Shown: positions 1 through 64,000, counted from the first letter of the stretch. The stretch is 64,000 nt of DNA from Acidobacteriota bacterium (GCA_039931865.1 JBDTRB010000003.1:5364-69363); one strand, 5' to 3'. Notes: generated from the letters alone by a model not told the origin. Numbers and translations are program-made.

Positions 1-1
1 G

Positions 2-904
2 CTTCCCGAGGTTTCGCCGGCGACCCTCGAACAGGACCTCGGCAGGCGCGACTTCACCATCAACGCGATGGCGATCGAGCTCGAAGAAGGACGCGGCGGG
101 AGGCTTCACGATCCGTTCGGCGGCGCCGCGGACCTCGACCGCCGCCTTCTGCGCGTGCTCCACGACCGCTCGTTCGAAGACGATCCAACGCGTGCCCTGA
201 GGGCCGTTCGATACGCCGCGCGCCTGAACCTGCGCCTCGAGACGCGGACTCGCCGTTCGCTCGACGCTTGCGTGTCCGGCGGCGCCCTGGAGACGGTGTC
301 GGCCGACCGGCTCCGGCGCGAGCTTGCGCGGACGCTTTCGGAGCGCCGCTTTGCCGAAGCGATCCGTCTCTTCGACTCGCTCGGCATCGGCAGGGCCCTC
401 CATCCCGGGTGGCGATTGACACCTGCGCTGCGGGCGGCGCTCGGGCGCGCGGAACGCCTCGCGCGGCGGGCGCGCCCGGGAGAGCCGACGTGGCTGCTGC
501 CGCTCTTGGTCTGGACGGGAGAGCTTTCCGAGCCGGCGTGCCGCGAGCTGGCTCTCCGCCTCGGGCTGCCGGCTTATGCGCGGCGCGAGCTCGAGAGGTG
601 GCCGGCGACCCGCCACGATCGGCTCGCGGCCTCCGGCCGGGCCGCGCCGCTTTCCTGCGACGAGCGCCTCGCCGCGGCGGCTCTCCTCCCGGCAACCGGA
701 GAAGGGAGGCAGCGGAAGCGGCGTCTCCTCTCCCCGGTCGCGCTGTCGATTCGCGGCGCGGACCTGCTTCGCGCGGGGATTCCTCCCGGCCCGCGAGTGG
801 GGCGCGCGCTCGCCGAGACCCGGGAAGCGCTCGGCAGGGGGACCATCGCTCCGGACGAGGAGCTCGAGTTCGCTCTCGAGGCCGCGCGGCGAGGCGGAGA
901 ATGA
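2..904 (+). CDS. tRNA nucleotidyltransferase (CCA-adding) / poly(A) polymerase family protein, N-terminus cut by window edge
   Basis: The frame of ORF 68..904 stays open back to nt 2. Nt 2-79 translate to LPEVSPATLEQDLGRRDFTINAMAIEL, which carries the RRDFTINA head-domain motif of this family; DPTRALRAVRYAARL follows. The stop overlaps the next ATG (ATGA at 901-904). Confidence 0.8.
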   Translation, partial: LPEVSPATLEQDLGRRDFTINAMAIELEEGRGGRLHDPFGGAADLDRRLLRVLHDRSFEDDPTRALRAVRYAARLNLRLETRTRRSLDACVSGGALETVSADRLRRELARTLSERRFAEAIRLFDSLGIGRALHPGWRLTPALRAALGRAERLARRARPGEPTWLLPLLVWTGELSEPACRELALRLGLPAYARRELERWPATRHDRLAASGRAAPLSCDERLAAAALLPATGEGRQRKRRLLSPVALSIRGADLLRAGIPPGPRVGRALAETREALGRGTIAPDEELEFALEAARRGGE

Positions 905-1620
905 GTGTCCTGTGCGCTGCCATCCTCCTCTGGGCGGCTGCGGCGCGCGGAGCGGCCGCCGGCGCCGGCCCCGGCCGCGCTGGAGCCTCGCAGGCCGTCG
1001 AAGGCGAGGGCCCTCCGAAAGCGTCTTCCACGGCATCGGCGCCCCGCACATCCACCGAACCGACGTTTTGCTCGGAGTGGGTGCGGCAGTCACGTCAGGG
1101 TTACGAGCGCCTGACGCTTTTCCGCGACCGTTCCCTCGTGTGGAAGCGCAGCCGGGACGGGAGAGACGAGATCTCCCGAAAGCAGATCGCCGCCGAGGAG
1201 CTCACGTACTACTGCGACTACTTTTCCAGGCCGGAGGTCTGGTCGGTCGCCGCCGACCAGCGTTCCGGCCTGACGGGGGAGTTCGCCGTGCAGTCCGTCG
1301 TGACCCTGGTGCGCGCCGACGGAGCCCGCCGCACGATCCGGTTCGACGAATTCTCCCCGCTCTCGCCGGAGGCCGCGTCGCTGAAGGCCGCGCTCGAGGG
1401 CCTGAAGGGCGTTCTGACGGACCCGCTGGCCCCCGCCTCCCGGTTCGCCCCCGACCTCCTGGCATCCGGGCAGCTCCTGAAGCGGTTCGATGGAGCCGTG
1501 TTTCGCATCCGCACGATCGACAGGGAGAAGGGGATCGTCGAGCTCGAAGGAGTCAACGAGCCCTACCGGCAGTTCCGCAAGATCGACGAGCTGCGATTCC
1601 AGTTTTCGCCTCCCGAATGA
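901..1620 (+). CDS. hypothetical exported protein
   Basis: The ATG at 901 sits in an ATGA overlap with the upstream stop. The N-terminus [20 protein letters not shown] is signal-peptide-like. The C-terminal ~170 aa have ordinary, non-repetitive composition ([14 protein letters not shown]...). No family recognised. Confidence 0.6.
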
Positions 1621-2195
1621 GGGACGCGGGCTCGGGCGCGGTGCGGATCGCCGCCGGCCGCTGGAAAGGCCGCCGCCTCGAGGTGCCGGCTGGCGCCCGC
1701 CCGACCTCCGGCCGGGCGCGGGAGGCGCTGTTCGACATTCTGGGCGGCCGCATCCCGGGGTCGAGGTTCCTGGATCTTCACGCGGGAAGCGGCGCCGTCG
1801 GGATCGAGGCCGTCTCCCGGGGCGCTCTCCGCGCGGTCCTCGCCGAGAAGGAGGCCGGCGTGCTCGCGCGCAACGTCGAACGGCTCGGGAACCCGCCGGA
1901 GATATTGGTCGTCGAGGCGGACGCGAACGAGGCGGTCCGGCGGCTCGACCGAGCGGGGGAGCGATTCGAAATCATTTTTTCCGATCCCCCGTACGGCGCC
2001 GGGGAGTTGCCGCCTCCGAACCTCGCCCCTCTGGCCGCGGAAGGCGCCTTTCTCGTCCTTCAAAGGGATTCGGCGGGCGCGGCCGCGGAAGTGGCTGGTT
2101 TTGTGCACTTTCGGGAGCGAGCGTACGGAAGAAACGTGTTCGATTTTTATACGAGGGCGCCAACGGAGAATTCGCGGGGTCCGGCAAGGTCCTGA
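1617..2195 (+). CDS. rsmD: 16S rRNA (guanine966-N2)-methyltransferase RsmD
   Basis: ATGA overlap at 1617-1620. Carries GRWKGRRL..P...[34 protein letters not shown] and the SDPPY catalytic motif typical of RsmD. Confidence 0.85.
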
Positions 2196-2299
2196 TTTCC
2201 GGCAACCGTCCCTGGCAGAGAGACTTGCCTGCCCCCGGCTCGGATGCTAACCTGCCCGTTTCCTGGCGAACCCCGCCGCAAATTCTCGAAGGAGAGACG

Positions 2300-4821
<2,522 letters not shown>

Positions 4822-4879
4822 GGGCCGGCGTTTTATTCGACGGCCTGCGCGCCCTGCTTCACGGAGCTCCTGGAAGACC

Positions 4880-6487
4880 ATGGTGAGGGGCGCGCGCGCC
4901 ACGCTGATCGTCGGAATCCTGCTCGCCGCGGCGCTCGCGGCGGCGCAGGAGCCGGCTGCGGAAGAATTCTCCGCTCCCCGCATCGGCGAGATCCGCGTTC
5001 GCGCGCTCGACGTCTATTCGCCCGAGGAAGCGGCCCGGGGCTGGCTCTACCGCACCGCCAACGCCGTCCGGTTTCAAACCGCGGAAGCGGTGATCCGCAA
5101 GTTCCTCCTGTTTCGCGAGGGAGACGCGCTCGATCCCGCCAGACTGGCGGAGACGGAGCGCAACCTGCGCGCGCTTCCTTTCCTGAAGGCGGCTTCCGTT
5201 CGCGCGCTTGCGTCCCACGACGGCGTGGCCGACGTCGAGGTCGTCACCCAGGATTCGTGGACGACCCAGCCCGGTCTGTCGCTCGGTGGAAAGGGCGGCG
5301 CGACGACCTACGGATTCGATCTGCAGGAGAAAGACTTTCTCGGGACGGGCCGTCAGATCGCGCTCGGCTACGACAAGGGAACGGAGCGCACGAACCGCGT
5401 CATCGAATATACCGACCCGTACCTTTTCGGCGCCTACTGGAAAGGCGATTTTGCCTACTCCTCGAACTCGGACGGCACGGAGAGCCGCGTCTTCGTGGGC
5501 CGGCCGTTCGTTTCGTTCATTGATCGCTGGGCGGCGGACGGGCTCTTCGACCGGCTGACCTTGAACGCGCGGATCTTCGCGGACGGAGAGACTCTCTCGC
5601 GATACCGGCAGCGCCACCAGGAAGTGATGGCGCACTACGGGATCGCGCTCGAGGCCGGCGACGCGAGAGCGCGCCGCCTGGTCTTCGGTTTCCACGGCTA
5701 CGACGACCGCTTCGACCTGCTGAAGACGAGCCCCTCGGGCTTGCTCCCGGCGGACCGCCGCTTTCGTTTCTTGACCGTCGGATACGAGGACGTCCGAAAC
5801 GCGTATCTGAAGTTGAACTACATCAACCGGGACGTCCGATACGAAGACTTCAACCTGGGCCGGCGGATAGGAGCCGAGATCGGCCTCTCTCCTTCGGGCT
5901 TCGGAGGCGCGAATACGACCGGCGTGCTGCGGCTCGAACTCGCCCAGGGTTGGCGCGTCTCGGATGAGAGTTTTCTGACCGCGCGGCTGGCCTATGAGAC
6001 GCGGTGGGACGGCGCGCCTGCCAACGAGATCGTCTCCGGCAGCGTCTTTTTCGCGCACAAGTTCCGTGGCGCGCCGCTCGAGACCTTCGTCTCGCGGCTC
6101 GTCGTCGACCGCGGGTGGAATCTGGACCGGGACGTGCAGTTCTTCGCCGACGGGCAGAACGGTCTCCGTGGGTACCGGCTCTACGCGTTCGAAGGCGACA
6201 AGCGCATCGTCTGGAACGCGGAACAGCGATTCTTCGTCGGCCGCGAGTTCCTGCAGCTCTTTTCTCCCGGAGCCGCGATCTTCTTCGACACCGGGGCGGC
6301 GACGCCGCCCGGTCAGCCGCTGCGCCTCGGCGATTTCAAGAGCGACGTCGGGGTGGGCCTGCGCATCGCGATCACGCGGGCCGCGACGAACAGCGTTCTG
6401 CGTTTCGACCTGGCCTACGCTTTGAACCCCGACCCGCGGGGACGGCGCGGATTTCTGGTTTCGTTTTCCAGCGGACAGGTGTTCTGA
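4880..6487 (+). CDS. Omp85-family outer-membrane beta-barrel protein (single POTRA-like N-domain plus surface-antigen barrel)
   Basis: Signal peptide MVRGARATLIVGILLAAALAAAQE. A POTRA-like segment (IGEIRVRALDVYSPEE...FREGDALDP..L.ETERNLRALPF) is followed by alternating beta-strand pattern. Ends in the terminal aromatic ...FSSGQVF. Confidence 0.7.
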   Translation: MVRGARATLIVGILLAAALAAAQEPAAEEFSAPRIGEIRVRALDVYSPEEAARGWLYRTANAVRFQTAEAVIRKFLLFREGDALDPARLAETERNLRALPFLKAASVRALASHDGVADVEVVTQDSWTTQPGLSLGGKGGATTYGFDLQEKDFLGTGRQIALGYDKGTERTNRVIEYTDPYLFGAYWKGDFAYSSNSDGTESRVFVGRPFVSFIDRWAADGLFDRLTLNARIFADGETLSRYRQRHQEVMAHYGIALEAGDARARRLVFGFHGYDDRFDLLKTSPSGLLPADRRFRFLTVGYEDVRNAYLKLNYINRDVRYEDFNLGRRIGAEIGLSPSGFGGANTTGVLRLELAQGWRVSDESFLTARLAYETRWDGAPANEIVSGSVFFAHKFRGAPLETFVSRLVVDRGWNLDRDVQFFADGQNGLRGYRLYAFEGDKRIVWNAEQRFFVGREFLQLFSPGAAIFFDTGAATPPGQPLRLGDFKSDVGVGLRIAITRAATNSVLRFDLAYALNPDPRGRRGFLVSFSSGQVF

Positions 6488-6527
6488 GAGGAGCGGGCGA
6501 GGGTCCACGGGAGTGGAGTCGGGCGTT

Positions 6528-6555
6528 CATTGCGCATTGCGCATTGCGGATTGCG
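6528..6555. repeat. heptamer tandem array (CATTGCG)x3 + GATTGCG
   Basis: Read directly: cattgcg cattgcg cattgcg gattgcg. Lies in the 93-nt spacer between convergent stops at 6487 and 6581. Confidence 0.95.
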
Positions 6556-6580
6556 CCGTCCGCCGTTTTCTCTGAGCGGA

Positions 6581-8872
6581 TCAGGTTCTCAAGCGCAACA
6601 TCAGCCAGGCTGCCGCCGTCGCGGCGAGGACGTTCGGGGACCACGCTGCGAGCACGGCCGGGAGGGCACCGACCTCTCCCACCTTCGTGAAGAACGCGCC
6701 CGCGATCAGGAACGCCATTCCGAGCGCGAGGCCGACCCCGATCCCGGCAAGTGTTCCCTTTTTCCCGATCCGGAAAGCGAACGGTACAGCGAGAAGCGCC
6801 ATCAGGGGAATGAGCAGGGGAGTCGCGAGCTTCGCCTGCAGCGCGGTGTCGAGCACGCCGGTCGGATAGCCGCTGGTCTTCAGCCGCCGGGCATAGCGCT
6901 GCAGCTCGCGAAACCGCATCTCATCGGCCCCGCGGCGCGCGCGTGTGAAGGAGGTCGGCGGGTCGCCCGCGATGCGCTCCTCGAGATACGTGCGGTAGGA
7001 GGCCTCCGATGCGCTGCCGAACGCGCGGCTCCACCCCTGGCGCAGGACCCACGAATGGCCGTCCCACGCCGCTTCCCTCGCGACGTCCCGGCGGATCACC
7101 TCGAACGCGTCGGAGAACTGGAACACGCTCGGGGAGATGAGGATGCCTTTTTCGGGATCGCTCGCCTCCTGGTGCCAGATCGACCGTCCCGGGCCGTAGT
7201 GCCACCGCCTTTCCGTGGGGGTCGAGAGCCCGTAATCCACGGGCCTCCCGTAGATGATGTTCTTGTACTGCGCCTGTTCGCGCTGAGCCTCAGGGAGGAC
7301 GTACTCGCCGGCCGCAAACGCCAGCCCGGCAGCCAGGAAGGAGACGACGACGATCGGCGCCCCGAGGCGGTGGAGTGACACGCCGTTGGCTCGGAACGCG
7401 GTGTCCTCGTTGTTCCGGGAAAGGATGCCGAGCGCGATGAGCGTCGACAGGAGGATGGCGAACGGGGCGATCTGCAGCGAGATCGTCAGCAGAAAGTTGC
7501 GGTAATACCCGAGGACGACCTCGGCGCTCGGTCGGTTCCTGGCGATCTTGTCGATGTGCTCGGCGTAATCGACAATGACGGCGAGCAGGAGAACCGAAGC
7601 CGCAACGAGGAAGAACACGGAAAGAAAGCGGGCGAGCACGTAGCGGTCGAGAAGAGTGGGGAAGCGGAGGAGACCCGAGAACACCGACCGTGGCGCCGTT
7701 TCGACCCGCCCGGCGGGACCCGCCTTCTCTTCGAGAGACCGTTTCCGCCAGGGAAACCGCCACCGCCCCCTGTCCCGGCCGCCGCGGATCATCGCCGCCG
7801 CGCCCAGACCGAGGAGTACGACGTTGGGCAGCCAGATGGCGAGCCCCGGAGCGAGACGCCCCTCTTGAGCCCACGTCTCTCCGCTCGACAGCAAAACGTA
7901 ATAAAGGACGATGATCGCGAGCGACATCGCGAAGCCGCTTCCTTTGCCGCCACGCCGGGACGTTTCGGCGAGCGGGATGCCCACGATCGCGAAGGCGATA
8001 CAGGCGAACGGGATCGACAGCTTCTTGTGAATCTCCACCCAGGCGAGTCGGTATTGTTCGGGCGGGAGGCGCGGGCTCTTTCGGACGGTGGCCAGGAGCT
8101 CCGAGAGGGACTGCGACCGCAGCGCCTTGTCGAAGGAGACGCGCGTCGAGGCGGGATTCCCAACGTCTCCTGCGAGCAGAATCCGCTGCGTCTCGTTTCG
8201 GTTGGTGCGGTAACGGGATGGGTCCGCGGGGTTGAAATCGTGGAGGGTCGAGGACACGAGGTCGAGCCAGAGGTGGTCGCCTTCCAGGTTCAGTGTGCCG
8301 CGGCGAGCGACGATGACCTGCGATTTTTCCTCTTCGCCGACCTGGAGGAAAACCCCTTCGAGGGACCGGCCATCCGCCGCCGAGCGGTCGAAGAACAGGG
8401 TCAACCCGGGACGGACTTCGCGGAACGTCCTCGGCTGGACCACGTTGACGACCGACGTCGCGGCGACCCTCGCGAGGCTCCGTGTCAGGGTGTCGTTGGC
8501 CTGCGGCAGGACGAGGTTGTAGCAGACGAACACGACCCCGGCCAGGAAGAGCGCCGCCCAGAGCGCGGGGCGCGCGATGGCCGCCGGACCCACACCACAG
8601 GCCCGCAGGGCGACGACCTCGGAGTCCGCGGAGAGCCGTCCGATCCCGATCAGTACACCCAGAAGGAACGCCATCGGGAGCGTCAGAACGATGATCCAGG
8701 GCAGGGACAGCACGACGAGCCAGACGACCTCGCCCAGGGTGGCGCTCCGCCGCACAAAGAAGTCCGCGAGGAAGTAGATCGTCCGGACGAGAAGGATGAA
8801 CGTGTAGGCCGAAAAGCCGAGGAGAAAGGGGGGCCAGATCTCGCGAAGCACCGACCGAGAGATGAGGCGCAT
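6581..8872 (-). CDS. fused LptF-LptG-like LPS export permease (two YjgP/YjgQ modules in one ORF)
   Basis: One uninterrupted 763-aa polytopic ORF. The first module starts MRLISRSVLREIWPPFLLGFSAYTFILLV. The second starts ...LLDRYVLARFLSVFFLVAASVLLLAVIVDYAEHID. Each module has an N-terminal TM cluster, a long soluble loop and C-terminal TMs, as in LptF/LptG. Confidence 0.8.
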   Translation of the reverse strand: MRLISRSVLREIWPPFLLGFSAYTFILLVRTIYFLADFFVRRSATLGEVVWLVVLSLPWIIVLTLPMAFLLGVLIGIGRLSADSEVVALRACGVGPAAIARPALWAALFLAGVVFVCYNLVLPQANDTLTRSLARVAATSVVNVVQPRTFREVRPGLTLFFDRSAADGRSLEGVFLQVGEEEKSQVIVARRGTLNLEGDHLWLDLVSSTLHDFNPADPSRYRTNRNETQRILLAGDVGNPASTRVSFDKALRSQSLSELLATVRKSPRLPPEQYRLAWVEIHKKLSIPFACIAFAIVGIPLAETSRRGGKGSGFAMSLAIIVLYYVLLSSGETWAQEGRLAPGLAIWLPNVVLLGLGAAAMIRGGRDRGRWRFPWRKRSLEEKAGPAGRVETAPRSVFSGLLRFPTLLDRYVLARFLSVFFLVAASVLLLAVIVDYAEHIDKIARNRPSAEVVLGYYRNFLLTISLQIAPFAILLSTLIALGILSRNNEDTAFRANGVSLHRLGAPIVVVSFLAAGLAFAAGEYVLPEAQREQAQYKNIIYGRPVDYGLSTPTERRWHYGPGRSIWHQEASDPEKGILISPSVFQFSDAFEVIRRDVAREAAWDGHSWVLRQGWSRAFGSASEASYRTYLEERIAGDPPTSFTRARRGADEMRFRELQRYARRLKTSGYPTGVLDTALQAKLATPLLIPLMALLAVPFAFRIGKKGTLAGIGVGLALGMAFLIAGAFFTKVGEVGALPAVLAAWSPNVLAATAAAWLMLRLRT

Positions 8873-10208
8873 CGACTGATCAAGGTATCAGGTTGCCGGG
8901 AGACGGGCCGGGGAAGCTCAGACCTCGAAAGGCGCCTCCGGAAGGTCAAGCAGCCGATCGATCCGGTATACCGCTTCGCCGTGATGCGACGGCCGGATGT
9001 CATCCGGTGCGGACCCGCTGACGCGTCTTCGAGATTGACGACGGCGATCCCCGCCCACGTCCCGACAACCTCGCTTCAAATCCGCTGCGCATCGCGGCGC
9101 AGGACGCCGTCGACGGTCACTCGCGCGAGCCGCCCCCCGCAAGAGCTTTCGACCGACGGCGACAGCCACCGCGGCCTTGAATAAACCGTTTCCGGAGGCA
9201 CGCCAGCTGTCTACGTGCCGCAGCTCGAAGCCGCGATCTTCTGCCCGCTCGCGGAAGTGAGAGCGTTATCGCGAACCGGCCACTTGCGGAGACGCCGGTC
9301 TTCGCTCGAGTCCCGTTGTCCCGGACCCGGATCCGCACGTTCCGAGCCCGGGCGCCGGTCCGGAGCCCCGGCGGCGCCCCGTCAGTAAGCGGGTCGGCGG
9401 CAGCGCCCTGCGGGCTCGTAGCGGCGACTTTACATAATGTATCTTATCGGACTCTGCAATCCGGCCTTCGGGATTCCATGATTAGGCGGCGTCAAGAGCG
9501 CCTGCTCGCCTGGCGCAACTCGCCGAACGCTCCCGAATCCTCCCTTACCTGCATGGTCCATGTAAATGGGTCCTCGTGGCTCGCTCGTCTCCCTCGCAGT
9601 CGACGGCTGCGGACCTCGATCGTTCGCGCGGGCGTTCGCGCCGAGACCGTGGCGTTCAGGCCCTCTTGAAGAGAATCCGCGCAGGCTCAAGCTCGTGAGT
9701 CTACGGTCGCGACGCGCCGGTCCGGGTGGCGGCGTTTGGTTCCAGGGACGTCCCTTCAAAGATCGGCCATGCCTTCGTCGCCAAATCGATATCTCCGACC
9801 CTCCAACGACTGTTGATACCCGTTCACCATGTCTCCGAACGCCCTGTCCACCATCTCTCCGGTCTATATACTCCCCCGATCGCGGGAGGAGAAGCCGTGG
9901 AAGACCCTGAAGGAAGCTGCTCTGGCCCCTCGACTCGCTGATAGAAAGGGAGAGGGCGTGAGGGGCCAGGATGAGCCGTCACTCCACCCTCTCCCAGGTC
10001 TCGGGGAGACATAGAGGCGGACCGATGATCGCCTTCGCCATTTCGCAGAGTCCACGCGCCGTGCGGTCACCGTAACGTGCGGTCGCCGTCGAGGTCTGCC
10101 TGCTTCCGCGACTTCACGGGGGCGCGCTTCCGCGGGTTGAATCGCCGCGTTCATCGGACCCTCTGATCCGCGATAGCCCCGAGCGTCGGCGGCCACTCCG
10201 ATTCCGCT

Positions 10209-11060
10209 CTAAGGCTTCGGCTCCTCGAGGTCGATTTCGCCGCTCTCGAGTTGGTCGATAATTCCGCGGAGCGTCTCGATCAGTTCTCTCTTTTCCACTT
10301 TCGCTTTCTGAAAAGACAGATTGAGCTTGAACGGCGCGCCTTCGGGTTTGTACACGAACGAAAATCTTGGCGCTCTCTCCTGCGGAGGCGTGCCTTCTTT
10401 TTTCTGCGCGCGCAGATCATCGCGGGTCGAACCCGACGCGACGGCTTCGATTGCGTCGCGCATTTTTTCTGGATCATCGAGACGGGCGATCTGAAGAAGA
10501 ACGGATCGTGCGGTGATGTCGGCGCGCCGACATTCGTCGCGAAGATCTTCGGGGATCGAGAGGAGCGTCATCGCTTCGGTCACCGACACTCGCGACTTAC
10601 CGACGGAGTCCGCGATCTGCTGCTGCGTGTATCCATGACGCGCCGCGAGCGACGAGTATCCCTCCGCTTCTTCGAACGCGTGAAGGTCGCGGCGGTGAAG
10701 GTTCTCGATCAAAGCAATTTCGACGACTTCGTTTTCGGGAACGTCGAGCTCGATGCAAGGAACCTCGGTCAATCCTGCTTCCATTGCGGCGCGGAACCGT
10801 CTCTCCCCCGCGATGATCCGGAATCGCCCGTCGGCGATCGGTTTGACGAGCAGCGGTTCGAGCACGCCTTTCGATTCGATCGAGCGCCGCAGCTCGGTCA
10901 GATCACCGACGTTTGTGCGGGGCTGCTCCGGGTTGGTCTCGATCTCTTCCATCGAGATCCAGCGGCCGAGCGAGCCGCCGAACCGCGAGGAAAGCGATTC
11001 GACGAAATGAGAATCGTGCTGCATCCGCGCTTCCACCGGGAGTCCTCTTCGTTTAGACAC
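10209..11060 (-). CDS. parB: chromosome partitioning protein ParB/Spo0J
   Basis: Carries the ParB box IIAGERRFRAA and the HTH region QQQIADSVGKSRVSVTEAMTLLSIPEDL. Overlaps the parA stop by 8 nt. Confidence 0.92.
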   Translation of the reverse strand: MSKRRGLPVEARMQHDSHFVESLSSRFGGSLGRWISMEEIETNPEQPRTNVGDLTELRRSIESKGVLEPLLVKPIADGRFRIIAGERRFRAAMEAGLTEVPCIELDVPENEVVEIALIENLHRRDLHAFEEAEGYSSLAARHGYTQQQIADSVGKSRVSVTEAMTLLSIPEDLRDECRRADITARSVLLQIARLDDPEKMRDAIEAVASGSTRDDLRAQKKEGTPPQERAPRFSFVYKPEGAPFKLNLSFQKAKVEKRELIETLRGIIDQLESGEIDLEEPKP

Positions 11061-11808
11061 GGGACAGCACCTCCTCGGAAAGGGAGTAATACTCGGCGGC
11101 CCCGCTCGAGCGGGGCGCGAACGTGAAGATCGATTCCCTGTGCGCAGGGCTCTCCTCCAGGCGCACGCTCTTCGAGATCGTCGTCTTGAAGACCTTATCG
11201 CCGAAAACCGTCGCGATCTGTTCGTACACGTCTTTTCCGATCACGGTCCGGCGGTCGTGCAGGGTGATCACGACTCCCAGGATCCGCAGTGTGGGATTCG
11301 GGCGGGCCTTGATCTTCTCGATCGTTTCGAGGAGGTCATCCGTGCCCTCGAGAGCGAAGTACGAGGACTGGATCGGGATCAAAATGTGGGTCGACGCGAC
11401 CATCGCGTTCACCGTAATCATGCCGAGGGTGGGCGGTGTGTCGATCAGGATCGCGTCGTAGCTCCCCCTCGCGCCGTCGATTTTGTCGCGCAGCCGGAAG
11501 TGTCCGTCAATCTCGCCCAGCAGCTTCGATTCGATCTTGGCCAGCGCGATCCGCGCGGGGGCGATGTCCAGATTCGGGACCTCGGATTTGCGGATCACGT
11601 CCTGCAGCGACACCGTCGACTCCGTCAAAACGTCGAACATGGACTTCTCGACCGTTCGCCGGTCGATGTACGACATCGTGCTGTTCGCCTGCGGATCGAG
11701 GTCGATCAGGAGGGTGCGCATGCCCTTGGAGGCGAGCGCGGCGGCGAGGTTGATGGCCGTGGTGGTCTTTCCGACGCCACCCTTTTGATTCGTGATGGAG
11801 ATGATCAC
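11053..11808 (-). CDS. parA: chromosome partitioning ATPase ParA/Soj
   Basis: Deviant Walker A NQKGGVGKTTTAINLAAAL, then LLIDLDPQAN. The start is placed at GTG 11806-11808, giving MIISITNQKGG. The ORF is open to 11943, but that start would overlap the upstream gene by 49 nt and add an Arg/Gly-rich leader. The start remains uncertain because no clear SD is present. Confidence 0.85.
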   Translation of the reverse strand: MIISITNQKGGVGKTTTAINLAAALASKGMRTLLIDLDPQANSTMSYIDRRTVEKSMFDVLTESTVSLQDVIRKSEVPNLDIAPARIALAKIESKLLGEIDGHFRLRDKIDGARGSYDAILIDTPPTLGMITVNAMVASTHILIPIQSSYFALEGTDDLLETIEKIKARPNPTLRILGVVITLHDRRTVIGKDVYEQIATVFGDKVFKTTISKSVRLEESPAHRESIFTFAPRSSGAAEYYSLSEEVLSRV

Positions 11809-11894
11809 CGGAAAAGAAAGTATCAGTTCTGGGTTTGGAGTTCTCGATGTTTGTCCGCGGCCGGGCGTTTCTCGGCGAGCACCCGCCCCGTGGA

Positions 11895-12374
11895 TCACAT
11901 CCGGTATTTGCCGAGATCTTCCGGATTCACTTCCTCGAGCCACTTTTTCAGCTTCTCGGGATCCGTCGCCCCTTCCGCGCGCACTGTCTTGCTGCGCTCG
12001 AGAACGTCTTCCTCGACGAAGATTTCCGCGCGCGCCCGCAACGCCAGAGCGATCGCGTCGCTCGGTCGACTATCGACCGTCCAGCGTTCTTCGCCGCGGG
12101 AAAGGTGCAGACGGGCGAAGAACGTGTTGTCCTTCAGCTCGTTGACGACGATGCGATCGACGTGCACGCCCAGCTCTGAGAGCACGTTGTGGAGCAGGTC
12201 GTGCGTCATCGGGCGAGGAGCCTGGATCTTTTCCATCTCGATCGCAATCGCGTTCGCTTCGAAGATTCCGACCCAGATCGGTAAGAACGCGCCGTCGTTC
12301 TGATCTCGCAGAATGACCACCGGCATATTGCTCACGGGGTCCATCAGCAGACCCTTGATTTCCATTTTCACCAT
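11895..12374 (-). CDS. bifunctional nuclease (DUF151) family protein
   Basis: MVKMEIKGLLMDPVSNMPVVILRDQNDGAFLPIWVGIFEANAIAIEMEK...RPMTHDL is the typical DUF151 core. Start at ATG 12372-12374, overlapping the miaB stop by 7 nt. Confidence 0.8.
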   Translation of the reverse strand: MVKMEIKGLLMDPVSNMPVVILRDQNDGAFLPIWVGIFEANAIAIEMEKIQAPRPMTHDLLHNVLSELGVHVDRIVVNELKDNTFFARLHLSRGEERWTVDSRPSDAIALALRARAEIFVEEDVLERSKTVRAEGATDPEKLKKWLEEVNPEDLGKYRM

Positions 12375-13765
12375 GAGGACTCCTCGGGGAGGGGGACAAG
12401 CCGGGTCGCATCGGGGATCCGCGCAATCAAGGAGTTCGGAAGTCCGCGGACGATTTCGACGTCCACGTAGGCGCCCGGGGCAGCGATGCCGTCTCCGTTT
12501 TCGATGTGGACGACCCGGTTGCAGGCGGTCCTGCCGCGAAGCAACCCCCGTCGGTCGAGGTTCTCGACGAGGACCTCGAACTTCTTTCCGACCAGGCTGC
12601 GGTTGATCTCGGTCTGGATCTCTTCCTGAAGGGCGAGCAGACGACCGAGCCGTTCGGCCGCCACCTCGTCCGGTATCTGCTGTTCGCTCCCCCATCGCGC
12701 CGCCGCCGTTCCAGGCCGCGGGGAGTAACGGAACGCGAAGACGTTGGCAAAGCGCGCCTCGCGCATCAGGGACAGGGTGGAGTCGAAGTCGTCCTCGCTT
12801 TCTCCAGGAAATCCGACGATGAAATCCGAAGAGAGCGCGATCCGGGGAACCACCTGCCGGAAGCGTTCGATCGTCGCGAGGTACGTCGCGCGGTCATACC
12901 GCCTCTTCATTCGATAAAGGATCCGATCGGACCCGGACTGAGCGGGAAGGTGCAGGTACGGCGCGACCGGCATGCCGCTGGCCATGGCATCCACGAGCGC
13001 GTCGTCCACGAGGCTCGGGTGGGAGGTGATGAACCGCAGGCGGCGCAGGCCGGGAACTGCGGCCGCGCGGCGGAGCAGCTCTCCCAGCCCGAACTTCCCT
13101 TCCGGGTCTTCGTAGGCGTTCACCGTCTGGCCGAGGAACATCACCTCGCGGTGGCCGCCATCAATCAGACAACGGACCTCATCGAGGATCTCCGACGCGC
13201 GGCGGCTCCGCTCCCGGCCGCGGGTAAAAGGCACGATGCAAAAGGTGCAGAACTGGTCACAACCCTCGATCACGGTGACGTAGGACTGGAAGGGAGACCC
13301 CCGGCGGATTTCGTGAAAGCGGTAGACGGGAGAATCGGTGGGCAGGTCCGTGGCCAGGATGCGCCGGCGTTCTCGCCGGATCTCGTCCACGATCTCGCCC
13401 GCGCGCGCGATCTCGCCCGTGCCGAGCACGAAATCGACGAAGGGCGCACGTTCCAGGATTTCGTCTTTTTCGACCTGGGCGACGCACCCGGTGACGCCGA
13501 TCACCATGTCGGGCCGTTCGCGTTTCCGGCGAGCCAGGACTCCCAGAGCGCTGTACACCTTCGCTTCGGCTTTCTCCCGAACCGCGCAGGTGTTCAGAAG
13601 GACGACATCCGCATCTTCCTGTTCCGCCGCAGCCACGTAGCCCCGGGCGTCGAGCTGGCCTGCCATTCGCTCGCCGTCCAGGACGTTCATCTGGCAGCCC
13701 CACGTCTCGACTCGGTATTTGACGTAAGGTATTGCAGATAAAGGAGTTGGAGTTCGGCTGCTCAT
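12368..13765 (-). CDS. miaB: tRNA-2-methylthio-N6-dimethylallyladenosine synthase (MiaB family)
   Basis: Motifs: TWGCQMN, LLNTCAVREKAE, radical-SAM CDQFCTFCIVP, and a TRAM-like C-terminus. The start is placed at ATG 13763-13765 because it forms an ATGA overlap with the upstream stop; an alternative ATG lies at 13775-13777. Confidence 0.9.
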   Translation of the reverse strand: MSSRTPTPLSAIPYVKYRVETWGCQMNVLDGERMAGQLDARGYVAAAEQEDADVVLLNTCAVREKAEAKVYSALGVLARRKRERPDMVIGVTGCVAQVEKDEILERAPFVDFVLGTGEIARAGEIVDEIRRERRRILATDLPTDSPVYRFHEIRRGSPFQSYVTVIEGCDQFCTFCIVPFTRGRERSRRASEILDEVRCLIDGGHREVMFLGQTVNAYEDPEGKFGLGELLRRAAAVPGLRRLRFITSHPSLVDDALVDAMASGMPVAPYLHLPAQSGSDRILYRMKRRYDRATYLATIERFRQVVPRIALSSDFIVGFPGESEDDFDSTLSLMREARFANVFAFRYSPRPGTAAARWGSEQQIPDEVAAERLGRLLALQEEIQTEINRSLVGKKFEVLVENLDRRGLLRGRTACNRVVHIENGDGIAAPGAYVDVEIVRGLPNSLIARIPDATRLVPLPEESSW

Positions 13766-14466
13766 TCGCGTAACCATCCCGGGAGGGCTCCGGCGCGCCG
13801 GGCCTTTTCGGGCAGTTCTGCCAGGTCTGTCTCCGCCTGCGCGAGCTCCTTCCTCGTCGTCTCGAGCTCTTCGCGCTTCTTGTCCCACGCGGGCTTGATC
13901 ACGCGATCGCGATATTGCCCGTCGTCCCAGCGGTAAAAATCGTTCTCGAGCTGCCTGGTCTCACCGTCGAGGGCGGCGAGTTGCGCCGTCAATTCGTCCA
14001 CACGCCGCCGGGCGGCGTGCGCGGCATCTTTCCACCTGGCCTCTTCCGCTCCCGGCGCAGACAGCGCAGACGGCACCGCCGGAGTCGCAATTGGAGCGAT
14101 GACGGTGGTGGACGGCACCGCGCCGGCGGCCGGGGCAACGGTCGGCGCGGGCGCGGGCGCGGGCGCGGGCGAAGCTGAGCGCGACTTGGCGGTTGAAAGG
14201 CGGCCCTTCGCCGGGTCCTTCACGAGGCTGTCGTTCGTGATGGCTACAGGCTTCTGGTCGCGGGGGTGACGGGAGTTGCCGGCGGCGCGGACGACGTCGG
14301 CGAGCGACTGCCCCTCCGTCGCACCGGGGACGGGGGTCCGCCCGAAACCGCCCGAGAGCTTCGGGCGCGGCGTTGGGGTCGGCGCGACCGGAGCGGCTGG
14401 GGCGAAGGCCGGGAACGCGAGGACGGCTGCCGCGAGGAGGTGGCGCCGCACGGTCACCGCGCTCAC
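13762..14466 (-). CDS. hypothetical secreted protein with Ala/Pro linker and C-terminal coiled coil
   Basis: Signal-like MSAVTVRRHLLAAAVLAFPAFAPA, an (AP)n linker, and a C-terminal heptad-like segment RRRVDELTAQLAALDGETRQLENDFYRWDD...ELETTRKELAQAETDLAEL. No family recognised. Confidence 0.6.
   Translation of the reverse strand: MSAVTVRRHLLAAAVLAFPAFAPAAPVAPTPTPRPKLSGGFGRTPVPGATEGQSLADVVRAAGNSRHPRDQKPVAITNDSLVKDPAKGRLSTAKSRSASPAPAPAPAPTVAPAAGAVPSTTVIAPIATPAVPSALSAPGAEEARWKDAAHAARRRVDELTAQLAALDGETRQLENDFYRWDDGQYRDRVIKPAWDKKREELETTRKELAQAETDLAELPEKARRAGALPGWLRE
14144..14171. repeat. in-frame hexanucleotide microsatellite (GGCGCG)x4 encoding (AP)n
   Basis: Read directly. Lies inside CDS 13762..14466 and encodes SPAPAPAPAP on the minus strand. 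Confidence 0.8.
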
Positions 14467-14816
14467 GGGGTGGTTGTCCCCTGGCGGCCGTAGGCGTCGT
14501 CCAGGCGCACCACGTCGTCCAGCTCGGGCGAGGAGACCTCGACGAGATCGCAGTCGGCCTCTGCCCGCAGGCGATGACGCACCCCGGCACGGATTCGAAA
14601 TGCCTCCCCTTTGCGCAGCCGGATCTCCTGCATCTCGCCTTCGATCTCCACGGAGAGAGCGACCTCGCCGTTCAACACGTAGAGGGTCTCGTCCTTGCGC
14701 TCATGGTACTGCAGCGAGAGGCAGTGGCCCCCGTCCAGGTGGAGGATCTTGCCGGCATACTTCTCGTTCTCCGCGAACACGAGCTCGTGCCCCCAGGGTT
14801 TTGCGACTCGCCTCAT
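14463..14816 (-). CDS. cupin-domain protein (mannose-6-phosphate isomerase type II-like cupin)
   Basis: Shows the cupin pattern KPWGHELVFAENEKYAGKILHLDGGHCLSLQYHERKDETLYVLNGE...IRAGVRHRL. Has a 4-nt overlap with the downstream start. Confidence 0.8.
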   Translation of the reverse strand: MRRVAKPWGHELVFAENEKYAGKILHLDGGHCLSLQYHERKDETLYVLNGEVALSVEIEGEMQEIRLRKGEAFRIRAGVRHRLRAEADCDLVEVSSPELDDVVRLDDAYGRQGTTTP

Positions 14817-14823
14817 GGTTTCC

Positions 14824-16587
14824 TCATTTTCTGGCTTCTTCCGTCACGTCCGTCCGAACCCTGGAAGTCTCCCGGCGCGGCTCCGGGTCCGAAGCCGACT
14901 TGAAGATCTTCTCGATCTCGCCCGGCTCGGAGCAGGCGAGCGCGCGATCCATCAGCGAAGCGGCGCGGGCCGAGTCGATGCGGGCGAGGTCCTCCTTCAC
15001 CCCCGGAATGGCGACCGGCGTGACCGAAAGCTCTCGAACCCCGAGCGCCACGAGGGCCCGGATCCCGGAGGTCTCCGACGCCATTTCCCCGCAGACCGCA
15101 ACGGGCCGTTTCCTGGCTGCCGCACTTTCGACGACGAACTTCATCATGCGCAGAATGGCGGGGTGAAGCGGGCTGTAGAGCGCCGAGACCTCGGGGTTCG
15201 CCCGGTCGACCGCGAGGCCGTATTGCGCCAGGTCGTTGGTTCCGATCGAGAAGAAGTCCGACTCCTCCGCGAGTCGGTCGGCAAGGAGTGCCGCCGAAGG
15301 GACTTCGATCATCACCCCGAGCTCCGGAATCGCTGTCACACCGAGACGTGCAGCCACTTCCAGCAACCGCCGGCGCGCTTCGCGTAGCTCGGAGAGTGAG
15401 GTCACCATCGGCAGCAGGATCTTCAGGTCCCCGCGCGCGGAGGCGAGGCAGAGGGCGGACAGCTGCTCGTCGAAGAGCTCGGGGTGCGCCAGACAGTAGC
15501 GAAGTCCGCGCAGCCCCAGGGCGGGATTCTCGCCGGCGGCGGGTGCGATCCCCTTCTCGCCGCCGAGATCGTACGTGCGGATTACGACCGGATGCGGCGC
15601 CGCCGCCGCGAGCAGCTCCTCGTAGGCCGCCCTCTGTTCTTCGACTCCGGGAGTACGGGGCGCCGTCTTCAAGTAAAGGAATTCGGACCGGAAGAGGCCG
15701 ACGCCTTCGGCGTGCCAGCGCTCGAGCGCGGCGACTTCTTCGGGAAGCTCCAGGTTGGCGCGTACGACCACACGGACGCCGTCGCGCGTCGCGGCGGCTC
15801 CCGCGGTGCGGTTGCGCAGCCGCCGCGCCCGCTCGCGTGATTCGTCCACCTGAAGGAGCGCCTGGCGGAGCCTCCCTTTCGATGGCGTGGGCTCGACCGT
15901 GCCCCGGTCGCCATCGACCACGATCGGCCGGTCGGGCGAGATCGAATCGCAGATTCCGAGCAGGCCGACCACTGCCGGCAGGCCGAACGATCGCGCGATG
16001 ATGCTGGCGTGCGAGGTCTGCCCGCCGCGCTCGAGCGCCAGCGCGCGGACCTTCCGCGGATCGAGCCGCGCCGCGTTGACGGGTGAAAGCTCGTCCGCCA
16101 CCAGGATCGATCCGCGCGGCAGGTCGGCTTCGAAAACCCGGCTGCCGGCAGTCGAGAGGTGGGCCGCAACCTCCCGGGCAACGTCGGTGATGTCGGCGGC
16201 CCTCTCGCGCATCGCGGCTGAATCCGCCCGCTCGAGGCGCTCCCCGAAATCGCGCGCGACCGCCGCGAGGGCCCACTCGACGTTCACGCGCTCGCGGCTC
16301 ATGTGCTCGACGATCGCGGAGAGGAAGGTCTCGTCGGCAGCGATCAACCCGTGGGCTTCGAGAATCGCCGCGAGCTCGCTCCCCATCTCCCCTATCGAAT
16401 CGCGCGAATGCTGGAGGAACTCCTCGGACGCGGCCCGCGCCGCGCGCCGAAGGCGTCGCTCCTCGCCTTCCAGGTCCGCGGCGTCGATCGCGCGCCGGAA
16501 TGCCGGCAACCCGGCAAAGCGCACGATCACGGCCCGGCCAACCGCCATCCCGCGGGAAACCGGGAGACCCTGGAGCACGTTCGTCAT
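14824..16587 (-). CDS. ptsI: phosphoenolpyruvate-protein phosphotransferase (PTS Enzyme I), no N-terminal GAF domain
   Basis: Motifs: GGQTSHASIIARSFGLPAVVG (phospho-His region), FRSEFLY, FFSIGTNDLAQY, VCGEMA. Confidence 0.93.
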   Translation of the reverse strand: MTNVLQGLPVSRGMAVGRAVIVRFAGLPAFRRAIDAADLEGEERRLRRAARAASEEFLQHSRDSIGEMGSELAAILEAHGLIAADETFLSAIVEHMSRERVNVEWALAAVARDFGERLERADSAAMRERAADITDVAREVAAHLSTAGSRVFEADLPRGSILVADELSPVNAARLDPRKVRALALERGGQTSHASIIARSFGLPAVVGLLGICDSISPDRPIVVDGDRGTVEPTPSKGRLRQALLQVDESRERARRLRNRTAGAAATRDGVRVVVRANLELPEEVAALERWHAEGVGLFRSEFLYLKTAPRTPGVEEQRAAYEELLAAAAPHPVVIRTYDLGGEKGIAPAAGENPALGLRGLRYCLAHPELFDEQLSALCLASARGDLKILLPMVTSLSELREARRRLLEVAARLGVTAIPELGVMIEVPSAALLADRLAEESDFFSIGTNDLAQYGLAVDRANPEVSALYSPLHPAILRMMKFVVESAAARKRPVAVCGEMASETSGIRALVALGVRELSVTPVAIPGVKEDLARIDSARAASLMDRALACSEPGEIEKIFKSASDPEPRRETSRVRTDVTEEARK

Positions 16588-16667
16588 CGGCGCTGCTCGG
16601 GAGAGCGACTGGCCGGGGATCGGACCTGGACGCGCCCGTTCACCCGTCCGCCGTCACCCGATCGCTC

Positions 16668-16937
16668 TCATTCTTCCTCGTCGAAGCTTCGCGCGACCAG
16701 GTCCTCGACCGCGGCGAACGCGTCGGCTTCGTCTTCGCCCGCGACGTAAAGAGTGATGTGAGTTCCCTGCGAGGCGGCGAGCAGGAGGATACCGAGGATG
16801 CTCTTGCCATCCACCTCTTCCCCGTTCTTCCGGATCTTGACCGCCGAGCGAAAGCGGCTCGCGGTCTGCACGAATTTCGCCGCCGCCCGCGCGTGAAGCC
16901 CGAGCCGGTTCCGGATGGCGAGATCTCTCTCGATCAT
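16668..16937 (-). CDS. ptsH: phosphocarrier protein HPr/NPr
   Basis: 89 aa. Has His15 in RNRLGLHARAAAKF and the Ser46 context VDGKSILGIL, which is the HprK target site. ATGA overlap with the upstream gene at 16934-16937. Confidence 0.9.
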   Translation of the reverse strand: MIERDLAIRNRLGLHARAAAKFVQTASRFRSAVKIRKNGEEVDGKSILGILLLAASQGTHITLYVAGEDEADAFAAVEDLVARSFDEEE

Positions 16938-17377
16938 CCGTCTCCCCTCTGCATCGCCACCGCGGAGGCTGCGTCTTCGTCTGCCAGGAGATCGGAGGCG
17001 ACGCAGATGGACCGCTGCCCCCGGTCCTTCGCGACATGAGCGACCTCGACGACGCTCTTGCCGCTGTCCTGCAGCGCGGCGCACTTCAGGACCATCGGAA
17101 GGTTCACGCCCGTCACGATCTCGACGCGATTCTTCTCGAGGAACGAGAGCGTCAGGTTCGTCGGGGTTCCCCCGAACATGTCGGTCAGGATGACGGCCCC
17201 GTGTCCCCCGTCCGCCTCCTTGAGCCCCCGCGCGATTCGCTCGCGAGCGTCCTCTCCAGTCTGGTTCCACTCGAGCGCGACCGCGACGATGCGCGCGATC
17301 TCGGGCTGAATGGTCAGCGCTGCGTCCCGCAGCTCCTCCGCGAGCCGTCCGTGAGTGACGATCAGAACTCCGATCAT
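16934..17377 (-). CDS. PTS EIIA component, mannose/fructose family
   Basis: MIGVLIVTHGRLAEEL (active-site His loop) and ...VILTDMFGGTP are typical of EIIA-Man. No EIIB/C/D genes lie nearby. Confidence 0.85.
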   Translation of the reverse strand: MIGVLIVTHGRLAEELRDAALTIQPEIARIVAVALEWNQTGEDARERIARGLKEADGGHGAVILTDMFGGTPTNLTLSFLEKNRVEIVTGVNLPMVLKCAALQDSGKSVVEVAHVAKDRGQRSICVASDLLADEDAASAVAMQRGDG

Positions 17378-17393
17378 GCGAGGACCGGAGCCT

Positions 17394-18284
17394 TCACTGC
17401 CGGGTCGCGTCCCGATGCGAGACCCGCACCGGGAAGCCGCGTTCCTTCAGCGCCTCCGCGAGACGCTCCGCGACGTACACCGAGCGGTGCTTGCCCCCTG
17501 TGCATCCGATGCCGATCGAGAGGTAGCTCTTGTGCTCCCGCTCGTAAAGCGGAAGCAGGTAATCGAAGAATCCGGTCAGCTTCTCCAGGAATGGCGCCGT
17601 CTCGGGATCGCTTTCGATGTAAGCCGCGACCGCGGCGTCCGACCCGGTCTTTCCCTTGAGCTCGGGGACGAAGTGCGGGTTATTCAGGAAGCGCACGTCG
17701 AAAACGAGGTCCACGTCATGAGGCACGCCAAACTTGAATCCGAAGGATGTCGCCGACACCACCATCCGCGCTTCGTCCGGATTCACGGCGAAGGTCTTCT
17801 GAATGAAGGATCGCAGTTCGTGAACCGTCATGTCGGACGTGTCCAGCACGACGTCCGCCACCGAGCGGACTTCTTCCAGCATCTGGCGCTCACTGCGCAG
17901 GGATTGGAGAAGAGACCGGTCTCCCGACAGCGGGTGCGGCCGGCGCGTTTCGGAGAAACGCCGGATCAGCGACTCCTCGGATGCATCCAGAAAGAGGAGC
18001 CGGGTGCCGGGCACCTGCTGCCGGAGGTGGCCCAGGATCTCCGGAAACCGCGACGCGAAATCGGGGTTGCGGACGTCTAAGATGACGCCGACTCGAGGCG
18101 CGCTCTTCTGGAGCAGGAGAGGCTCGACGAGCTCGAGCGGGAGATTGTCGACGCAGAAGTAGCCGATGTCCTCGAGGCATTTGTTGACGTAGCTCTTCCC
18201 GGATCCCGAAAGCCCCGTCACGATGACGAGGCTCTCGGGCGCGCCCACGAGTCTCGGGGTGGGAACCGGGTTCGGGGTGCTCAT
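17394..18284 (-). CDS. rapZ: RNase adapter / nucleotide-binding protein RapZ (YhbJ)
   Basis: Walker A VTGLSGSGKS, then DNLP..L, then the C-terminal IGCTGGKHRSV. Confidence 0.9.
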   Translation of the reverse strand: MSTPNPVPTPRLVGAPESLVIVTGLSGSGKSYVNKCLEDIGYFCVDNLPLELVEPLLLQKSAPRVGVILDVRNPDFASRFPEILGHLRQQVPGTRLLFLDASEESLIRRFSETRRPHPLSGDRSLLQSLRSERQMLEEVRSVADVVLDTSDMTVHELRSFIQKTFAVNPDEARMVVSATSFGFKFGVPHDVDLVFDVRFLNNPHFVPELKGKTGSDAAVAAYIESDPETAPFLEKLTGFFDYLLPLYEREHKSYLSIGIGCTGGKHRSVYVAERLAEALKERGFPVRVSHRDATRQ

Positions 18285-19255
18285 TCCGTGTGCTCCGACG
18301 CCTTCATGTTCTTGGCGATCTGTTCGTCGACTTTCAGGGCGAACTCCTTGGCGGCGTCATAACCCTGGGTCTTCAGCAGCTCGTTGCGCGCGGCGATCTC
18401 GATCAGAAGGGCGATGTTGCGCCCCGAAGCGACCGGCAGCCGCAGAAGGGGGCGGGGCCTGTCCAGGATCGTGTACGTTTCGCCGTCCAAACCGAGTCGA
18501 TCGTACCGCTTTGTGGGGTCCCACCGCTGAAGCTCGATCACGAGCTCGATCGACTTCGAGGCCCGCACTGCCGACACCCCGAAGAGATGCTTGATGTTGA
18601 TGATGCCGATCCCCCGCAGCTCCATGTGGTACCGGATCATCTCCGCTGCGCGGCCTACGATCGACCCGTTCGGGTACTTGCGGATCTCGACCACGTCGTC
18701 CGCCACCAGCCGGTGGCCGCGCTGAATGAGGTCGAGCGCGCATTCGCTCTTCCCGATGCCTGAGTCGCCGACCAGCAGCACGCCCATCCCATACACGTCC
18801 ACGAGAACGCCGTGGACGGTGGTCGACGGAGCGAGCTCGTCTTCCAGGATGCGAGTGATGGACTGGATCACGACCGACGTGGTCTGGTCGGACACCAGCA
18901 GCGGGACCTCGCGGATGCGGCACTCCCGGATCAGGTCCTCCGGAACCACCTGCCCCTTCGTCACCACGAACGCGGCGACCGGCAGCGCGCAGATCGCCGA
19001 GATTCTCTCCGAGCGCACCACCGGCGGCATCGTGTCGAGGTAGTTGAGCTCGCTCTCGCCGAGGATCTGGATCCGCCCCGGCTTGATGAAGGCTTCGTAT
19101 CCCGCGAGCGCCAGACCGGGCCGCTGGATGCGCCCCCAGGAGATCACCCGGGAGAAGCCGGCTTCCCCGGCGACTGTCCGCAAACCGAGATCGGAGAGCG
19201 CCTGGGATCGCAGAACGTCGGCGGTCAGGCCGCGGCGGGCGACGGTGATGCTCAT
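18281..19255 (-). CDS. hprK: HPr kinase/phosphorylase
   Basis: Motifs: HGVLVDVYGMGVLLVGDSGIGKSECALDLIQRGHRLVADD and MELRGIGIINIKHLFG. Confidence 0.93.
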   Translation of the reverse strand: MSITVARRGLTADVLRSQALSDLGLRTVAGEAGFSRVISWGRIQRPGLALAGYEAFIKPGRIQILGESELNYLDTMPPVVRSERISAICALPVAAFVVTKGQVVPEDLIRECRIREVPLLVSDQTTSVVIQSITRILEDELAPSTTVHGVLVDVYGMGVLLVGDSGIGKSECALDLIQRGHRLVADDVVEIRKYPNGSIVGRAAEMIRYHMELRGIGIINIKHLFGVSAVRASKSIELVIELQRWDPTKRYDRLGLDGETYTILDRPRPLLRLPVASGRNIALLIEIAARNELLKTQGYDAAKEFALKVDEQIAKNMKASEHTE

Positions 19256-19755
19256 GCGCGGACGGCCGGGATCGACGACTCGGCCTCCTTGATCTTCGCG
19301 AACAGTTCCTCCGGCGTCACCGCGCGGCGCAGAGCGTCGGCGACCCCCGGGGTCTTGAGCAGACGCGAGATGCGGGCAAGCGCCTGCAGGTGCATCGCCG
19401 GAGCCTCGGCCGGAGAGAGGATCAGGAAAATCAGAGTTACGGCGACTTCATCGGGCGCGTGGAAGTTCACTCCCCCGGGGGACGACGCGACCGCGAGGAC
19501 GATCTCGTCGAGCTCCTTCAGCTTGCAGTGAGGGATAGCGATTCCCGCACCGAGCCCCGTGCACCCGAGGCGCTCTCTCTCGAGCAGCCGGCGGGTCAGG
19601 TCGGAGGCGTCCGAAACCGCGCCTGCGGCTTCGAGCCGGCGGGAGAGGTCGCCGAGCACTTCCTCGACGCCCCCGGAGGGCACAGCCGTGAAGATGAACC
19701 GGGGGTTGACGACCCCCTGAAGAAAGCCTGTCGCTTCACCGCTGGTGGCGCTCAC
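19252..19755 (-). CDS. ptsN: PTS EIIA-Ntr (nitrogen regulatory IIA)
   Basis: Fold pattern of EIIA-fructose/Ntr with the GAGIAIPHCK active-site His. Sits immediately downstream of hpf/rpoN. Confidence 0.85.
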   Translation of the reverse strand: MSATSGEATGFLQGVVNPRFIFTAVPSGGVEEVLGDLSRRLEAAGAVSDASDLTRRLLERERLGCTGLGAGIAIPHCKLKELDEIVLAVASSPGGVNFHAPDEVAVTLIFLILSPAEAPAMHLQALARISRLLKTPGVADALRRAVTPEELFAKIKEAESSIPAVRA

Positions 19756-19931
19756 AGGGAAACTCTCTCACGGCCGCGCGGCGGCGGGGCGGGAACGAGA
19801 ACCGTGCCGCGCGCTTCCGGAGGGCCGCCCTGGGTGATTCCCTCTGCCCCGGCGCCGGAGCTCTCCCGAATCTTCGTCGGCCTACTCCTCACGACCCGTG
19901 TTTCCGGACACTTCACCCGCCACAGGGCGCG

Positions 19932-20498
19932 TCAGCATTCCGGCACGATCAGCCCGAAATCGCCGTCCCTCCGGCGATAGAGGACCGAAATTTTTTCGGA
20001 GCTCGAGTCGCGAAATACGACGAAGTCCTCCCGAGATCCATCGATGCGCATCGCAGCCTCTTCGATGCTCATCGGTTTGGCGGCCGCTTTGCGGCCCGTG
20101 CGCACGATCCGCGGTTCGGCAGCGCGCGCGGAGCGCTTCCCGGGCGCCCGTTCGGCCGGCCCGGCGCCTTCCGAGATCCGCAGCGGAATCGCGACGGCCG
20201 CCCCGCGATGCCTGCGGTCATGCCGCTTCTCCGCGTCTTTCGAGGCCTGCACGTCGATCTTTTCGAAGGCGAGCGTCAGCGCGGAGCGAGCCTCCCCCGT
20301 CTCTTCCTGCGCGGTCCACCGGCGGCGGCGGAAGGTCGCGATGACCTCGGCGCTGAAACGATGCTTCTCGTGCGTGAGCACGACGCGAACGCCGACCGGC
20401 CCGCCCAGGTGTCGTTCGAGCCGCGAGGCGCGCTCCTCGGCGAGGGCCCTCAGGCGAGGCGTGATTTCGACGCCGCGCCCGGTGCATTCGACTGCCAT
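19932..20498 (-). CDS. hpf: ribosome hibernation promoting factor, long form
   Basis: Start at ATG 20496-20498, preceded by GGAGG. N-terminal S30AE-like domain (VEITPRLRALAEERASRLERH) and C-terminal dimerisation domain (MSIEEAAMRIDGSREDFVVFRDSSSEKISVLYRRRDGDFGLIVPE). The longer 346-aa ORF was rejected. Confidence 0.88.
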   Translation of the reverse strand: MAVECTGRGVEITPRLRALAEERASRLERHLGGPVGVRVVLTHEKHRFSAEVIATFRRRRWTAQEETGEARSALTLAFEKIDVQASKDAEKRHDRRHRGAAVAIPLRISEGAGPAERAPGKRSARAAEPRIVRTGRKAAAKPMSIEEAAMRIDGSREDFVVFRDSSSEKISVLYRRRDGDFGLIVPEC

Positions 20499-20518
20499 GG
20501 TGCCTCCGCTGCCCGAAT

Positions 20519-21979
20519 TCAGAAGGTCTGTTTTCTCTGGGATGAGGAAGGAATCCGCAGCTCCTCGCGGTACTTCGCGACCGTACGGCGTGCGATCTGT
20601 ATCCCTTCGGCGCGGAGCCGCTGCATGATTCGCGCGTCGGAATGAGGCCGCTTCGCGTCCTCGTCCGCGATCAGCCGCGAAATCTTGTTCTTGATCGAGA
20701 CCGACGAAACGTCGTTGCCGGTCGTTGAGTCGATCCCGCTGTGGAAGAAATATTTCATCGGGAAGAGACCGCGCGGCGTGTGGATGTATTTGTTCGAGAC
20801 CACGCGGGACACCGTCGACTCGTGCATCCCGATGTCGTTGGCGACGTCGCGCAGAACGAGCGGCCGGAGGTGCTCGATGCCGTGATCGAGGAAACCGCGC
20901 TGGTGTCGGACGATCGAGTCGGCGACTTTGTAGATCGTGCGCTGCCGCTGGTCGAGGCTCTTGATCAGCCACACCGCAGACCGCATCTTGTCTTTCAGGT
21001 ACGTCGCGGCTTCTTCCCCGATGGCGCCGTTCCCTCCGCGCAGCATCTTCCGGTACGAGGAGGAGATCCGGAGTTTCGGAAGGCCGTCCTCGTTCAGCTG
21101 GATGACGTACTCGTCGCCGATCTTCCGCACTGCGACGTCGGGTTCGACATAGATGGTCCGCTCGTTCGAGTACTTGCGCCCGGGCTTCGGTTCGAGGTTC
21201 TTGATGACCTCGACCACCGCCTGGATCTCCGACATTCCAACTCCGAGCGAACGGGCGAGCTGCGGAAACTGGCGATTTAGAAATTCGCTCCAGTGCTCTG
21301 TGATCACCTTGTCGATCAGGGGGTTCTCGATCCCGAGCGCGCGGATCTGAATGCGCAGGCAGTCTGGCAGGTCAAACGCGCAGATCCCGGGGGGGTCGAA
21401 GGCGCGAACCAGGGCGAGCGCGATGTCCACCTGCTCGTCGTTCTCGTAGCCGCCGGCCCGGATCTCGTCGCGCGTGACGCGCAGGTACCCGTCCTCGTCG
21501 ATGTTCCCGATCAGATACATCGCGATCTCACGGATTTCAGGCGCGGCGTCCGACATCGAGATTTGCCAGCTCAGATACTCCTGGAGGCCCGGCGGGCGCG
21601 AGAGGATGTTCTCGAGCGGGACCTGCTCGGTCTCTTCGTACTGGCGAGGGTTGTAGGAGCTGTCGAGGTACTCCTCGAAATAGGAGTCGAAATCGATCTC
21701 GTCGAAAGAGTCGCGCTCCTTCTCGGGGGCCACCTCTCCGGGAGCTTCCGTGGCCGGGGCGGGACCTTCTTTGGCGGCCGCTTCGACCCGCTCGGCCTCC
21801 GCCTCGGCGGCCGCGTCTTCCTGCTCCTCCTCGAGGATCGGGTTCTCGACCATCTCCTGGTTCAAGACCTCCTCGAGCTCGAGCTTCGACATCTGAAGAA
21901 GCTTGATGGCCTGCTGCAGCGACGGCGTCATGACGAGCCGCTGGGACAGGCGAAGGTTCAGTTTTTGTTCAAGTCCCAT
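20519..21979 (-). CDS. rpoN: RNA polymerase sigma-54 factor
   Basis: N-terminal region I LNLRLSQRLVMTPSLQQAIKLLQMS, an acidic region II, and the C-terminal RpoN box ARRTVAKYREEL. Confidence 0.97.
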   Translation of the reverse strand: MGLEQKLNLRLSQRLVMTPSLQQAIKLLQMSKLELEEVLNQEMVENPILEEEQEDAAAEAEAERVEAAAKEGPAPATEAPGEVAPEKERDSFDEIDFDSYFEEYLDSSYNPRQYEETEQVPLENILSRPPGLQEYLSWQISMSDAAPEIREIAMYLIGNIDEDGYLRVTRDEIRAGGYENDEQVDIALALVRAFDPPGICAFDLPDCLRIQIRALGIENPLIDKVITEHWSEFLNRQFPQLARSLGVGMSEIQAVVEVIKNLEPKPGRKYSNERTIYVEPDVAVRKIGDEYVIQLNEDGLPKLRISSSYRKMLRGGNGAIGEEAATYLKDKMRSAVWLIKSLDQRQRTIYKVADSIVRHQRGFLDHGIEHLRPLVLRDVANDIGMHESTVSRVVSNKYIHTPRGLFPMKYFFHSGIDSTTGNDVSSVSIKNKISRLIADEDAKRPHSDARIMQRLRAEGIQIARRTVAKYREELRIPSSSQRKQTF

Positions 21980-22053
21980 TCTTCTCGGATCGCCAGCTCG
22001 CGTCGGCCGGTCGCGCCGCGCGGGTTGAAAGGCTTCTGTTGAAGTTCATGCGG

Positions 22054-22812
22054 TCAGTTCAGCTGAAACGCTTCCCCAAGATAGATCTTTTTTACGACGG
22101 CGTCGCTCGAGAGAGCAAGTGGCGTGCCCGCTCTCAGAATCTCGCCGCCATGAATTATATAAGCCCGGTCGACGATGGACAAAGTCTCGCGGACGTTGTG
22201 GTCGGTGATCAGAACGCCGATACCGGCGGTCGCCATCCTTCTCGCGATCCCCTGGATCTCGAGGACGGCGAGCGGGTCGATTCCGGCAAAAGGCTCGTCC
22301 AAGAGCACGAAATGAGGGGAAACGACCAGGCTGCGGGCGATTTCCACCCGGCGGCGCTCGCCTCCGGACAGGGTGTAGGCCCGGTGCGTCCGCAGAGCGT
22401 CGAGCCCGAATTCGGCCAGAAGACGGTCGGCACGTTCCCGCCTTTCCGCATGCGTCAGGTCCAGGGTCTCCAGAATCGCGAGAAGGTTCTCTTCGACGGT
22501 CATTTTGCGGAAGACCGAGGGCTCCTGCGGCAGGTACGAGATCCCGGCCCGCGCCCGGCGGTACATCGGGAGCGACGTCACGTCGCGGCCGGAAAGCCGC
22601 ACTTCGCCCGCGTCGGGCCGGACCAGGCCGACCACGATCGAAAACGTCGTGGTCTTGCCCGCGCCATTGGGCCCGAGAAGGCCGACGATCTCGCCAGCGC
22701 CGACCTCGAGAGAGACGCCCCGGACCACCGCGCGCCCTCCGTAGGTCTTGATGAGCCCTTCGGCGGCGAGGAGAGGCCGCGCCGGCTCCCGCTCGTCCTC
22801 GGGAGAGCTCAC
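22054..22812 (-). CDS. lptB: LPS export ABC transporter ATPase LptB
   Basis: Motifs: [62 protein letters not shown] start in a GTGA overlap with the upstream stop. Confidence 0.93.
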
Positions 22813-24983
22813 TGGCTGCGGGTCCTGTGGATCGTCTCCGTGCGTCCTCCCTCCGGGGCGGTCACTTCGACGCTACCCCCCCGCTTCGCAATCGTCAAGG
22901 TCGCGCCGGCCACTCGATTGCCCTCGCGGTCGAGAACGACGGCCGGCGCGCCCTCGAGGACCGTCCGGCCCTCCAGAGGCCAGTCGGTCGCTTTCGAAGC
23001 CCGTCCGCTCCGCCCCTCCGCCGCGTCCCGGAAGGAGACGTCGCCGTTCATCTCCACGCGCTCGATGCGGCGGTCCGGGCCGATGTACGCGACGGCCGTG
23101 TTCGCCGACGCGTGCCAGGGGCCGCTCGTGACGACGACCGATCCGTCGAACGAGGCGGTCGCCGGAAGGGCGGCGGCGGTCGCCGCCCCGGCGGGAGCGG
23201 CGGACGCCGTCGGGGAGACGGACGGTGCGGCGCCCGGATCGAGCCGCGCGCCGGGGACCTCGCGATACACGAGGCGGCGGGCCGTCACCACCGATGGGTG
23301 ACGGTCGCGCTCGGAAGCGGCTGCGGCCCGCGCGCCGGGTTTGACGGCGCCTGTCGCGGCTGCGGTGCCTGACGCGCCCGCCGGTGCCGGTGCGCCCGCG
23401 GGCTTGCGTGCGTCCGCCGGCGAGAAGACCGTCCGGGTGTTGCCGACCGCGACCAGGCTGCGCTCCGTGTCGTTCACGGTGATGTCGTTGCCGAAGACGG
23501 ACGACCCCTCCTGCCAGAGCGTCGCGTTGCCCGACAGGGTCGCGACACGAGTCGCGTCGTCGAACGTCATCCGGTCGGCTTTCCCGAACGTCGGGCGGGT
23601 GGAGTCGCCCACCGGTGTGGCCAGCCGCCCGCCGCTCTGCCGCGGGACGAGCACCGCGCGCGCTCCCCCCTCCGCGCGCACGCCCTTGTGCTTCTGGTCG
23701 ATCTCGATTCGCGCCGCGGAAACGCGGGACCCATCCCCATCGACCGTGGCCGATCGCCCCGGTCCGCCGGTCAAGACCCAGACGTCGCGGTCCGCGACCT
23801 GCACCGCGCGATCGGCGGTGCCGGAGCGGCCTTCGCCGGACATCTTCACCGAGCCGGAGAGCTCCAGCGTCTGGACTTCTCCCGTCGGGAGCAGGGTCAT
23901 CGCCGCCTGGTCCGACTCGCCGTGGCTGGCGGCGGTCTCGACCCTGACGGCTCCCTGCGCGCGCGCGGAGCGAGCCTGCCCTCCCTCGAACGTGACGTCG
24001 ATCGAGCTCGCGCGCAACTTTCGTCCGGCCGGCACGCCCGGGCCGGGCTGTTCGTCCACCGACGCCGGGGAGCCCGAGAGCGCGAGCGACCGTACCGAGC
24101 CGTCGGGGGCGAACAACAGGCCTCCCCGCTCGCCCGCGTACGACTGCCGTCCGCGCTTTCCGGCGGCGCCGGGCGACGCGAGCGGGGCGGACTCGATCGT
24201 GCCCTGCACGTGACCTTCGGCGCGCGCCCAGTCGAACCCCCGACCCTCCTCCGACGTTTTCAGGACGAGTCGATCCGAGGAAATACGATTCCCGCCGGTG
24301 GACTGGCCCGACACGTTCCCGGAAAGCTCCACGGTCGCCTCGTCGCGCTTGTAGACGGCCCGATCCGCGGCGAGGGCCGACAAGCCTCCCGATCCATCCC
24401 CGGTTCCGGAGCCGCGCACCGGACCCTCGAGACGCGCCTCCCGATGCGCGACGTCGTAGATGCCGGAGCGCGCTTCGAGGACGAAGGTGCCGCGCGTGAC
24501 GCGCAGGGCTCCCGGCGCGACCAGCTCGCGGGCCGCGGGACGGAACTCGACTTCGGCGGTCTCTCCGAGCGCTCCGCGTCCGTCGATCCAGCGGACGTTT
24601 CCCTTGAGCCGCGCGGCGTTCGTCCGCTGGTCGTAGGTCGCCTTCTCCGAATGCACCGTGACGGGAGCTCCGGTTTCCGGATACACCGTCAGCGCGACTT
24701 TCTCGAGAGCATAGAGGTTCGGCAGCAGTCCGGCGGCCGCACCGAACCCGACCGTGCGCTCAGACTGGATGTGGAAGAGCGGCTTGCCGCGGAGCGTCTC
24801 CGTGTAGTCGAAGCCCTTGAGAACGGTCGTGGCCTGTCCGGCCTCCTCGGACGGGGGGACCTCCTGCTTCGAGGGGTGCCCCGCGGCCGGGCGCCGCCCC
24901 GGCCGGAACGAGTAGACGAGAAACGCGACGAAGAGCGCGCCGAAGGTCAGCACGGCCGCCTCCACGGCCCGGCGCGCGGTCAT
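22809..24983 (-). CDS. large membrane-anchored LptC/LptA (OstA-like) multi-repeat protein
   Basis: Start is placed at ATG 24981-24983 ([26 protein letters not shown], a single N-terminal TM as in LptC). About 700 aa of OstA/LptA-like beta-jellyroll repeat signatures follow ([19 protein letters not shown]; [36 protein letters not shown]; ...[24 protein letters not shown]). It occupies the lptC-lptA position directly upstream of lptB. The domain count is not verified. Confidence 0.7.
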
Positions 24984-25059
24984 CGATCGAGCGCGTCGCC
25001 CGCACGGACTTCTGGACGTCCGACGTCGACGTCCCGCTGGCGGAGGCCGTCCTGTTCCG

Positions 25060-26811
<1,752 letters not shown>

Positions 26812-26883
26812 ACGCTCAGTGTCGTCGGAGGATGCGACAAACGACGTCCGGGCGCTGGCCGATTTTCGCCCGGGCGCTCCCTC

Positions 26884-27849
26884 TCACGCGCCGCCGGGGA
26901 TCGTCTCGAACCGCCCGAGCGCCCGGAATTTGCGGTAGCGCGCCTCTCCTCGGTCCGCCGGGGTCTGCGAGAGAAGCGGCCTCAGGTGCCGTTCTATCGC
27001 CTCCCCGACGGCCGCGGTGGCGCCGGACGGGTCGGAGTGCGCGCCGCCGGGCGGCTCGGGAATGATCTCGTCCACAACGTCGAGCGCCTTCAGGTCGGCC
27101 GCGGTCAGCTTGAGCGCCTCCGCCGCGTCCTTCTTTCGCGCGGCGTCTTTCCACAGGATGGCGGCACACCCTTCGGGCGAGATGACGGAGTACACGGAGT
27201 GCTCGAGCATCAGGACCCGGTCGCCGATACCGAGCGCCAGCGCGCCGCCGGACCCCCCCTCTCCCGTGATCGTGACGATGATCGGGACCTTCAGGGAAGC
27301 CATCACGCGAAGGTTCACGGCGATCGCTTCGGCCTGACCGCGCTCTTCGGCGTCGATGCCGGGGTAGGCACCGGTCGTGTCGACGAACGAGAGCACGGGC
27401 CGCCCGAACTTTTCGGCGAGCTGCATCACGCGGAGGGCCTTACGGAACCCCTCGGGTCGAGGCATTCCGAAATTGCGCCGGATCTTCTCTTTGGTGTCAC
27501 GCCCCTTCTGGTGTCCGACGACCGCGACCGGAACCCCCCGGAAGGACGCGAGGCCCGCGACGACGGCGGCATCGTCGGAGAATTTGCGGTCTCCGTGCAG
27601 CTCGACAAAGTCCGTGGTGAGCGCGACCACGTAGTCGAGCGCATAGGGGCGAGCGGGATGCCGGGCGACCACCGTCTTCTGCCAGGCCGAGAGCCCGGCG
27701 TAGATTTCGCGGGTGAGCCGGTCCAGCTTTTCCTGCAGCTTCTCGATCTCGCGCCGGTGCGCCGCATCGTCCGGGAGAGCCGAGAGGTCCTCGATCCGCT
27801 GACGAAGCTTCGTCAACGGCTCTTCGAAGCTCGACTCTTCGGAATTCAT
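26884..27849 (-). CDS. accA: acetyl-CoA carboxylase carboxyltransferase alpha subunit
   Basis: Start at ATG 27847-27849 (MNSEESSFEEPL). Motifs: VARHPARPY, ELHGDRKFSDD, NFGMPRPEGFRKALR, FVDTTGAYPGIDAEERGQAEAIA, GEGGSGGALA. Confidence 0.93.
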   Translation of the reverse strand: MNSEESSFEEPLTKLRQRIEDLSALPDDAAHRREIEKLQEKLDRLTREIYAGLSAWQKTVVARHPARPYALDYVVALTTDFVELHGDRKFSDDAAVVAGLASFRGVPVAVVGHQKGRDTKEKIRRNFGMPRPEGFRKALRVMQLAEKFGRPVLSFVDTTGAYPGIDAEERGQAEAIAVNLRVMASLKVPIIVTITGEGGSGGALALGIGDRVLMLEHSVYSVISPEGCAAILWKDAARKKDAAEALKLTAADLKALDVVDEIIPEPPGGAHSDPSGATAAVGEAIERHLRPLLSQTPADRGEARYRKFRALGRFETIPGGA

Positions 27850-27992
27850 GGACTTTGATTCTACCGTCGCATCCGCGCCGGTGGTGAGGGCGCGCCAGCT
27901 GGCTCCCGAGTTCGGGGAGAGGGATGGGCGCGGGGCGGCAGTCAGGGATGAGCCCAGGCGGCTCCGTGCCGGCCTGGTCTTGAGCGCTTCCG

Positions 27993-29447
27993 CTACAGGA
28001 GCCATTCGATCGGGAGCCACGACAGGACTCGAACGGCCAGGAGCCTCCCCGGACTGACGCCTGGCTCCTTTCTATGAACCGTCTCCCCTTCTGACGTCCG
28101 CTCGACCCATTCGAGGGATCCGGAGCCGGCGAGCCGCACCTCGTAGGCTCGCGCGAGCACCGGGCCGGCGAATGCTTCGGTCATCGCTTGCGCGAGGGCC
28201 GGGCTGTCGATGACGAAGCCGAGCTCCGTATTCAGCTTTGCCGACCGCGGGTCGAAGTTGAAAGAACCGATGAAGACTCTCGCGCGGTCGACTGAAAACG
28301 TCTTCGCGTGGAGGCTCGAGCCCGAGCTGCCTGTCAGGCCGCGGTCCTTTCCGGACGGGACCGGAGAGGCGCGCTTCATCTCGAACAATGTGACGCCGCA
28401 CTCGAGGAGTGGCTTGCGCCTCTTCGCGTATCCGGCGTGGACCGCGACGACGTCGGTCGCCTCCAGGGAATTCGTCAGCACCGTGATCTTCACGCCGTCG
28501 CGGGCGAGAGCGGCGAACGTCTCGATCCCCTGCGCGCCGGGGACGAAGTATGGAGATATGAGCTGAAGCTCCGTCTTCGGGGCGTCGAGAATCCTGGTCA
28601 ACCGGCCCCAGAGATGCTCCTTCTCCGGCGCACGCCCGAGGCCTTTCGCGGGGTCGTCGCTGACCATTCGGGTGATCGCCCAGTCGAAGTTCAGCTCGCG
28701 GGCGAGAAGGTCTCGCACGAAAGGCGAGGCGGCGACCGCCCGGGAATACTCCTCAGCGGCCTTCTCCCCTTCGGCCCGCGATGCGGCGGCGGTCACCTCC
28801 GCCCGGGACGCGTCGCTGACGGGAGCGAGGACCGTTTCGGCCGGGCAGGCGGAGCCGCTCTTCCAGTAGCGGTCGAAATCGAGCGAGACGTCGGCGACGA
28901 CGGGTCCGACGGCGAGCACGTCGAGGTCCACGAACAGGACGTCGTGCGCCGCTTCGAAGTATTCGTCTCCGACGTTACGCCCGCCGATGATCGTGACCTG
29001 ACCGTCCGCAATGAACGACTTGTTGTGCATGCGGCGGTTCAGGCGTGAAAAGTCCGCGAAGTAGTCGATCAGCCTCCATCGCCTGTGGAAGAACGGGTTG
29101 AAAAGCCGCACTTCGATCTTCGGGTGTGCGGAGAGTGTCGCAATCGTGGCGTCGAGACCGGTGGAGTTGTTGTCGTCGAGCAGAAGTCGGACCCGGACGC
29201 CCCGGTCCGCGGCCCTGCGGGCGGCGCGAAACAGGAGCGTTCCGGACATGTCGTCGTGCCAGATGTAGTACTGGAGGTCGAGCGTGCGCTCGGCCGCGTC
29301 GGCGAGCAGCGCGCGGGCGGCAAAAGCGTCGCGGCCCTCCCGCAGCGGAAAAATCCCGGAGAGGCCGGGGTGCGAATCCACGAGCGGGCGGACCGCCTTC
29401 GAGAGTCGGGTCTCTTCCGCGCCCTCTTGCGTCGCCGCCGCGCACAT
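27993..29447 (-). CDS. phospholipase D / cardiolipin-synthase-like family protein (two HKD motifs)
   Basis: First HKD is MHNKSFIADGQVTIIGGRNVGDEY. Second HKD is LHAKTFSVDRARVFIGSFNFDPRS. Confidence 0.85.
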   Translation of the reverse strand: MCAAATQEGAEETRLSKAVRPLVDSHPGLSGIFPLREGRDAFAARALLADAAERTLDLQYYIWHDDMSGTLLFRAARRAADRGVRVRLLLDDNNSTGLDATIATLSAHPKIEVRLFNPFFHRRWRLIDYFADFSRLNRRMHNKSFIADGQVTIIGGRNVGDEYFEAAHDVLFVDLDVLAVGPVVADVSLDFDRYWKSGSACPAETVLAPVSDASRAEVTAAASRAEGEKAAEEYSRAVAASPFVRDLLARELNFDWAITRMVSDDPAKGLGRAPEKEHLWGRLTRILDAPKTELQLISPYFVPGAQGIETFAALARDGVKITVLTNSLEATDVVAVHAGYAKRRKPLLECGVTLFEMKRASPVPSGKDRGLTGSSGSSLHAKTFSVDRARVFIGSFNFDPRSAKLNTELGFVIDSPALAQAMTEAFAGPVLARAYEVRLAGSGSLEWVERTSEGETVHRKEPGVSPGRLLAVRVLSWLPIEWLL

Positions 29448-29636
29448 CTCTTGCTCCGTGGAAAGAAGAGAGAAACCGCCTCATCCCCCATGGCACTCGG
29501 CAGCCGGGATCATTATCCCCGCCGCGAATCGGGCGTGGTCTGCGGCGAGGCAAAGAAGGACTGCCCACCCGCGGGCGCCTTCAGCCCGATCCTCTCCCCG
29601 AGCAGAGGGAGAGCGAGAGCAAAAGGAAGGAGTTCG

Positions 29637-32036
29637 TCACATCAAGTCCTGCGGGTCGACATCCGCGGCTACCTGCACTCCGGAAGGGGGCCGCTCGGGG
29701 ATGCAGGATTCCAGTATGGTCAGGATCGTCCGACGGTCCGGCGCCCGGAGCAGGACCTGGTATCGCCACTTTCCCTGGAGACGCTCGAGGGGCGCTGGGG
29801 CAGGTCCGGAAAGCCGGAGACCGGGAGCCCCTTCTGCGGCTGCCGCGATCGAGGACGCCGTCTCTCTCGCGCGCTCGCGGTCCGGCGACGAAACGAGCAC
29901 CGCAGCCAGCTCGCAGAATGGGGGATAAAAAAAGGAGCGGCGGAAGACGAGCTCGTCCGCGCAGAAGCCGTCGACGTCGTGCTCGGCGGCCCGCCGGATC
30001 GCGGGGTGCTGCGGATGGAAGGTCTGGACGTGAACCGTCCCGGGCGAGTCGCCGCGGCCCGCACGGCCCGCGACCTGCGCGACGAGCTGGAAGGTCTTTT
30101 CGGCGGATCGGAAGTCCGGAAAATTCAGAAGCGTGTCGGCGGAAAGCACGCCGACCGCCGTCACGTTCGGGAAGTCGTGTCCCTTCGCGACCATCTGCGT
30201 CCCGATGAGACAGGCCACGCGGCCGGCGAGCACGTCCTCGACGACCGCGCCGGCTCCCCTCTTCCTCGAGCTGTCCCGGTCGAGGACCGCGTACGGCACG
30301 CCCGGAAAGAGCTCGGCGAATCGGTCTCCCACGCGCTCGGTGCCGAACCCGATCGCCTCGAGAAGCGCGCCGGAGCATTCCGGGCAGCGAAGCGGCCTCG
30401 CGAGGCGCTCTCCGCAGTAGTGGCAGACGAGACGCTGCCCGCGTTCGTGGACCGTACGGGCGACGCTGCAGTTCGTGCATCGGAAGTCGTGACCGCATTC
30501 CCGGCAAAGGAGAAACGGCGCGTAACCGCGGCGCGGCTGAAGAAGGATCGCCTGCTCGCCGCGCGCGAAGGTCTCGCGCAGCCGTTCGACGAGCGGCCGG
30601 GAAAAAAGCGGAATTCCCTTTTCGTCCGGGCGGGGAATCTCGCGGCGCAGGTCGACGATCGACACCCTCGGCAGCGGCTTTGCCTCGACTCGCTCGGTCA
30701 GGAGAAGGCGGGCGACGCGGCCCTGGCGGGACGCATGGTAAGCCTCGATCGACGGGGTCGCCGTGCCGAACAACAGTGCGGCTCCGGCGGTCCGCGCCCG
30801 GAGCGCGGCGACTTCACGCGCGTCGTACCGGGGTGACTCGCGCTGCTTGTAGGAAGAGTCGTGCTCCTCGTCCACCACGATCACACCGGGGTCCGCGACG
30901 GGGGCGAAGATCGCGGACCTCGGCCCGATCACCGCGCGGGCGTCTCCGCGGCGGACGCGATCCCAGGCCAGACCGCGGTCGCGCTCGGAAAGCGCGGAGT
31001 GCAGCAGAGCGGCGCGGTCACCGAACTTCCTCGTGAGCTCGCGCGCGAAGACCGGCGTGAGCGCGATCTCCGGAACCAGCCAGATCGCGCCTCGGCCGGC
31101 GCCGAGCGCTTCGCCGATCGCGCGCAGGTACACCTCCGTCTTCCCGCTCCCCGTGACGCCCTGGAGCAGTGCCGGGAAATACCGCTTTTCCCGGATGGCC
31201 GCCGTGAGAGCGGAAACCGCCACGTCCTGTTCCGCTGTGAGCCGGAAGACCGTACGGGCGGCGAGCGCCGGCGCCGCTTCGTCGCGCAGCGGCTGTTCGA
31301 ACGAGCGCACGAGCCCGGAAACCGAGAGCGTGCGCAGGACGTCCGGGCCGGCGCCCGTGGCGAGGCGCACCTCGGCCGCGGTGGCCGGCCGCCCTAGCGC
31401 CGCGAGCCACGACAGGACCTGTTCGCCGCGGGCGCTGCGCTTGACGGGCTCCGCGGGCCCCACGGCGGGAAGGTACGCGGTCACCGTGCGTGCGCGTCGG
31501 TCGCGGAAGGAGGAAACCGCCCGCACCCACCCGCGTTCTTCCAGCGACCGCAGGGCTTCCGCGGCTCCCTTCGGAAGGTCCACCGCCCGGATGGGCTCTC
31601 CGACCGCCAGCGCCTCCAGGACCGCGGCCTCGGCGGCCTCGGCGGCAGACCCGCGCCCGACCGCTCCCTTTTCCGTGATGCGGTACCGAAGCGCGCCGGG
31701 CGCCGGCAGCCGCGCGGGCAGCGCGCTCTTCAGCACCTCGCCGGTCGATGCGAAGAAACGCTGAGCCGTACGGCGGGCGAGCTCCAGGAGCTCCCCCGGG
31801 CAAACCGGTTCGAGGTCCAGGACCTCGAGAATCTCGCGCAGGCCGGCGGCGCTCTGGCCGGCGGAGGACACGACGACCCCGGTGAGAGCTCGTTGTCCGA
31901 ACGGGACGCGCACTCGCGTGCCGGGCGCCGGCGCTTCGATGCCGGAAGGGACGAGATACGAGAACTCGCGCCGGAGCGGCAGCGGAAGCGCGACCGAGAT
32001 GATCGGGCGCGGTTGCGGTTGCGGTGTGTCGGTCAA
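29637..32036 (-). CDS. priA: primosomal protein N' (replication restart helicase PriA)
   Basis: Motifs: LLQGVTGSGKTEVY, VVDEEHD, and the Cys-rich zinc region CRECGHDFRCTNCS...CHYCG...CPECS. Confidence 0.95.
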   Translation of the reverse strand: MTDTPQPQPRPIISVALPLPLRREFSYLVPSGIEAPAPGTRVRVPFGQRALTGVVVSSAGQSAAGLREILEVLDLEPVCPGELLELARRTAQRFFASTGEVLKSALPARLPAPGALRYRITEKGAVGRGSAAEAAEAAVLEALAVGEPIRAVDLPKGAAEALRSLEERGWVRAVSSFRDRRARTVTAYLPAVGPAEPVKRSARGEQVLSWLAALGRPATAAEVRLATGAGPDVLRTLSVSGLVRSFEQPLRDEAAPALAARTVFRLTAEQDVAVSALTAAIREKRYFPALLQGVTGSGKTEVYLRAIGEALGAGRGAIWLVPEIALTPVFARELTRKFGDRAALLHSALSERDRGLAWDRVRRGDARAVIGPRSAIFAPVADPGVIVVDEEHDSSYKQRESPRYDAREVAALRARTAGAALLFGTATPSIEAYHASRQGRVARLLLTERVEAKPLPRVSIVDLRREIPRPDEKGIPLFSRPLVERLRETFARGEQAILLQPRRGYAPFLLCRECGHDFRCTNCSVARTVHERGQRLVCHYCGERLARPLRCPECSGALLEAIGFGTERVGDRFAELFPGVPYAVLDRDSSRKRGAGAVVEDVLAGRVACLIGTQMVAKGHDFPNVTAVGVLSADTLLNFPDFRSAEKTFQLVAQVAGRAGRGDSPGTVHVQTFHPQHPAIRRAAEHDVDGFCADELVFRRSFFYPPFCELAAVLVSSPDRERARETASSIAAAAEGAPGLRLSGPAPAPLERLQGKWRYQVLLRAPDRRTILTILESCIPERPPSGVQVAADVDPQDLM

Positions 32037-32092
32037 CGCGCGGGACGCCGCGCGGGGCGCGCGGACCGGGGAGACTCGGCCACGTGTCCCGG

Positions 32093-32812
32093 TTACCAGC
32101 GCTGCGCCGGCGCGCGGAGCCGGACGGGCGCTCCGGTCTGGGAAACGGATGGAGATTCCGAGTCGTCGTCGGACTCCGGAACCAGCACGAACGTGTGCGC
32201 CACGGGATCCCAGTGATACCGCCGCACGGTGTCGCTCTCCAGGTCCGGGCTGATCACGATCGAATCACGGTCGACCGACAGGTCTCCCCGCGCGAGGCTG
32301 ATGTCGCGCTCGATGAATGTCCCGGAGGAAAACTCCCTGGCGCCTCCGGAAACGCCCCGGCCGGTGAAGACCACCACCGAGAACCAGGACGTCCCGCGTC
32401 CGAGGTCCCGGCGCACGAATGCCACGACCAGATCGAGCACTCCGTCGTCGTTCACGTCCCCGCGGACGAAGTAGGGGTGGTAGACCCCGTAGAGGCTCTT
32501 GAGCTCCGTGTCGCCGTCGGGTCCAGGCCGCCGATCAGAGTCCCGCGCGATGCGCAGATTCGGGTTCTTTTTCAGGAAATCATCGAGCGCGCCCGTTTCC
32601 GGAGGCGTGAAGACGTACCCGCTCGAAATCGCGCGCGCGGGCGACCGGGACTTTTCGGGAGAGGCCGCTGAGGACGCGGTCCCCGGCCCGGAGACAGATC
32701 TCGTCGAGCGTCGGCAGGAGAAGACGCACAGGGCGGCGAGGAACAGCGCGAGCGCGCCGCCGCGGCGCCCGAGAGCGCCCCGAAGTCGATTGCGGATGAG
32801 GACGAAGGCCAT
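32093..32812 (-). CDS. hypothetical lipoprotein with FG-GAP/VCBS-like segment
   Basis: Signal peptide with Cys (ALALFLAALCVFSC) and GDVNDDGVLDLVVAF. No family assigned. Confidence 0.6.
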   Translation of the reverse strand: MAFVLIRNRLRGALGRRGGALALFLAALCVFSCRRSTRSVSGPGTASSAASPEKSRSPARAISSGYVFTPPETGALDDFLKKNPNLRIARDSDRRPGPDGDTELKSLYGVYHPYFVRGDVNDDGVLDLVVAFVRRDLGRGTSWFSVVVFTGRGVSGGAREFSSGTFIERDISLARGDLSVDRDSIVISPDLESDTVRRYHWDPVAHTFVLVPESDDDSESPSVSQTGAPVRLRAPAQRW

Positions 32813-32832
32813 GCGTCGGACGGCGGCGATTG

Positions 32833-32879
32833 TACGGCAGGCGCTTATACGGCAGTACGGCAGTACGGCAGTACGGCAA
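32833..32879. repeat. octamer array TACGGCAG: one copy at 32833-32840, then four tandem copies at 32848-32879 (last unit TACGGCAA)
   Basis: Read directly. Lies in the divergent spacer between the lipoprotein start (32812) and the aspA-like start (32959). Confidence 0.95.
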
Positions 32880-32958
32880 CCAAATTCCGCGCGCGGCGCG
32901 TCGCGAAAGGCGGCGAGCGCGGGAGCGTTGCGGCCGTCTCATCGCCGCTCTTCTGCTA

Positions 32959-34404
32959 ATGTTGCAAGCCCCCGTGCTGACCGGCCCCGGCGACGGATCG
33001 GCGCGAGACGACGGAGGAATTCTGAGACAGGAAAAAGACAGTCTCGGGATCCGGGAGATTCCCGACGCCGCCTATTGGGGGGCTCAGACTTCCCGGGCGG
33101 TCGAGAACTACCCCATCTCCGGGGAGCGCGCCCATCCCGAAATGGTCCGGGCCTACACGCGCATCAAGAAGGCCTGCGCCGAGACGAACCTCGAGTTCGG
33201 CCGCCTGCCCGCCGAAAAAGCGCGGGCGATCATCGCCGCTTGCGACGAGGTCCTTGCGGGAGGCCTGGCCGACCAGTTCGTCGTAGATGTTTACCAGGCG
33301 GGAGCGGGAACGTCGTTTCACATGAACGTGAATGAAGTGCTCGCGGGACGGGCGGCGGAAATCCTGGGCGGAACGCGCGGAGATCGCGCCGCGATCAACC
33401 CGAACGACGACGTGAACCTCGGGCAGTCCACCAACGACACGTTTCCCACCGCGCTTCACATGGCCGCTGTCGCAGTCGGCCGCCCGCTTGCGGCCGAGGT
33501 GGGACTCGCGGCCGAGTCTCTGTCTCGAAAAGGCGCGGAGTTCGCGAGGACCGTGAAGTCCGGCCGTACACATCTGATGGACGCAGTGCCGGTCACGCTC
33601 GGCCAGGAATTTCGCGCGTATGGGGCCGCCCTGGCGCATCGCCGCGATTCTCTCGTCCGAGCCCTCGACAACCTGCTGGAGCTCGCACTCGGCGGCTCCG
33701 CGGTCGGGACGGGACTGAACACCCCGGCAGGCTTTCGCGAAAAAGCGGTCGCCGGCCTTGCCCGGCTGTCGGGCGAGCGATACGTTCCCGCGGCAGACGC
33801 CCGCGAGGCGATGCAGAGCCGGGCCGCGGCGGGCGACTACTCGGCGGCGCTGCGCGCGCTCGCGGTCGAGCTCGGGAGGGTCGCGAACGACCTCCGGCTC
33901 TTAGCCTCCGGTCCGGCCACCGGTCTCGACGAGATCCGCCTGCCTCCCGTCCAGCCCGGCTCTTCGATCATGCCCGGCAAGGTGAACCCGTCGCTGCTCG
34001 AGTGTCTCAACATGCTCTGCTTCCAGATCGTCGGGATGGACACCGCGAACATCCTGGCGGTCGCCGGTGGGCAGCTCGAGCTGAACGTGATGATGCCGCT
34101 CCTCGCGCACAACCTGACGCGGGGACCGCAGCTCCTGATCAACTTCCTTCCGGTCGTCCGCACGCGGTGCTTCGACGGGATCACCGCGAACCCGGAGAAG
34201 TGCCGGCACTACCTGGAAGAGTCGCCGTCCGTGATCACCGCGCTCACCCCGAAGATCGGCTACGCGAAGGCGGCGGAGGTCTTCAAGGAAGCCGTCGCGC
34301 GCGGCGTGCGGGTTCGCGAGGTCCTCCTCGAGAAAAAGATAGTCACAGAAGAGGAGCTCGAGGAGGCAATGGCTCCCGCGACGCTCCTGGGACCGCTCGA
34401 CTGA
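32959..34404 (+). CDS. aspA: aspartate ammonia-lyase family (class II fumarase/aspartase superfamily)
   Basis: Superfamily signature GSSIMPGKVNP. QFVVDVYQAGAGTSFHMNVNEVLA, AIIAACDEVL and GQSTNDTFPT are closer to E. coli AspA than to FumC as I remember them. Start is placed at ATG 32959, though the ORF is open from 32830. The aspartase-versus-fumarase assignment needs a search. Confidence 0.75.
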   Translation: MLQAPVLTGPGDGSARDDGGILRQEKDSLGIREIPDAAYWGAQTSRAVENYPISGERAHPEMVRAYTRIKKACAETNLEFGRLPAEKARAIIAACDEVLAGGLADQFVVDVYQAGAGTSFHMNVNEVLAGRAAEILGGTRGDRAAINPNDDVNLGQSTNDTFPTALHMAAVAVGRPLAAEVGLAAESLSRKGAEFARTVKSGRTHLMDAVPVTLGQEFRAYGAALAHRRDSLVRALDNLLELALGGSAVGTGLNTPAGFREKAVAGLARLSGERYVPAADAREAMQSRAAAGDYSAALRALAVELGRVANDLRLLASGPATGLDEIRLPPVQPGSSIMPGKVNPSLLECLNMLCFQIVGMDTANILAVAGGQLELNVMMPLLAHNLTRGPQLLINFLPVVRTRCFDGITANPEKCRHYLEESPSVITALTPKIGYAKAAEVFKEAVARGVRVREVLLEKKIVTEEELEEAMAPATLLGPLD

Positions 34405-34462
34405 TCGGATCGGATTCTTTCGGCCGCTCGACGCGGCCACTCGACAAAGGAGGGGAAACCCG

Positions 34463-35179
34463 ATGACCTGGCCTTCAGACTGGCAGACGAACGTCACTTT
34501 TCTTCTTCGGTGGGGTCACTTGCTCGCCGGCATCACCTGGATCGGAATGCTCTATTTTTTCAACCTCGTGAACGTGCAGTTCCAAAAGGAGATCGACGCG
34601 GCGGTCAAGTCGAAGATCAATCCCCCGCTGCTGACCCGGTCTCTCTGGTGGTTCCGGTGGGGCGCCATGGGAACGTGGCTGACGGGCTTCCTCTACTACA
34701 TCATCATCGCGGGTACGGAAAAACCGGGTCACAAGATCCTGGCTGTCTTTCTTGTGGTGTGGGTGATTGCCTTCCTGATCCTGTCGCTCGTCTACCGCAT
34801 GGCGGTGAGGGGCGGAGCGCTCAAAGACGGCCGCGTGGTGGCCGTCCTGGTCGCCGTCGTGATCGCCGCCGCCGCTTATGTCGTCGGCTGCTACGGGCGC
34901 TCCTGGGGCGGAAGCAACCGCTCGCTCTCCATCCTGATCGGTGGAGGCATCGGTACAGTGATGTTCATGAACGTCTGGATGATCATCTGGCCCCTGCAGA
35001 AGAAGATCATCGCCGCGACGATCGCCGCCGCATCCGGAACACCGGCCCCGGCGGATCAGGCTCTCTGGGCCCGCCGGGCTTTCCTGGCGTCCCGCTCGAA
35101 CACATGGCTCTCGGTGCCGATGCTGTTCTTCATGGCGGCGGCGAGCCACTTTCCGATCTTCAGCACGCTTTCACCGTAG
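34463..35179 (+). CDS. polytopic membrane protein (possibly urate-hydroxylase PuuD N-terminal-like family)
   Basis: AAGGAGGGG lies upstream of the ATG. About 6 TM segments. The HLLAGITWIGMLYFFNLVNV pattern is, from memory, like the PuuD/urate-oxidase-N membrane domain. Function uncertain. Confidence 0.6.
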   Translation: MTWPSDWQTNVTFLLRWGHLLAGITWIGMLYFFNLVNVQFQKEIDAAVKSKINPPLLTRSLWWFRWGAMGTWLTGFLYYIIIAGTEKPGHKILAVFLVVWVIAFLILSLVYRMAVRGGALKDGRVVAVLVAVVIAAAAYVVGCYGRSWGGSNRSLSILIGGGIGTVMFMNVWMIIWPLQKKIIAATIAAASGTPAPADQALWARRAFLASRSNTWLSVPMLFFMAAASHFPIFSTLSP

Positions 35180-35202
35180 ATCGGGAATTCGGCGGGCCAG
35201 AT

Positions 35203-35230
35203 GGCGGCCGCGAGGGCCGCCTTTTTTTTT
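35203..35230 (+). terminator. rho-independent terminator
   Basis: GGCGGCC-gcgag-GGCCGCC stem-loop followed by nine T (35222-35230), 24 nt after the stop at 35179. Confidence 0.85.
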
Positions 35231-35262
35231 GATTTCGGAACAGGCTCCGATTCAAGTCGAAG

Positions 35263-35967
35263 TCAGGTAGACAGGTAGTCCCTGACGAGCTTCATGTCCT
35301 GCCAGACGTCCTTCTTCCTGTCGGGAGACCGCAGCAGGAAGGCGGGATGGAACGTCGGCATCACGCGGACGCCTCGCGCGGTCTGCCACTGGCCGCGCAG
35401 CCGGGAGATCGCCACGTCGGTTTCCAGGAGCGCCTGCGCGGCGAACGTTCCCAGGGTCACGATCACGCGGGGGGAGACGAGCCGGATCTGCTCGTTCAAG
35501 AACGGGCGGCAGGAAGCGACTTCGTCCGGCTCGGGATTCCGGTTGTTCGGCGGCCGGCATTTGAGGACGTTGGCGATGTAAACGTCCTCACGGGTCTTCC
35601 CCATCGCTTCGATGATCTTCGTCAGCAGATGGCCGGCGCGTCCGACGAACGCCAGACCCTGCTCGTCCTCGTCGCGCCCGGGCGCCTCGCCGACGAACAT
35701 CAGGTCGGCGTCGGGGTTTCCCTGCCCGAACACGATCTGGGTGCGCGTGCCGGAGAGCTTGCACCTCGGGCAGCCGGCGACGAACCTCTCGAGCGCCGGG
35801 ATGTCCGTCATCGATCCGGGAAGGAGCGCCGGAACGGCGGCGGCGGCCGGAGCCCCCGAGGTGACGGCGGCGCTTCCTGCCGGCGCGGCCGGATCCACGT
35901 AGAGATCCCGCACGCCGAGGTCCCGGAAATAGGCGAGATCGTCTCCGAGCGGCGGGCGGGAGCTCAT
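35263..35967 (-). CDS. uracil-DNA glycosylase, family 4
   Basis: Start at ATG 35965-35967, in an ATGA overlap with the coaBC stop. Motifs: [42 protein letters not shown]. Confidence 0.88.
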
Positions 35968-37223
35968 CCTCGGGGCTCCGGCGTCCTGGAGGCCGCGACC
36001 GTCCTCGCGCTTGCGCTTGCAGACGCAGAGCCCGCGCGCGCCTTCAGGCACGCGTCCCAGATGGCCTCCGCCACCTCGCGCTTGGGACGGCGCGAGACCG
36101 TGCGCCCGGGCTCGCCTGCCCCGAGGAGGATGACCTCGTTGTCTGCCGACTCGAAGCCGATATCGCTCCGCCCGACGTCGTTGATCACGATCAGGTCGGC
36201 GCCCTTCGCTTCGCGCTTGGCGGCGCCGCGCCGCTCCAGGTCCGATGTCTCGGCGGCGAATGCGATGACCACCTGCCCGCGCTTCAGCGGGCGCAGCGAC
36301 GCCAGCACGTCCCGGCCGGCGGCGAGCCTCACCGTCACGTCTCCCTCGCCGCGGTGCATTCGCACGAGGCTCGGTTCCGGGATGAAATCGGCGACAGCGG
36401 CGGCCATTGCGAGCGCGTCGCAGTCCGGAAACTCCCGGACGAGCAGCCCATGCAGGTCCGCCGAGGTTTCGAACGGGGTGAACCGGACGCCGGCGGGGGC
36501 CGTGAGCGCGACCGGACCCGACAGCAGAGTCACGGCAGCACCGCGGTCGCGCGCCGCTTCCGCGAGCGCATAGCCCATCTTCCCGCTCGACCGGTTCGAC
36601 AGAAAGCGGACGGGATCGACCGGCTCGCGGGTCGGCCCGGCGGTCACGAGAATCCGGAGCCCGTCCATGTCGCGGCGGCGCGACTGTCCGAGGATCGTTT
36701 TCGCGGCGGAGAGAATCTCCTCGGGCTCCGCCATGCGGCCGATTCCTTCGTGGCCGGAGGCGAGAAGGCCTCTCGCGGGGCCGACGAACTTCGCTCCCCG
36801 TGCAGCGAGGACGTCGCAGTTCGCCCGGACCGCGGGGTTCGCCCACATTGCGGATTCCATCGCTGGCGCGAGGAGAACCGGACCGCGATGGGAGAGGTAG
36901 TAGGTGGTCAAAAAATCGTCGGCGAGGCCGTTTGCGAAGCGAGCCAGCGAGTGAGCCGTGGCCGGAGCGACCACGAGGAGGTCCGTTCTGTCGGCCAGCT
37001 CAACGTGGAGGACGGCCGGCTCGTGCCGGCTGCCCCAGACTTCGGTCGGAACTTCGCGGCCCGACAGGACCGCGAAGGTCAGCGGCGACACGAACTCCCG
37101 CGCGCCGCGGGTCAGGACAGGCTGCACCTCGAAGCCCTCCCGGACGAAGGCGCGGCAGAGCTCCGCCGCTTTATATGCCGCGATGCCGCCGGAGACGCCG
37201 AGGACGACGCGGAAAGGCTGCAT
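35964..37223 (-). CDS. coaBC: bifunctional phosphopantothenoylcysteine decarboxylase / phosphopantothenate-cysteine ligase
   Basis: Motifs: [63 protein letters not shown]. Confidence 0.93.
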
Positions 37224-37260
37224 GGGTCGCGAAGGGCGGACGGCTCTTCAGCCGCCCCGT

Positions 37261-37521
37261 TTAGACGGCGGCTTCTTCCTCGACCGACTCCGTGTCCGAA
37301 GCGCTCTCGTTCTCTGCATCCTCGAGGACGCCGCCTTCGGCGCCGTAGTCCCAGCGGACGCGGTTCTCTTCGAACTCCTCTGCCGCCAGCCGCGTCGGCT
37401 TGGTCGGGCGGTCGGATTCGATCTTCGGCCTCGCGCCGCGCATGAGCTGCTCGGCCCGCCGGGCGATTAAGAGAACCAGCCGGAACTTGCTGTCCACACC
37501 TTCGGGGATGTTCTGAATCAT
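37261..37521 (-). CDS. rpoZ: DNA-directed RNA polymerase omega subunit
   Basis: Contains SKFRLVLLIARRAEQL. 86 aa with an acidic tail. Confidence 0.85.
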   Translation of the reverse strand: MIQNIPEGVDSKFRLVLLIARRAEQLMRGARPKIESDRPTKPTRLAAEEFEENRVRWDYGAEGGVLEDAENESASDTESVEEEAAV

Positions 37522-37546
37522 GGAAGGGACCTCTCAGTTACTAAGT

Positions 37547-37570
37547 CGTTTCGCGTTGCGTTTCGCGTTC
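37547..37570. repeat. 12-nt direct tandem repeat (CGTTTCGCGTTG / CGTTTCGCGTTC)
   Basis: Read directly in the gmk-rpoZ spacer. The second unit overlaps the first two nucleotides (37569-37570) of the gmk stop codon (37569-37571). Confidence 0.9.
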
Positions 37571-38195
37571 AGCGGAATTCCTTGCGGATGCGTTCCAGGC
37601 GCACCGCCTGCCGGGCCGGCGTCAGTCGCCGCGCCCGAACGATGGATTGTAACTCAAGAGTGGCCCGGTCGAGATCATCGTTCACGATAACGTATTGATA
37701 ATCCATGGCTTCCTGGATCTCTTTGGAAGCATTGATCAGCCGTTTCCGGATGACTTCTTCGCCGTCCAACCCCCGGAGACGCAGCCGTTTCTGAAGCTCC
37801 GGCTGCGACGAAGGAGCTATGAAGACCATCACCGCTTCGGGATACACACGGCGGACGTCGCGAGCGCCCTGGACGTCGATGTCCAGGACGACGTCCTCTC
37901 CCGCTTCCAGCCTCGGAAGCACCTCCGCTTTCGAGGTCCCGTAAATGTTGTCGTGGACCTCGTTGTGCTCGAGAAAAGAGTCCTGGAGCGCCATCTCCTG
38001 GAATTGCGCCACGGAGATGAAGTGATACTCGCGGCCGTTTGTCTCACCTGCGCGCATCGGGCGCGTCGTGTGCGAGACCGCGAAGTGAAGCGGCTGTCCC
38101 GGAGGGTCTTCCAGGAGGCGGCGGATCAGAGTCGTCTTGCCGCCCCCCGACGGGGAAGACACGATGAAGAGGTCTCCCCGGGCGGGCGTGCTCAT
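37569..38195 (-). CDS. gmk: guanylate kinase
   Basis: Motifs: SSPSGGGKTTL, HTTRPMRAGETNGREYHF, and FLEHNEVHDNIYGT. Confidence 0.93.
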   Translation of the reverse strand: MSTPARGDLFIVSSPSGGGKTTLIRRLLEDPPGQPLHFAVSHTTRPMRAGETNGREYHFISVAQFQEMALQDSFLEHNEVHDNIYGTSKAEVLPRLEAGEDVVLDIDVQGARDVRRVYPEAVMVFIAPSSQPELQKRLRLRGLDGEEVIRKRLINASKEIQEAMDYQYVIVNDDLDRATLELQSIVRARRLTPARQAVRLERIRKEFR

Positions 38196-39076
38196 TCGAC
38201 GTTCTGGACCTGCTCGCGGATCTTTTCCGTTTCCGACTTCATCTCGACGACGTCGCGAACGAGCTGCAGGTCGCGGGCCTTCGATCCGAGAGTGTTCAGC
38301 TCCCGGAGGATCTCCTGCGAGAGAAATTCGAGCTTCTTTCCGACCGGGCCGTTGGAGTCGAGGAGCTCGCGGAAGGCCGCGAGGTGCCCCTGCAGCCGGG
38401 AGAGCTCCTCCGCGATGTCCGTTTTGTCGACGGCGAGGGCGGCTTCCTGCTCGAGACGGGTGGAGTCGAACGGCAGGTCGGGGACTAAGGCGGTCAGCCG
38501 CTCGCGCAGGTTCTGGAGGAGCCGGGCGGACACCTCCTGCCGCCGGGAGGAGAGCTCCCCCGACTTGTCCTGAAGGAAGGTGATCCTCGCGGCGAGATCG
38601 GCGGCGACGGTGCGGCCCTCCGCCTCGCGCATCGCGGCGAGGGCGTCGGCGGCCTCGGAAGCGATCGACTCGACGGCGGCGACGTCCTCGGGCGAAAGCT
38701 CGCCCGCTGCGTCCTCGACCGACAGGGCACCCGGAATCCTCAGCAGGTCGCGGATCTCGAGGCGGCCTTCGATCGAGAGCCTCGCGGCGGCGGCGCGTAG
38801 GCGCTCTACGGCCGCGGAGAGAAGCGCTTCGTCGAGCATGACCTCGCTCCGGCTCTGCGCCTCCCGGCGGACCCGGAGAGTGATCTCGACTTTTCCGCGA
38901 GAGACCCGCGCGGAGAACGCCTTACGCAGTCCGGGCTCGAGAGCGGCTTCCGATTCACGCAGCTTCACCGTCAGGTCCAGGAAGCGGTGGTTCACGCTGC
39001 GAGCGGAGATTTCCGCCGACGCGCCGGCGCCGACGGGGCCCTGCGCGCGCCCGAAGCCCGTCATGCTGCGGATCAT
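38192..39076 (-). CDS. yicC: YicC/YloC family stress-induced protein (endoribonuclease-like)
   Basis: N-terminal MIRSMTGFGRA...SVNHRFLD and C-terminal EEL.RL..H...F........GKKLEFL.QE..RE.NT.GSK pattern. Confidence 0.88.
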   Translation of the reverse strand: MIRSMTGFGRAQGPVGAGASAEISARSVNHRFLDLTVKLRESEAALEPGLRKAFSARVSRGKVEITLRVRREAQSRSEVMLDEALLSAAVERLRAAAARLSIEGRLEIRDLLRIPGALSVEDAAGELSPEDVAAVESIASEAADALAAMREAEGRTVAADLAARITFLQDKSGELSSRRQEVSARLLQNLRERLTALVPDLPFDSTRLEQEAALAVDKTDIAEELSRLQGHLAAFRELLDSNGPVGKKLEFLSQEILRELNTLGSKARDLQLVRDVVEMKSETEKIREQVQNVE

Positions 39077-40935
39077 CGCGGCGCCGCCAGGGCTTCCGCC
39101 GCGTCCGTCTCGGTGAAGTACTGCATGGCGTGGAGGCGATGGTACACGCCGGGCCTCGCGAGGAGCTCCTGGTGGGTACCGGACTCGACGAGCCGCGCCC
39201 GGTCGAACACGAGAATCCGGTCCGCCCGCCGCACCGTCGAGAGCCGATGCGCGATGACGAGAGTGGTCCGGCCCTTCATGAGATTCATGAGAGCCCGCGC
39301 GACCAGGGCCTCGGACTCCGTATCGAGCTGCGACGTGGCCTCGTCGAGGATCAGGATCGGCGCGTCCTTGTAGATCGCCCGCGCGATCGCGAGGCGCTGC
39401 TTCTGACCTCCAGAGAGCCGCCCCGCGTTCTCTCCGACGAAGCTGTCGTACCCTTCCGGCAGCCGGTCGATGAACTCGTCGGCGTAGGCGGCGTGCGCCG
39501 CGGCCCGGAGCTTGTCTTCGGGCGGTGACGACTGCCCGTACGCGATGTTGCTCCGCACGCTGGCATCGAACAGGACGGTGTCCTGGGTGACGAGCCCGAT
39601 CTGCTCCCGCAGCGAGCGCAGGGTGGCGTCGCGGATGTCCATTCCGTCGAACGTGATCCGTCCGGCCGTGGGGTCGTAGAGCCTTGGCAGCAGGTTCACG
39701 AGGCTCGTCTTGCCCGCCCCCGACGGGCCGACAATCGCGACGGTCTCGCCGCGGCGGATCGTCAGGTCGACGTCAAGGAGGACCGGCTGGTGCTCGTACC
39801 GGAAGCTGACGCCCTCGTACCGGATCGCGTCGGAGAACGGCGGCAGCGGTGTGGCTTCGGGCTTCTCCTGGATCTCGCTGACGCGGTCGACGAGCTCGAA
39901 GACGCGCCGGGCGGAGGAGAGCGCCAGCTGGATCGCCATGTTGATGCGGGTGACGTCCTTGACCGGCTTGTACATCATCATCAGGGCTGCCAGGAACGAG
40001 AACAGCTCTCCGACCTCCATCCGGTGCGCATGGATCTCGGCGGCGGCGTAAACGAAGAGCGCGGACAGGCCAAAGCCCGCGAGGATTTCCATGAAGGGCG
40101 CGTTGCGCGCCTGGATGCGAACGGTTCGCCGGTTGACCCGGAAGTAGTCGTTGTTCGCCTCCTCGAACCGGTTCGCCTCGAAGTCCTCCATGGCGTAGGT
40201 CTTGATCACGCGGTGGCCGCGCAGGGTCTCCGACAGGATCGCGCCGAGGTGTCCGATCCTCTCGCGCGCCGCGGTGGCCGCTTTCCCGAGCCGGCGGGTG
40301 TTGCTGACGATCGGGAGAAGAATCAGGGGCGCGAGCACGAAGATGATCACCGCGAGCCGCGCGTTCATCGAGAAGACATAAAGGAGCAGGAGGATGAGCG
40401 TCAGCGCCCCCTGCACGAGATCCGTGAGCTGATGGCCGAAAGCGGTCTGGATCTGCTCGACGTCCGACAGCATCCGGCTCATGAGGTCCCCGGTCGAGCT
40501 CTCGGAGTAGAAGCGCGTGGACTGACGGAGCAGCTTGTCGTACGCCTGGCGCCTCAGATCCCGCACCATCGCCACGCCGATGCCGTTCAACTCGAACTCC
40601 GAGATGTACGAGAAGACATTCTTCGAGATGAGCGCGAGGAGCAGAAGAAGCGGGACCGCGAAACGCACGGGGATTCCGTGGCCCTCCGCGGCATGCCGGG
40701 CCGAGAGGTAGAAAGCGTCGAGCCAGCGTAGTAATGTCGCCCGCGCCGCCCCTCCCCCGCCGAACCCGGAAAGCCTTGCCGCCGCTCCCGCGCCGAGCGC
40801 GTCGTCGATCACCTTCGCGAGAAGAAACAGCATCGCGACCGTCGAGATCGAGACGACCACCATGGCGAGCAGCGCGAGAAGCGCCCGGCCCCGGTAGCGG
40901 GCGAAGGCGCGCAGGAGTCGCGGGAACGGCTTCAT
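39073..40935 (-). CDS. msbA: lipid A export-type ABC transporter (MsbA-like, TMD-NBD half transporter)
   Basis: Start at ATG 40933-40935 (MKPFPRLL), in an ATGA overlap with the lpxB stop. Six-TM domain, then GPSGAGKTSL, LSGGQKQRLAIARA, ILILDEATS. The position next to lpxB supports MsbA. The 885-aa ORF was rejected. Confidence 0.8.
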   Translation of the reverse strand: MKPFPRLLRAFARYRGRALLALLAMVVVSISTVAMLFLLAKVIDDALGAGAAARLSGFGGGGAARATLLRWLDAFYLSARHAAEGHGIPVRFAVPLLLLLALISKNVFSYISEFELNGIGVAMVRDLRRQAYDKLLRQSTRFYSESSTGDLMSRMLSDVEQIQTAFGHQLTDLVQGALTLILLLLYVFSMNARLAVIIFVLAPLILLPIVSNTRRLGKAATAARERIGHLGAILSETLRGHRVIKTYAMEDFEANRFEEANNDYFRVNRRTVRIQARNAPFMEILAGFGLSALFVYAAAEIHAHRMEVGELFSFLAALMMMYKPVKDVTRINMAIQLALSSARRVFELVDRVSEIQEKPEATPLPPFSDAIRYEGVSFRYEHQPVLLDVDLTIRRGETVAIVGPSGAGKTSLVNLLPRLYDPTAGRITFDGMDIRDATLRSLREQIGLVTQDTVLFDASVRSNIAYGQSSPPEDKLRAAAHAAYADEFIDRLPEGYDSFVGENAGRLSGGQKQRLAIARAIYKDAPILILDEATSQLDTESEALVARALMNLMKGRTTLVIAHRLSTVRRADRILVFDRARLVESGTHQELLARPGVYHRLHAMQYFTETDAAEALAAPR

Positions 40936-42092
40936 CGCGCCTCTCCTCCGGCCACAGCCGCGCCGGCAGCCTCGGGCGAATTGCGGCGCTCGGTCGCTTC
41001 CAGAACCGCGTCGGCGGCCCGATCCGTCGCTCCCGGCGGGCCAAGCCGGTCGGCGACCCGGGCGAGCCCCTCGCGCATCCGGCCCGCCCGTTCCGGCGAT
41101 TTCAGGATGGCCGCGCCCTCCTCCTGGAGGCGCGCGGCCGTCGCGTCCTCCTGGATCAGCTCGGGGACGATCTCCTCGCCTCCGACGATGTTGACGAGCG
41201 AGATCCAGGGCACGCGAATGAGGAGCCGCCCGATCGCTGCGCTCGCGGCCGACGTCCGGTACATCACGACCATCGGCGTCCCGCAGAGCGCCGCTTCGAG
41301 AGTGGCCGTTCCGGATGCGACGAAGGCGAGATCCGCGGAGGCGAGAAGAGGGTGCAGCCCCGCGTCGACCACTCGGACGCCGCGCGAGGCGGCGGAGTCG
41401 AACAGAGGGGCGGGAAGACCCGGCGCCCGGACCGCCACGATCTCGAGCTCGAACTTCCCGGCGAGGCTCGCCGCTCCCTCTACCATCACCGCGAGGTGCT
41501 TTTCTATTTCTCCAGGGCGGCTTCCCGGAAGCAGGACGAGCCGCCGTTTCCCCGCGGTCGGAGCGGGGGCCGCGAGCGCTTGCAGCCCCTCCCGCACGTC
41601 GTCGACGAGAGGGTGCCCGGCGCAGACCGCGTCGCCGCCGAGGCGGCGGTAGATCTCGGTCTCGAACGGGAAGAGCGTAATGATGCGGCGGGCCCTGGCC
41701 GCGATCGTCTTCGCGCGGCCAGCGCGCCATGCCCAGACCTGCGGACTGACGTAGTAGATCAGAGGGATCCCGAGGCGCGCGAGCCGCCGCGCTAGCAGCG
41801 CGTGAAAGTCGGGGAAGTCGATCAGCACCGCGGCAACCGGCCTTCGGCGCCGCGCCGCCTCTTCGAGCGCGGCCAGAGCCTTCCGGATCGCCGGCAGCTT
41901 CTCGAAGACCTCGAAGATCCCGACCACGGAAATCGCCTCGGAGGGCACGAGCCTCTCGAGGCCCTCCTGGCCCAGCCGCTCGCCTCCCATTCCGAAGAAA
42001 TCCATGGCCGGGCGGCGGGAAGAGAGCGCGCGGAGGAGCCGGGCCCCGTAGATGTCCCCGGAGGCTTCCCCGGAAGAGATGAGCAGATTCAA
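40932..42092 (-). CDS. lpxB: lipid-A-disaccharide synthase
   Basis: Motifs: MNLLISSGEASGDIYGARLL, DFPDFHALLAR, YYVSPQVWAWR..R. Confidence 0.92.
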   Translation of the reverse strand: MNLLISSGEASGDIYGARLLRALSSRRPAMDFFGMGGERLGQEGLERLVPSEAISVVGIFEVFEKLPAIRKALAALEEAARRRRPVAAVLIDFPDFHALLARRLARLGIPLIYYVSPQVWAWRAGRAKTIAARARRIITLFPFETEIYRRLGGDAVCAGHPLVDDVREGLQALAAPAPTAGKRRLVLLPGSRPGEIEKHLAVMVEGAASLAGKFELEIVAVRAPGLPAPLFDSAASRGVRVVDAGLHPLLASADLAFVASGTATLEAALCGTPMVVMYRTSAASAAIGRLLIRVPWISLVNIVGGEEIVPELIQEDATAARLQEEGAAILKSPERAGRMREGLARVADRLGPPGATDRAADAVLEATERRNSPEAAGAAVAGGEAR

Positions 42093-42163
42093 GAGGGCCA
42101 GAGTAGCAAAGCCGGGCCGGGCGGCGCGGCGCCCGGTCCTGCTAATATTCTCTTAACCTTCTG

Positions 42164-43261
42164 ATGACATCGCCTTCCCCTTCTCCCTTAAAAACGGCAC
42201 TGATCGGCTGCGGCCGCATCGGGCAGCGCCACGCCGCGATACTGGCGGGCTCGCCGCGTTCAGAGCTCGTCGCCCTGGTCGACGTCCGCCCCGACAAGGC
42301 GGCCGGTCTGGCGGAAAAGTTCGCCGGGCGGCCGTACACGCGTCTCGGCTCGATGCTGGAAGCCGAGTCACCGGACCTGGTCTCGATCTGCACGCCGTCC
42401 GGGGATCATTGCGAGCAGGTTCTGGCCGCTTCACGCGCCGGCGTGGCGAACGTGGTGGTCGAGAAACCGATGGCGCTGACCCTTCAAGACGCCGACGCCA
42501 TGATCGAGCAATGTGACCGCGCCGGAACCCGGCTCTTCGTGGTGAAGCAGAACCGTTACAACCTGCCGATCCTCAGACTCAAGTCCGCACTGGAGGGCGG
42601 GCGGCTCGGGAAACTGGTTCTCGGGACCGTCCGTGTGCGGTGGTGCCGCCGTCAGGACTACTACGACCAGGCGCCGTGGCGGGGAACGTGGGCGATGGAC
42701 GGCGGGGTCTTCTCGAACCAGGCCTCTCACCACGTCGACATGCTTCTCCACATGATGGGCGACGTTCTGTCCGTCAAGGCGATGAGCGCCACGCGGCTCG
42801 TTGCGATCGAAGCCGAGGACACGGGGATCGCGCTTCTTCGTTTCGCCAGCGGGGCGCTGGGAATCATCGAAGCGACGACCGCGGCGCGCCCCGTCGACCT
42901 CGAAGGGTCCATCTCCGTTCTCGGCGAGAAGGGCACGGTGGTCGTCGGGGGGTTCGCGATGAACGAAATGTCGGTCTGGCGGTTCGAGGACCCCACCCAA
43001 GAAGACGCCAGCGTGCTCGAGAGCAGCCGGACGAACCCGCCGGACGTGTATGGATTCGGCCATCACGCTTACTACGAGGACGCGTTCGACGCGATCGCGG
43101 CGGGCGGAAAGCCCCCGGTCGACGGCCGCGAGGGCCGGCGGTCTCTCGAGGTGATCACGGCCCTGTACGAGTCGATCGAATCAGGCCGCGAGATTTCCCT
43201 TCCGTTCGAAGCGACGCATTCGAGGCTCGGGCGCGTTCCGGTCTCACCGCAAACCGCTTGA
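42164..43261 (+). CDS. Gfo/Idh/MocA-family sugar-nucleotide oxidoreductase (GnnA/WbpB-like)
   Basis: Rossmann N-terminus KTALIGCGRIGQRHA, then EKPMALT and LFVVKQNRYN. Paired by a TTGA overlap with a DegT-type aminotransferase. Confidence 0.8.
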   Translation: MTSPSPSPLKTALIGCGRIGQRHAAILAGSPRSELVALVDVRPDKAAGLAEKFAGRPYTRLGSMLEAESPDLVSICTPSGDHCEQVLAASRAGVANVVVEKPMALTLQDADAMIEQCDRAGTRLFVVKQNRYNLPILRLKSALEGGRLGKLVLGTVRVRWCRRQDYYDQAPWRGTWAMDGGVFSNQASHHVDMLLHMMGDVLSVKAMSATRLVAIEAEDTGIALLRFASGALGIIEATTAARPVDLEGSISVLGEKGTVVVGGFAMNEMSVWRFEDPTQEDASVLESSRTNPPDVYGFGHHAYYEDAFDAIAAGGKPPVDGREGRRSLEVITALYESIESGREISLPFEATHSRLGRVPVSPQTA

Positions 43262-44352
43262 TACCCCTCTCCCGCGTTACCGTCACTCCCGAGATGATCT
43301 CGGCCATGCTCGACGTCGTCGAGTCGGGCCGGTTCATCCTCGGCCCCGAGACGAAAGCGTTCGAGAACGAGTTCGCCGCCTACGTCGGGACGAAGCACGC
43401 CGTCGCGGTTTCCCAGGGGACTTCCGCGATCCAGCTTTCGCTCCTCGCGCTCGGAGTGCGGCCCGGCGACGAAGTGCTCGTTCCCTCGATGACGGCGTTT
43501 CCCACGATCGAGGGGATCATGCACGCCGGAGCCACGGCGGTGATGGTCGACGTGGACCGCTACGGAGCGATCGATCCCACCGACGCCTCGTCCCGGGTAA
43601 CGTCGAAGACGGTCGGCATCGTCCCCGTTCACCTTTATGGCGGCGCGGCGGACCTGACATCCCTGCGCGGGCTCGCCGAGCGGCATGGCCTCTGGATCGT
43701 CGAGGACTGCTGCCAGGCTCACGGGGCGCGCTTCGGAGAGAAGATCGTCGGGTCCGTCGGCCGGACCGGCTGCTTCTCCTTTTATCCGTCCAAGAACCTG
43801 ACGGTGTTCGGCGACGGCGGCATGGTGACTACGGACGACGACGACATCGCGCGGACGGTCCGCCTGTTGCGCGATCACGGGCGCACGGACAAGTACACGC
43901 ACGTCGTCGTCGGATTCAATCTCCGGTTCAACGAGATCCAGGCCGCCGTGGGACGAAAGCAGCTCGCGCTCCTCGAGGATTTCATCGAGAAGCGGCGCGC
44001 GGTCGCCCGCCACTACGACACGGCGCTGACCGGAATCGACGGGCTGCAGATTCCCGTCCAGCGGCCGGGAACTCGGATGGTCTACCACCTGTATCCGATC
44101 CGACTGAAGGACGAAGCGACTCGCGACGCGCTGCGTGACCACCTGATGCGTTCGGGCGTCGAGACCGGAATTCATTACCCGATCCCCAATCATCTTCAGC
44201 CGGCAATGGAGCCTTACGGACCCGTCCCGTCGCTCCCTGAGTGCGAAGCTCTGGGTCGGACGAGCCTCTCGCTACCGATCTTTCCGTCGCTGACCCAGGA
44301 CGAGGTCGAGACCGTCATCGCTGGCGTCCAGATCTTCTTCGAGCACGCGTGA
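43258..44352 (+). CDS. DegT/DnrJ/EryC1/StrS-family PLP aminotransferase (GnnB/WbpE-like)
   Basis: TTG start at 43258 (TTGA overlap) gives (M)IPLSRVTVTPEMISAMLDVVESGRFILGPETKAFENEFA, the usual family N-terminus. Also SFYPSKNLTVFGDGG (PLP-Lys region). The upstream part of the 570-aa ORF was rejected. Confidence 0.88.
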   Translation: MIPLSRVTVTPEMISAMLDVVESGRFILGPETKAFENEFAAYVGTKHAVAVSQGTSAIQLSLLALGVRPGDEVLVPSMTAFPTIEGIMHAGATAVMVDVDRYGAIDPTDASSRVTSKTVGIVPVHLYGGAADLTSLRGLAERHGLWIVEDCCQAHGARFGEKIVGSVGRTGCFSFYPSKNLTVFGDGGMVTTDDDDIARTVRLLRDHGRTDKYTHVVVGFNLRFNEIQAAVGRKQLALLEDFIEKRRAVARHYDTALTGIDGLQIPVQRPGTRMVYHLYPIRLKDEATRDALRDHLMRSGVETGIHYPIPNHLQPAMEPYGPVPSLPECEALGRTSLSLPIFPSLTQDEVETVIAGVQIFFEHA

Positions 44353-44425
44353 TCGCCCGGCGCAGGCGTGGAAGCGACTTCAGCCCGGCGAGATGGTGTA
44401 GGGGGAAGGCATCGCGCAGCGAAAC

Positions 44426-44448
44426 ACCCTCTCCCGCCGGGAGAGGGT
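44426..44448. other. perfect 10-bp hairpin ACCCTCTCCC-gcc-GGGAGAGGGT followed by AAAAAG
   Basis: Read directly in the convergent spacer between 44352 and 44666. There is no U-tract on either strand, so it is not a canonical terminator. Confidence 0.6.
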
Positions 44449-44569
44449 AAAAAGAGAACGCCGGTCCTCAACTTACCCCTGTCCCTGCGCTCGGGGAGAG
44501 AGGCCGGATCGCTCCCGTGCTCGCGGCCCGGGGCAAAAGACGGCGGAGCTCGACGGCCGTGTCATCGTC

Positions 44570-44597
44570 GATTCTCGATTCTCGATTCCCGATTCCC
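44570..44597. repeat. heptamer tandem array (GATTCTC)x2 (GATTCCC)x2
   Basis: Read directly. It abuts the dispersed repeat copy A. Confidence 0.95.
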
Positions 44598-44603
44598 GAT
44601 CTT

Positions 44604-44661
44604 AGTTGACCGCGGAGTACCGCGGCCGTCTCGCTCCCTTTGGTCGCTCGGCTCCCGATCC
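44604..44661. repeat. dispersed 58-nt repeat, copy A (contains the CCGCGG-AGTA-CCGCGG hairpin)
   Basis: 56 of 58 nt are identical to 55781..55838 (agttgaccgcggagtaccgcggccgtctcgctcccYttggtcgctcggctcYcgatcc). Weaker similarity extends about 12 nt to the left. Begins 5 nt beyond the asnB stop. Confidence 0.9.
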
Positions 44662-44665
44662 CCGC

Positions 44666-46525
44666 TCAAGGCGCCTCATAGGTCCGGCCGCGCACCCACC
44701 GCCGGTACCACGCTTCCAGATTCAACAGGAGCCACACCTTGTTGTTGCGGCGCTGCGTTCCCGACTCGATGAAGCGGCGCACTTCGCGCGGACGGATTAC
44801 GCCGTCCGCCGCGAGATCGCCCCGTTCGAGCACTCGGAAGGCGGCTTCGCGGTTTGCGCCTCCGACCCACGTCTTGAAGGGCGTCGAGAATCCCGCCTTC
44901 GAGCGCGTGCGGATCGCCTCGGGAAGCCACGGGTGAATGGCCTCGCGGAAGGCCACCTTCGTGGAGCCGGGGGCGAGAAGCCGCTCGGGACGGAGCGAGA
45001 ATGCGTATTCCACGAGCTGGCGATCGAGGAGCGGCACGCGCGCCTCGAGGCCGACCGCCATCGTCGAGCGGTCGACCTGCATCAGTCCATTGTCCGGAAG
45101 ATACGTATGCAGGTCGAGATAGAGCAAGCGGTGGGCCAGCGGGAGATCGGGCCGGTCGAACTGGCGGAACAGCCAGGCGGGGTCGCGCGGCTTCGCCCCG
45201 AGGATGCGTTCCTGCTCCGGTTTCCCGAAGAACGCGCGAACGGGAAAATACCGGTCGATGAAGTCGGGAGCGAGGAGCCGCGCCGATCCCGCCGCGCGCG
45301 ATCCGAAGGGGCGGCGCGCGAGCGGCTCGATCAACGCGCGGTAGGCGCCTGAGAGAACGGGCCGGAGCGGGCCAAAGCCTCGCCGCATTCCCTCGTACCG
45401 CATGATGGTCTCGTCCCATCCGTAGCCGCCGAAGACCTCGTCTCCCCCATCGCCCGTCAGCACGACCTTGACCTCCTTGCGCGCCAGGGCGGAGACTCCG
45501 CTGACCGCGAGCACGCTCGAGTCGTAGAGCGGCTCGTCGTAGACCTCGGCAGAGTGGGCGAGCGTCGACGACAGGTCGCCGACGTCGAGAATGTCCTCGC
45601 GGTGGCGGGTTCCGAATGCCTCCGCCGCGATTCTCGCGTAGCGCATGTCGTCCATGTCGCCGCCGCGGAATCCGAGAGTGAAAGTCGGAAGACCCGGAAT
45701 CTGCCGCGCCGCCCGCTCGACGACGGTGCTCGAGTCGAGCCCTCCCGAGAGAAACGCGCCGACCGGCACGTCCGATACGAGATGGGACCGAACGGCCGAG
45801 TCGAGCCTCGATCTCAGCTCCTCCGGATCGTCGGACACCTCGCGCCGCTCGAGGCGCCAGAACGGCTCGACGGCCACGGATCCGGAGGCGCGGTCGAAGA
45901 GCAGGCGGTGCGCCGGCGGCAGCTTTCGGATGCCGGCGAAGATGCAGCGGTCGAACGGCACGTAACCGTAGGATAGAAAGTCCGAGAGGGCGTCGGCATC
46001 GAGCCGCGCCGAAACGCCGGGCAGCGCGAGCAGCGCCTTGGGCTCGGAGGCGAAGGCGAGCCCCCCCGCGAGGCGCGTGTAATACAGGGGCTTGATGCCG
46101 AGCCGGTCGCGCGCGAGCAGGAGCCGGCCCTGGCGGTCGTCCCAGAGTGCCAGAACGAACATCCCTTCGAGGCGGGGCAGCGCCTCGGGACCATCGAGTC
46201 GGAGCAACCGGTGGGCGACCTCGCCATCGCTCTCGGACAGGAACCGCTCGCCCCGCTTCTCGAGCCCGCTTCGGATCTCGCGGAAGTTGTAGATTTCCCC
46301 GTTATGGATGAACGCCGAGGATCTGTCGGGCGATATCGACGGCTCCTCGCCGCGCACCGAAGGGTCGAGGATCGCAAGCCGGCGGTGGCCGAGGATCGCG
46401 GTTCGGTCGCCGCTGCACCACTGTCCCGCGCCGTCAGGACCCCGCCGGTTGAGGGTCTCGAGAGCGCGATCGATGGAGCGGGAGTCGAGGACGTCCTGAC
46501 CGACCCATCCGACGATGCCGCACAC
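44666..46525 (-). CDS. asnB: asparagine synthase (glutamine-hydrolysing) family amidotransferase
   Basis: GTG start giving (M)CGIVGW (Ntn Cys2). Motifs: HRRLAILD, HNGEIYN, SGGLDSS (PP-loop). Confidence 0.9.
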   Translation of the reverse strand: MCGIVGWVGQDVLDSRSIDRALETLNRRGPDGAGQWCSGDRTAILGHRRLAILDPSVRGEEPSISPDRSSAFIHNGEIYNFREIRSGLEKRGERFLSESDGEVAHRLLRLDGPEALPRLEGMFVLALWDDRQGRLLLARDRLGIKPLYYTRLAGGLAFASEPKALLALPGVSARLDADALSDFLSYGYVPFDRCIFAGIRKLPPAHRLLFDRASGSVAVEPFWRLERREVSDDPEELRSRLDSAVRSHLVSDVPVGAFLSGGLDSSTVVERAARQIPGLPTFTLGFRGGDMDDMRYARIAAEAFGTRHREDILDVGDLSSTLAHSAEVYDEPLYDSSVLAVSGVSALARKEVKVVLTGDGGDEVFGGYGWDETIMRYEGMRRGFGPLRPVLSGAYRALIEPLARRPFGSRAAGSARLLAPDFIDRYFPVRAFFGKPEQERILGAKPRDPAWLFRQFDRPDLPLAHRLLYLDLHTYLPDNGLMQVDRSTMAVGLEARVPLLDRQLVEYAFSLRPERLLAPGSTKVAFREAIHPWLPEAIRTRSKAGFSTPFKTWVGGANREAAFRVLERGDLAADGVIRPREVRRFIESGTQRRNNKVWLLLNLEAWYRRWVRGRTYEAP

Positions 46526-46536
46526 CTTTTAGCCGC

Positions 46537-46564
46537 GAGGGGTGAGGCGTGAGGGGTGAGGCGT
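46537..46564. repeat. 14-nt tandem repeat GAGGGGTGAGGCGT x2 (equivalently alternating heptamers)
   Basis: Read directly, 12 nt upstream of the asnB start codon in the asnB 5' leader/promoter region. Confidence 0.95.
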
Positions 46565-46620
46565 ACAGAAGCCGCCCTGGTCGGATGCCTGGACCGCCAG
46601 ACCCCTGACGCCCTGGCCCT

Positions 46621-46818
46621 TCACGCCGGAAAGGGATACATCAGCCAGGCGACCGCGAGCCCGCCGAGGATCAGCGCGCCGAAGATCTTTCCGAAAAGCG
46701 CGAGCCGTTCGCGCCGATCGTTGCGCCAGACGAACGCGAAGAACACGGACACCAGAAACGCGTACAGCGCCATGATCAGGAAGTGATCCACCGGAACGAG
46801 CGCTGCCACGAAGATCAC
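46621..46818 (-). CDS. small two-TM membrane protein (hypothetical)
   Basis: GTG start at 46816-46818 forms a GTGA overlap with the upstream stop. The 65-aa product (M)IFVAALVPVDHFLIMALYAFLVSVFFAFVW...FGALILGGLAVAWLMYPF has two clear hydrophobic helices. Confidence 0.5.
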   Translation of the reverse strand: MIFVAALVPVDHFLIMALYAFLVSVFFAFVWRNDRRERLALFGKIFGALILGGLAVAWLMYPFPA

Positions 46819-47204
46819 GCTTTCCGCCCCACCGCGATGTCGAAAGCGTCGAGCATCAGAAGCAGGTTCATGAGCCCCGAGGTCAGGAGGTAGGCGCATC
46901 CGTATTCGTAGGTCACCGACAGGACCGCGCCGCCCGGGTTGTCCGAGAGCAGCCGGCCGGCAATGTTCAACAGACCCGCGCCGTACACGGCGAACGTGGC
47001 GAGGATCGACAGCGGCTGCCCCGGTTCGATCGTGTACAAGCGGCCCTGAAACGACAGTCCGAGGATGAACGTGGTGGCGACGACGGCCGCGTAGACCAGG
47101 CCGGTGCGCGGCCGCCCGAGGTAGGCGTGGCCGAGACCGGGGAACACCCACGCGAGCACGACCGCGATCCAGCGCCGCGACGCGTTCGGCGCCTGCGACG
47201 TCAT
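46815..47204 (-). CDS. hypothetical polytopic membrane protein
   Basis: ATGA overlap with the HIT gene stop. Contains RRWIAVVLAWVFPGLGHAYLGR followed by further TM segments. Confidence 0.65.
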   Translation of the reverse strand: MTSQAPNASRRWIAVVLAWVFPGLGHAYLGRPRTGLVYAAVVATTFILGLSFQGRLYTIEPGQPLSILATFAVYGAGLLNIAGRLLSDNPGGAVLSVTYEYGCAYLLTSGLMNLLLMLDAFDIAVGRKA

Positions 47205-47698
47205 TTCGGCTCGTCCGCGAAGAGCGGGCGCAGGCGCGACAGGGTGGCCGAGGGCTCCTCGGGAACGACGCGAACGTCCCCGGTCACCGTCATGAAGTTC
47301 GTGTCTCCGCTCCAGCGCGGCACCAGATGCACGTGGTAATGGTCCGCGACCCCTGCACCGGCGGCGGAGCCGAAGTTGATCCCGACGTTCAAGCCGTCCG
47401 TCCTGTAGGCCGAGGTCAGGATGCGCTCGGCCTTCGCGACCGTCCGGATGAGCTCGGTCAGCGTCTCTTCGGAGGAGCCGGAAAGGCGGGCTTCATGGGC
47501 GTACGGCGCGACCATCACGTGTCCGTTGGTATAGGGGTAGCGGTTCAGAATGACGAACACTTTCCGGCCGCGAAAGACGACGAGGGTGTCCTCGTCGGTT
47601 TCCGAAGCGGCGGCCTCGCAGAAAAAACAGGTCGTTCCCGACTTATCAGACACGAGGTATTCGTAACGCCAGGGGGCGAAGAGGACGTCCGGCATCAC
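47201..47698 (-). CDS. HIT-family nucleotide hydrolase/transferase
   Basis: Histidine triad ADHYHVHLVPRW. Also has an N-terminal CxxC-like FFCE. Confidence 0.85.
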   Translation of the reverse strand: MMPDVLFAPWRYEYLVSDKSGTTCFFCEAAASETDEDTLVVFRGRKVFVILNRYPYTNGHVMVAPYAHEARLSGSSEETLTELIRTVAKAERILTSAYRTDGLNVGINFGSAAGAGVADHYHVHLVPRWSGDTNFMTVTGDVRVVPEEPSATLSRLRPLFADEPK

Positions 47699-47702
47699 CC
47701 GA

Positions 47703-47978
47703 TCAACGGTTGATGAGCTCTTTCAGTTCCTTGCCGGGCTTGAAATACGGAATCTTTTTGGCTGGCACCGAGACCTTTACCCCGGTTTTCGGATTGCGCC
47801 CCATCCGGGCACCCCGCTCGCGAAGACGGAATGAGCCGAATCCCCGAAGCTCGATCTTCTGGCCTTCCTTGAGTGACCGGACGATCGCGTCGAAAACGGT
47901 ATCGACGATCGCTTCCGCCTGTTTCTTGGTCACGTCGGTCGCGACCGCGACTCGCTCGATCAGCTCGGCTTTCGTCAT
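47703..47978 (-). CDS. HU/IHF-family DNA-binding protein (IHF-beta-like)
   Basis: Contains MTKAELIERVA...TKKQAEAIVDTVFDAI...L..G..IELRGFGSF..R.R.AR.GRNPKTG..V.VPAKK.P.FKPGKEL. Confidence 0.88.
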   Translation of the reverse strand: MTKAELIERVAVATDVTKKQAEAIVDTVFDAIVRSLKEGQKIELRGFGSFRLRERGARMGRNPKTGVKVSVPAKKIPYFKPGKELKELINR

Positions 47979-48003
47979 TCCGTTCCCTGGAACGGACGGA
48001 CGA

Positions 48004-48026
48004 GGCGGCGGGAGGCACCCGCCGCC
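48004..48026 (-). terminator. possible terminator/attenuator hairpin between rpsA and the HU/IHF gene
   Basis: GGCGGCGGG-5 nt-CCCGCCGCC, a 9-bp GC stem, lies 44 nt after the rpsA stop. No clear U-tract, so confidence is low. Confidence 0.3.
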
Positions 48027-48069
48027 CGCAGAACGCCCCGAGTACCCGTCGACATGTTCGGCTGATCCG

Positions 48070-49938
48070 CTAACTCTTCGGGGCGGCGTCTTCCGCCTTC
48101 TTACGGGTGCGCTTTTTCTTGACGACGCCCTCGCCCTCGCCCTGGGGTGTCTCGACCGGCGGCGCCGCCGCCTCTCCCGGGGCAGCTTCGGCGGTAGCCT
48201 CAGCAGGGGCCTCTGGAGCGGAGGCCGGAGCAGAGGCCTCGACGACGGCGGGAGCCGGAGTGGCCTCGGCCTCTCCTTCTGCGGCGGGAGGAGAGGGAGC
48301 GGCGGGCTCGACGCCCTGGCCTGACAGCCCGACCTTCATCTCCGCGTCCTCGATGCGGAGGATGCGGGCGCGCAGCGGGTCGCCTTCCTTGTAGTGATCC
48401 TGCGGCTTTTCGCCGCGTCCCACGGGCGTCTCGGAGACGTGCATCAGACCCTCGACGAGCCCTTCGATCTGCACGAAGACGCCGAAGTCGGCGACGCGCG
48501 TGACGATGCCCTCGACCACGTCGCCGGCCTGGTACTTGTCCTTGAAGGTCTGCCAGTCGTTCGGCTGGAATTCCTTGATCGAAAGAGAAATGCGCCGGTT
48601 CTCCTGGTCGATCGACGTGATGATCGCCTCGACGTCGTCGCCCTTCTTCAGGACTTCCGACGGGTGCTTGATGCGCTTGGTCCACGACATGTCGGAGACG
48701 TGCACGAGCCCGTCGACGCCCTCTTCGATTTCGACGAAGGCGCCGAAGTCGGTCAGGTTGCGGACCTTGCCGTTGACGCGGCTTCCGATCTGGTACTTCT
48801 CGACCACGCTCTCCCACGGATCGGGGAGCGTGTCTTTCAGCGACAGGGAAATGCGCCGCGCGTCGCGGTTGACGTCCGAGACGATCGCCTCGACTGTGTC
48901 GCCGGGCGAAACGACCTTGGAAGGATTCTTGACCTTCTTGGACCAGGACATCTCGGAGACGTGGACGAGGCCCTCGACCCCTTCCTCGAGTTCGACGAAC
49001 GCGCCGTAGTCGGTCACGTTCGTGACGCGCCCGGTGACGCGGGACCCGGTCGGATAGCGCTCCGGCACGTGACTCCAGGGATCGTCGGTGAGCTGCTTCG
49101 TGCCGAGCGAGACGCGCTCCGTCTCGCGGTCGAACTTCAGAACCACGACGTCGATCTCATCGCCGACCTTGACCAGGTCCGACGGATGATTCACTCGGCC
49201 CCAGGACATGTCGGTGACGTGGAGCAGGCCGTCGAGACCGCCGAGGTCCACGAACGCGCCGTAGTCGGTCAGGTTCTTGACGGTTCCGCGGAGGACCCGG
49301 CCCTCTTCGAGGAGCTGGAGGGTCTCCTTCTTCTTCGCTTCCTGCTCGACCTCGACGACGGCCTTGCGGGAAAGCACGATGTTTCCGCGCTTCTTGTCGA
49401 CCGAAATGACCTTGAAATCGAGGTCCTTCCCGCGCAGAGACTCCAGGTTCTTCACCGGCTTGACGTCAACCAGGGAGCCCGGCAGGAACGCCTTGACTCC
49501 GATGTCGACCGCGAGGCCGCCTTTGATCCGGTCGATCACCCGGCCCCGGACCGTGGAACCCGAGCGGTAGGACTTCTCGACCTCGTCCCAGACCTTCATT
49601 TTCTCGGCTTTGTCCTTCGAGAGGACGACGTAGCCGTTCTGGTCTTCCGTGCGTTCCAGGAGCACGTCGACGGCGTCACCCGGCTTGACCATCACGTTTC
49701 CGGAGAAATCCGTGAACTCCGAAACCGGGATCATGCCTTCGGACTTGTAACCGATGTCGACGATCACTTCAGAGGGGGTCACCGTGAGAACCCGGCCCCG
49801 GATGATCTGCCCTTCCTGGAGATTTTTAAACGAGTTTTCGTACTGGGCCAGGAGGTGCTCGTATTCCTGGGGCGTCATTTCTTGATCCGTTTGCATCGAC
49901 TCGGTTTCCCGTCCCCCTTTATCGTTTTCAGCCTTCAT
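48070..49938 (-). CDS. rpsA: 30S ribosomal protein S1 (six S1 domains) with Ala/Pro/Glu-rich C-terminal extension
   Basis: Repeated S1 OB-fold signatures (G.V..V...G..VD.G...G..H.S). The C-terminus is APSPPAAEGEAEATPAPAVVEA...KKKRTRKK. An alternative start at the second Met (MQTDQEM) is possible. Confidence 0.93.
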   Translation of the reverse strand: MKAENDKGGRETESMQTDQEMTPQEYEHLLAQYENSFKNLQEGQIIRGRVLTVTPSEVIVDIGYKSEGMIPVSEFTDFSGNVMVKPGDAVDVLLERTEDQNGYVVLSKDKAEKMKVWDEVEKSYRSGSTVRGRVIDRIKGGLAVDIGVKAFLPGSLVDVKPVKNLESLRGKDLDFKVISVDKKRGNIVLSRKAVVEVEQEAKKKETLQLLEEGRVLRGTVKNLTDYGAFVDLGGLDGLLHVTDMSWGRVNHPSDLVKVGDEIDVVVLKFDRETERVSLGTKQLTDDPWSHVPERYPTGSRVTGRVTNVTDYGAFVELEEGVEGLVHVSEMSWSKKVKNPSKVVSPGDTVEAIVSDVNRDARRISLSLKDTLPDPWESVVEKYQIGSRVNGKVRNLTDFGAFVEIEEGVDGLVHVSDMSWTKRIKHPSEVLKKGDDVEAIITSIDQENRRISLSIKEFQPNDWQTFKDKYQAGDVVEGIVTRVADFGVFVQIEGLVEGLMHVSETPVGRGEKPQDHYKEGDPLRARILRIEDAEMKVGLSGQGVEPAAPSPPAAEGEAEATPAPAVVEASAPASAPEAPAEATAEAAPGEAAAPPVETPQGEGEGVVKKKRTRKKAEDAAPKS

Positions 49939-49983
49939 GCGAAGGAGAGTCCCCTCTCATAAGTATTTGACTTGCAAAAATAT

Positions 49984-50013
49984 AGTCTACGTTGGGGGCC
50001 TCGAGGGAGTCAA
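49984..50013 (-). promoter_or_regulatory. candidate sigma-70-type promoter for rpsA
   Basis: The minus strand reads TTGACT-18 nt-TAGACT followed by an AT-rich tract (tatatttttgcaagtcaaatactta), about 45 nt upstream of the rpsA ATG. The -35 overlaps the cmk stop. Confidence 0.35.
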
Positions 50014-50690
50014 CCACCCGAGCGGAGCACCCGACGCTCCATTTCGGCCACGACACCCTCCGGACTGAGGCTGCCGGTGTCCATCACGACGTATCGACCG
50101 TCCAGGGTCAGCGGGGAGTCCTGCCGGCTGCTGTCGTCGGAATCCCGCTTCTCCATGTCGCGGAGGACGGCCTCATAGGCCTGGGGGGTCCCCCGGACTC
50201 TGAGCTCGGCCGTGCGCCGGGCGGCACGGACCTCCGGGGGGGCGGTCAGGAAGAATTTATGGGGGGTTTCGGGGAACACCCGGGTTCCGATATCGCGTCC
50301 CTCGAGCACTCCGCCCCGAGCACGCCCCAGCCGCTGCTGCTCCGAAACCAGGCGGCGCCGGACGGCCGGAATCGCGGAGACGGCGGAGGCATAGAGGGAG
50401 ATTTCAGGCTCCCGGATCAGCTCCGTCACGTCCCGGCCATCCAGGAGCACGCGGTCCCCCGCCGGAGTCGGCACGAGCTCGATGGAGACGCCGTCGGCCA
50501 CCGCCGTCGCCTCGGCGGGATCGGCTATCGGCAGCCGGACGCCCCGCTCCCGCGCGGCAAGACCGACGGCGCGGTACATCGCGCCCGTGTCGATGTAGGG
50601 GACGCCGAGCCGCGATGCGAGCATGCGGGCCGCGGTCGACTTTCCCGCTCCGGAGGGCCCGTCGATCGCGACGATCAACGGCGGGCTCAC
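50010..50690 (-). CDS. cmk: cytidylate kinase
   Basis: Contains IVAIDGPSGAGKSTAARMLASRLGVPYIDTGAMYRAV. Confidence 0.93.
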   Translation of the reverse strand: MSPPLIVAIDGPSGAGKSTAARMLASRLGVPYIDTGAMYRAVGLAARERGVRLPIADPAEATAVADGVSIELVPTPAGDRVLLDGRDVTELIREPEISLYASAVSAIPAVRRRLVSEQQRLGRARGGVLEGRDIGTRVFPETPHKFFLTAPPEVRAARRTAELRVRGTPQAYEAVLRDMEKRDSDDSSRQDSPLTLDGRYVVMDTGSLSPEGVVAEMERRVLRSGG

Positions 50691-51592
50691 CGGGTTCGGG
50701 CGGGCGCTCGGGGACGGCGCGGCGGAGCGACCGCTGAGACCGCCGCCCGGCCGTCCTCGGGGGCGCCCCGGCGCTCATCCGCCCGACGCGGGCGCTCGCG
50801 CCGCGCGCCGGGCCGCGAAGATCGGGCCGGGGGCTTTTCGCCGCTTTGCGGGCGGGCGGCGAGAGACGCCTTGAGCGCCGCGACCTCGGCGCCGGTTAAC
50901 CGGCGCAACCGACCGGGCGGGAGCTCCTCGTCGCGGATCGGGCCGATGGCGACACGTTTCAGTTTCGAGACCTGATGGCCGATGACCTCGAACATGCGGC
51001 GGATCTGCCGGCTTCGACCTTCCCGCAGCGTGACCCGAAACCAGGCGTTGCCCTCGCCGCGGCCCGCGGTCGTGCGGATCGGGTCGATCTCGCAGGAGCG
51101 GGTCCGGATTCCGTCGAGCACGATTCCGCGGCGGAGCCGCTCGAGGTCTTTCTCCGAAGGGACTCCGGAGACTTTGACGCTGTACTCCTTGGCGCACCCG
51201 ATCGACGGGTGCGTGACGTCGCGGGCGAGGTCGCCGTCGTCGGTCAAAAGAAGCAGGCCCTCCGTCCCGACGTCGAGGCGCCCAACCGGACGGACTCCGG
51301 CGCGCAGAGTCCCCGGGACGAGGTCCATGACGGTGTCCCTTCGCTCGGGGTCGGACATGGTCGTCACGTAGCCCTTCGGTTTGTTGAGAAGCAGGTAGGT
51401 TCGCTCGGCCGCGGGCGGGCGGATCCGTTTGCCGTCCACCTTGACCGCGTCCTTCTCGGGATCCGCGCGGTCGCCGAGTGAAGCCACCTGCCCGTTCACG
51501 GAGACCCGTCCCTCGCGAATCCAGTCCTCGGCTTCGCGCCGCGACGCGAGGCCGACGCGGGAAAGCACTTTCTGAAGGCGTTCTGGTGGCAA
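50687..51592 (-). CDS. rluB: 23S rRNA pseudouridine synthase, RsuA/RluB family, with basic C-terminal tail
   Basis: S4 domain (RLQKVLSRVGLASRREAEDWIREGRVSVNG) and catalytic VGRLDVGTEGLLLLTDDG. Confidence 0.85.
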   Translation of the reverse strand: MPPERLQKVLSRVGLASRREAEDWIREGRVSVNGQVASLGDRADPEKDAVKVDGKRIRPPAAERTYLLLNKPKGYVTTMSDPERRDTVMDLVPGTLRAGVRPVGRLDVGTEGLLLLTDDGDLARDVTHPSIGCAKEYSVKVSGVPSEKDLERLRRGIVLDGIRTRSCEIDPIRTTAGRGEGNAWFRVTLREGRSRQIRRMFEVIGHQVSKLKRVAIGPIRDEELPPGRLRRLTGAEVAALKASLAARPQSGEKPPARSSRPGARRERPRRADERRGAPEDGRAAVSAVAPPRRPRAPARTR

Positions 51593-51652
51593 CGGTGTCC
51601 TCAGCGAGACTCGAACACGGGGATTCCAACGCGAGGGCGCCGCGTTAAGACC

Positions 51653-52654
51653 TCAGTCCTCGTCGTCATCGTCCTCGTCCTCATCGTCCTCGTCCTCGTC
51701 GTCCTCGTTCTCGTCGTCCTCATCGATCGCGTCGGAATCGCTGTCGCTGGCGTCGTCGTTCGGGGGGCCAGCGCTCCCCTTCCTCTTTCGAAGCGCCGCC
51801 GCGCCGGAAGCGGGCCCCGCGGCGGCGATGCTGGCGTCGTCGTCGTGGTCGTCGTCTTCGTCGTCGAAGTCATCTTCGTCGTCGTTTGCGGACGGCGGTA
51901 CCGAAGCGAGCGCGGCTGCGCCGGAAGTGGCCGCAGACGGCAGGGGCTCGTCCGATACCGTCGCCGCGAGGTCCTCTTCGATCTCCTCGGGCCGCGGCAG
52001 CTCCTCGAGCTCGTTCAATCCGAAACGGACCAGAAAATCCGGCGTGGTCTTGTACAGAAACGGCGTCCCGACGACCGCCTTCTTGCCCGCGGTCGTGATG
52101 AGCTTCTTTTCGAAGAGCGTCTTTAAGACCGACGCGGAGTTGACGCCGCGGATGTCCTGGACCTCCGGCAGCGTGATCGGCTGGCGGTACGCGATGATCG
52201 CGAGCGTCTCGAGCGCCGCGAGCGAAAGGCGGCTCCTCTCGCTGACTTCATGGAAACGGCGCAGGAGCGAATCGAACTCCGGGCGCGTGACGAAACGCCA
52301 GCCTCCGCCGACGTGCTCGAGCCTGACGCCGCGCGACGGGGAGTCTGTCTCGGCCGCAAGCGACGCCAGCGCCTCGCGGACGGCTTCGACCGTGGCCTCG
52401 AGAACGTTTGCGAGGTCGCGTTCGGACACGGGACGCGGCGAGGAGAAGAGCACCGCTTCCGCGGCATCGCGGATCTTTCCGGCGCGGGTCTCCCGCGGCT
52501 TTTCGACGGCGGGAGGCTCGGCGGCCGCCGCGGTCGTGTTGTCGGGCGCCGCAAGGCCGGCAGCCGAAGCCCCGTTCAGGGCCTGGACGTCCCCCTCCGG
52601 TGTCGCCTCCGGCGCCTCGGCGAGGGGCGTCTCCTCGGACGCGGTTGAGTTCAT
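51653..52654 (-). CDS. scpB: segregation and condensation protein B with long poly-acidic C-terminal tail
   Basis: Start at ATG 52652-52654. ScpB core: EAVLFSSPRPVS...GGGWRFVTRPEF...LS.AALETLAIIAYRQPITLPEVQDIRGV.S..VLKTL.EK.LI. The last ~79 aa are dominated by D/E. Confidence 0.88.
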   Translation of the reverse strand: MNSTASEETPLAEAPEATPEGDVQALNGASAAGLAAPDNTTAAAAEPPAVEKPRETRAGKIRDAAEAVLFSSPRPVSERDLANVLEATVEAVREALASLAAETDSPSRGVRLEHVGGGWRFVTRPEFDSLLRRFHEVSERSRLSLAALETLAIIAYRQPITLPEVQDIRGVNSASVLKTLFEKKLITTAGKKAVVGTPFLYKTTPDFLVRFGLNELEELPRPEEIEEDLAATVSDEPLPSAATSGAAALASVPPSANDDEDDFDDEDDDHDDDASIAAAGPASGAAALRKRKGSAGPPNDDASDSDSDAIDEDDENEDDEDEDDEDEDDDDED

Positions 52655-52661
52655 GGTTTTT

Positions 52662-53426
52662 TCACCGGTAAGTATCCCGCACCTGCTCCGCCGAAAAAGC
52701 CGAGTCCGTGCGCGACACGTGGATTTCCTCAAACGGCGCGGCCTGGAAGACGCGCACGACCCCGAGGCGAATCAGCTCGAGGCACGCCAGAAACGACGTG
52801 ACCGCTTCGGCGCGGTATCGCATCGTTCCGAGAAACTCGAGAAGTGGCATGACACCGGATCCCTCGAGGCGGTCGACGAGCTCCGCCATCTTCTCGCCGA
52901 CGGAAAACCGCAGGTGGTGAATCTCGAGCGCGGGCGGATGCGCCAGCCGGTACCGGTCCGTCACCTTGCGGAACGTGTCGATCAGGTCGAAGAGAGACAC
53001 TTCCAGCGTCTCGCCCTCGGGGGATCGGGGGATCTCCGTCTGTGGCCTGGACCACAGCCCGGCGCGGAGGGCGTCGATTTCGTGGAACGACTCGGCGGCT
53101 TCCTTGTAGCGTTCGTACTCGAGAAGCCGGCGCGCGAGGTCCTGCCGCGGGTCTTCTTCGGGCTCGCCCGGCGCGCGGGGCAGGAGCATGCGGGACTTGA
53201 CGTAGATGAGCTCCGCCGCGAGCGCGATGTAGTCGGAAGCGACGTCGAGGTCGAGCTCGCGCATCGCGTCCAGGTACGCCGTGTACTGCTCGGTGATTTC
53301 GAAGATCGGGATATCGGTGATCGAGACTTCGTTCACCCGGATCAGGTGGAGGAGAAGGTCGAGCGGTCCGGAGAACGCGGGGATCGCGACGGGCGGCAGC
53401 GACTCGCGAGCGGCCTCCTCGTTCAC
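52662..53426 (-). CDS. scpA: segregation and condensation protein A
   Basis: GTG start at 53424-53426, in a GTGA overlap with the upstream stop. Contains FSGPLDLLLHLIRVNEVSITDIPIFEITEQY and a winged-helix C-terminus. The 455-aa ORF was rejected. Confidence 0.85.
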   Translation of the reverse strand: MNEEAARESLPPVAIPAFSGPLDLLLHLIRVNEVSITDIPIFEITEQYTAYLDAMRELDLDVASDYIALAAELIYVKSRMLLPRAPGEPEEDPRQDLARRLLEYERYKEAAESFHEIDALRAGLWSRPQTEIPRSPEGETLEVSLFDLIDTFRKVTDRYRLAHPPALEIHHLRFSVGEKMAELVDRLEGSGVMPLLEFLGTMRYRAEAVTSFLACLELIRLGVVRVFQAAPFEEIHVSRTDSAFSAEQVRDTYR

Positions 53427-54118
53427 TGGAGCACCCGGCCGATAACGACGAAAAAGACTCGGAGTACCGGGCTCATGATCCGCCCGAGCATGCCCGTGGA
53501 GGACAACAGAATCAGGATGAGGAACCCGAACCGGCCGAGGGTCTCGAAGAAGTGCCGCGTGGACGGCCCGAGAATGGCGGCGAGCACCCAGCTGCCGTCG
53601 AGCGGGGGGATCGGAATGAGGTTGAAGATGCCGAGGCTGATGTTCACGATCACAAACTGGAACAGGAGATACGTCAGCGGAGCGACCGCGCCACCCGCGA
53701 AGTGGTGGCCGCGCAGCGCCTCGAACAGGTCCGGCAGGGACTGCGGAAAGATCGATTTGAATCCGACCAGAACGGCAAGGCCCACCGCGGCGAGGAGGAT
53801 GTTCGAGAGAGGCCCCGCTGCCGACACGCAGAGATCCGCGAGCCTGGGGTTCTTCGTTTGGTCGAGCCGGACCGGCGTCGGCTTCGCGTAGCCGAAGATC
53901 AGCCCCGAGGTGAAATAAAGAAGGATTGGAAGGACGATGCTTCCGATGGGGTCGATGTGCCGGATGGGGTTCAGGCTGATCCGGCCCAGATCCTTCGCCG
54001 TCGTGTCTCCGAACCGCAGCGCCGACCACGCGTGCGCCGACTCGTGGAAGGAGATGGCGAAGAGGATGACGGCGAGCTGGATCGCGAAGTCGACGACTTT
54101 GAATGAGATGGAATCCAA
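53423..54118 (-). CDS. site-2 protease family (peptidase M50) membrane metalloprotease
   Basis: HExxH in a TM helix (ISFHESAHAW) and the NLIPIPPLDG motif. Confidence 0.88.
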   Translation of the reverse strand: MDSISFKVVDFAIQLAVILFAISFHESAHAWSALRFGDTTAKDLGRISLNPIRHIDPIGSIVLPILLYFTSGLIFGYAKPTPVRLDQTKNPRLADLCVSAAGPLSNILLAAVGLAVLVGFKSIFPQSLPDLFEALRGHHFAGGAVAPLTYLLFQFVIVNISLGIFNLIPIPPLDGSWVLAAILGPSTRHFFETLGRFGFLILILLSSTGMLGRIMSPVLRVFFVVIGRVLQ

Positions 54119-54214
54119 GCGGACGACTATAAGCCGGGAACGGCGGATCTGAACGGGAACCCGGAACGGGCTCCGCCGCCCGGGTTCCCTCCGGCCGTCA
54201 GCCGGGATCGTGGA

Positions 54215-54521
54215 TCAGAACGCCGCCGTGTCCGCCGCGCTCACGAGCTGTCCCGAAGGGTTCGAATACGTCTTCACCTGCCCGGTCCGTGTGTCCGTGA
54301 CGGTGATCGGGTGATCGTGTACTGGAAGTCGGAAAGGGCGCCGTAGAAAACCCAGAACTTGTCGTTGAATGCGCGCCCGTCGACGACCTTGATCACGAGC
54401 TCCACGTGGTTCGAGGAGAGACAGCCGCCTTCTGCCGCACCAGGTCCATCGAAAGCGCAGGAGAAACGAGGAGCCACGTCAGGAAGGAGGCGGCCAGAAG
54501 GGTCCGGGTGAGATTTTTCAA
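54215..54521 (-). pseudogene. disrupted small secreted-protein gene (two frame changes, one caused by an 8-bp tandem duplication)
   Basis: Three consecutive minus-strand frames give: (1) TTG-start signal peptide (M)KNLTRTLLAASFLTWLLVSPALS; (2) ...GGCLSSNHVELVIKVVDGRAFNDKFWVFYGALSDFQYTIT; (3) ITVTDTRTGQVKTYSNPSGQLVSAADTAAF*. Segments 2 and 3 join perfectly if one copy of the duplicated GGTGATCG (54302-54309 / 54310-54317) is removed. Confidence 0.6.
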
Positions 54522-54702
54522 AACCGGCTTACTTCTCGAGCGCAGGCAGCGTGGCGGTTGCCGTCGCATCGCTGAGTACGCTGAAGGGGCCGGGGCGGGC
54601 GCCGGAAAAGCGATCCGGAAAGTATGTCGGGATGAAGCGGGGAAAAACCATCACGCGGCCGCGCGGCCGGGGGGTCACGCGAGCGGCGGAGGCTGGCGGT
54701 CG

Positions 54703-55347
54703 CTACGAACGGCCGTGCGCGCCTTTTTCCTCTTTCGGGAGGTCCGGCAGGCCGAGCTTCCGCCGGATCGCGCGGAAGTACTGGACCGGCTCCTCGCGCC
54801 ACGCTTTCTCCTGCGCCCACATGGAAAACTTTCCGCCGAGATCCCCGAGGTACGTGTAAGTCACGCGGCAAGACTCGCTCCCGACCGGCTCGACCCTCGT
54901 CTCGCCCATGACCCTCTCGATTGGCGTTCCCTCGCGATTGTCTCCGGAACGGGCATCCGATTTCCACGACAGCCGGTAGGCGCCCGCCTCGCCCTCCTCC
55001 GCCTGGTATCGCACGACCGCGTCCCGGTTCGTGTACGGAAACGGGTACGGCCAGACGAAATGGATGCGCGCGGCGCCTCGGTCCGAATCGAGGATCTCCG
55101 CCTTCTTCACCGCCGGTGAGAAGAGCTCCCGGTAGTGCGCGAAATCCGAGAGCACCGCCGCAACCTTCGCCGCAGGAGCGGGAATCTCCCCGCGGCCCCG
55201 CAGCCAGGGAGGACCGGCGGAGGCGCGCGCGATCCGGACGTCGATGCCCCGCGATGTGAACCAGGGAGAAAAGTCCGCCTCCGACGGCACCATTCCGGCG
55301 GTCAACAGAAACCCGACGATCGCCGCGCTCGGCAGAAAAGCTGTCAT
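54703..55347 (-). CDS. SRPBCC/START-like (polyketide-cyclase fold) protein with N-terminal signal/anchor
   Basis: Start at ATG 55345-55347, in an ATGA overlap. Hydrophobic N-terminus MTAFLPSAAIVGFLLTAGMV. START-like pattern ...KVAAVLSDFAHYRELFSPAVKKAEILD...ARIHFVWPYPFPYTNRDAVVRY. The fold assignment is from the motif pattern only. Confidence 0.65.
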   Translation of the reverse strand: MTAFLPSAAIVGFLLTAGMVPSEADFSPWFTSRGIDVRIARASAGPPWLRGRGEIPAPAAKVAAVLSDFAHYRELFSPAVKKAEILDSDRGAARIHFVWPYPFPYTNRDAVVRYQAEEGEAGAYRLSWKSDARSGDNREGTPIERVMGETRVEPVGSESCRVTYTYLGDLGGKFSMWAQEKAWREEPVQYFRAIRRKLGLPDLPKEEKGAHGRS

Positions 55348-55886
55348 GCGGGATCCATCCCGGCCGACCGCGGTGTCAACAACACGAGGGCGCCGCACAA
55401 TACGGAGAGGACGAGGTCTTCCACCACGGTCGACCAGCCGAGCGGCCTGGGCCAGAAGACCCCGAAACAGCCGCAGTTGGCGAGATGCAGTCCACGCAGG
55501 ATCGCCAGGGCCGACCATCCCGCGTACGCGATGTGCATCGCGAGTGCCGCCACGGCCGCGTCGAACGGCCGCCGGCCGACGATCAGCCACACGGCAAGCG
55601 CGAGCTCGGCGGCGGGGATGAGAGCGGCCAGAGGCAGCAGGAGCGCGTCCGGAAACGCCCTGTAAGTGCCGAGGACCTTCGCGAAGCCGGGCACGTCGAG
55701 AAACTTTCCGACGGCGGTCACGAAGAGGATCAGCGCGATGACGGCCCGAAGAATGTTCCGGGCACGGCGTTTCCCGAGCCAGTTGACCGCGGAGTACCGC
55801 GGCCGTCTCGCTCCCCTTGGTCGCTCGGCTCTCGATCCGGGCGACCCCGGCTCCCGGTTCTCGCCGCCCCGCGCCTCCCCCCTCAC
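55344..55886 (-). CDS. MauE/DoxX-like membrane protein
   Basis: Four TM helices with the family-typical NCGCFG motif in TM4. A GTG start (GTGA overlap with the DUF547 stop) gives a 45-aa Arg/Gly-rich leader that contains dispersed repeat copy B, so the true start is uncertain. Confidence 0.7.
   Translation of the reverse strand: MRGEARGGENREPGSPGSRAERPRGARRPRYSAVNWLGKRRARNILRAVIALILFVTAVGKFLDVPGFAKVLGTYRAFPDALLLPLAALIPAAELALAVWLIVGRRPFDAAVAALAMHIAYAGWSALAILRGLHLANCGCFGVFWPRPLGWSTVVEDLVLSVLCGALVLLTPRSAGMDPA
55781..55838. repeat. dispersed 58-nt repeat, copy B
   Basis: Matches 44604..44661 at 56 of 58 nt in the same orientation. Lies 45 nt beyond the DUF547 stop and inside the predicted 5' end of the MauE-like ORF. 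Confidence 0.9.
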
Positions 55887-56674
55887 CGCTGGTTCAGCGT
55901 CCAGTCGTAGGGGATGAACTCGACCTTCGAACCTTCCGGGATCTTCGTTTCGCGATACTTGTTGGCATAGGCGACGAGTGACGGCGACTTTTTCAGGAAG
56001 TCTTCCGTGTAGAACTGCAGGATCTGCGAGAAGTGGACCGTCTGCTTGTCGGGCTCCACCTGCACGTTTCGATGCTCGTTGAAGAAGTATTGCGCGGTCG
56101 CCTCGAGCTCCATGTCGAGCTGGTCGGCGCGAAACGGCTCCCGGGGAAGGCGGGGACAGCCCCGGACCATGCAGTTCAGCGCGAAATGGACCCGCGGGTC
56201 GCCCATCGGGCGGACGATCTTGTTCTCGAGGTCATACAGGGACATCTTTTCGCCGCCGATCTCGAGCTTGTTCCGGTAGAAGAACCGGACCTTGATCGCG
56301 TTCAAGTCCTTCGGCTGCCCGGACTCGAGCACGTTGTACAGCGCGAGCGCGTTGTAGGCGTTCAGGTAGTACGCGAGCTTCGACTCCTTCGTGGGAAAGG
56401 ACGCCGGCGTGTTTGCCGGGCTCACGCGCCCGATCCAGGCGACGTAAGCGTCCAGATCTCCGCGGTCCTTCGCGATGCCCGCAAAGTCGATGCGTCCCGT
56501 GTCGTCCACGTATTTCGAGAGGACGCGCGCCCATATGCGGTCGGCGTCTGCGACGGTCGCCGCCGTCCCCGCGGCGGCGGGCGCGGAGGAAGCGCTCTTC
56601 GGAGGCGGAACGTTGACCGCGCACGAAGCGGCGAAAACGAGAAGGAGCGGGAGGAAGGCGGCCGAGCGTTTCAT
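55883..56674 (-). CDS. DUF547-domain lipoprotein
   Basis: Start at ATG 56672-56674, in an ATGA overlap. Lipobox-like signal MKRSAAFLPLLLVFAASC. DUF547 hallmark AYYLNAYNALAL...DPRVHFALNCMVRGCPRL. Confidence 0.8.
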   Translation of the reverse strand: MKRSAAFLPLLLVFAASCAVNVPPPKSASSAPAAAGTAATVADADRIWARVLSKYVDDTGRIDFAGIAKDRGDLDAYVAWIGRVSPANTPASFPTKESKLAYYLNAYNALALYNVLESGQPKDLNAIKVRFFYRNKLEIGGEKMSLYDLENKIVRPMGDPRVHFALNCMVRGCPRLPREPFRADQLDMELEATAQYFFNEHRNVQVEPDKQTVHFSQILQFYTEDFLKKSPSLVAYANKYRETKIPEGSKVEFIPYDWTLNQR

Positions 56675-57960
56675 GCGAGCTGTTTTCCTCCGAGCGGACG
56701 CCCCGCCAGAACCGGCAGCGTCGCTCCCGACAATGGGTTCCAGATGCCCTCGCCCGCTTCGGTGACGACGCTGAGCGGTTTCAGGATGAACTCGTCGCGC
56801 TTCGCGTTGTGCGCGCACATCGAGACGGGGCCGTTTGCGGTCATGACCATGAAGGAGCAGGCGTGGATGCGCTCGGGTTCGAGCGCCGTCGCGTCCATGA
56901 AGTTCTGAACGAAGAACGACAGCTTGTGGACTCGTCCGCGCGAAGCGAGGAGATCCTGTCGCATGTTCCAGATCTTGCGTCCCGCAAAGCGCAGCGCCTG
57001 CCAGGCGAACCCGGGCTGCCGCCGGACTTCCGTCATCAGCGCCGAAACCGCGCGGCGCGGCTCGCGGCGGTCGAGCATGACGTGCTGGAAGTCCGTCAGG
57101 AACCGGTTGAAGAACTGGGGGTCGTCGTTCAAGTCGTGGAGGTTCCCGTTCGCTTCGAGGGTAATCCCGATCCGGTGGCAGCCGGGGTGGCCGATCAGGA
57201 TCGTGTCCCACGAGATCGGGATCTCCGCCCCCGCCACGATCTGCTCTCGGACCGTCTGGAGCGAGATGACTCGGTCGCGCTCCCGGAGGACTCCGCGGCC
57301 GGTGTCCGCCTGCAGCTGGAACGACGCCATACCGACCACGTCCGCATGCTTCCGGAAGAAGCGCACCATGTCCGGGATCTCGTCGAAGTTCTCGCGGCAG
57401 ACTGTGGTGTTGAAGATGACGGCGATCGGAATGCCGCGGGAGCGCTCGATGTACTCCTCGCGGATCGGGTTCAGATCCGCTTCCGTCCGGTATCCCTTGC
57501 GCTCCTGGGTGACGTCCACGTGGAACGCGACGTCGTTCAATCCGGCGGCGGCGAGCTCCTCGAGCATGTCCCGCGTCGCCTTGATCCCGTTGGTCATGAG
57601 CGTCGGCAGAAGACCCTTTTCCCGCGTGTACCGCACGATCTCGACGAGCTCTTCGCGCTTTCGAAGAGTCGGGTCGCCGCCGGTGATCTGGACCGCGGTC
57701 GGCGCCCCGTACTGCTCGTGGATCCGGTCGATGCGACGCAGGACCTCCTGGATCGGTATGTCCTTCACGCGCTCCGAATTCTCCGACAGGTAACAGAGGG
57801 TGCAGTCCAGATTGCACCGCTGGGTGATCTCGAGCGCCACGCACCCGATCGCGTTGCGCCGGCCGAGGACCTGGTTGGCCTGGAACAGCGGCCCCATGCG
57901 CTTGCGGGCGCGGTCCAGGGCGGCCGAACGGGTCTCCTGCGGGGAGGGAAGGGAGCTCAT
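56671..57960 (-). CDS. radical SAM enzyme of unassigned subfamily
   Basis: AGGAGG lies 4 nt upstream of ATG 57958-57960. Cluster motif RCNLDCTLCY, then ITGGDPTL and MTNG. The C-terminal Cys pair is HACSFMVMTANGPVSMCAHN. I can see no SPASM CxxCxxxxxC motif. Confidence 0.85.
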   Translation of the reverse strand: MSSLPSPQETRSAALDRARKRMGPLFQANQVLGRRNAIGCVALEITQRCNLDCTLCYLSENSERVKDIPIQEVLRRIDRIHEQYGAPTAVQITGGDPTLRKREELVEIVRYTREKGLLPTLMTNGIKATRDMLEELAAAGLNDVAFHVDVTQERKGYRTEADLNPIREEYIERSRGIPIAVIFNTTVCRENFDEIPDMVRFFRKHADVVGMASFQLQADTGRGVLRERDRVISLQTVREQIVAGAEIPISWDTILIGHPGCHRIGITLEANGNLHDLNDDPQFFNRFLTDFQHVMLDRREPRRAVSALMTEVRRQPGFAWQALRFAGRKIWNMRQDLLASRGRVHKLSFFVQNFMDATALEPERIHACSFMVMTANGPVSMCAHNAKRDEFILKPLSVVTEAGEGIWNPLSGATLPVLAGRPLGGKQLA

Positions 57961-58079
57961 CGGGCCTCCTGAGGGCAGCCGCCGGACGTCGAATCGACCG
58001 GGGCGGAAACTTTCCTACATCATACGGTGGAAGGCGGAATTCGGATGTCATCGCGTTGGGCGTCGAGCGGCAGGGGCTA

Positions 58080-58108
58080 GGCGAAGGGCGAAGGGCGGAA
58101 GGACGGAG
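58080..58108. repeat. degenerate heptamer array GGCGAAG GGCGAAG GGCGGAAG GACGGAG
   Basis: Read directly in the divergent spacer. The next unit (GCGAAAC, 58109-58115) carries the putative ECF -35. Confidence 0.85.
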
Positions 58109-58110
58109 GC

Positions 58111-58136
58111 GAAACCTTTCCCCTTCTTCGCCGTCT
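58111..58136 (+). promoter_or_regulatory. candidate ECF-sigma-type promoter (GAAAC-N16-CGTCT)
   Basis: GAAAC at 58111-58115, a 16-nt spacer, and CGTCT at 58132-58136, 29 nt upstream of the ECF sigma ATG. This matches the general ECF -35/-10 pattern known from autoregulated ECF operons. Confidence 0.4.
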
Positions 58137-58164
58137 CCCCTGTTGCCGTGCCGGACCGGGCCTG

Positions 58165-58740
58165 ATGGAAAAAACCGCGGGGACGGACGATCGCAAGCTG
58201 ATCGAGCGCATCCGGCTGGGCGACCAGGACGGCGCGGGCGAGCTTTTCGAGCGGTATTCCGCCTCCCTGCTCCGCTTTGCCGACCGACTGCTCTCCGACC
58301 GCGCGATGGCGGAGGAAGTCACTCAGGAGGTTTTCGTCAAAGTGATCACGAGGGCGCATCAGTACGACGGGCGGGCGGAGGTCTCCTCCTGGCTCTTCGC
58401 GATCGCGGCCAACGCCTGCCGCGACCGAAGGCGCCGGGACCGCCGCGCCAACGTCGTCCCTCTCGAGGCTGTCCCCGAGCCGACGTCGAAGGGGGAGGGC
58501 ATCGAGGCCCGTCTGCTCAGCCACGAGCGCCGAGAGGCCGTTCGGGAGGCCCTGAATTCTCTGTCCGACGAACAGCGGGAAGCGCTCGTGCTCGCCCGCT
58601 ACCACGGACTGCCCTATTCCGAGATCGCCGCCGTGCTCGGCATCTCCGTCGGTGCAGTGAAAACCCGTATTTTCCGGGCCGTCGAGACCCTGAAGGCCCG
58701 TTTCCAGGAAGGAGAAACGACATGGAATGCCGCAAACTGA
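58165..58740 (+). CDS. ECF-family RNA polymerase sigma factor
   Basis: Region 2 (ELFERYSASLLRFADRLLSDRAMAEEVTQEVFVKV...SWLFAIAANACRD) and region 4 (LSDEQREALVLARYHGLPYSEIAAVLGISVGAVKTRIFRA). Confidence 0.92.
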   Translation: MEKTAGTDDRKLIERIRLGDQDGAGELFERYSASLLRFADRLLSDRAMAEEVTQEVFVKVITRAHQYDGRAEVSSWLFAIAANACRDRRRRDRRANVVPLEAVPEPTSKGEGIEARLLSHERREAVREALNSLSDEQREALVLARYHGLPYSEIAAVLGISVGAVKTRIFRAVETLKARFQEGETTWNAAN

Positions 58741-59669
58741 CCGAACTTGCCTTAGACGGCAGGCTGTCCGACGCCCCGGGTCCCCTCCGGGAGGAGGTTG
58801 CGGCGCACGCGGAAAGCTGTTCGGCCTGCCGCTCGGAGCTCGAGACTCTGGAGCACGCGTGGGACCGGCTCGGTGACGATCCCGACCTGCCGGTCACGCC
58901 CGAGTTCCGGCGGCGGACCCTCGCACTCCTGGAAGACGAGATGCTCCGGTCCCGCATCCGCACGTTCACCCCGCGCCGCGGCCGCCGCTGGACGCGCCCG
59001 CTGCTCGAGGCCGCGGCCGTGCTGGTCGCCGCAATCACCGGTTACGGCGCCGCGCGGCAGCTCTCTCCCTCCTCGTCCCTCGCGCCCTCCCGCGCCGCCG
59101 CATCCGCGGCGGTCCCCGCGAGACTCGAGAAGGCCGGCGCGCTCGCCAACGTGGCGTACCGGCCCCCGGATGCGCAGGGGCGCATTGGAGTCAGCTTCGA
59201 CGTCACGTCTCGCGAGACCGTCCTCGGTCGTCCCGATGATCCTCAAATGGCGCGCCTGATCGCGTTCCTCGTTTCGCGCGGCGCGCAGACGGCCGGCGAG
59301 AAGTCGCGCGCGATCGACCTCGTGTCGGCGAACTACGGCGTGAAGGTGTCTCCGGCGTCACCCGACATCGTGCTCGCTTTGACGAACACCTTGAAGAAGG
59401 ACCAGAACCCGGGTGTCCGGAAGAAAGCCGCCGACGCCCTCGCGGGATTCCGCATGACGCCGGAAATCCGCGCCGCGTTTCTGGAGGCGCTCCGCTCGGA
59501 TCGGCACCCGGGCGTGAGGCTCGTCGCGGTCGAGGCTCTCGCGGCGGCCGCGAAGGATTCTCCCGACCGCAAGACCATCGAGTCGCTTCGCGAGAAGGCA
59601 TTCGATCCCGCCGAAAACGGGTTCGTCCGCGCGCGCGCGGCGTCGGCTCTGAAAGGCATTGAATTCTGA
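58722..59669 (+). CDS. anti-sigma factor (zf-HC2) with one TM and a periplasmic HEAT-repeat domain
   Basis: Start at ATG 58722, overlapping the sigma gene by 19 nt. Zinc motif H-x3-C-x2-C (AAHAESCSACR), TM LLEAAAVLVAAITGYGA, and HEAT-like NPGVRKKAADALAGF...HPGVRLVAVEALA. Confidence 0.8.
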   Translation: MECRKLTELALDGRLSDAPGPLREEVAAHAESCSACRSELETLEHAWDRLGDDPDLPVTPEFRRRTLALLEDEMLRSRIRTFTPRRGRRWTRPLLEAAAVLVAAITGYGAARQLSPSSSLAPSRAAASAAVPARLEKAGALANVAYRPPDAQGRIGVSFDVTSRETVLGRPDDPQMARLIAFLVSRGAQTAGEKSRAIDLVSANYGVKVSPASPDIVLALTNTLKKDQNPGVRKKAADALAGFRMTPEIRAAFLEALRSDRHPGVRLVAVEALAAAAKDSPDRKTIESLREKAFDPAENGFVRARAASALKGIEF

Positions 59670-59671
59670 AA

Positions 59672-61669
59672 ATGCGTAACTCCCTGGTTTTTCCCGCGTC
59701 CTGGAAAGCGATGAACAGATCCTTGCGGCGCGCTTCGCCTTCTCACATCCGGCGGACAGAGTCCGACGGTCCGGGTCTCTGGATCGTTTTCGCGATCGGC
59801 CTGCTGCTGATGCTCGCGGCGTCTCTCCTCCGGGCGGATGACGCAAACGTCGCACGCAAGACCGAGCGGTTCAACGCGACGCTTCCCGCGCGGTCCACGC
59901 TGCGCGTCTTGAACGTGTCGGGAGACGTCGTCGCGAAGCCCGGCCGCGAATTCTCCGCGGTCTGCCAGACGAGCGTGACCGCGTCGACGAAGGCCCGCGC
60001 CGAGGAGATTCTCTCGCGCACGCGCACCGTCCAGCTGCGCGACGGCGACGAGCTGCGGCTCGAATCCCGGTGGCCCGAGATGGGGGAGGAAACCTCGTGG
60101 TTCTCCCGGTCCTCCCGCCCCGGCTCGTGGCGCACCGCGTCCCGCTGCCGCGACTGCCGCATCACCATGCAGTACGAGGTCGTCGTCCCTCCCGGCGTGT
60201 TGGCGATTCTTCACACGGTGAATGGCGAAGTGCGGATCGAAGACCTCGACGGCGAGCTCGACGCCCAGACGGTGAACGGGAACGTCACGGTGCGCGGATC
60301 ACGGCGCGGCGTGCGCGCGCAGACCGTCAACGGGAAAATCGACGTGTCCGCGGCCGCCGCTCCGCAGGGCGCGGTTCTCGATTTGAAGACCGTCTCGGGC
60401 GCGGTCCTGCTGACGCTGCCGAAGGACGCCCGGTTCGATCTCTCCGCGACTGCGATGAACGGGTCGATCGTCTCGACATTTTCCCTCACCCCGTCCAGGG
60501 CCGCGGGGGTTCCCGAACCCGCGATCGCCGACTCCGACAAAGCCGAGCGCCGGGCCCGAACTGAGCGCGAGCGCTCTCATCACCGCGTCGTGGTCGAGAG
60601 AAACGGCGACGACACGGTCGTCGACGTGCCGGAGCTTCAGCGGGAGCTCGAGGAATCAATGAAGGACATGGACGTGCAGATACGCGAGTCGCTCCGCGAC
60701 GTGGAGCGCGAGACCACGCGGATGAAGTTTCTGATGCCGGGCGGGGAGTACAACGGCTCCACGGGCAAGGGCGGCGCGCGCGTGCGCGTCTCCACCCTGA
60801 CCGGCCGGATCGCGATCCTGGCGGCGAACACTCGCGCAGCGGATGCGAGGCCGCTCGTCGAGCGGCGCTCGTTCGTCGTGACGATCCCGAAAGTGGACGT
60901 TCGGCTTGGCGAGATGAGGGTGCGCGTTCCGCGTCCCCCGCGTCCGCCGCACGTCGCGCAGGAGTCGAACGGCGAGGTCGAGCATCCGGAAGACGAGGCG
61001 GTCGTCCGGGGCGACGTCGCCGGCGACTTTCTCGCGACGGCAGGCGCCGGCACGTACCGCGTGGGACGAGTCGCCGGAAAGGTGAACATCCTCACCCATT
61101 CCGGCGAGATCCACATCGCAGGAGCGGGGTCGTCGGCGGACCTGAAGACTTACGGCGGAGACATCCAGATCGGGCCGGTCGCGGGGGATCTGAAGGCGCA
61201 GACGCTCGCCGGCGACATTCGCGCCGGCTCGGTCGCCGGATCGGTCTCGGCCGACACTTCGGGGGGCGACGTGCGCATCGACCGCATCGTGGGATCGGCC
61301 GACGTCAAGACGGGCGGCGGAGACGTGGTCCTGCCCGCCGTGGGCGGGAGTGTCCGCGTCGAGACCGGCGGAGGCGAAGTTCGGGTCGGCCTCACGTCTC
61401 GCGATGCCAGGGGGGGTGTCACGATCCGGAACGCTGGCGGAGACGTCACGATCACCCTTCCGTCGAATTTCCGTGGCGAGATCGATCTCACGGCGTCGGA
61501 CGCCGACCTCGACGAGACCGCCATCCGGTCGGATTTTCCGGAGATCACCGTGACGCGGCGTTCTGGATCGCAGCAGGCGAAGGCCACTTTGAACGGAGGC
61601 GGGCCGCGTGTCACCGTGCGGACATCGTCGGGCTCGATCCGGATCCGGCGCGGGGCGGAAGCGCACTAA
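59672..61669 (+). CDS. DUF4097 (putative adhesin/beta-helix) repeat protein, membrane-anchored
   Basis: N-terminal TM LWIVFAIGLLLMLAASLL. Two blocks of V.G.I.I/T.GG.V repeats (TVNGEVRIEDLDGELDAQTVNGNVTV...; TYGGDIQIGPVAGDLKAQTLAGDIRAG...TGGGDVVL...TGGGEVRV). The start could instead be the Met at 59711. Confidence 0.8.
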   Translation: MRNSLVFPASWKAMNRSLRRASPSHIRRTESDGPGLWIVFAIGLLLMLAASLLRADDANVARKTERFNATLPARSTLRVLNVSGDVVAKPGREFSAVCQTSVTASTKARAEEILSRTRTVQLRDGDELRLESRWPEMGEETSWFSRSSRPGSWRTASRCRDCRITMQYEVVVPPGVLAILHTVNGEVRIEDLDGELDAQTVNGNVTVRGSRRGVRAQTVNGKIDVSAAAAPQGAVLDLKTVSGAVLLTLPKDARFDLSATAMNGSIVSTFSLTPSRAAGVPEPAIADSDKAERRARTERERSHHRVVVERNGDDTVVDVPELQRELEESMKDMDVQIRESLRDVERETTRMKFLMPGGEYNGSTGKGGARVRVSTLTGRIAILAANTRAADARPLVERRSFVVTIPKVDVRLGEMRVRVPRPPRPPHVAQESNGEVEHPEDEAVVRGDVAGDFLATAGAGTYRVGRVAGKVNILTHSGEIHIAGAGSSADLKTYGGDIQIGPVAGDLKAQTLAGDIRAGSVAGSVSADTSGGDVRIDRIVGSADVKTGGGDVVLPAVGGSVRVETGGGEVRVGLTSRDARGGVTIRNAGGDVTITLPSNFRGEIDLTASDADLDETAIRSDFPEITVTRRSGSQQAKATLNGGGPRVTVRTSSGSIRIRRGAEAH

Positions 61670-61696
61670 AAACGTCGACTCCGCTCACTGCGGGAC

Positions 61697-61722
61697 GTGC
61701 CTTCGCCTGTGGGCGAAGGCAC
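61697..61722 (+). terminator. strong hairpin, possible U-tract-less terminator
   Basis: GTGCCTTCGCC-tgtg-GGCGAAGGCAC, a perfect 11-bp stem, lies 28 nt after the stop at 61669. No T-run follows. Confidence 0.4.
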
Positions 61723-61881
61723 CGGCGGGCGGGTCGGCCGGATGCGGCCTCCACCGCCCGCCTCGTCCCTCCGTTCGCTGCGGCTCCCGCGTATTCACCA
61801 TATTCGCGATGGCGCGCCACCTTTCTCTCGTGGGAGGAGGCCCGCAGGCGCTGCTTGCAGGTGTGGCCTTCCCGTCGAACA

Positions 61882-61897
61882 GGGTAAGGTTCTTGCA
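61882..61897 (+). promoter_or_regulatory. weak sigma-54-like -24/-12 element
   Basis: gGGtaaGgttcTTGCA has the correct GG-to-GC spacing (G61884 to G61895 is 11 nt) and matches 9 of the 12 specified consensus positions (TGGCACG-N4-TTGCA). It lies 53 nt upstream of ATG 61950. No enhancer-binding protein gene is nearby. Confidence 0.2.
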
Positions 61898-61949
61898 TTC
61901 TTCGTCGCGGACGAACCCGAACGGCAATGACGAAAAAGAGGAGCCTTCC

Positions 61950-63086
61950 ATGAACCGACTCAAACGATTGGCTGCGGCATTCCTGGCTCTGGCCTGTGTT
62001 GCCGTGGGAACTGCCTCGGCGCAGGCCCGCTCAGGCGCCAAGGTGGACTTGAATTCCGCGTCGAGCAGCGAGCTCGAGGCCCTCCCGGGCGTGGGAGCCG
62101 CGACCGCGAAAAAGATCATCGCGGGCCGGCCATATTCGAGCGCCGTGGACCTTTCGAAAGCGGGCGTGTCCGCCGCCACGATTCAGAAGATCTCAGGGAT
62201 GGTGACGGTCAGCGGTGCCAGGTCGACGTCGGCGGCTTCCGCCCCGGCCGCGGCCCGCGAGAGCCGGACGCGCCCCGAGCCCGCGCATGCGGGGGGAATG
62301 GGTTCCTCTTCCTCGCAGGGATCGGTCGAACTGAACAGCGCATCGCAGAAAGACCTCGAGGCGTTGCCCGGCGTCGGCGCCGCCACGGCGAAGAAGATCA
62401 TCGCGGGGCGGCCCTACACGTCGGTCGCCGACCTCTCGAAGGCGGGAGTCTCCGAGGCGACGATCCGCAAGATCTCCCCCCTCGTGACAGTCTCCTCCTC
62501 CCGTCCCGCCGACGCTTCTTCCGGGCGGTCCGGCTCCGGGTCGGCCGCAGCGTCGGCGCCGGCGCCGTCTTCCGCGAGGAGCGCGGGCGGCGCTTCCGCG
62601 AATGCGGGCGGTCCGGTCGATCTCAACAGCGCGAGCCAGAAGGATCTCGAGGCTCTTCCCGAGGTCGGCCCGGCGACGGCCAGGAAGATCATGGCGGGAA
62701 GGCCCTACTCCTCCGTCGGCGACCTCGGCCGCGCCGGAGTTTCGGCCGCGACGATCTCGAAGATCTCGCCGCTCGTCACAGTCCGCGGCTCTTCTTCCGC
62801 TTCGCCCTCCTCGTCCTCCTCGTCCTCTTCAGCCTCTTCAGCGCCAGCCGCCGGGTCGGCGGCAGCGACGCGTTCCTCCGGAGGCAACCGGACAGCACCC
62901 GCCGCGTCCGCTCCCTATCAGGCGCCTCCGTCTCCCGGAATGGTCTGGGTGAATCTCGAGACGAAGGTCTTCCACCGGGAAGGCGACAAATGGTACGGAA
63001 GAACCAAGCGCGGCCGGTACATGAGCGAAGCCGACGCGGTGAAGGGTGGCTATCGGCTCTCGAAGGAGAAGGACGAACCGAAGTGA
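61950..63086 (+). CDS. secreted protein with three ComEA-type helix-hairpin-helix modules and a C-terminal sunset-like domain
   Basis: AAGAGGAG lies upstream of ATG 61950. Signal peptide MNRLKRLAAAFLALACVAVGTASA. Three copies of (V/K)(D/E)LNSAS..(D/E)LEALPGVG.ATAKKIIAGRPY.S..DL.KAGVS.ATI.KIS..VTV at about 62040-62210, 62325-62492 and 62616-62783, separated by Ser/Ala-rich linkers. The tail is MVWVNLETKVFHREGDKWYGRTKRGRYMSEADAVKGGYR. Confidence 0.85.
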   Translation: MNRLKRLAAAFLALACVAVGTASAQARSGAKVDLNSASSSELEALPGVGAATAKKIIAGRPYSSAVDLSKAGVSAATIQKISGMVTVSGARSTSAASAPAAARESRTRPEPAHAGGMGSSSSQGSVELNSASQKDLEALPGVGAATAKKIIAGRPYTSVADLSKAGVSEATIRKISPLVTVSSSRPADASSGRSGSGSAAASAPAPSSARSAGGASANAGGPVDLNSASQKDLEALPEVGPATARKIMAGRPYSSVGDLGRAGVSAATISKISPLVTVRGSSSASPSSSSSSSSASSAPAAGSAAATRSSGGNRTAPAASAPYQAPPSPGMVWVNLETKVFHREGDKWYGRTKRGRYMSEADAVKGGYRLSKEKDEPK

Positions 63087-63118
63087 GGTGAGAGGGTGAG
63101 AGGGTGACAGGGTGACAG
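63087..63118. repeat. octamer tandem array (GGTGAGAG)x2 (GGTGACAG)x2
   Basis: Read directly. It starts immediately after the stop at 63086, in the 50-nt convergent spacer. Confidence 0.95.
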
Positions 63119-63136
63119 GTGGGTTCCCCCCTCCTC

Positions 63137-64000
63137 TCACCGGATCCGCATCACCTTCACCGGCTCCAGCGTGACCTCCTCGCCGAACCCGGCGCGGGGG
63201 TCGTGCTTCATCGATCCGTAGACGTATTCGCGGAGGCCGGGTTTCAGCTCCCGCCACGGGCCGCCGAACGTCGCCAGCGTCTCGGAAATGTCCGCCACGT
63301 TGTCGCGGGTGAGGCTCAACAGCTGGTCGCGCGTGAGCGGTGGCGCGTCGAGCCATCCCCTCCGGGCAGCGCCCTCGAATCGCGCCGCCAGAAAACGTCC
63401 CCACCAGACGGGGAGATGGACGATCGGCTTCCGGCGCTTGCCGACCGCGGTCGCGATCTCGCGGTACACCTCGTCGAGAGTGAGCGTCTGAGGCCCGCCG
63501 ACCTCGTAGGTGCGGCCGATCGTCTCCGGCTTCTCCAGGGCGTCCCCGAAGACGCGAGCCACGTCGTAGACCGAAACCGGCATGAAGCGGGTCTGCCCGT
63601 TCCCGATCACCGGAATGAAGAGCGGGTTCCAGCGGACGATCGGCGCGAGGAGGGAAACGAACCCGTCGCCCGGGCCGAAGACGATCGAGGGGCGGAAGAT
63701 CGTCGCGTCGAGGGACGACGCCTTGACGACGCGCTCCCCCGCCGCTTTCGAGCGGCTGTACTCCGAAGGGGCGTCCTCGGCGGCGCCCATCGCGCTCATG
63801 TGGAGGAGCCTCCGCACGCCGACGGCGGCCATCGCGCCCGTCACGTTTTCGACGGCTTCGCGGTGCATGCGATCGAACGTCTGATCTCCGGACTCGTGGA
63901 TGATCCCGACCAGGTGGATGACGGCGTCGCGACCACTCACGGCGGAGGCAAGAGACGCGGGGTCGAGCACGTTGCCGGCGACGGTCTCGACCGGGCGGTT
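63137..64000 (-). CDS. NAD(P)-binding SDR, NDUFA9/NmrA-like (complex I 39-kDa-like) protein, N-terminus beyond window
   Basis: The frame is open to nt 64000. Contains ...AVIHLVGII...F..MH.EA..NV..A....GV.RLLHMSA.GA......Y.RSKA.GE..V..S.LD.TIFRPS.VFGP.D.F, typical of this SDR subgroup. Confidence 0.75.
   Translation of the reverse strand, partial: NRPVETVAGNVLDPASLASAVSGRDAVIHLVGIIHESGDQTFDRMHREAVENVTGAMAAVGVRRLLHMSAMGAAEDAPSEYSRSKAAGERVVKASSLDATIFRPSIVFGPGDGFVSLLAPIVRWNPLFIPVIGNGQTRFMPVSVYDVARVFGDALEKPETIGRTYEVGGPQTLTLDEVYREIATAVGKRRKPIVHLPVWWGRFLAARFEGAARRGWLDAPPLTRDQLLSLTRDNVADISETLATFGGPWRELKPGLREYVYGSMKHDPRAGFGEEVTLEPVKVMRIR

What the first reader, a model, noticed from the sequence alone, without database searches (positions are those of the whole stretch)
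54703..57960. Four-gene, start/stop-overlapping module: radical SAM, DUF547 lipoprotein, MauE/DoxX-like membrane protein, SRPBCC/START-like protein
Seen in sequence: four minus-strand ORFs (56671-57960, 55883-56674, 55344-55886, 54703-55347) are chained by 4-nt overlaps (ATGA 56671-56674, GTGA 55883-55886, ATGA 55344-55347). The first has AGGAGG 4 nt upstream of its ATG, so this looks like one translationally coupled operon.

Motifs seen:
- Radical SAM: RCNLDCTLCY and ITGGDPTL, plus a C-terminal Cys pair (HACSF...SMCAHN) with no SPASM-type motif.
- DUF547: HFALNCMVRGCP, with a lipobox signal.
- MauE-type: NCGCFG inside a TM helix.
- A START-like protein with an N-terminal anchor.

Established knowledge: DUF547 and MauE-family proteins are poorly characterised and Cys-motif based, and SRPBCC domains bind hydrophobic ligands or lipids.

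Inference: an envelope-associated radical enzyme acting on a hydrophobic (lipid-like) substrate, with thiol-redox and carrier accessories. From memory only, the C-terminal segment FVQNFMDATALEPERIHACSFMVMTANGPVSMCAHN resembles the C-terminal motif of COG1964-type radical SAM enzymes, the family that includes archaeal tetraether-lipid synthase. I cannot verify this without a profile search. I know of no characterised system with this four-gene composition.
Basis: partly seen in the sequence, partly recalled or inferred. Interest (0 to 1): 0.7.

Follow-up and report, generated by a model that had tools for sequence, protein, structure and literature searches.

The report
Tes-like radical SAM operon with envelope partners
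A real four-gene operon in an Acidobacteria (Thermoanaerobaculia) genome pairs an uncharacterised relative of the archaeal tetraether-lipid synthase with three envelope proteins, and in other bacteria the same enzyme pair sits next to arsenic-methylating and arsenosugar genes, making it a testable candidate for unknown lipid or organoarsenic chemistry.

Summary
Four minus-strand genes (56671-57960, 55883-56674, 55344-55886, 54703-55347) are chained by 4-nt overlaps. All the cited motifs are present, and each gene passes its Pfam threshold: Radical_SAM, DUF547, MauE, Polyketide_cyc2/START.

The best NCBIfam hits are TrsS and Tes, both far below cutoff. The best solved structure, by sequence and by fold, is GDGT-MAS (7TOL). 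The protein is not a Tes orthologue: it lacks the N-terminal stretch where Tes carries its rubredoxin-like and N-terminal cluster domains. It keeps only the radical SAM core and the C-terminal Cys motif.

The conserved unit is the radical SAM + DUF547 pair, adjacent in about 85-90% of 127 informative loci from several phyla. MauE is frequent. The START-like gene is confined to Acidobacteriota loci.

In 28 of 161 related loci the pair abuts ArsM-like, ArsS, TIGR04283 glycosyltransferase or nucleosidase-like genes, and one homologue is fused to that glycosyltransferase. None of these lies in this window.

Best reading: Tes-type radical chemistry on a lipid-like substrate, whose product is handled by exported thiol-redox and lipid-binding proteins, probably in organoarsenical (arsenolipid) metabolism. 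The function is unproven. I found no description of this pairing in the literature I could search.

The parts
57965..57970 (-). Shine-Dalgarno-like AGGAGG, 4 nt upstream of the radical SAM ATG
   Evidence: Read directly from the sequence.
56671..57960 (-). Radical SAM enzyme, 429 aa, soluble. A Tes/TrsS-related (COG1964-type) subfamily reduced to the RS core plus a C-terminal Cys-motif domain.
   Evidence: PF04055 at 68.8 bits. TrsS 107 bits and Tes 96 bits, both below cutoff. 7TOL E=1e-20 by sequence. Both domains align with the family profile. Foldseek gives 7TOL E=5e-13, TMq 0.60, 403 columns. No TM segment.
57793..57816 (-). CX3CX2C (C49, C53, C56), the radical SAM [4Fe-4S] motif
   Evidence: Invariant in alignments A1 and A2.
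56806..56901 (-). C-terminal motif FMDA...C368...C382..N. It aligns with the C-terminal region of Tes, the domain that holds the auxiliary cluster there.
   Evidence: Aligned to 7TOL residues about 450-505. F354, M355, C368, M381, C382 and N385 are invariant, as are C40 and C261 elsewhere in the protein. Tes cluster ligation is taken from PMC13459092.
55883..56674 (-). DUF547 lipoprotein, 263 aa, exported. The obligate partner of the radical SAM enzyme.
   Evidence: PF04784 at 80.4 bits. Lipobox and signal segment. Adjacent to the rSAM gene in 61/69 and 44/58 loci. The high-confidence model has no PDB fold match.
56156..56173 (-). CX4C (C168...C173) within HFALNCMVRGCP
   Evidence: Present in 99 of 99 partner-type DUF547 proteins where the region is readable. 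Also kept in paralogues.
55344..55886 (-). MauE/DoxX-type membrane protein, 180 aa, about four TM helices
   Evidence: PF07291 at 73.7 bits. TM segments. Found in 36/69 genome loci.
55467..55475 (-). CGC of the NCGCFG motif in MauE
   Evidence: CGCFG present in 43 of 43 MauE neighbours.
54703..55347 (-). SRPBCC/START-like lipid-binding protein, 214 aa, with an N-terminal signal or anchor
   Evidence: PF10604 at 45.5 bits. Best PDB match is 3QSZ, a STAR-related lipid transfer protein, at 2e-6. Homologues carry signal or lipobox N-termini. Found only in Acidobacteriota/Thermoanaerobaculia loci.
54652..54665 (-). Terminator-like hairpin followed by a T-run, about 40 nt after the last stop codon. 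A possible operon end.
   Evidence: The number of such sites found does not exceed chance expectation.

Best explanation
The four genes form one operon that splits a pathway across the inner membrane.

Shown:
- A soluble radical SAM enzyme with the fold of tetraether synthase. It keeps the RS core and the C-terminal Cys/Met motif that aligns with the Tes C-terminal region, which in Tes holds the cluster that captures a lipid-tail radical. It lacks the N-terminal stretch where Tes carries its two N-terminal metallodomains.
- An exported DUF547 lipoprotein with an invariant CX4C.
- A four-helix MauE protein with an invariant CGC.
- An exported START-like lipid-binding protein.

Inferred:
- The radical SAM enzyme abstracts a hydrogen from an unactivated carbon of a lipid-like substrate at the cytoplasmic face of the membrane and functionalises that carbon.
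- The product reaches the outer face. There the dithiol enzyme DUF547 processes or binds it. MauE keeps DUF547 in the right redox state, and the START-like protein carries the hydrophobic product.
- In related bacteria the rSAM-DUF547 pair is wired directly to ArsM-like methyltransferases, ArsS and other arsenosugar genes, and one homologue is fused to the TIGR04283 glycosyltransferase. The most likely chemistry therefore concerns organoarsenicals.
- By analogy with ArsS, where a carbon radical adds to dimethylarsenite, a lipid carbon radical would be joined to (or a lipid-linked arsenical rearranged around) a methylated As(III). This would give or modify an arsenolipid.
For: Homology and fold:
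- Tes-type sequence and fold similarity.
- Four invariant extra Cys (C40, C261, C368, C382) and conserved Met.
- Tes uses its 3Cys+1Met C-terminal cluster to capture a lipid radical: PMC13459092.

Partner conservation:
- rSAM-DUF547 adjacency in 61/69 species-level genome loci and 44/58 distant metagenome loci, with most of the rest having DUF547 just upstream.
- A natural-looking rSAM-TM-DUF547 fusion (P0125) whose linker is the lipobox region, matching a cytoplasm/periplasm split.

Interchangeable thiol-redox helpers next to the pair:
- MauE, periplasmic thioredoxins, and DedA-FAD disulfide reductase fusions as neighbours; DUF547 itself is also found fused to DUF1223 or to a membrane ferredoxin.

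Interchangeable exported lipid binders:
- START-like in Acidobacteriota, chalcone-isomerase/FAP-like in Bdellovibrionota and Proteobacteria, never together.
- A DedA/VTT (lipid scramblase family) gene lies between a paralogous rSAM and DUF547 in L167.

Arsenic link:
- 28 of 161 loci have ArsS (441-450 bits, cutoff 300), an ArsM-like methyltransferase, the TIGR04283 GT or a nucleosidase-like gene next to the pair. Several distinct same-strand arrangements occur: ArsM-ArsS-rSAM-DUF547, rSAM-DUF547-ArsM, and DUF547'-rSAM-DUF547-MauE-ArsS.
- rSAMs next to ArsM are 62-63% identical to the window protein.
- GT-rSAM fusion P0121, TIGR04283 at 230 bits against cutoff 182.
- In Thermoanaerobaculia orthologues (76% identity) with the same module, the GT sits directly upstream.
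- ArsS chemistry (carbon radical plus DMAs(III)): PMC13598754.
Against: - No ars-type gene (ArsS, ArsM-like, GT, nucleosidase, ArsC, TIGR04169) occurs anywhere in the 64-kb window.
- About 80% of related loci show none within 7 kb.
- ArsS/ArsM adjacency is so far seen only in Bdellovibrionota, Proteobacteria and unassigned metagenome contigs. In Acidobacteriota only the GT is seen.
- The ArsM-like proteins score below NCBIfam cutoffs (190 against 263).
- No substrate, product or activity is known for any family member, for DUF547, or for TrsS.
- The predicted model cannot show a lipid pocket, because no coordinates were available.
- Cluster ligation by the four Cys is inferred from alignment only.
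- The 'arsenosugar' names of the TIGR04283 and TIGR04169 families are themselves annotations based on gene context.
Confidence: 0.35

Rival explanations
1. A non-arsenic lipid or hydrophobic-metabolite modification. The Tes-like enzyme functionalises a membrane lipid, quinone, carotenoid or polyprenyl-linked sugar, for example by sulfur insertion from its auxiliary cluster or by an intramolecular C-C bond. DUF547, MauE and START act on or carry the product in the envelope. The ars neighbours would be a lineage-specific add-on.
For: - The window and most loci lack ars genes.
- Tes fold and C-terminal cluster motif.
- In Tes a C-S adduct with the cluster is an observed intermediate (PMC13459092).
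- Lipid-binding and scramblase-type neighbours.
- A GT2 partner could make a lipid-linked sugar.
- The thiol-redox helpers would fit a thiol-bearing product.
Against: - It does not explain why ArsM and ArsS are repeatedly placed in the same strand and run as the pair, in several independent arrangements.
- No candidate product is known in well-studied hosts such as Alteromonas or Methylomonas (my own knowledge).
Confidence: 0.22
2. A true Tes/Mss-like tail-to-tail coupling enzyme that makes membrane-spanning or macrocyclic lipids (iso-diabolic acid or brGDGT precursors). This is the reading implied by the first reader.
For: - The closest solved structure is GDGT-MAS.
- JGI labels several family members 'tetraether lipid synthase'.
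- The membrane-spanning lipid synthase of Acidobacteria is still unknown: no Mss, and Tes homologues in only 3 of 14 producers (PMC13159169).
- Bacterial Tes homologues have been proposed for brGDGT synthesis (PMC8941075).
Against: - Scores are far below the Tes cutoff (96 against 450), and only the RS core matches the Tes model.
- The N-terminal stretch where Tes carries two metallodomains is missing.
- The family is spread over Bdellovibrionota, Nitrospinota, Alteromonas, Methylomonas and Burkholderiales. To my knowledge these are not membrane-spanning-lipid producers.
- The obligate exported dithiol partner has no counterpart in Tes or Mss systems.
- This reading does not explain the ars linkage.
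Confidence: 0.1
3. The radical SAM enzyme is a maturase that post-translationally modifies its neighbour DUF547 (or another exported protein) before export, as anSME does for sulfatases and QhpD for QhpC. MauE would assist periplasmic maturation, as it does for methylamine dehydrogenase.
For: - Near-obligate 1:1 adjacency and translational coupling of a cytoplasmic rSAM with an exported protein carrying an invariant Cys motif.
- MauE is named for a protein-maturation role (Pfam PF07291).
Against: - No SPASM or twitch domain.
- The fold matches the lipid enzyme Tes far better than peptide maturases (5e-13 against 1e-6 for SkfB).
- Paralogous DUF547 proteins keep the same CX4C motif, and DUF547 is known in plants as a glutaredoxin fusion with no rSAM partner described.
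- The rSAM-TM-DUF547 fusion places the two domains on opposite sides of the membrane.
- The GT fusion and the lipid-binder neighbours point to a small-molecule substrate.
Confidence: 0.1
4. An organoarsenical handling or detoxification module rather than a biosynthetic one. Examples would be anaerobic C-As bond cleavage, or reduction and sequestration of methylated arsenicals. DUF547's dithiol would bind As(III) in the periplasm.
For: - Ars gene adjacency, including an ArsC-like reductase and MerA-like disulfide reductases.
- CX4C dithiols are typical As(III) ligands (general knowledge).
Against: - The neighbours are biosynthetic (ArsM, ArsS, GT, nucleosidase) rather than efflux or repressor genes.
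- A Tes-type fold and the lipid-binding partners are not explained.
Confidence: 0.08

Closest known systems
Tetraether synthase Tes / GDGT-MAS (M. jannaschii MJ0619, PDB 7TOL; NCBIfam NF045702)
   Same: - Best solved-structure match by sequence and by fold over about 400 residues.
- Shares the RS core and the C-terminal FMDA...C...C..N motif, which aligns with the Tes C-terminal region.
- No SPASM domain detected here.
   Different: - 96 bits against a cutoff of 450, about 20% identity.
- Lacks roughly the first 100 residues, where Tes carries its rubredoxin-like domain and the [4Fe-4S]N domain.
- Bacterial, with an obligate exported DUF547 partner.
- Substrate unknown, and the host range does not match producers of membrane-spanning lipids.
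TrsS radical SAM (seleno)protein (NCBIfam NF045646; Haft & Tolstoy 2025, not readable here)
   Same: Best NCBIfam hit, and the only one that aligns end to end (residues 39-386 to model positions 86-431 of 441). Probably the nearest named sister family.
   Different: - 107 bits against a cutoff of 490.
- The window protein lacks the first 85 or so model positions.
- The reading frame is uninterrupted, so there is no in-frame UGA/Sec codon.
- TrsS itself has no function described in the review I could read, which lists it only in a table.
- Its gene context could not be checked.
ArsS / arsenosugar biosynthesis cluster (TIGR04167, TIGR04283, TIGR04169, ArsM)
   Same: - Physically linked to the rSAM-DUF547 pair in 28 of 161 related loci.
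- The GT is fused to a family member.
- ArsS gives a chemical precedent for adding a carbon radical to DMAs(III).
   Different: - ArsS is a different radical SAM family (DUF3641 C-terminus).
- None of these genes is in the window.
- I found no paper or NCBIfam model that lists this pair as part of the cluster.
MauE/MauD of methylamine dehydrogenase maturation; DoxX-type membrane thiol-redox proteins
   Same: The third gene is a clear MauE family member with the CGCFG motif. It sits beside an exported Cys-motif protein.
   Different: - No mau genes.
- No thioredoxin-like (MauD-type) neighbour was seen in the window's flanks; an exported DUF547 sits beside MauE instead.
- MauE is dispensable in about half of the loci.
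Bacterial membrane-spanning lipid synthase Mss (Thermotoga; Sahonero-Canavesi 2022)
   Same: A radical SAM enzyme acting on lipid tails. It is described as only remotely related to Tes.
   Different: - Not compared directly, because no Mss sequence or model was available.
- No DUF547, MauE or START partner was mentioned in the passages I read.

Membership tests
Radical SAM superfamily (PF04055) | CX3CX2C cluster motif and Pfam score above the gathering threshold | tested here: met
   C49/C53/C56 are invariant. 68.8 bits against 29.5.
Tetraether synthase Tes (NF045702) | Score above the NCBIfam equivalog cutoff (450 bits), with a full-length match | tested here: not met
   96 bits. Only residues 41-230 match model positions 88-281 of 486.
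Tetraether synthase Tes (NF045702) | Four-domain architecture with a rubredoxin-like Fe domain and an N-terminal [4Fe-4S] domain (PMC13459092) | tested here: not met
   Only about 40 residues precede the RS core, against about 110 in 7TOL. The alignment starts at 7TOL residue 110-112.
Tetraether synthase Tes (NF045702) | C-terminal domain with an auxiliary [4Fe-4S] cluster (3 Cys + 1 Met) | tested here: inconclusive
   The C-terminal region aligns with 7TOL 380-510 (i-E 0.028). C261, C368, C382, M355 and M381 are invariant. Actual ligation was not testable.
Tetraether synthase Tes (NF045702) | Overall fold | tested here: met
   Foldseek top hits are 7TOL/7TOM: E 5e-13, 403 columns, TMq 0.60. 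The next family is at 1e-6.
Tetraether synthase Tes (NF045702) | Catalyses tail-to-tail C-C coupling of membrane lipids | not testable with these tools
   Needs lipidomics or enzymology.
TrsS (NF045646) | Score above the equivalog cutoff (490 bits) | tested here: not met
   107 bits, although the alignment spans residues 39-386.
SPASM/twitch peptide-maturase radical SAM enzymes | C-terminal SPASM or twitch Cys-rich domain, usually with a nearby precursor peptide | tested here: not met
   No SPASM Pfam hit. SPASM families match only over the RS core. The overlapping genes leave no room for a precursor ORF.
DUF547 (PF04784) | Pfam score above threshold, and the N-C-x4-C-P motif | tested here: met
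   80.4 bits against 27. CX4C present in 99 of 99 partner-type proteins.
MauE (PF07291) | Pfam score above threshold, polytopic membrane protein, CGCFG motif | tested here: met
   73.7 bits against 27. About four TM segments. CGCFG in 43 of 43.
SRPBCC/START (PF10604, PF03364) | Pfam score above threshold, and similarity to a lipid-transfer START protein | tested here: met
   45.5 bits against 27.4. 3QSZ STAR-related lipid transfer protein at 2e-6.
Arsenosugar biosynthesis gene cluster (ArsS, ArsM, TIGR04283/04169) | ArsS and ArsM present in the same locus | tested here: not met
   None in the 64-kb window. Present next to homologues in 20 related loci, or 28 counting GT and nucleosidase.
Mss membrane-spanning lipid synthase | Sequence similarity to Thermotoga Mss | not tested

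The most novel reading that the evidence does not exclude
The radical SAM enzyme is an 'arsenolipid synthase'. It makes a Tes-style radical on the terminal carbon of a lipid chain and couples that radical to methylated As(III) supplied by ArsM, forming the C-As bond of arsenic-containing fatty acids or hydrocarbons. The exported DUF547 dithiol, recycled by MauE, and the START or CHI-like carriers then handle the trivalent arsenolipid in the envelope. To my knowledge no enzyme is known for this step.
Probability: 0.13. Interest if true: 0.9.

Novelty: new variant of a known kind. Interest (0 to 1): 0.68.

Why it matters
- If the arsenic link holds, this pair is a concrete, widely distributed gene candidate for steps of organoarsenical or arsenolipid biosynthesis that, to my knowledge, have no known enzymes. 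At least 571 species-level genomes matched the search. A cultured host with a complete genome, Alteromonas sp. 4B03, is available for genetics.
- Independently of arsenic, the finding defines a minimal Tes-type radical SAM architecture. It also gives the first functional context for bacterial DUF547, a domain also present in plants whose confident model matches no solved structure.
- It is a practical warning. JGI annotation already labels some members 'tetraether lipid synthase'. Relaxed Tes-homologue surveys used to infer bacterial brGDGT producers could therefore count this family wrongly.

Tried and rejected
- The rSAM-DUF547 'fusion' P0093 is a frameshifted read-through: its middle segment is out-of-frame sequence. 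I discarded it as evidence. P0125 looks genuine.
- The close homologue P0089 (65% identity) has no partner genes at all, so the pairing is not universal.
- A fold search of the confident DUF547 model found nothing (best E 2.7).
- An Rfam scan of the whole window found nothing.
- A sigma-70 promoter scan found nothing, and terminator-like sites are within chance.
- GC content gives no sign of a foreign island.
- Searches of the window for ArsS, ArsM, GT, nucleosidase, CHI-like, DedA-reductase, ArsC, TIGR04169, DUF3179, DUF302, thioredoxin, or a second rSAM/DUF547 copy were all negative.
- Literature searches for DUF547 with radical SAM, for arsenosugar cluster composition, and for the TIGR accession numbers gave no relevant paper.
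- The paper that defines TrsS (Haft & Tolstoy 2025) could not be opened.
- My first single-linkage clustering of neighbour ORFs merged the module genes because of over-extended ORFs. I redid it with stricter coverage.
- My iterated DUF547 HMM picked up weak shadow-frame hits inside the rSAM gene. Only strong hits were counted.

Full report
**1. The observation**

They are chained by ATGA, GTGA and ATGA overlaps. AGGAGG sits 4 nt before the first ATG. For the third gene, the overlapping GTG is the only in-frame start codon upstream of its first membrane helix.

All quoted motifs are present. Each protein passes its Pfam gathering threshold: Radical_SAM 68.8 bits, DUF547 80.4, MauE 73.7, Polyketide_cyc2 45.5. 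No SPASM domain is found.

Hydropathy shows a soluble radical SAM protein, a single N-terminal hydrophobic segment ending in a lipobox for DUF547, about four helices for MauE, and one N-terminal hydrophobic segment for the SRPBCC protein.

GC content matches the flanks. A terminator-like hairpin follows the last gene, but such sites are no more frequent here than chance allows. No sigma-70-type promoter and no Rfam element was found.

The flanks are housekeeping or regulatory genes:
- Upstream, divergent: an ECF sigma factor, a HEAT-repeat protein that I take to be its anti-sigma factor, and DUF4097.
- Downstream: an M50 protease, ScpA, ScpB, RluB and Cmk.

**2. Source organism**

Near-identical loci come from Thermoanaerobaculia (Acidobacteriota) metagenome-assembled genomes: L006 at 99% and L007 at 95%.

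**3. What the radical SAM protein is**

- In NCBIfam the two best hits are TrsS (107 bits; aligned over residues 39-386) and tetraether synthase Tes (96 bits; RS core only). Both are far below their cutoffs of 490 and 450.
- In the PDB the best sequence match is GDGT-MAS/Tes 7TOL (E 1e-20).
- With a family profile, both the RS core (7TOL 112-319) and the C-terminal region (7TOL 380-510) align, including FMDA...R..C.....C..N.
- An AlphaFold model (pLDDT 81) finds 7TOL/7TOM as top fold matches over about 400 columns (E 5e-13, TMq 0.60). That is six orders of magnitude ahead of SkfB, MoaA, HydE and BioB.

It is not a Tes orthologue. According to a 2026 review, Tes has four metallodomains: a rubredoxin-like Fe domain, an N-terminal [4Fe-4S] domain, the RS cluster, and a C-terminal [4Fe-4S] cluster with 3 Cys + 1 Met that captures the lipid radical (PMC13459092). 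The window protein has only about 40 residues before the RS core. Outside the CX3CX2C motif, the family keeps four invariant Cys (C40, C261, C368, C382) and invariant Met at 355 and 381. It is therefore a minimal Tes-type enzyme: the RS core plus the C-terminal Cys/Met motif.

The family is sizeable but narrow. It has 134 clusters at 50% identity with E<=1e-30. At least 571 species-level genomes matched. The listed loci come from Acidobacteriota, Bdellovibrionota, Nitrospinota, Alpha-, Beta- and Gammaproteobacteria and SAR324. One is from a cultured strain, Alteromonas sp. 4B03.

Public annotations are inconsistent: 'PFL-activating enzyme', 'MoaA', 'dihydro-hydroxymethylpterin dimethyltransferase' and 'tetraether lipid synthase' all appear.

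**4. What is conserved around it**

I called ORFs in 161 related loci and searched them with the window proteins.

| Neighbour | 80 genome loci nearest the window protein (69 informative) | 80 metagenome loci nearest a distant member (58 informative) |
|---|---|---|
| DUF547 immediately downstream, same strand | 61 | 44 (most others have it just upstream) |
| MauE | 36 | 5 |
| SRPBCC/START | 13, all Acidobacteriota/Thermoanaerobaculia | 0 |

'Informative' means at least 900 bp of sequence downstream of the rSAM gene. The conserved unit is therefore the rSAM + DUF547 pair. The four-gene form is a Thermoanaerobaculia elaboration.

Other points on the partners:
- The partner DUF547 has the CX4C in 99 of 99 readable cases, and MauE has CGCFG in 43 of 43.
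- One homologue, P0125, is a fusion rSAM-(hydrophobic linker/lipobox)-DUF547. This fits a cytoplasmic enzyme tied to a periplasmic domain.
- Another apparent fusion, P0093, is a frameshift artefact.
- The DUF547 model is confident (pLDDT 89.7) but matches no solved fold.
- In plants DUF547 is known only as a fusion to glutaredoxin (PMC13621322).

**5. Interchangeable accessories**

Thiol-redox helpers vary between lineages:
- MauE.
- Periplasmic thioredoxins.
- DUF547 fused to DUF1223 (Alteromonas) or to a membrane ferredoxin.
- A recurrent 714-aa DedA(VTT)-FAD disulfide-reductase fusion.

Exported hydrophobic-ligand binders also vary:
- START-like in Acidobacteriota. Its best PDB match is a STAR-related lipid transfer protein, and homologues carry signal or lipobox N-termini.
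- Chalcone-isomerase/FAP-like (PF16036) in Bdellovibrionota and Proteobacteria.
- The two are never found together.

In a Thermoanaerobaculia relative (L167), a second paralogous module reads rSAM-DedA/VTT-DUF547. DedA/VTT proteins are, to my knowledge, lipid scramblases or flippases.

This is inference from context.

**6. An unforeseen link to arsenic**

Recurrent neighbours outside the close relatives include:
- Bona fide ArsS (441-450 bits against cutoff 300).
- ArsM-like methyltransferases (about 190 bits on the arsenite methyltransferase model, below its cutoff of 263).
- The TIGR04283 'arsenosugar biosynthesis glycosyltransferase' (up to 187 bits against cutoff 182).
- A nucleoside-hydrolase-like protein.
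- The TIGR04169 peroxidase-like protein (196 bits against cutoff 120).
- ArsC-like reductases.

Twenty-eight of 161 loci carry at least one of ArsS, ArsM-like, GT or nucleosidase next to the pair. Twenty carry ArsS and/or ArsM-like. Several distinct same-strand layouts occur:
- ArsM-ArsS-rSAM-DUF547
- ArsS-rSAM-DUF547
- rSAM-DUF547-ArsM
- DUF547'-rSAM-DUF547-MauE-ArsS

A Bdellovibrio contig (L069) holds the whole set in 11 kb. One homologue (P0121) is a TIGR04283-GT::rSAM fusion, with the GT domain at 230 bits.

In Thermoanaerobaculia orthologues (76% identical, same four-gene module), the GT lies directly upstream. The rSAMs next to ArsM are 62-63% identical to the window protein.

ArsS is known to add a carbon radical to dimethylarsenite (PMC13598754).

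Against this, the window itself has none of these genes in 64 kb. Most loci show none within 7 kb. ArsS/ArsM adjacency is so far seen in Bdellovibrionota, Proteobacteria and unassigned contigs, not in Acidobacteriota.

**7. Mechanism I commit to (confidence about 0.35)**

A cytoplasmic Tes-type radical SAM enzyme activates an unactivated C-H of a lipid-like molecule. The product crosses the membrane. There the DUF547 dithiol, kept in the right redox state by MauE, processes or binds it, and the START-like protein carries it. The pathway most likely belongs to organoarsenical (arsenolipid) metabolism.

What is shown: the gene structure, the homologies, the fold, the conserved residues, the topology signals and the neighbourhood statistics. 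What is inferred: the substrate class, the direction of flow, the role of each accessory, and the arsenic chemistry.

Rivals, with rough weights:
- A non-arsenic lipid or hydrophobic-metabolite modification (0.22).
- Genuine Tes/Mss-like tail coupling (0.10). This is disfavoured by the missing domains, the scores and the host range. It remains relevant because the acidobacterial membrane-spanning-lipid synthase is still unknown.
- A maturase acting on DUF547 (0.10).
- An arsenical-handling module (0.08).

**8. Novelty**

No NCBIfam model reaches its cutoff for the rSAM. The two that hit at all for the partners are none for DUF547 or SRPBCC and one weak hit for MauE. No held paper links DUF547 with a radical SAM enzyme or lists this pair in arsenosugar clusters.

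The closest named family, TrsS, comes from a paper I could not open. I rate the finding a new variant of a known kind: a Tes/TrsS-type radical SAM enzyme with a new minimal architecture and new obligate partners.

Noticed in passing
window 54274-54569 (-), duplication at 54302-54317: The 584-nt gap after the operon holds the remains of a small secreted-protein gene: a signal-like LLAASFLTWLLVSPALS, then ...VELVIKVVDGRAFNDKFWVFYGALSDFQYTIT.... It is split over several reading frames. One break coincides with a tandem 8-nt duplication, CGATCACC CGATCACC. This is either a pseudogene or an assembly error.
   Followed up: partly
window 58165-61669 (+); L167 4579-5503: An ECF sigma factor, a HEAT-repeat protein that I take to be its anti-sigma factor, and a DUF4097 protein lie divergently upstream of the operon. 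They are syntenic with it in about 13 Thermoanaerobaculia loci. In L167 a different ECF sigma plus a 113-aa ORF sit on the same strand directly upstream of the paralogous rSAM-DedA-DUF547 module. ECF control of these modules is possible.
   Followed up: partly
L167 1612-4566 (-); also L018, L020: Some Thermoanaerobaculia carry two paralogous modules. The second is rSAM2-VTT/DedA-DUF547. A nitroreductase and a FAD disulfide reductase lie between the two modules.
   Followed up: partly
L052 3071-5215, L059 9753-11900, L069 3094-5238, L123 10589-12904: A recurrent protein of about 714 aa fuses an N-terminal DedA/VTT membrane domain to a MerA-like pyridine-nucleotide disulfide oxidoreductase. It lies next to the rSAM-DUF547 pair.
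   Followed up: partly
L080 5839-6987 (-), L085 5990-7027 (-), L131 5935-7005 (-), about 12 loci in all: A protein of 350-380 aa with no Pfam or NCBIfam hit lies divergently upstream of the rSAM gene in about a dozen mainly gammaproteobacterial and unclassified proteobacterial loci, including Alteromonas sp. 4B03.
   Followed up: partly
L080 8478-10250, L077 3324-5096, L027 9116-10993: DUF547 occurs fused to DUF1223 (Alteromonas sp. 4B03 and another Pseudomonadota genome). It also occurs fused to a membrane 4Fe-4S ferredoxin region (a Pseudobdellovibrionaceae genome). This reinforces a redox role for DUF547.
   Followed up: partly
metagenome loci, e.g. L133 768-1901 and L135 1049-1705: In the more distant part of the family, DUF3179 and DUF302 proteins (10 loci each), HAD hydrolases and TetR regulators are frequent neighbours of the pair. 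No explanation yet.
   Followed up: no
proteins P0049, P0051, P0053, P0075 and others: JGI annotates members of this family variously as 'tetraether lipid synthase', '7,8-dihydro-6-hydroxymethylpterin dimethyltransferase', 'pyruvate-formate lyase-activating enzyme' or 'MoaA'. Surveys of bacterial 'Tes homologues' for brGDGT sources could pick these up.
   Followed up: no
window 61608-63086 (+) and 51653-52732 (-): The first ORF is a secreted-looking protein with three tandem ComEA-like helix-hairpin-helix repeats separated by Ser/Ala-rich linkers. The second is ScpB, which carries a long Asp/Glu-rich C-terminal tail.
   Followed up: no
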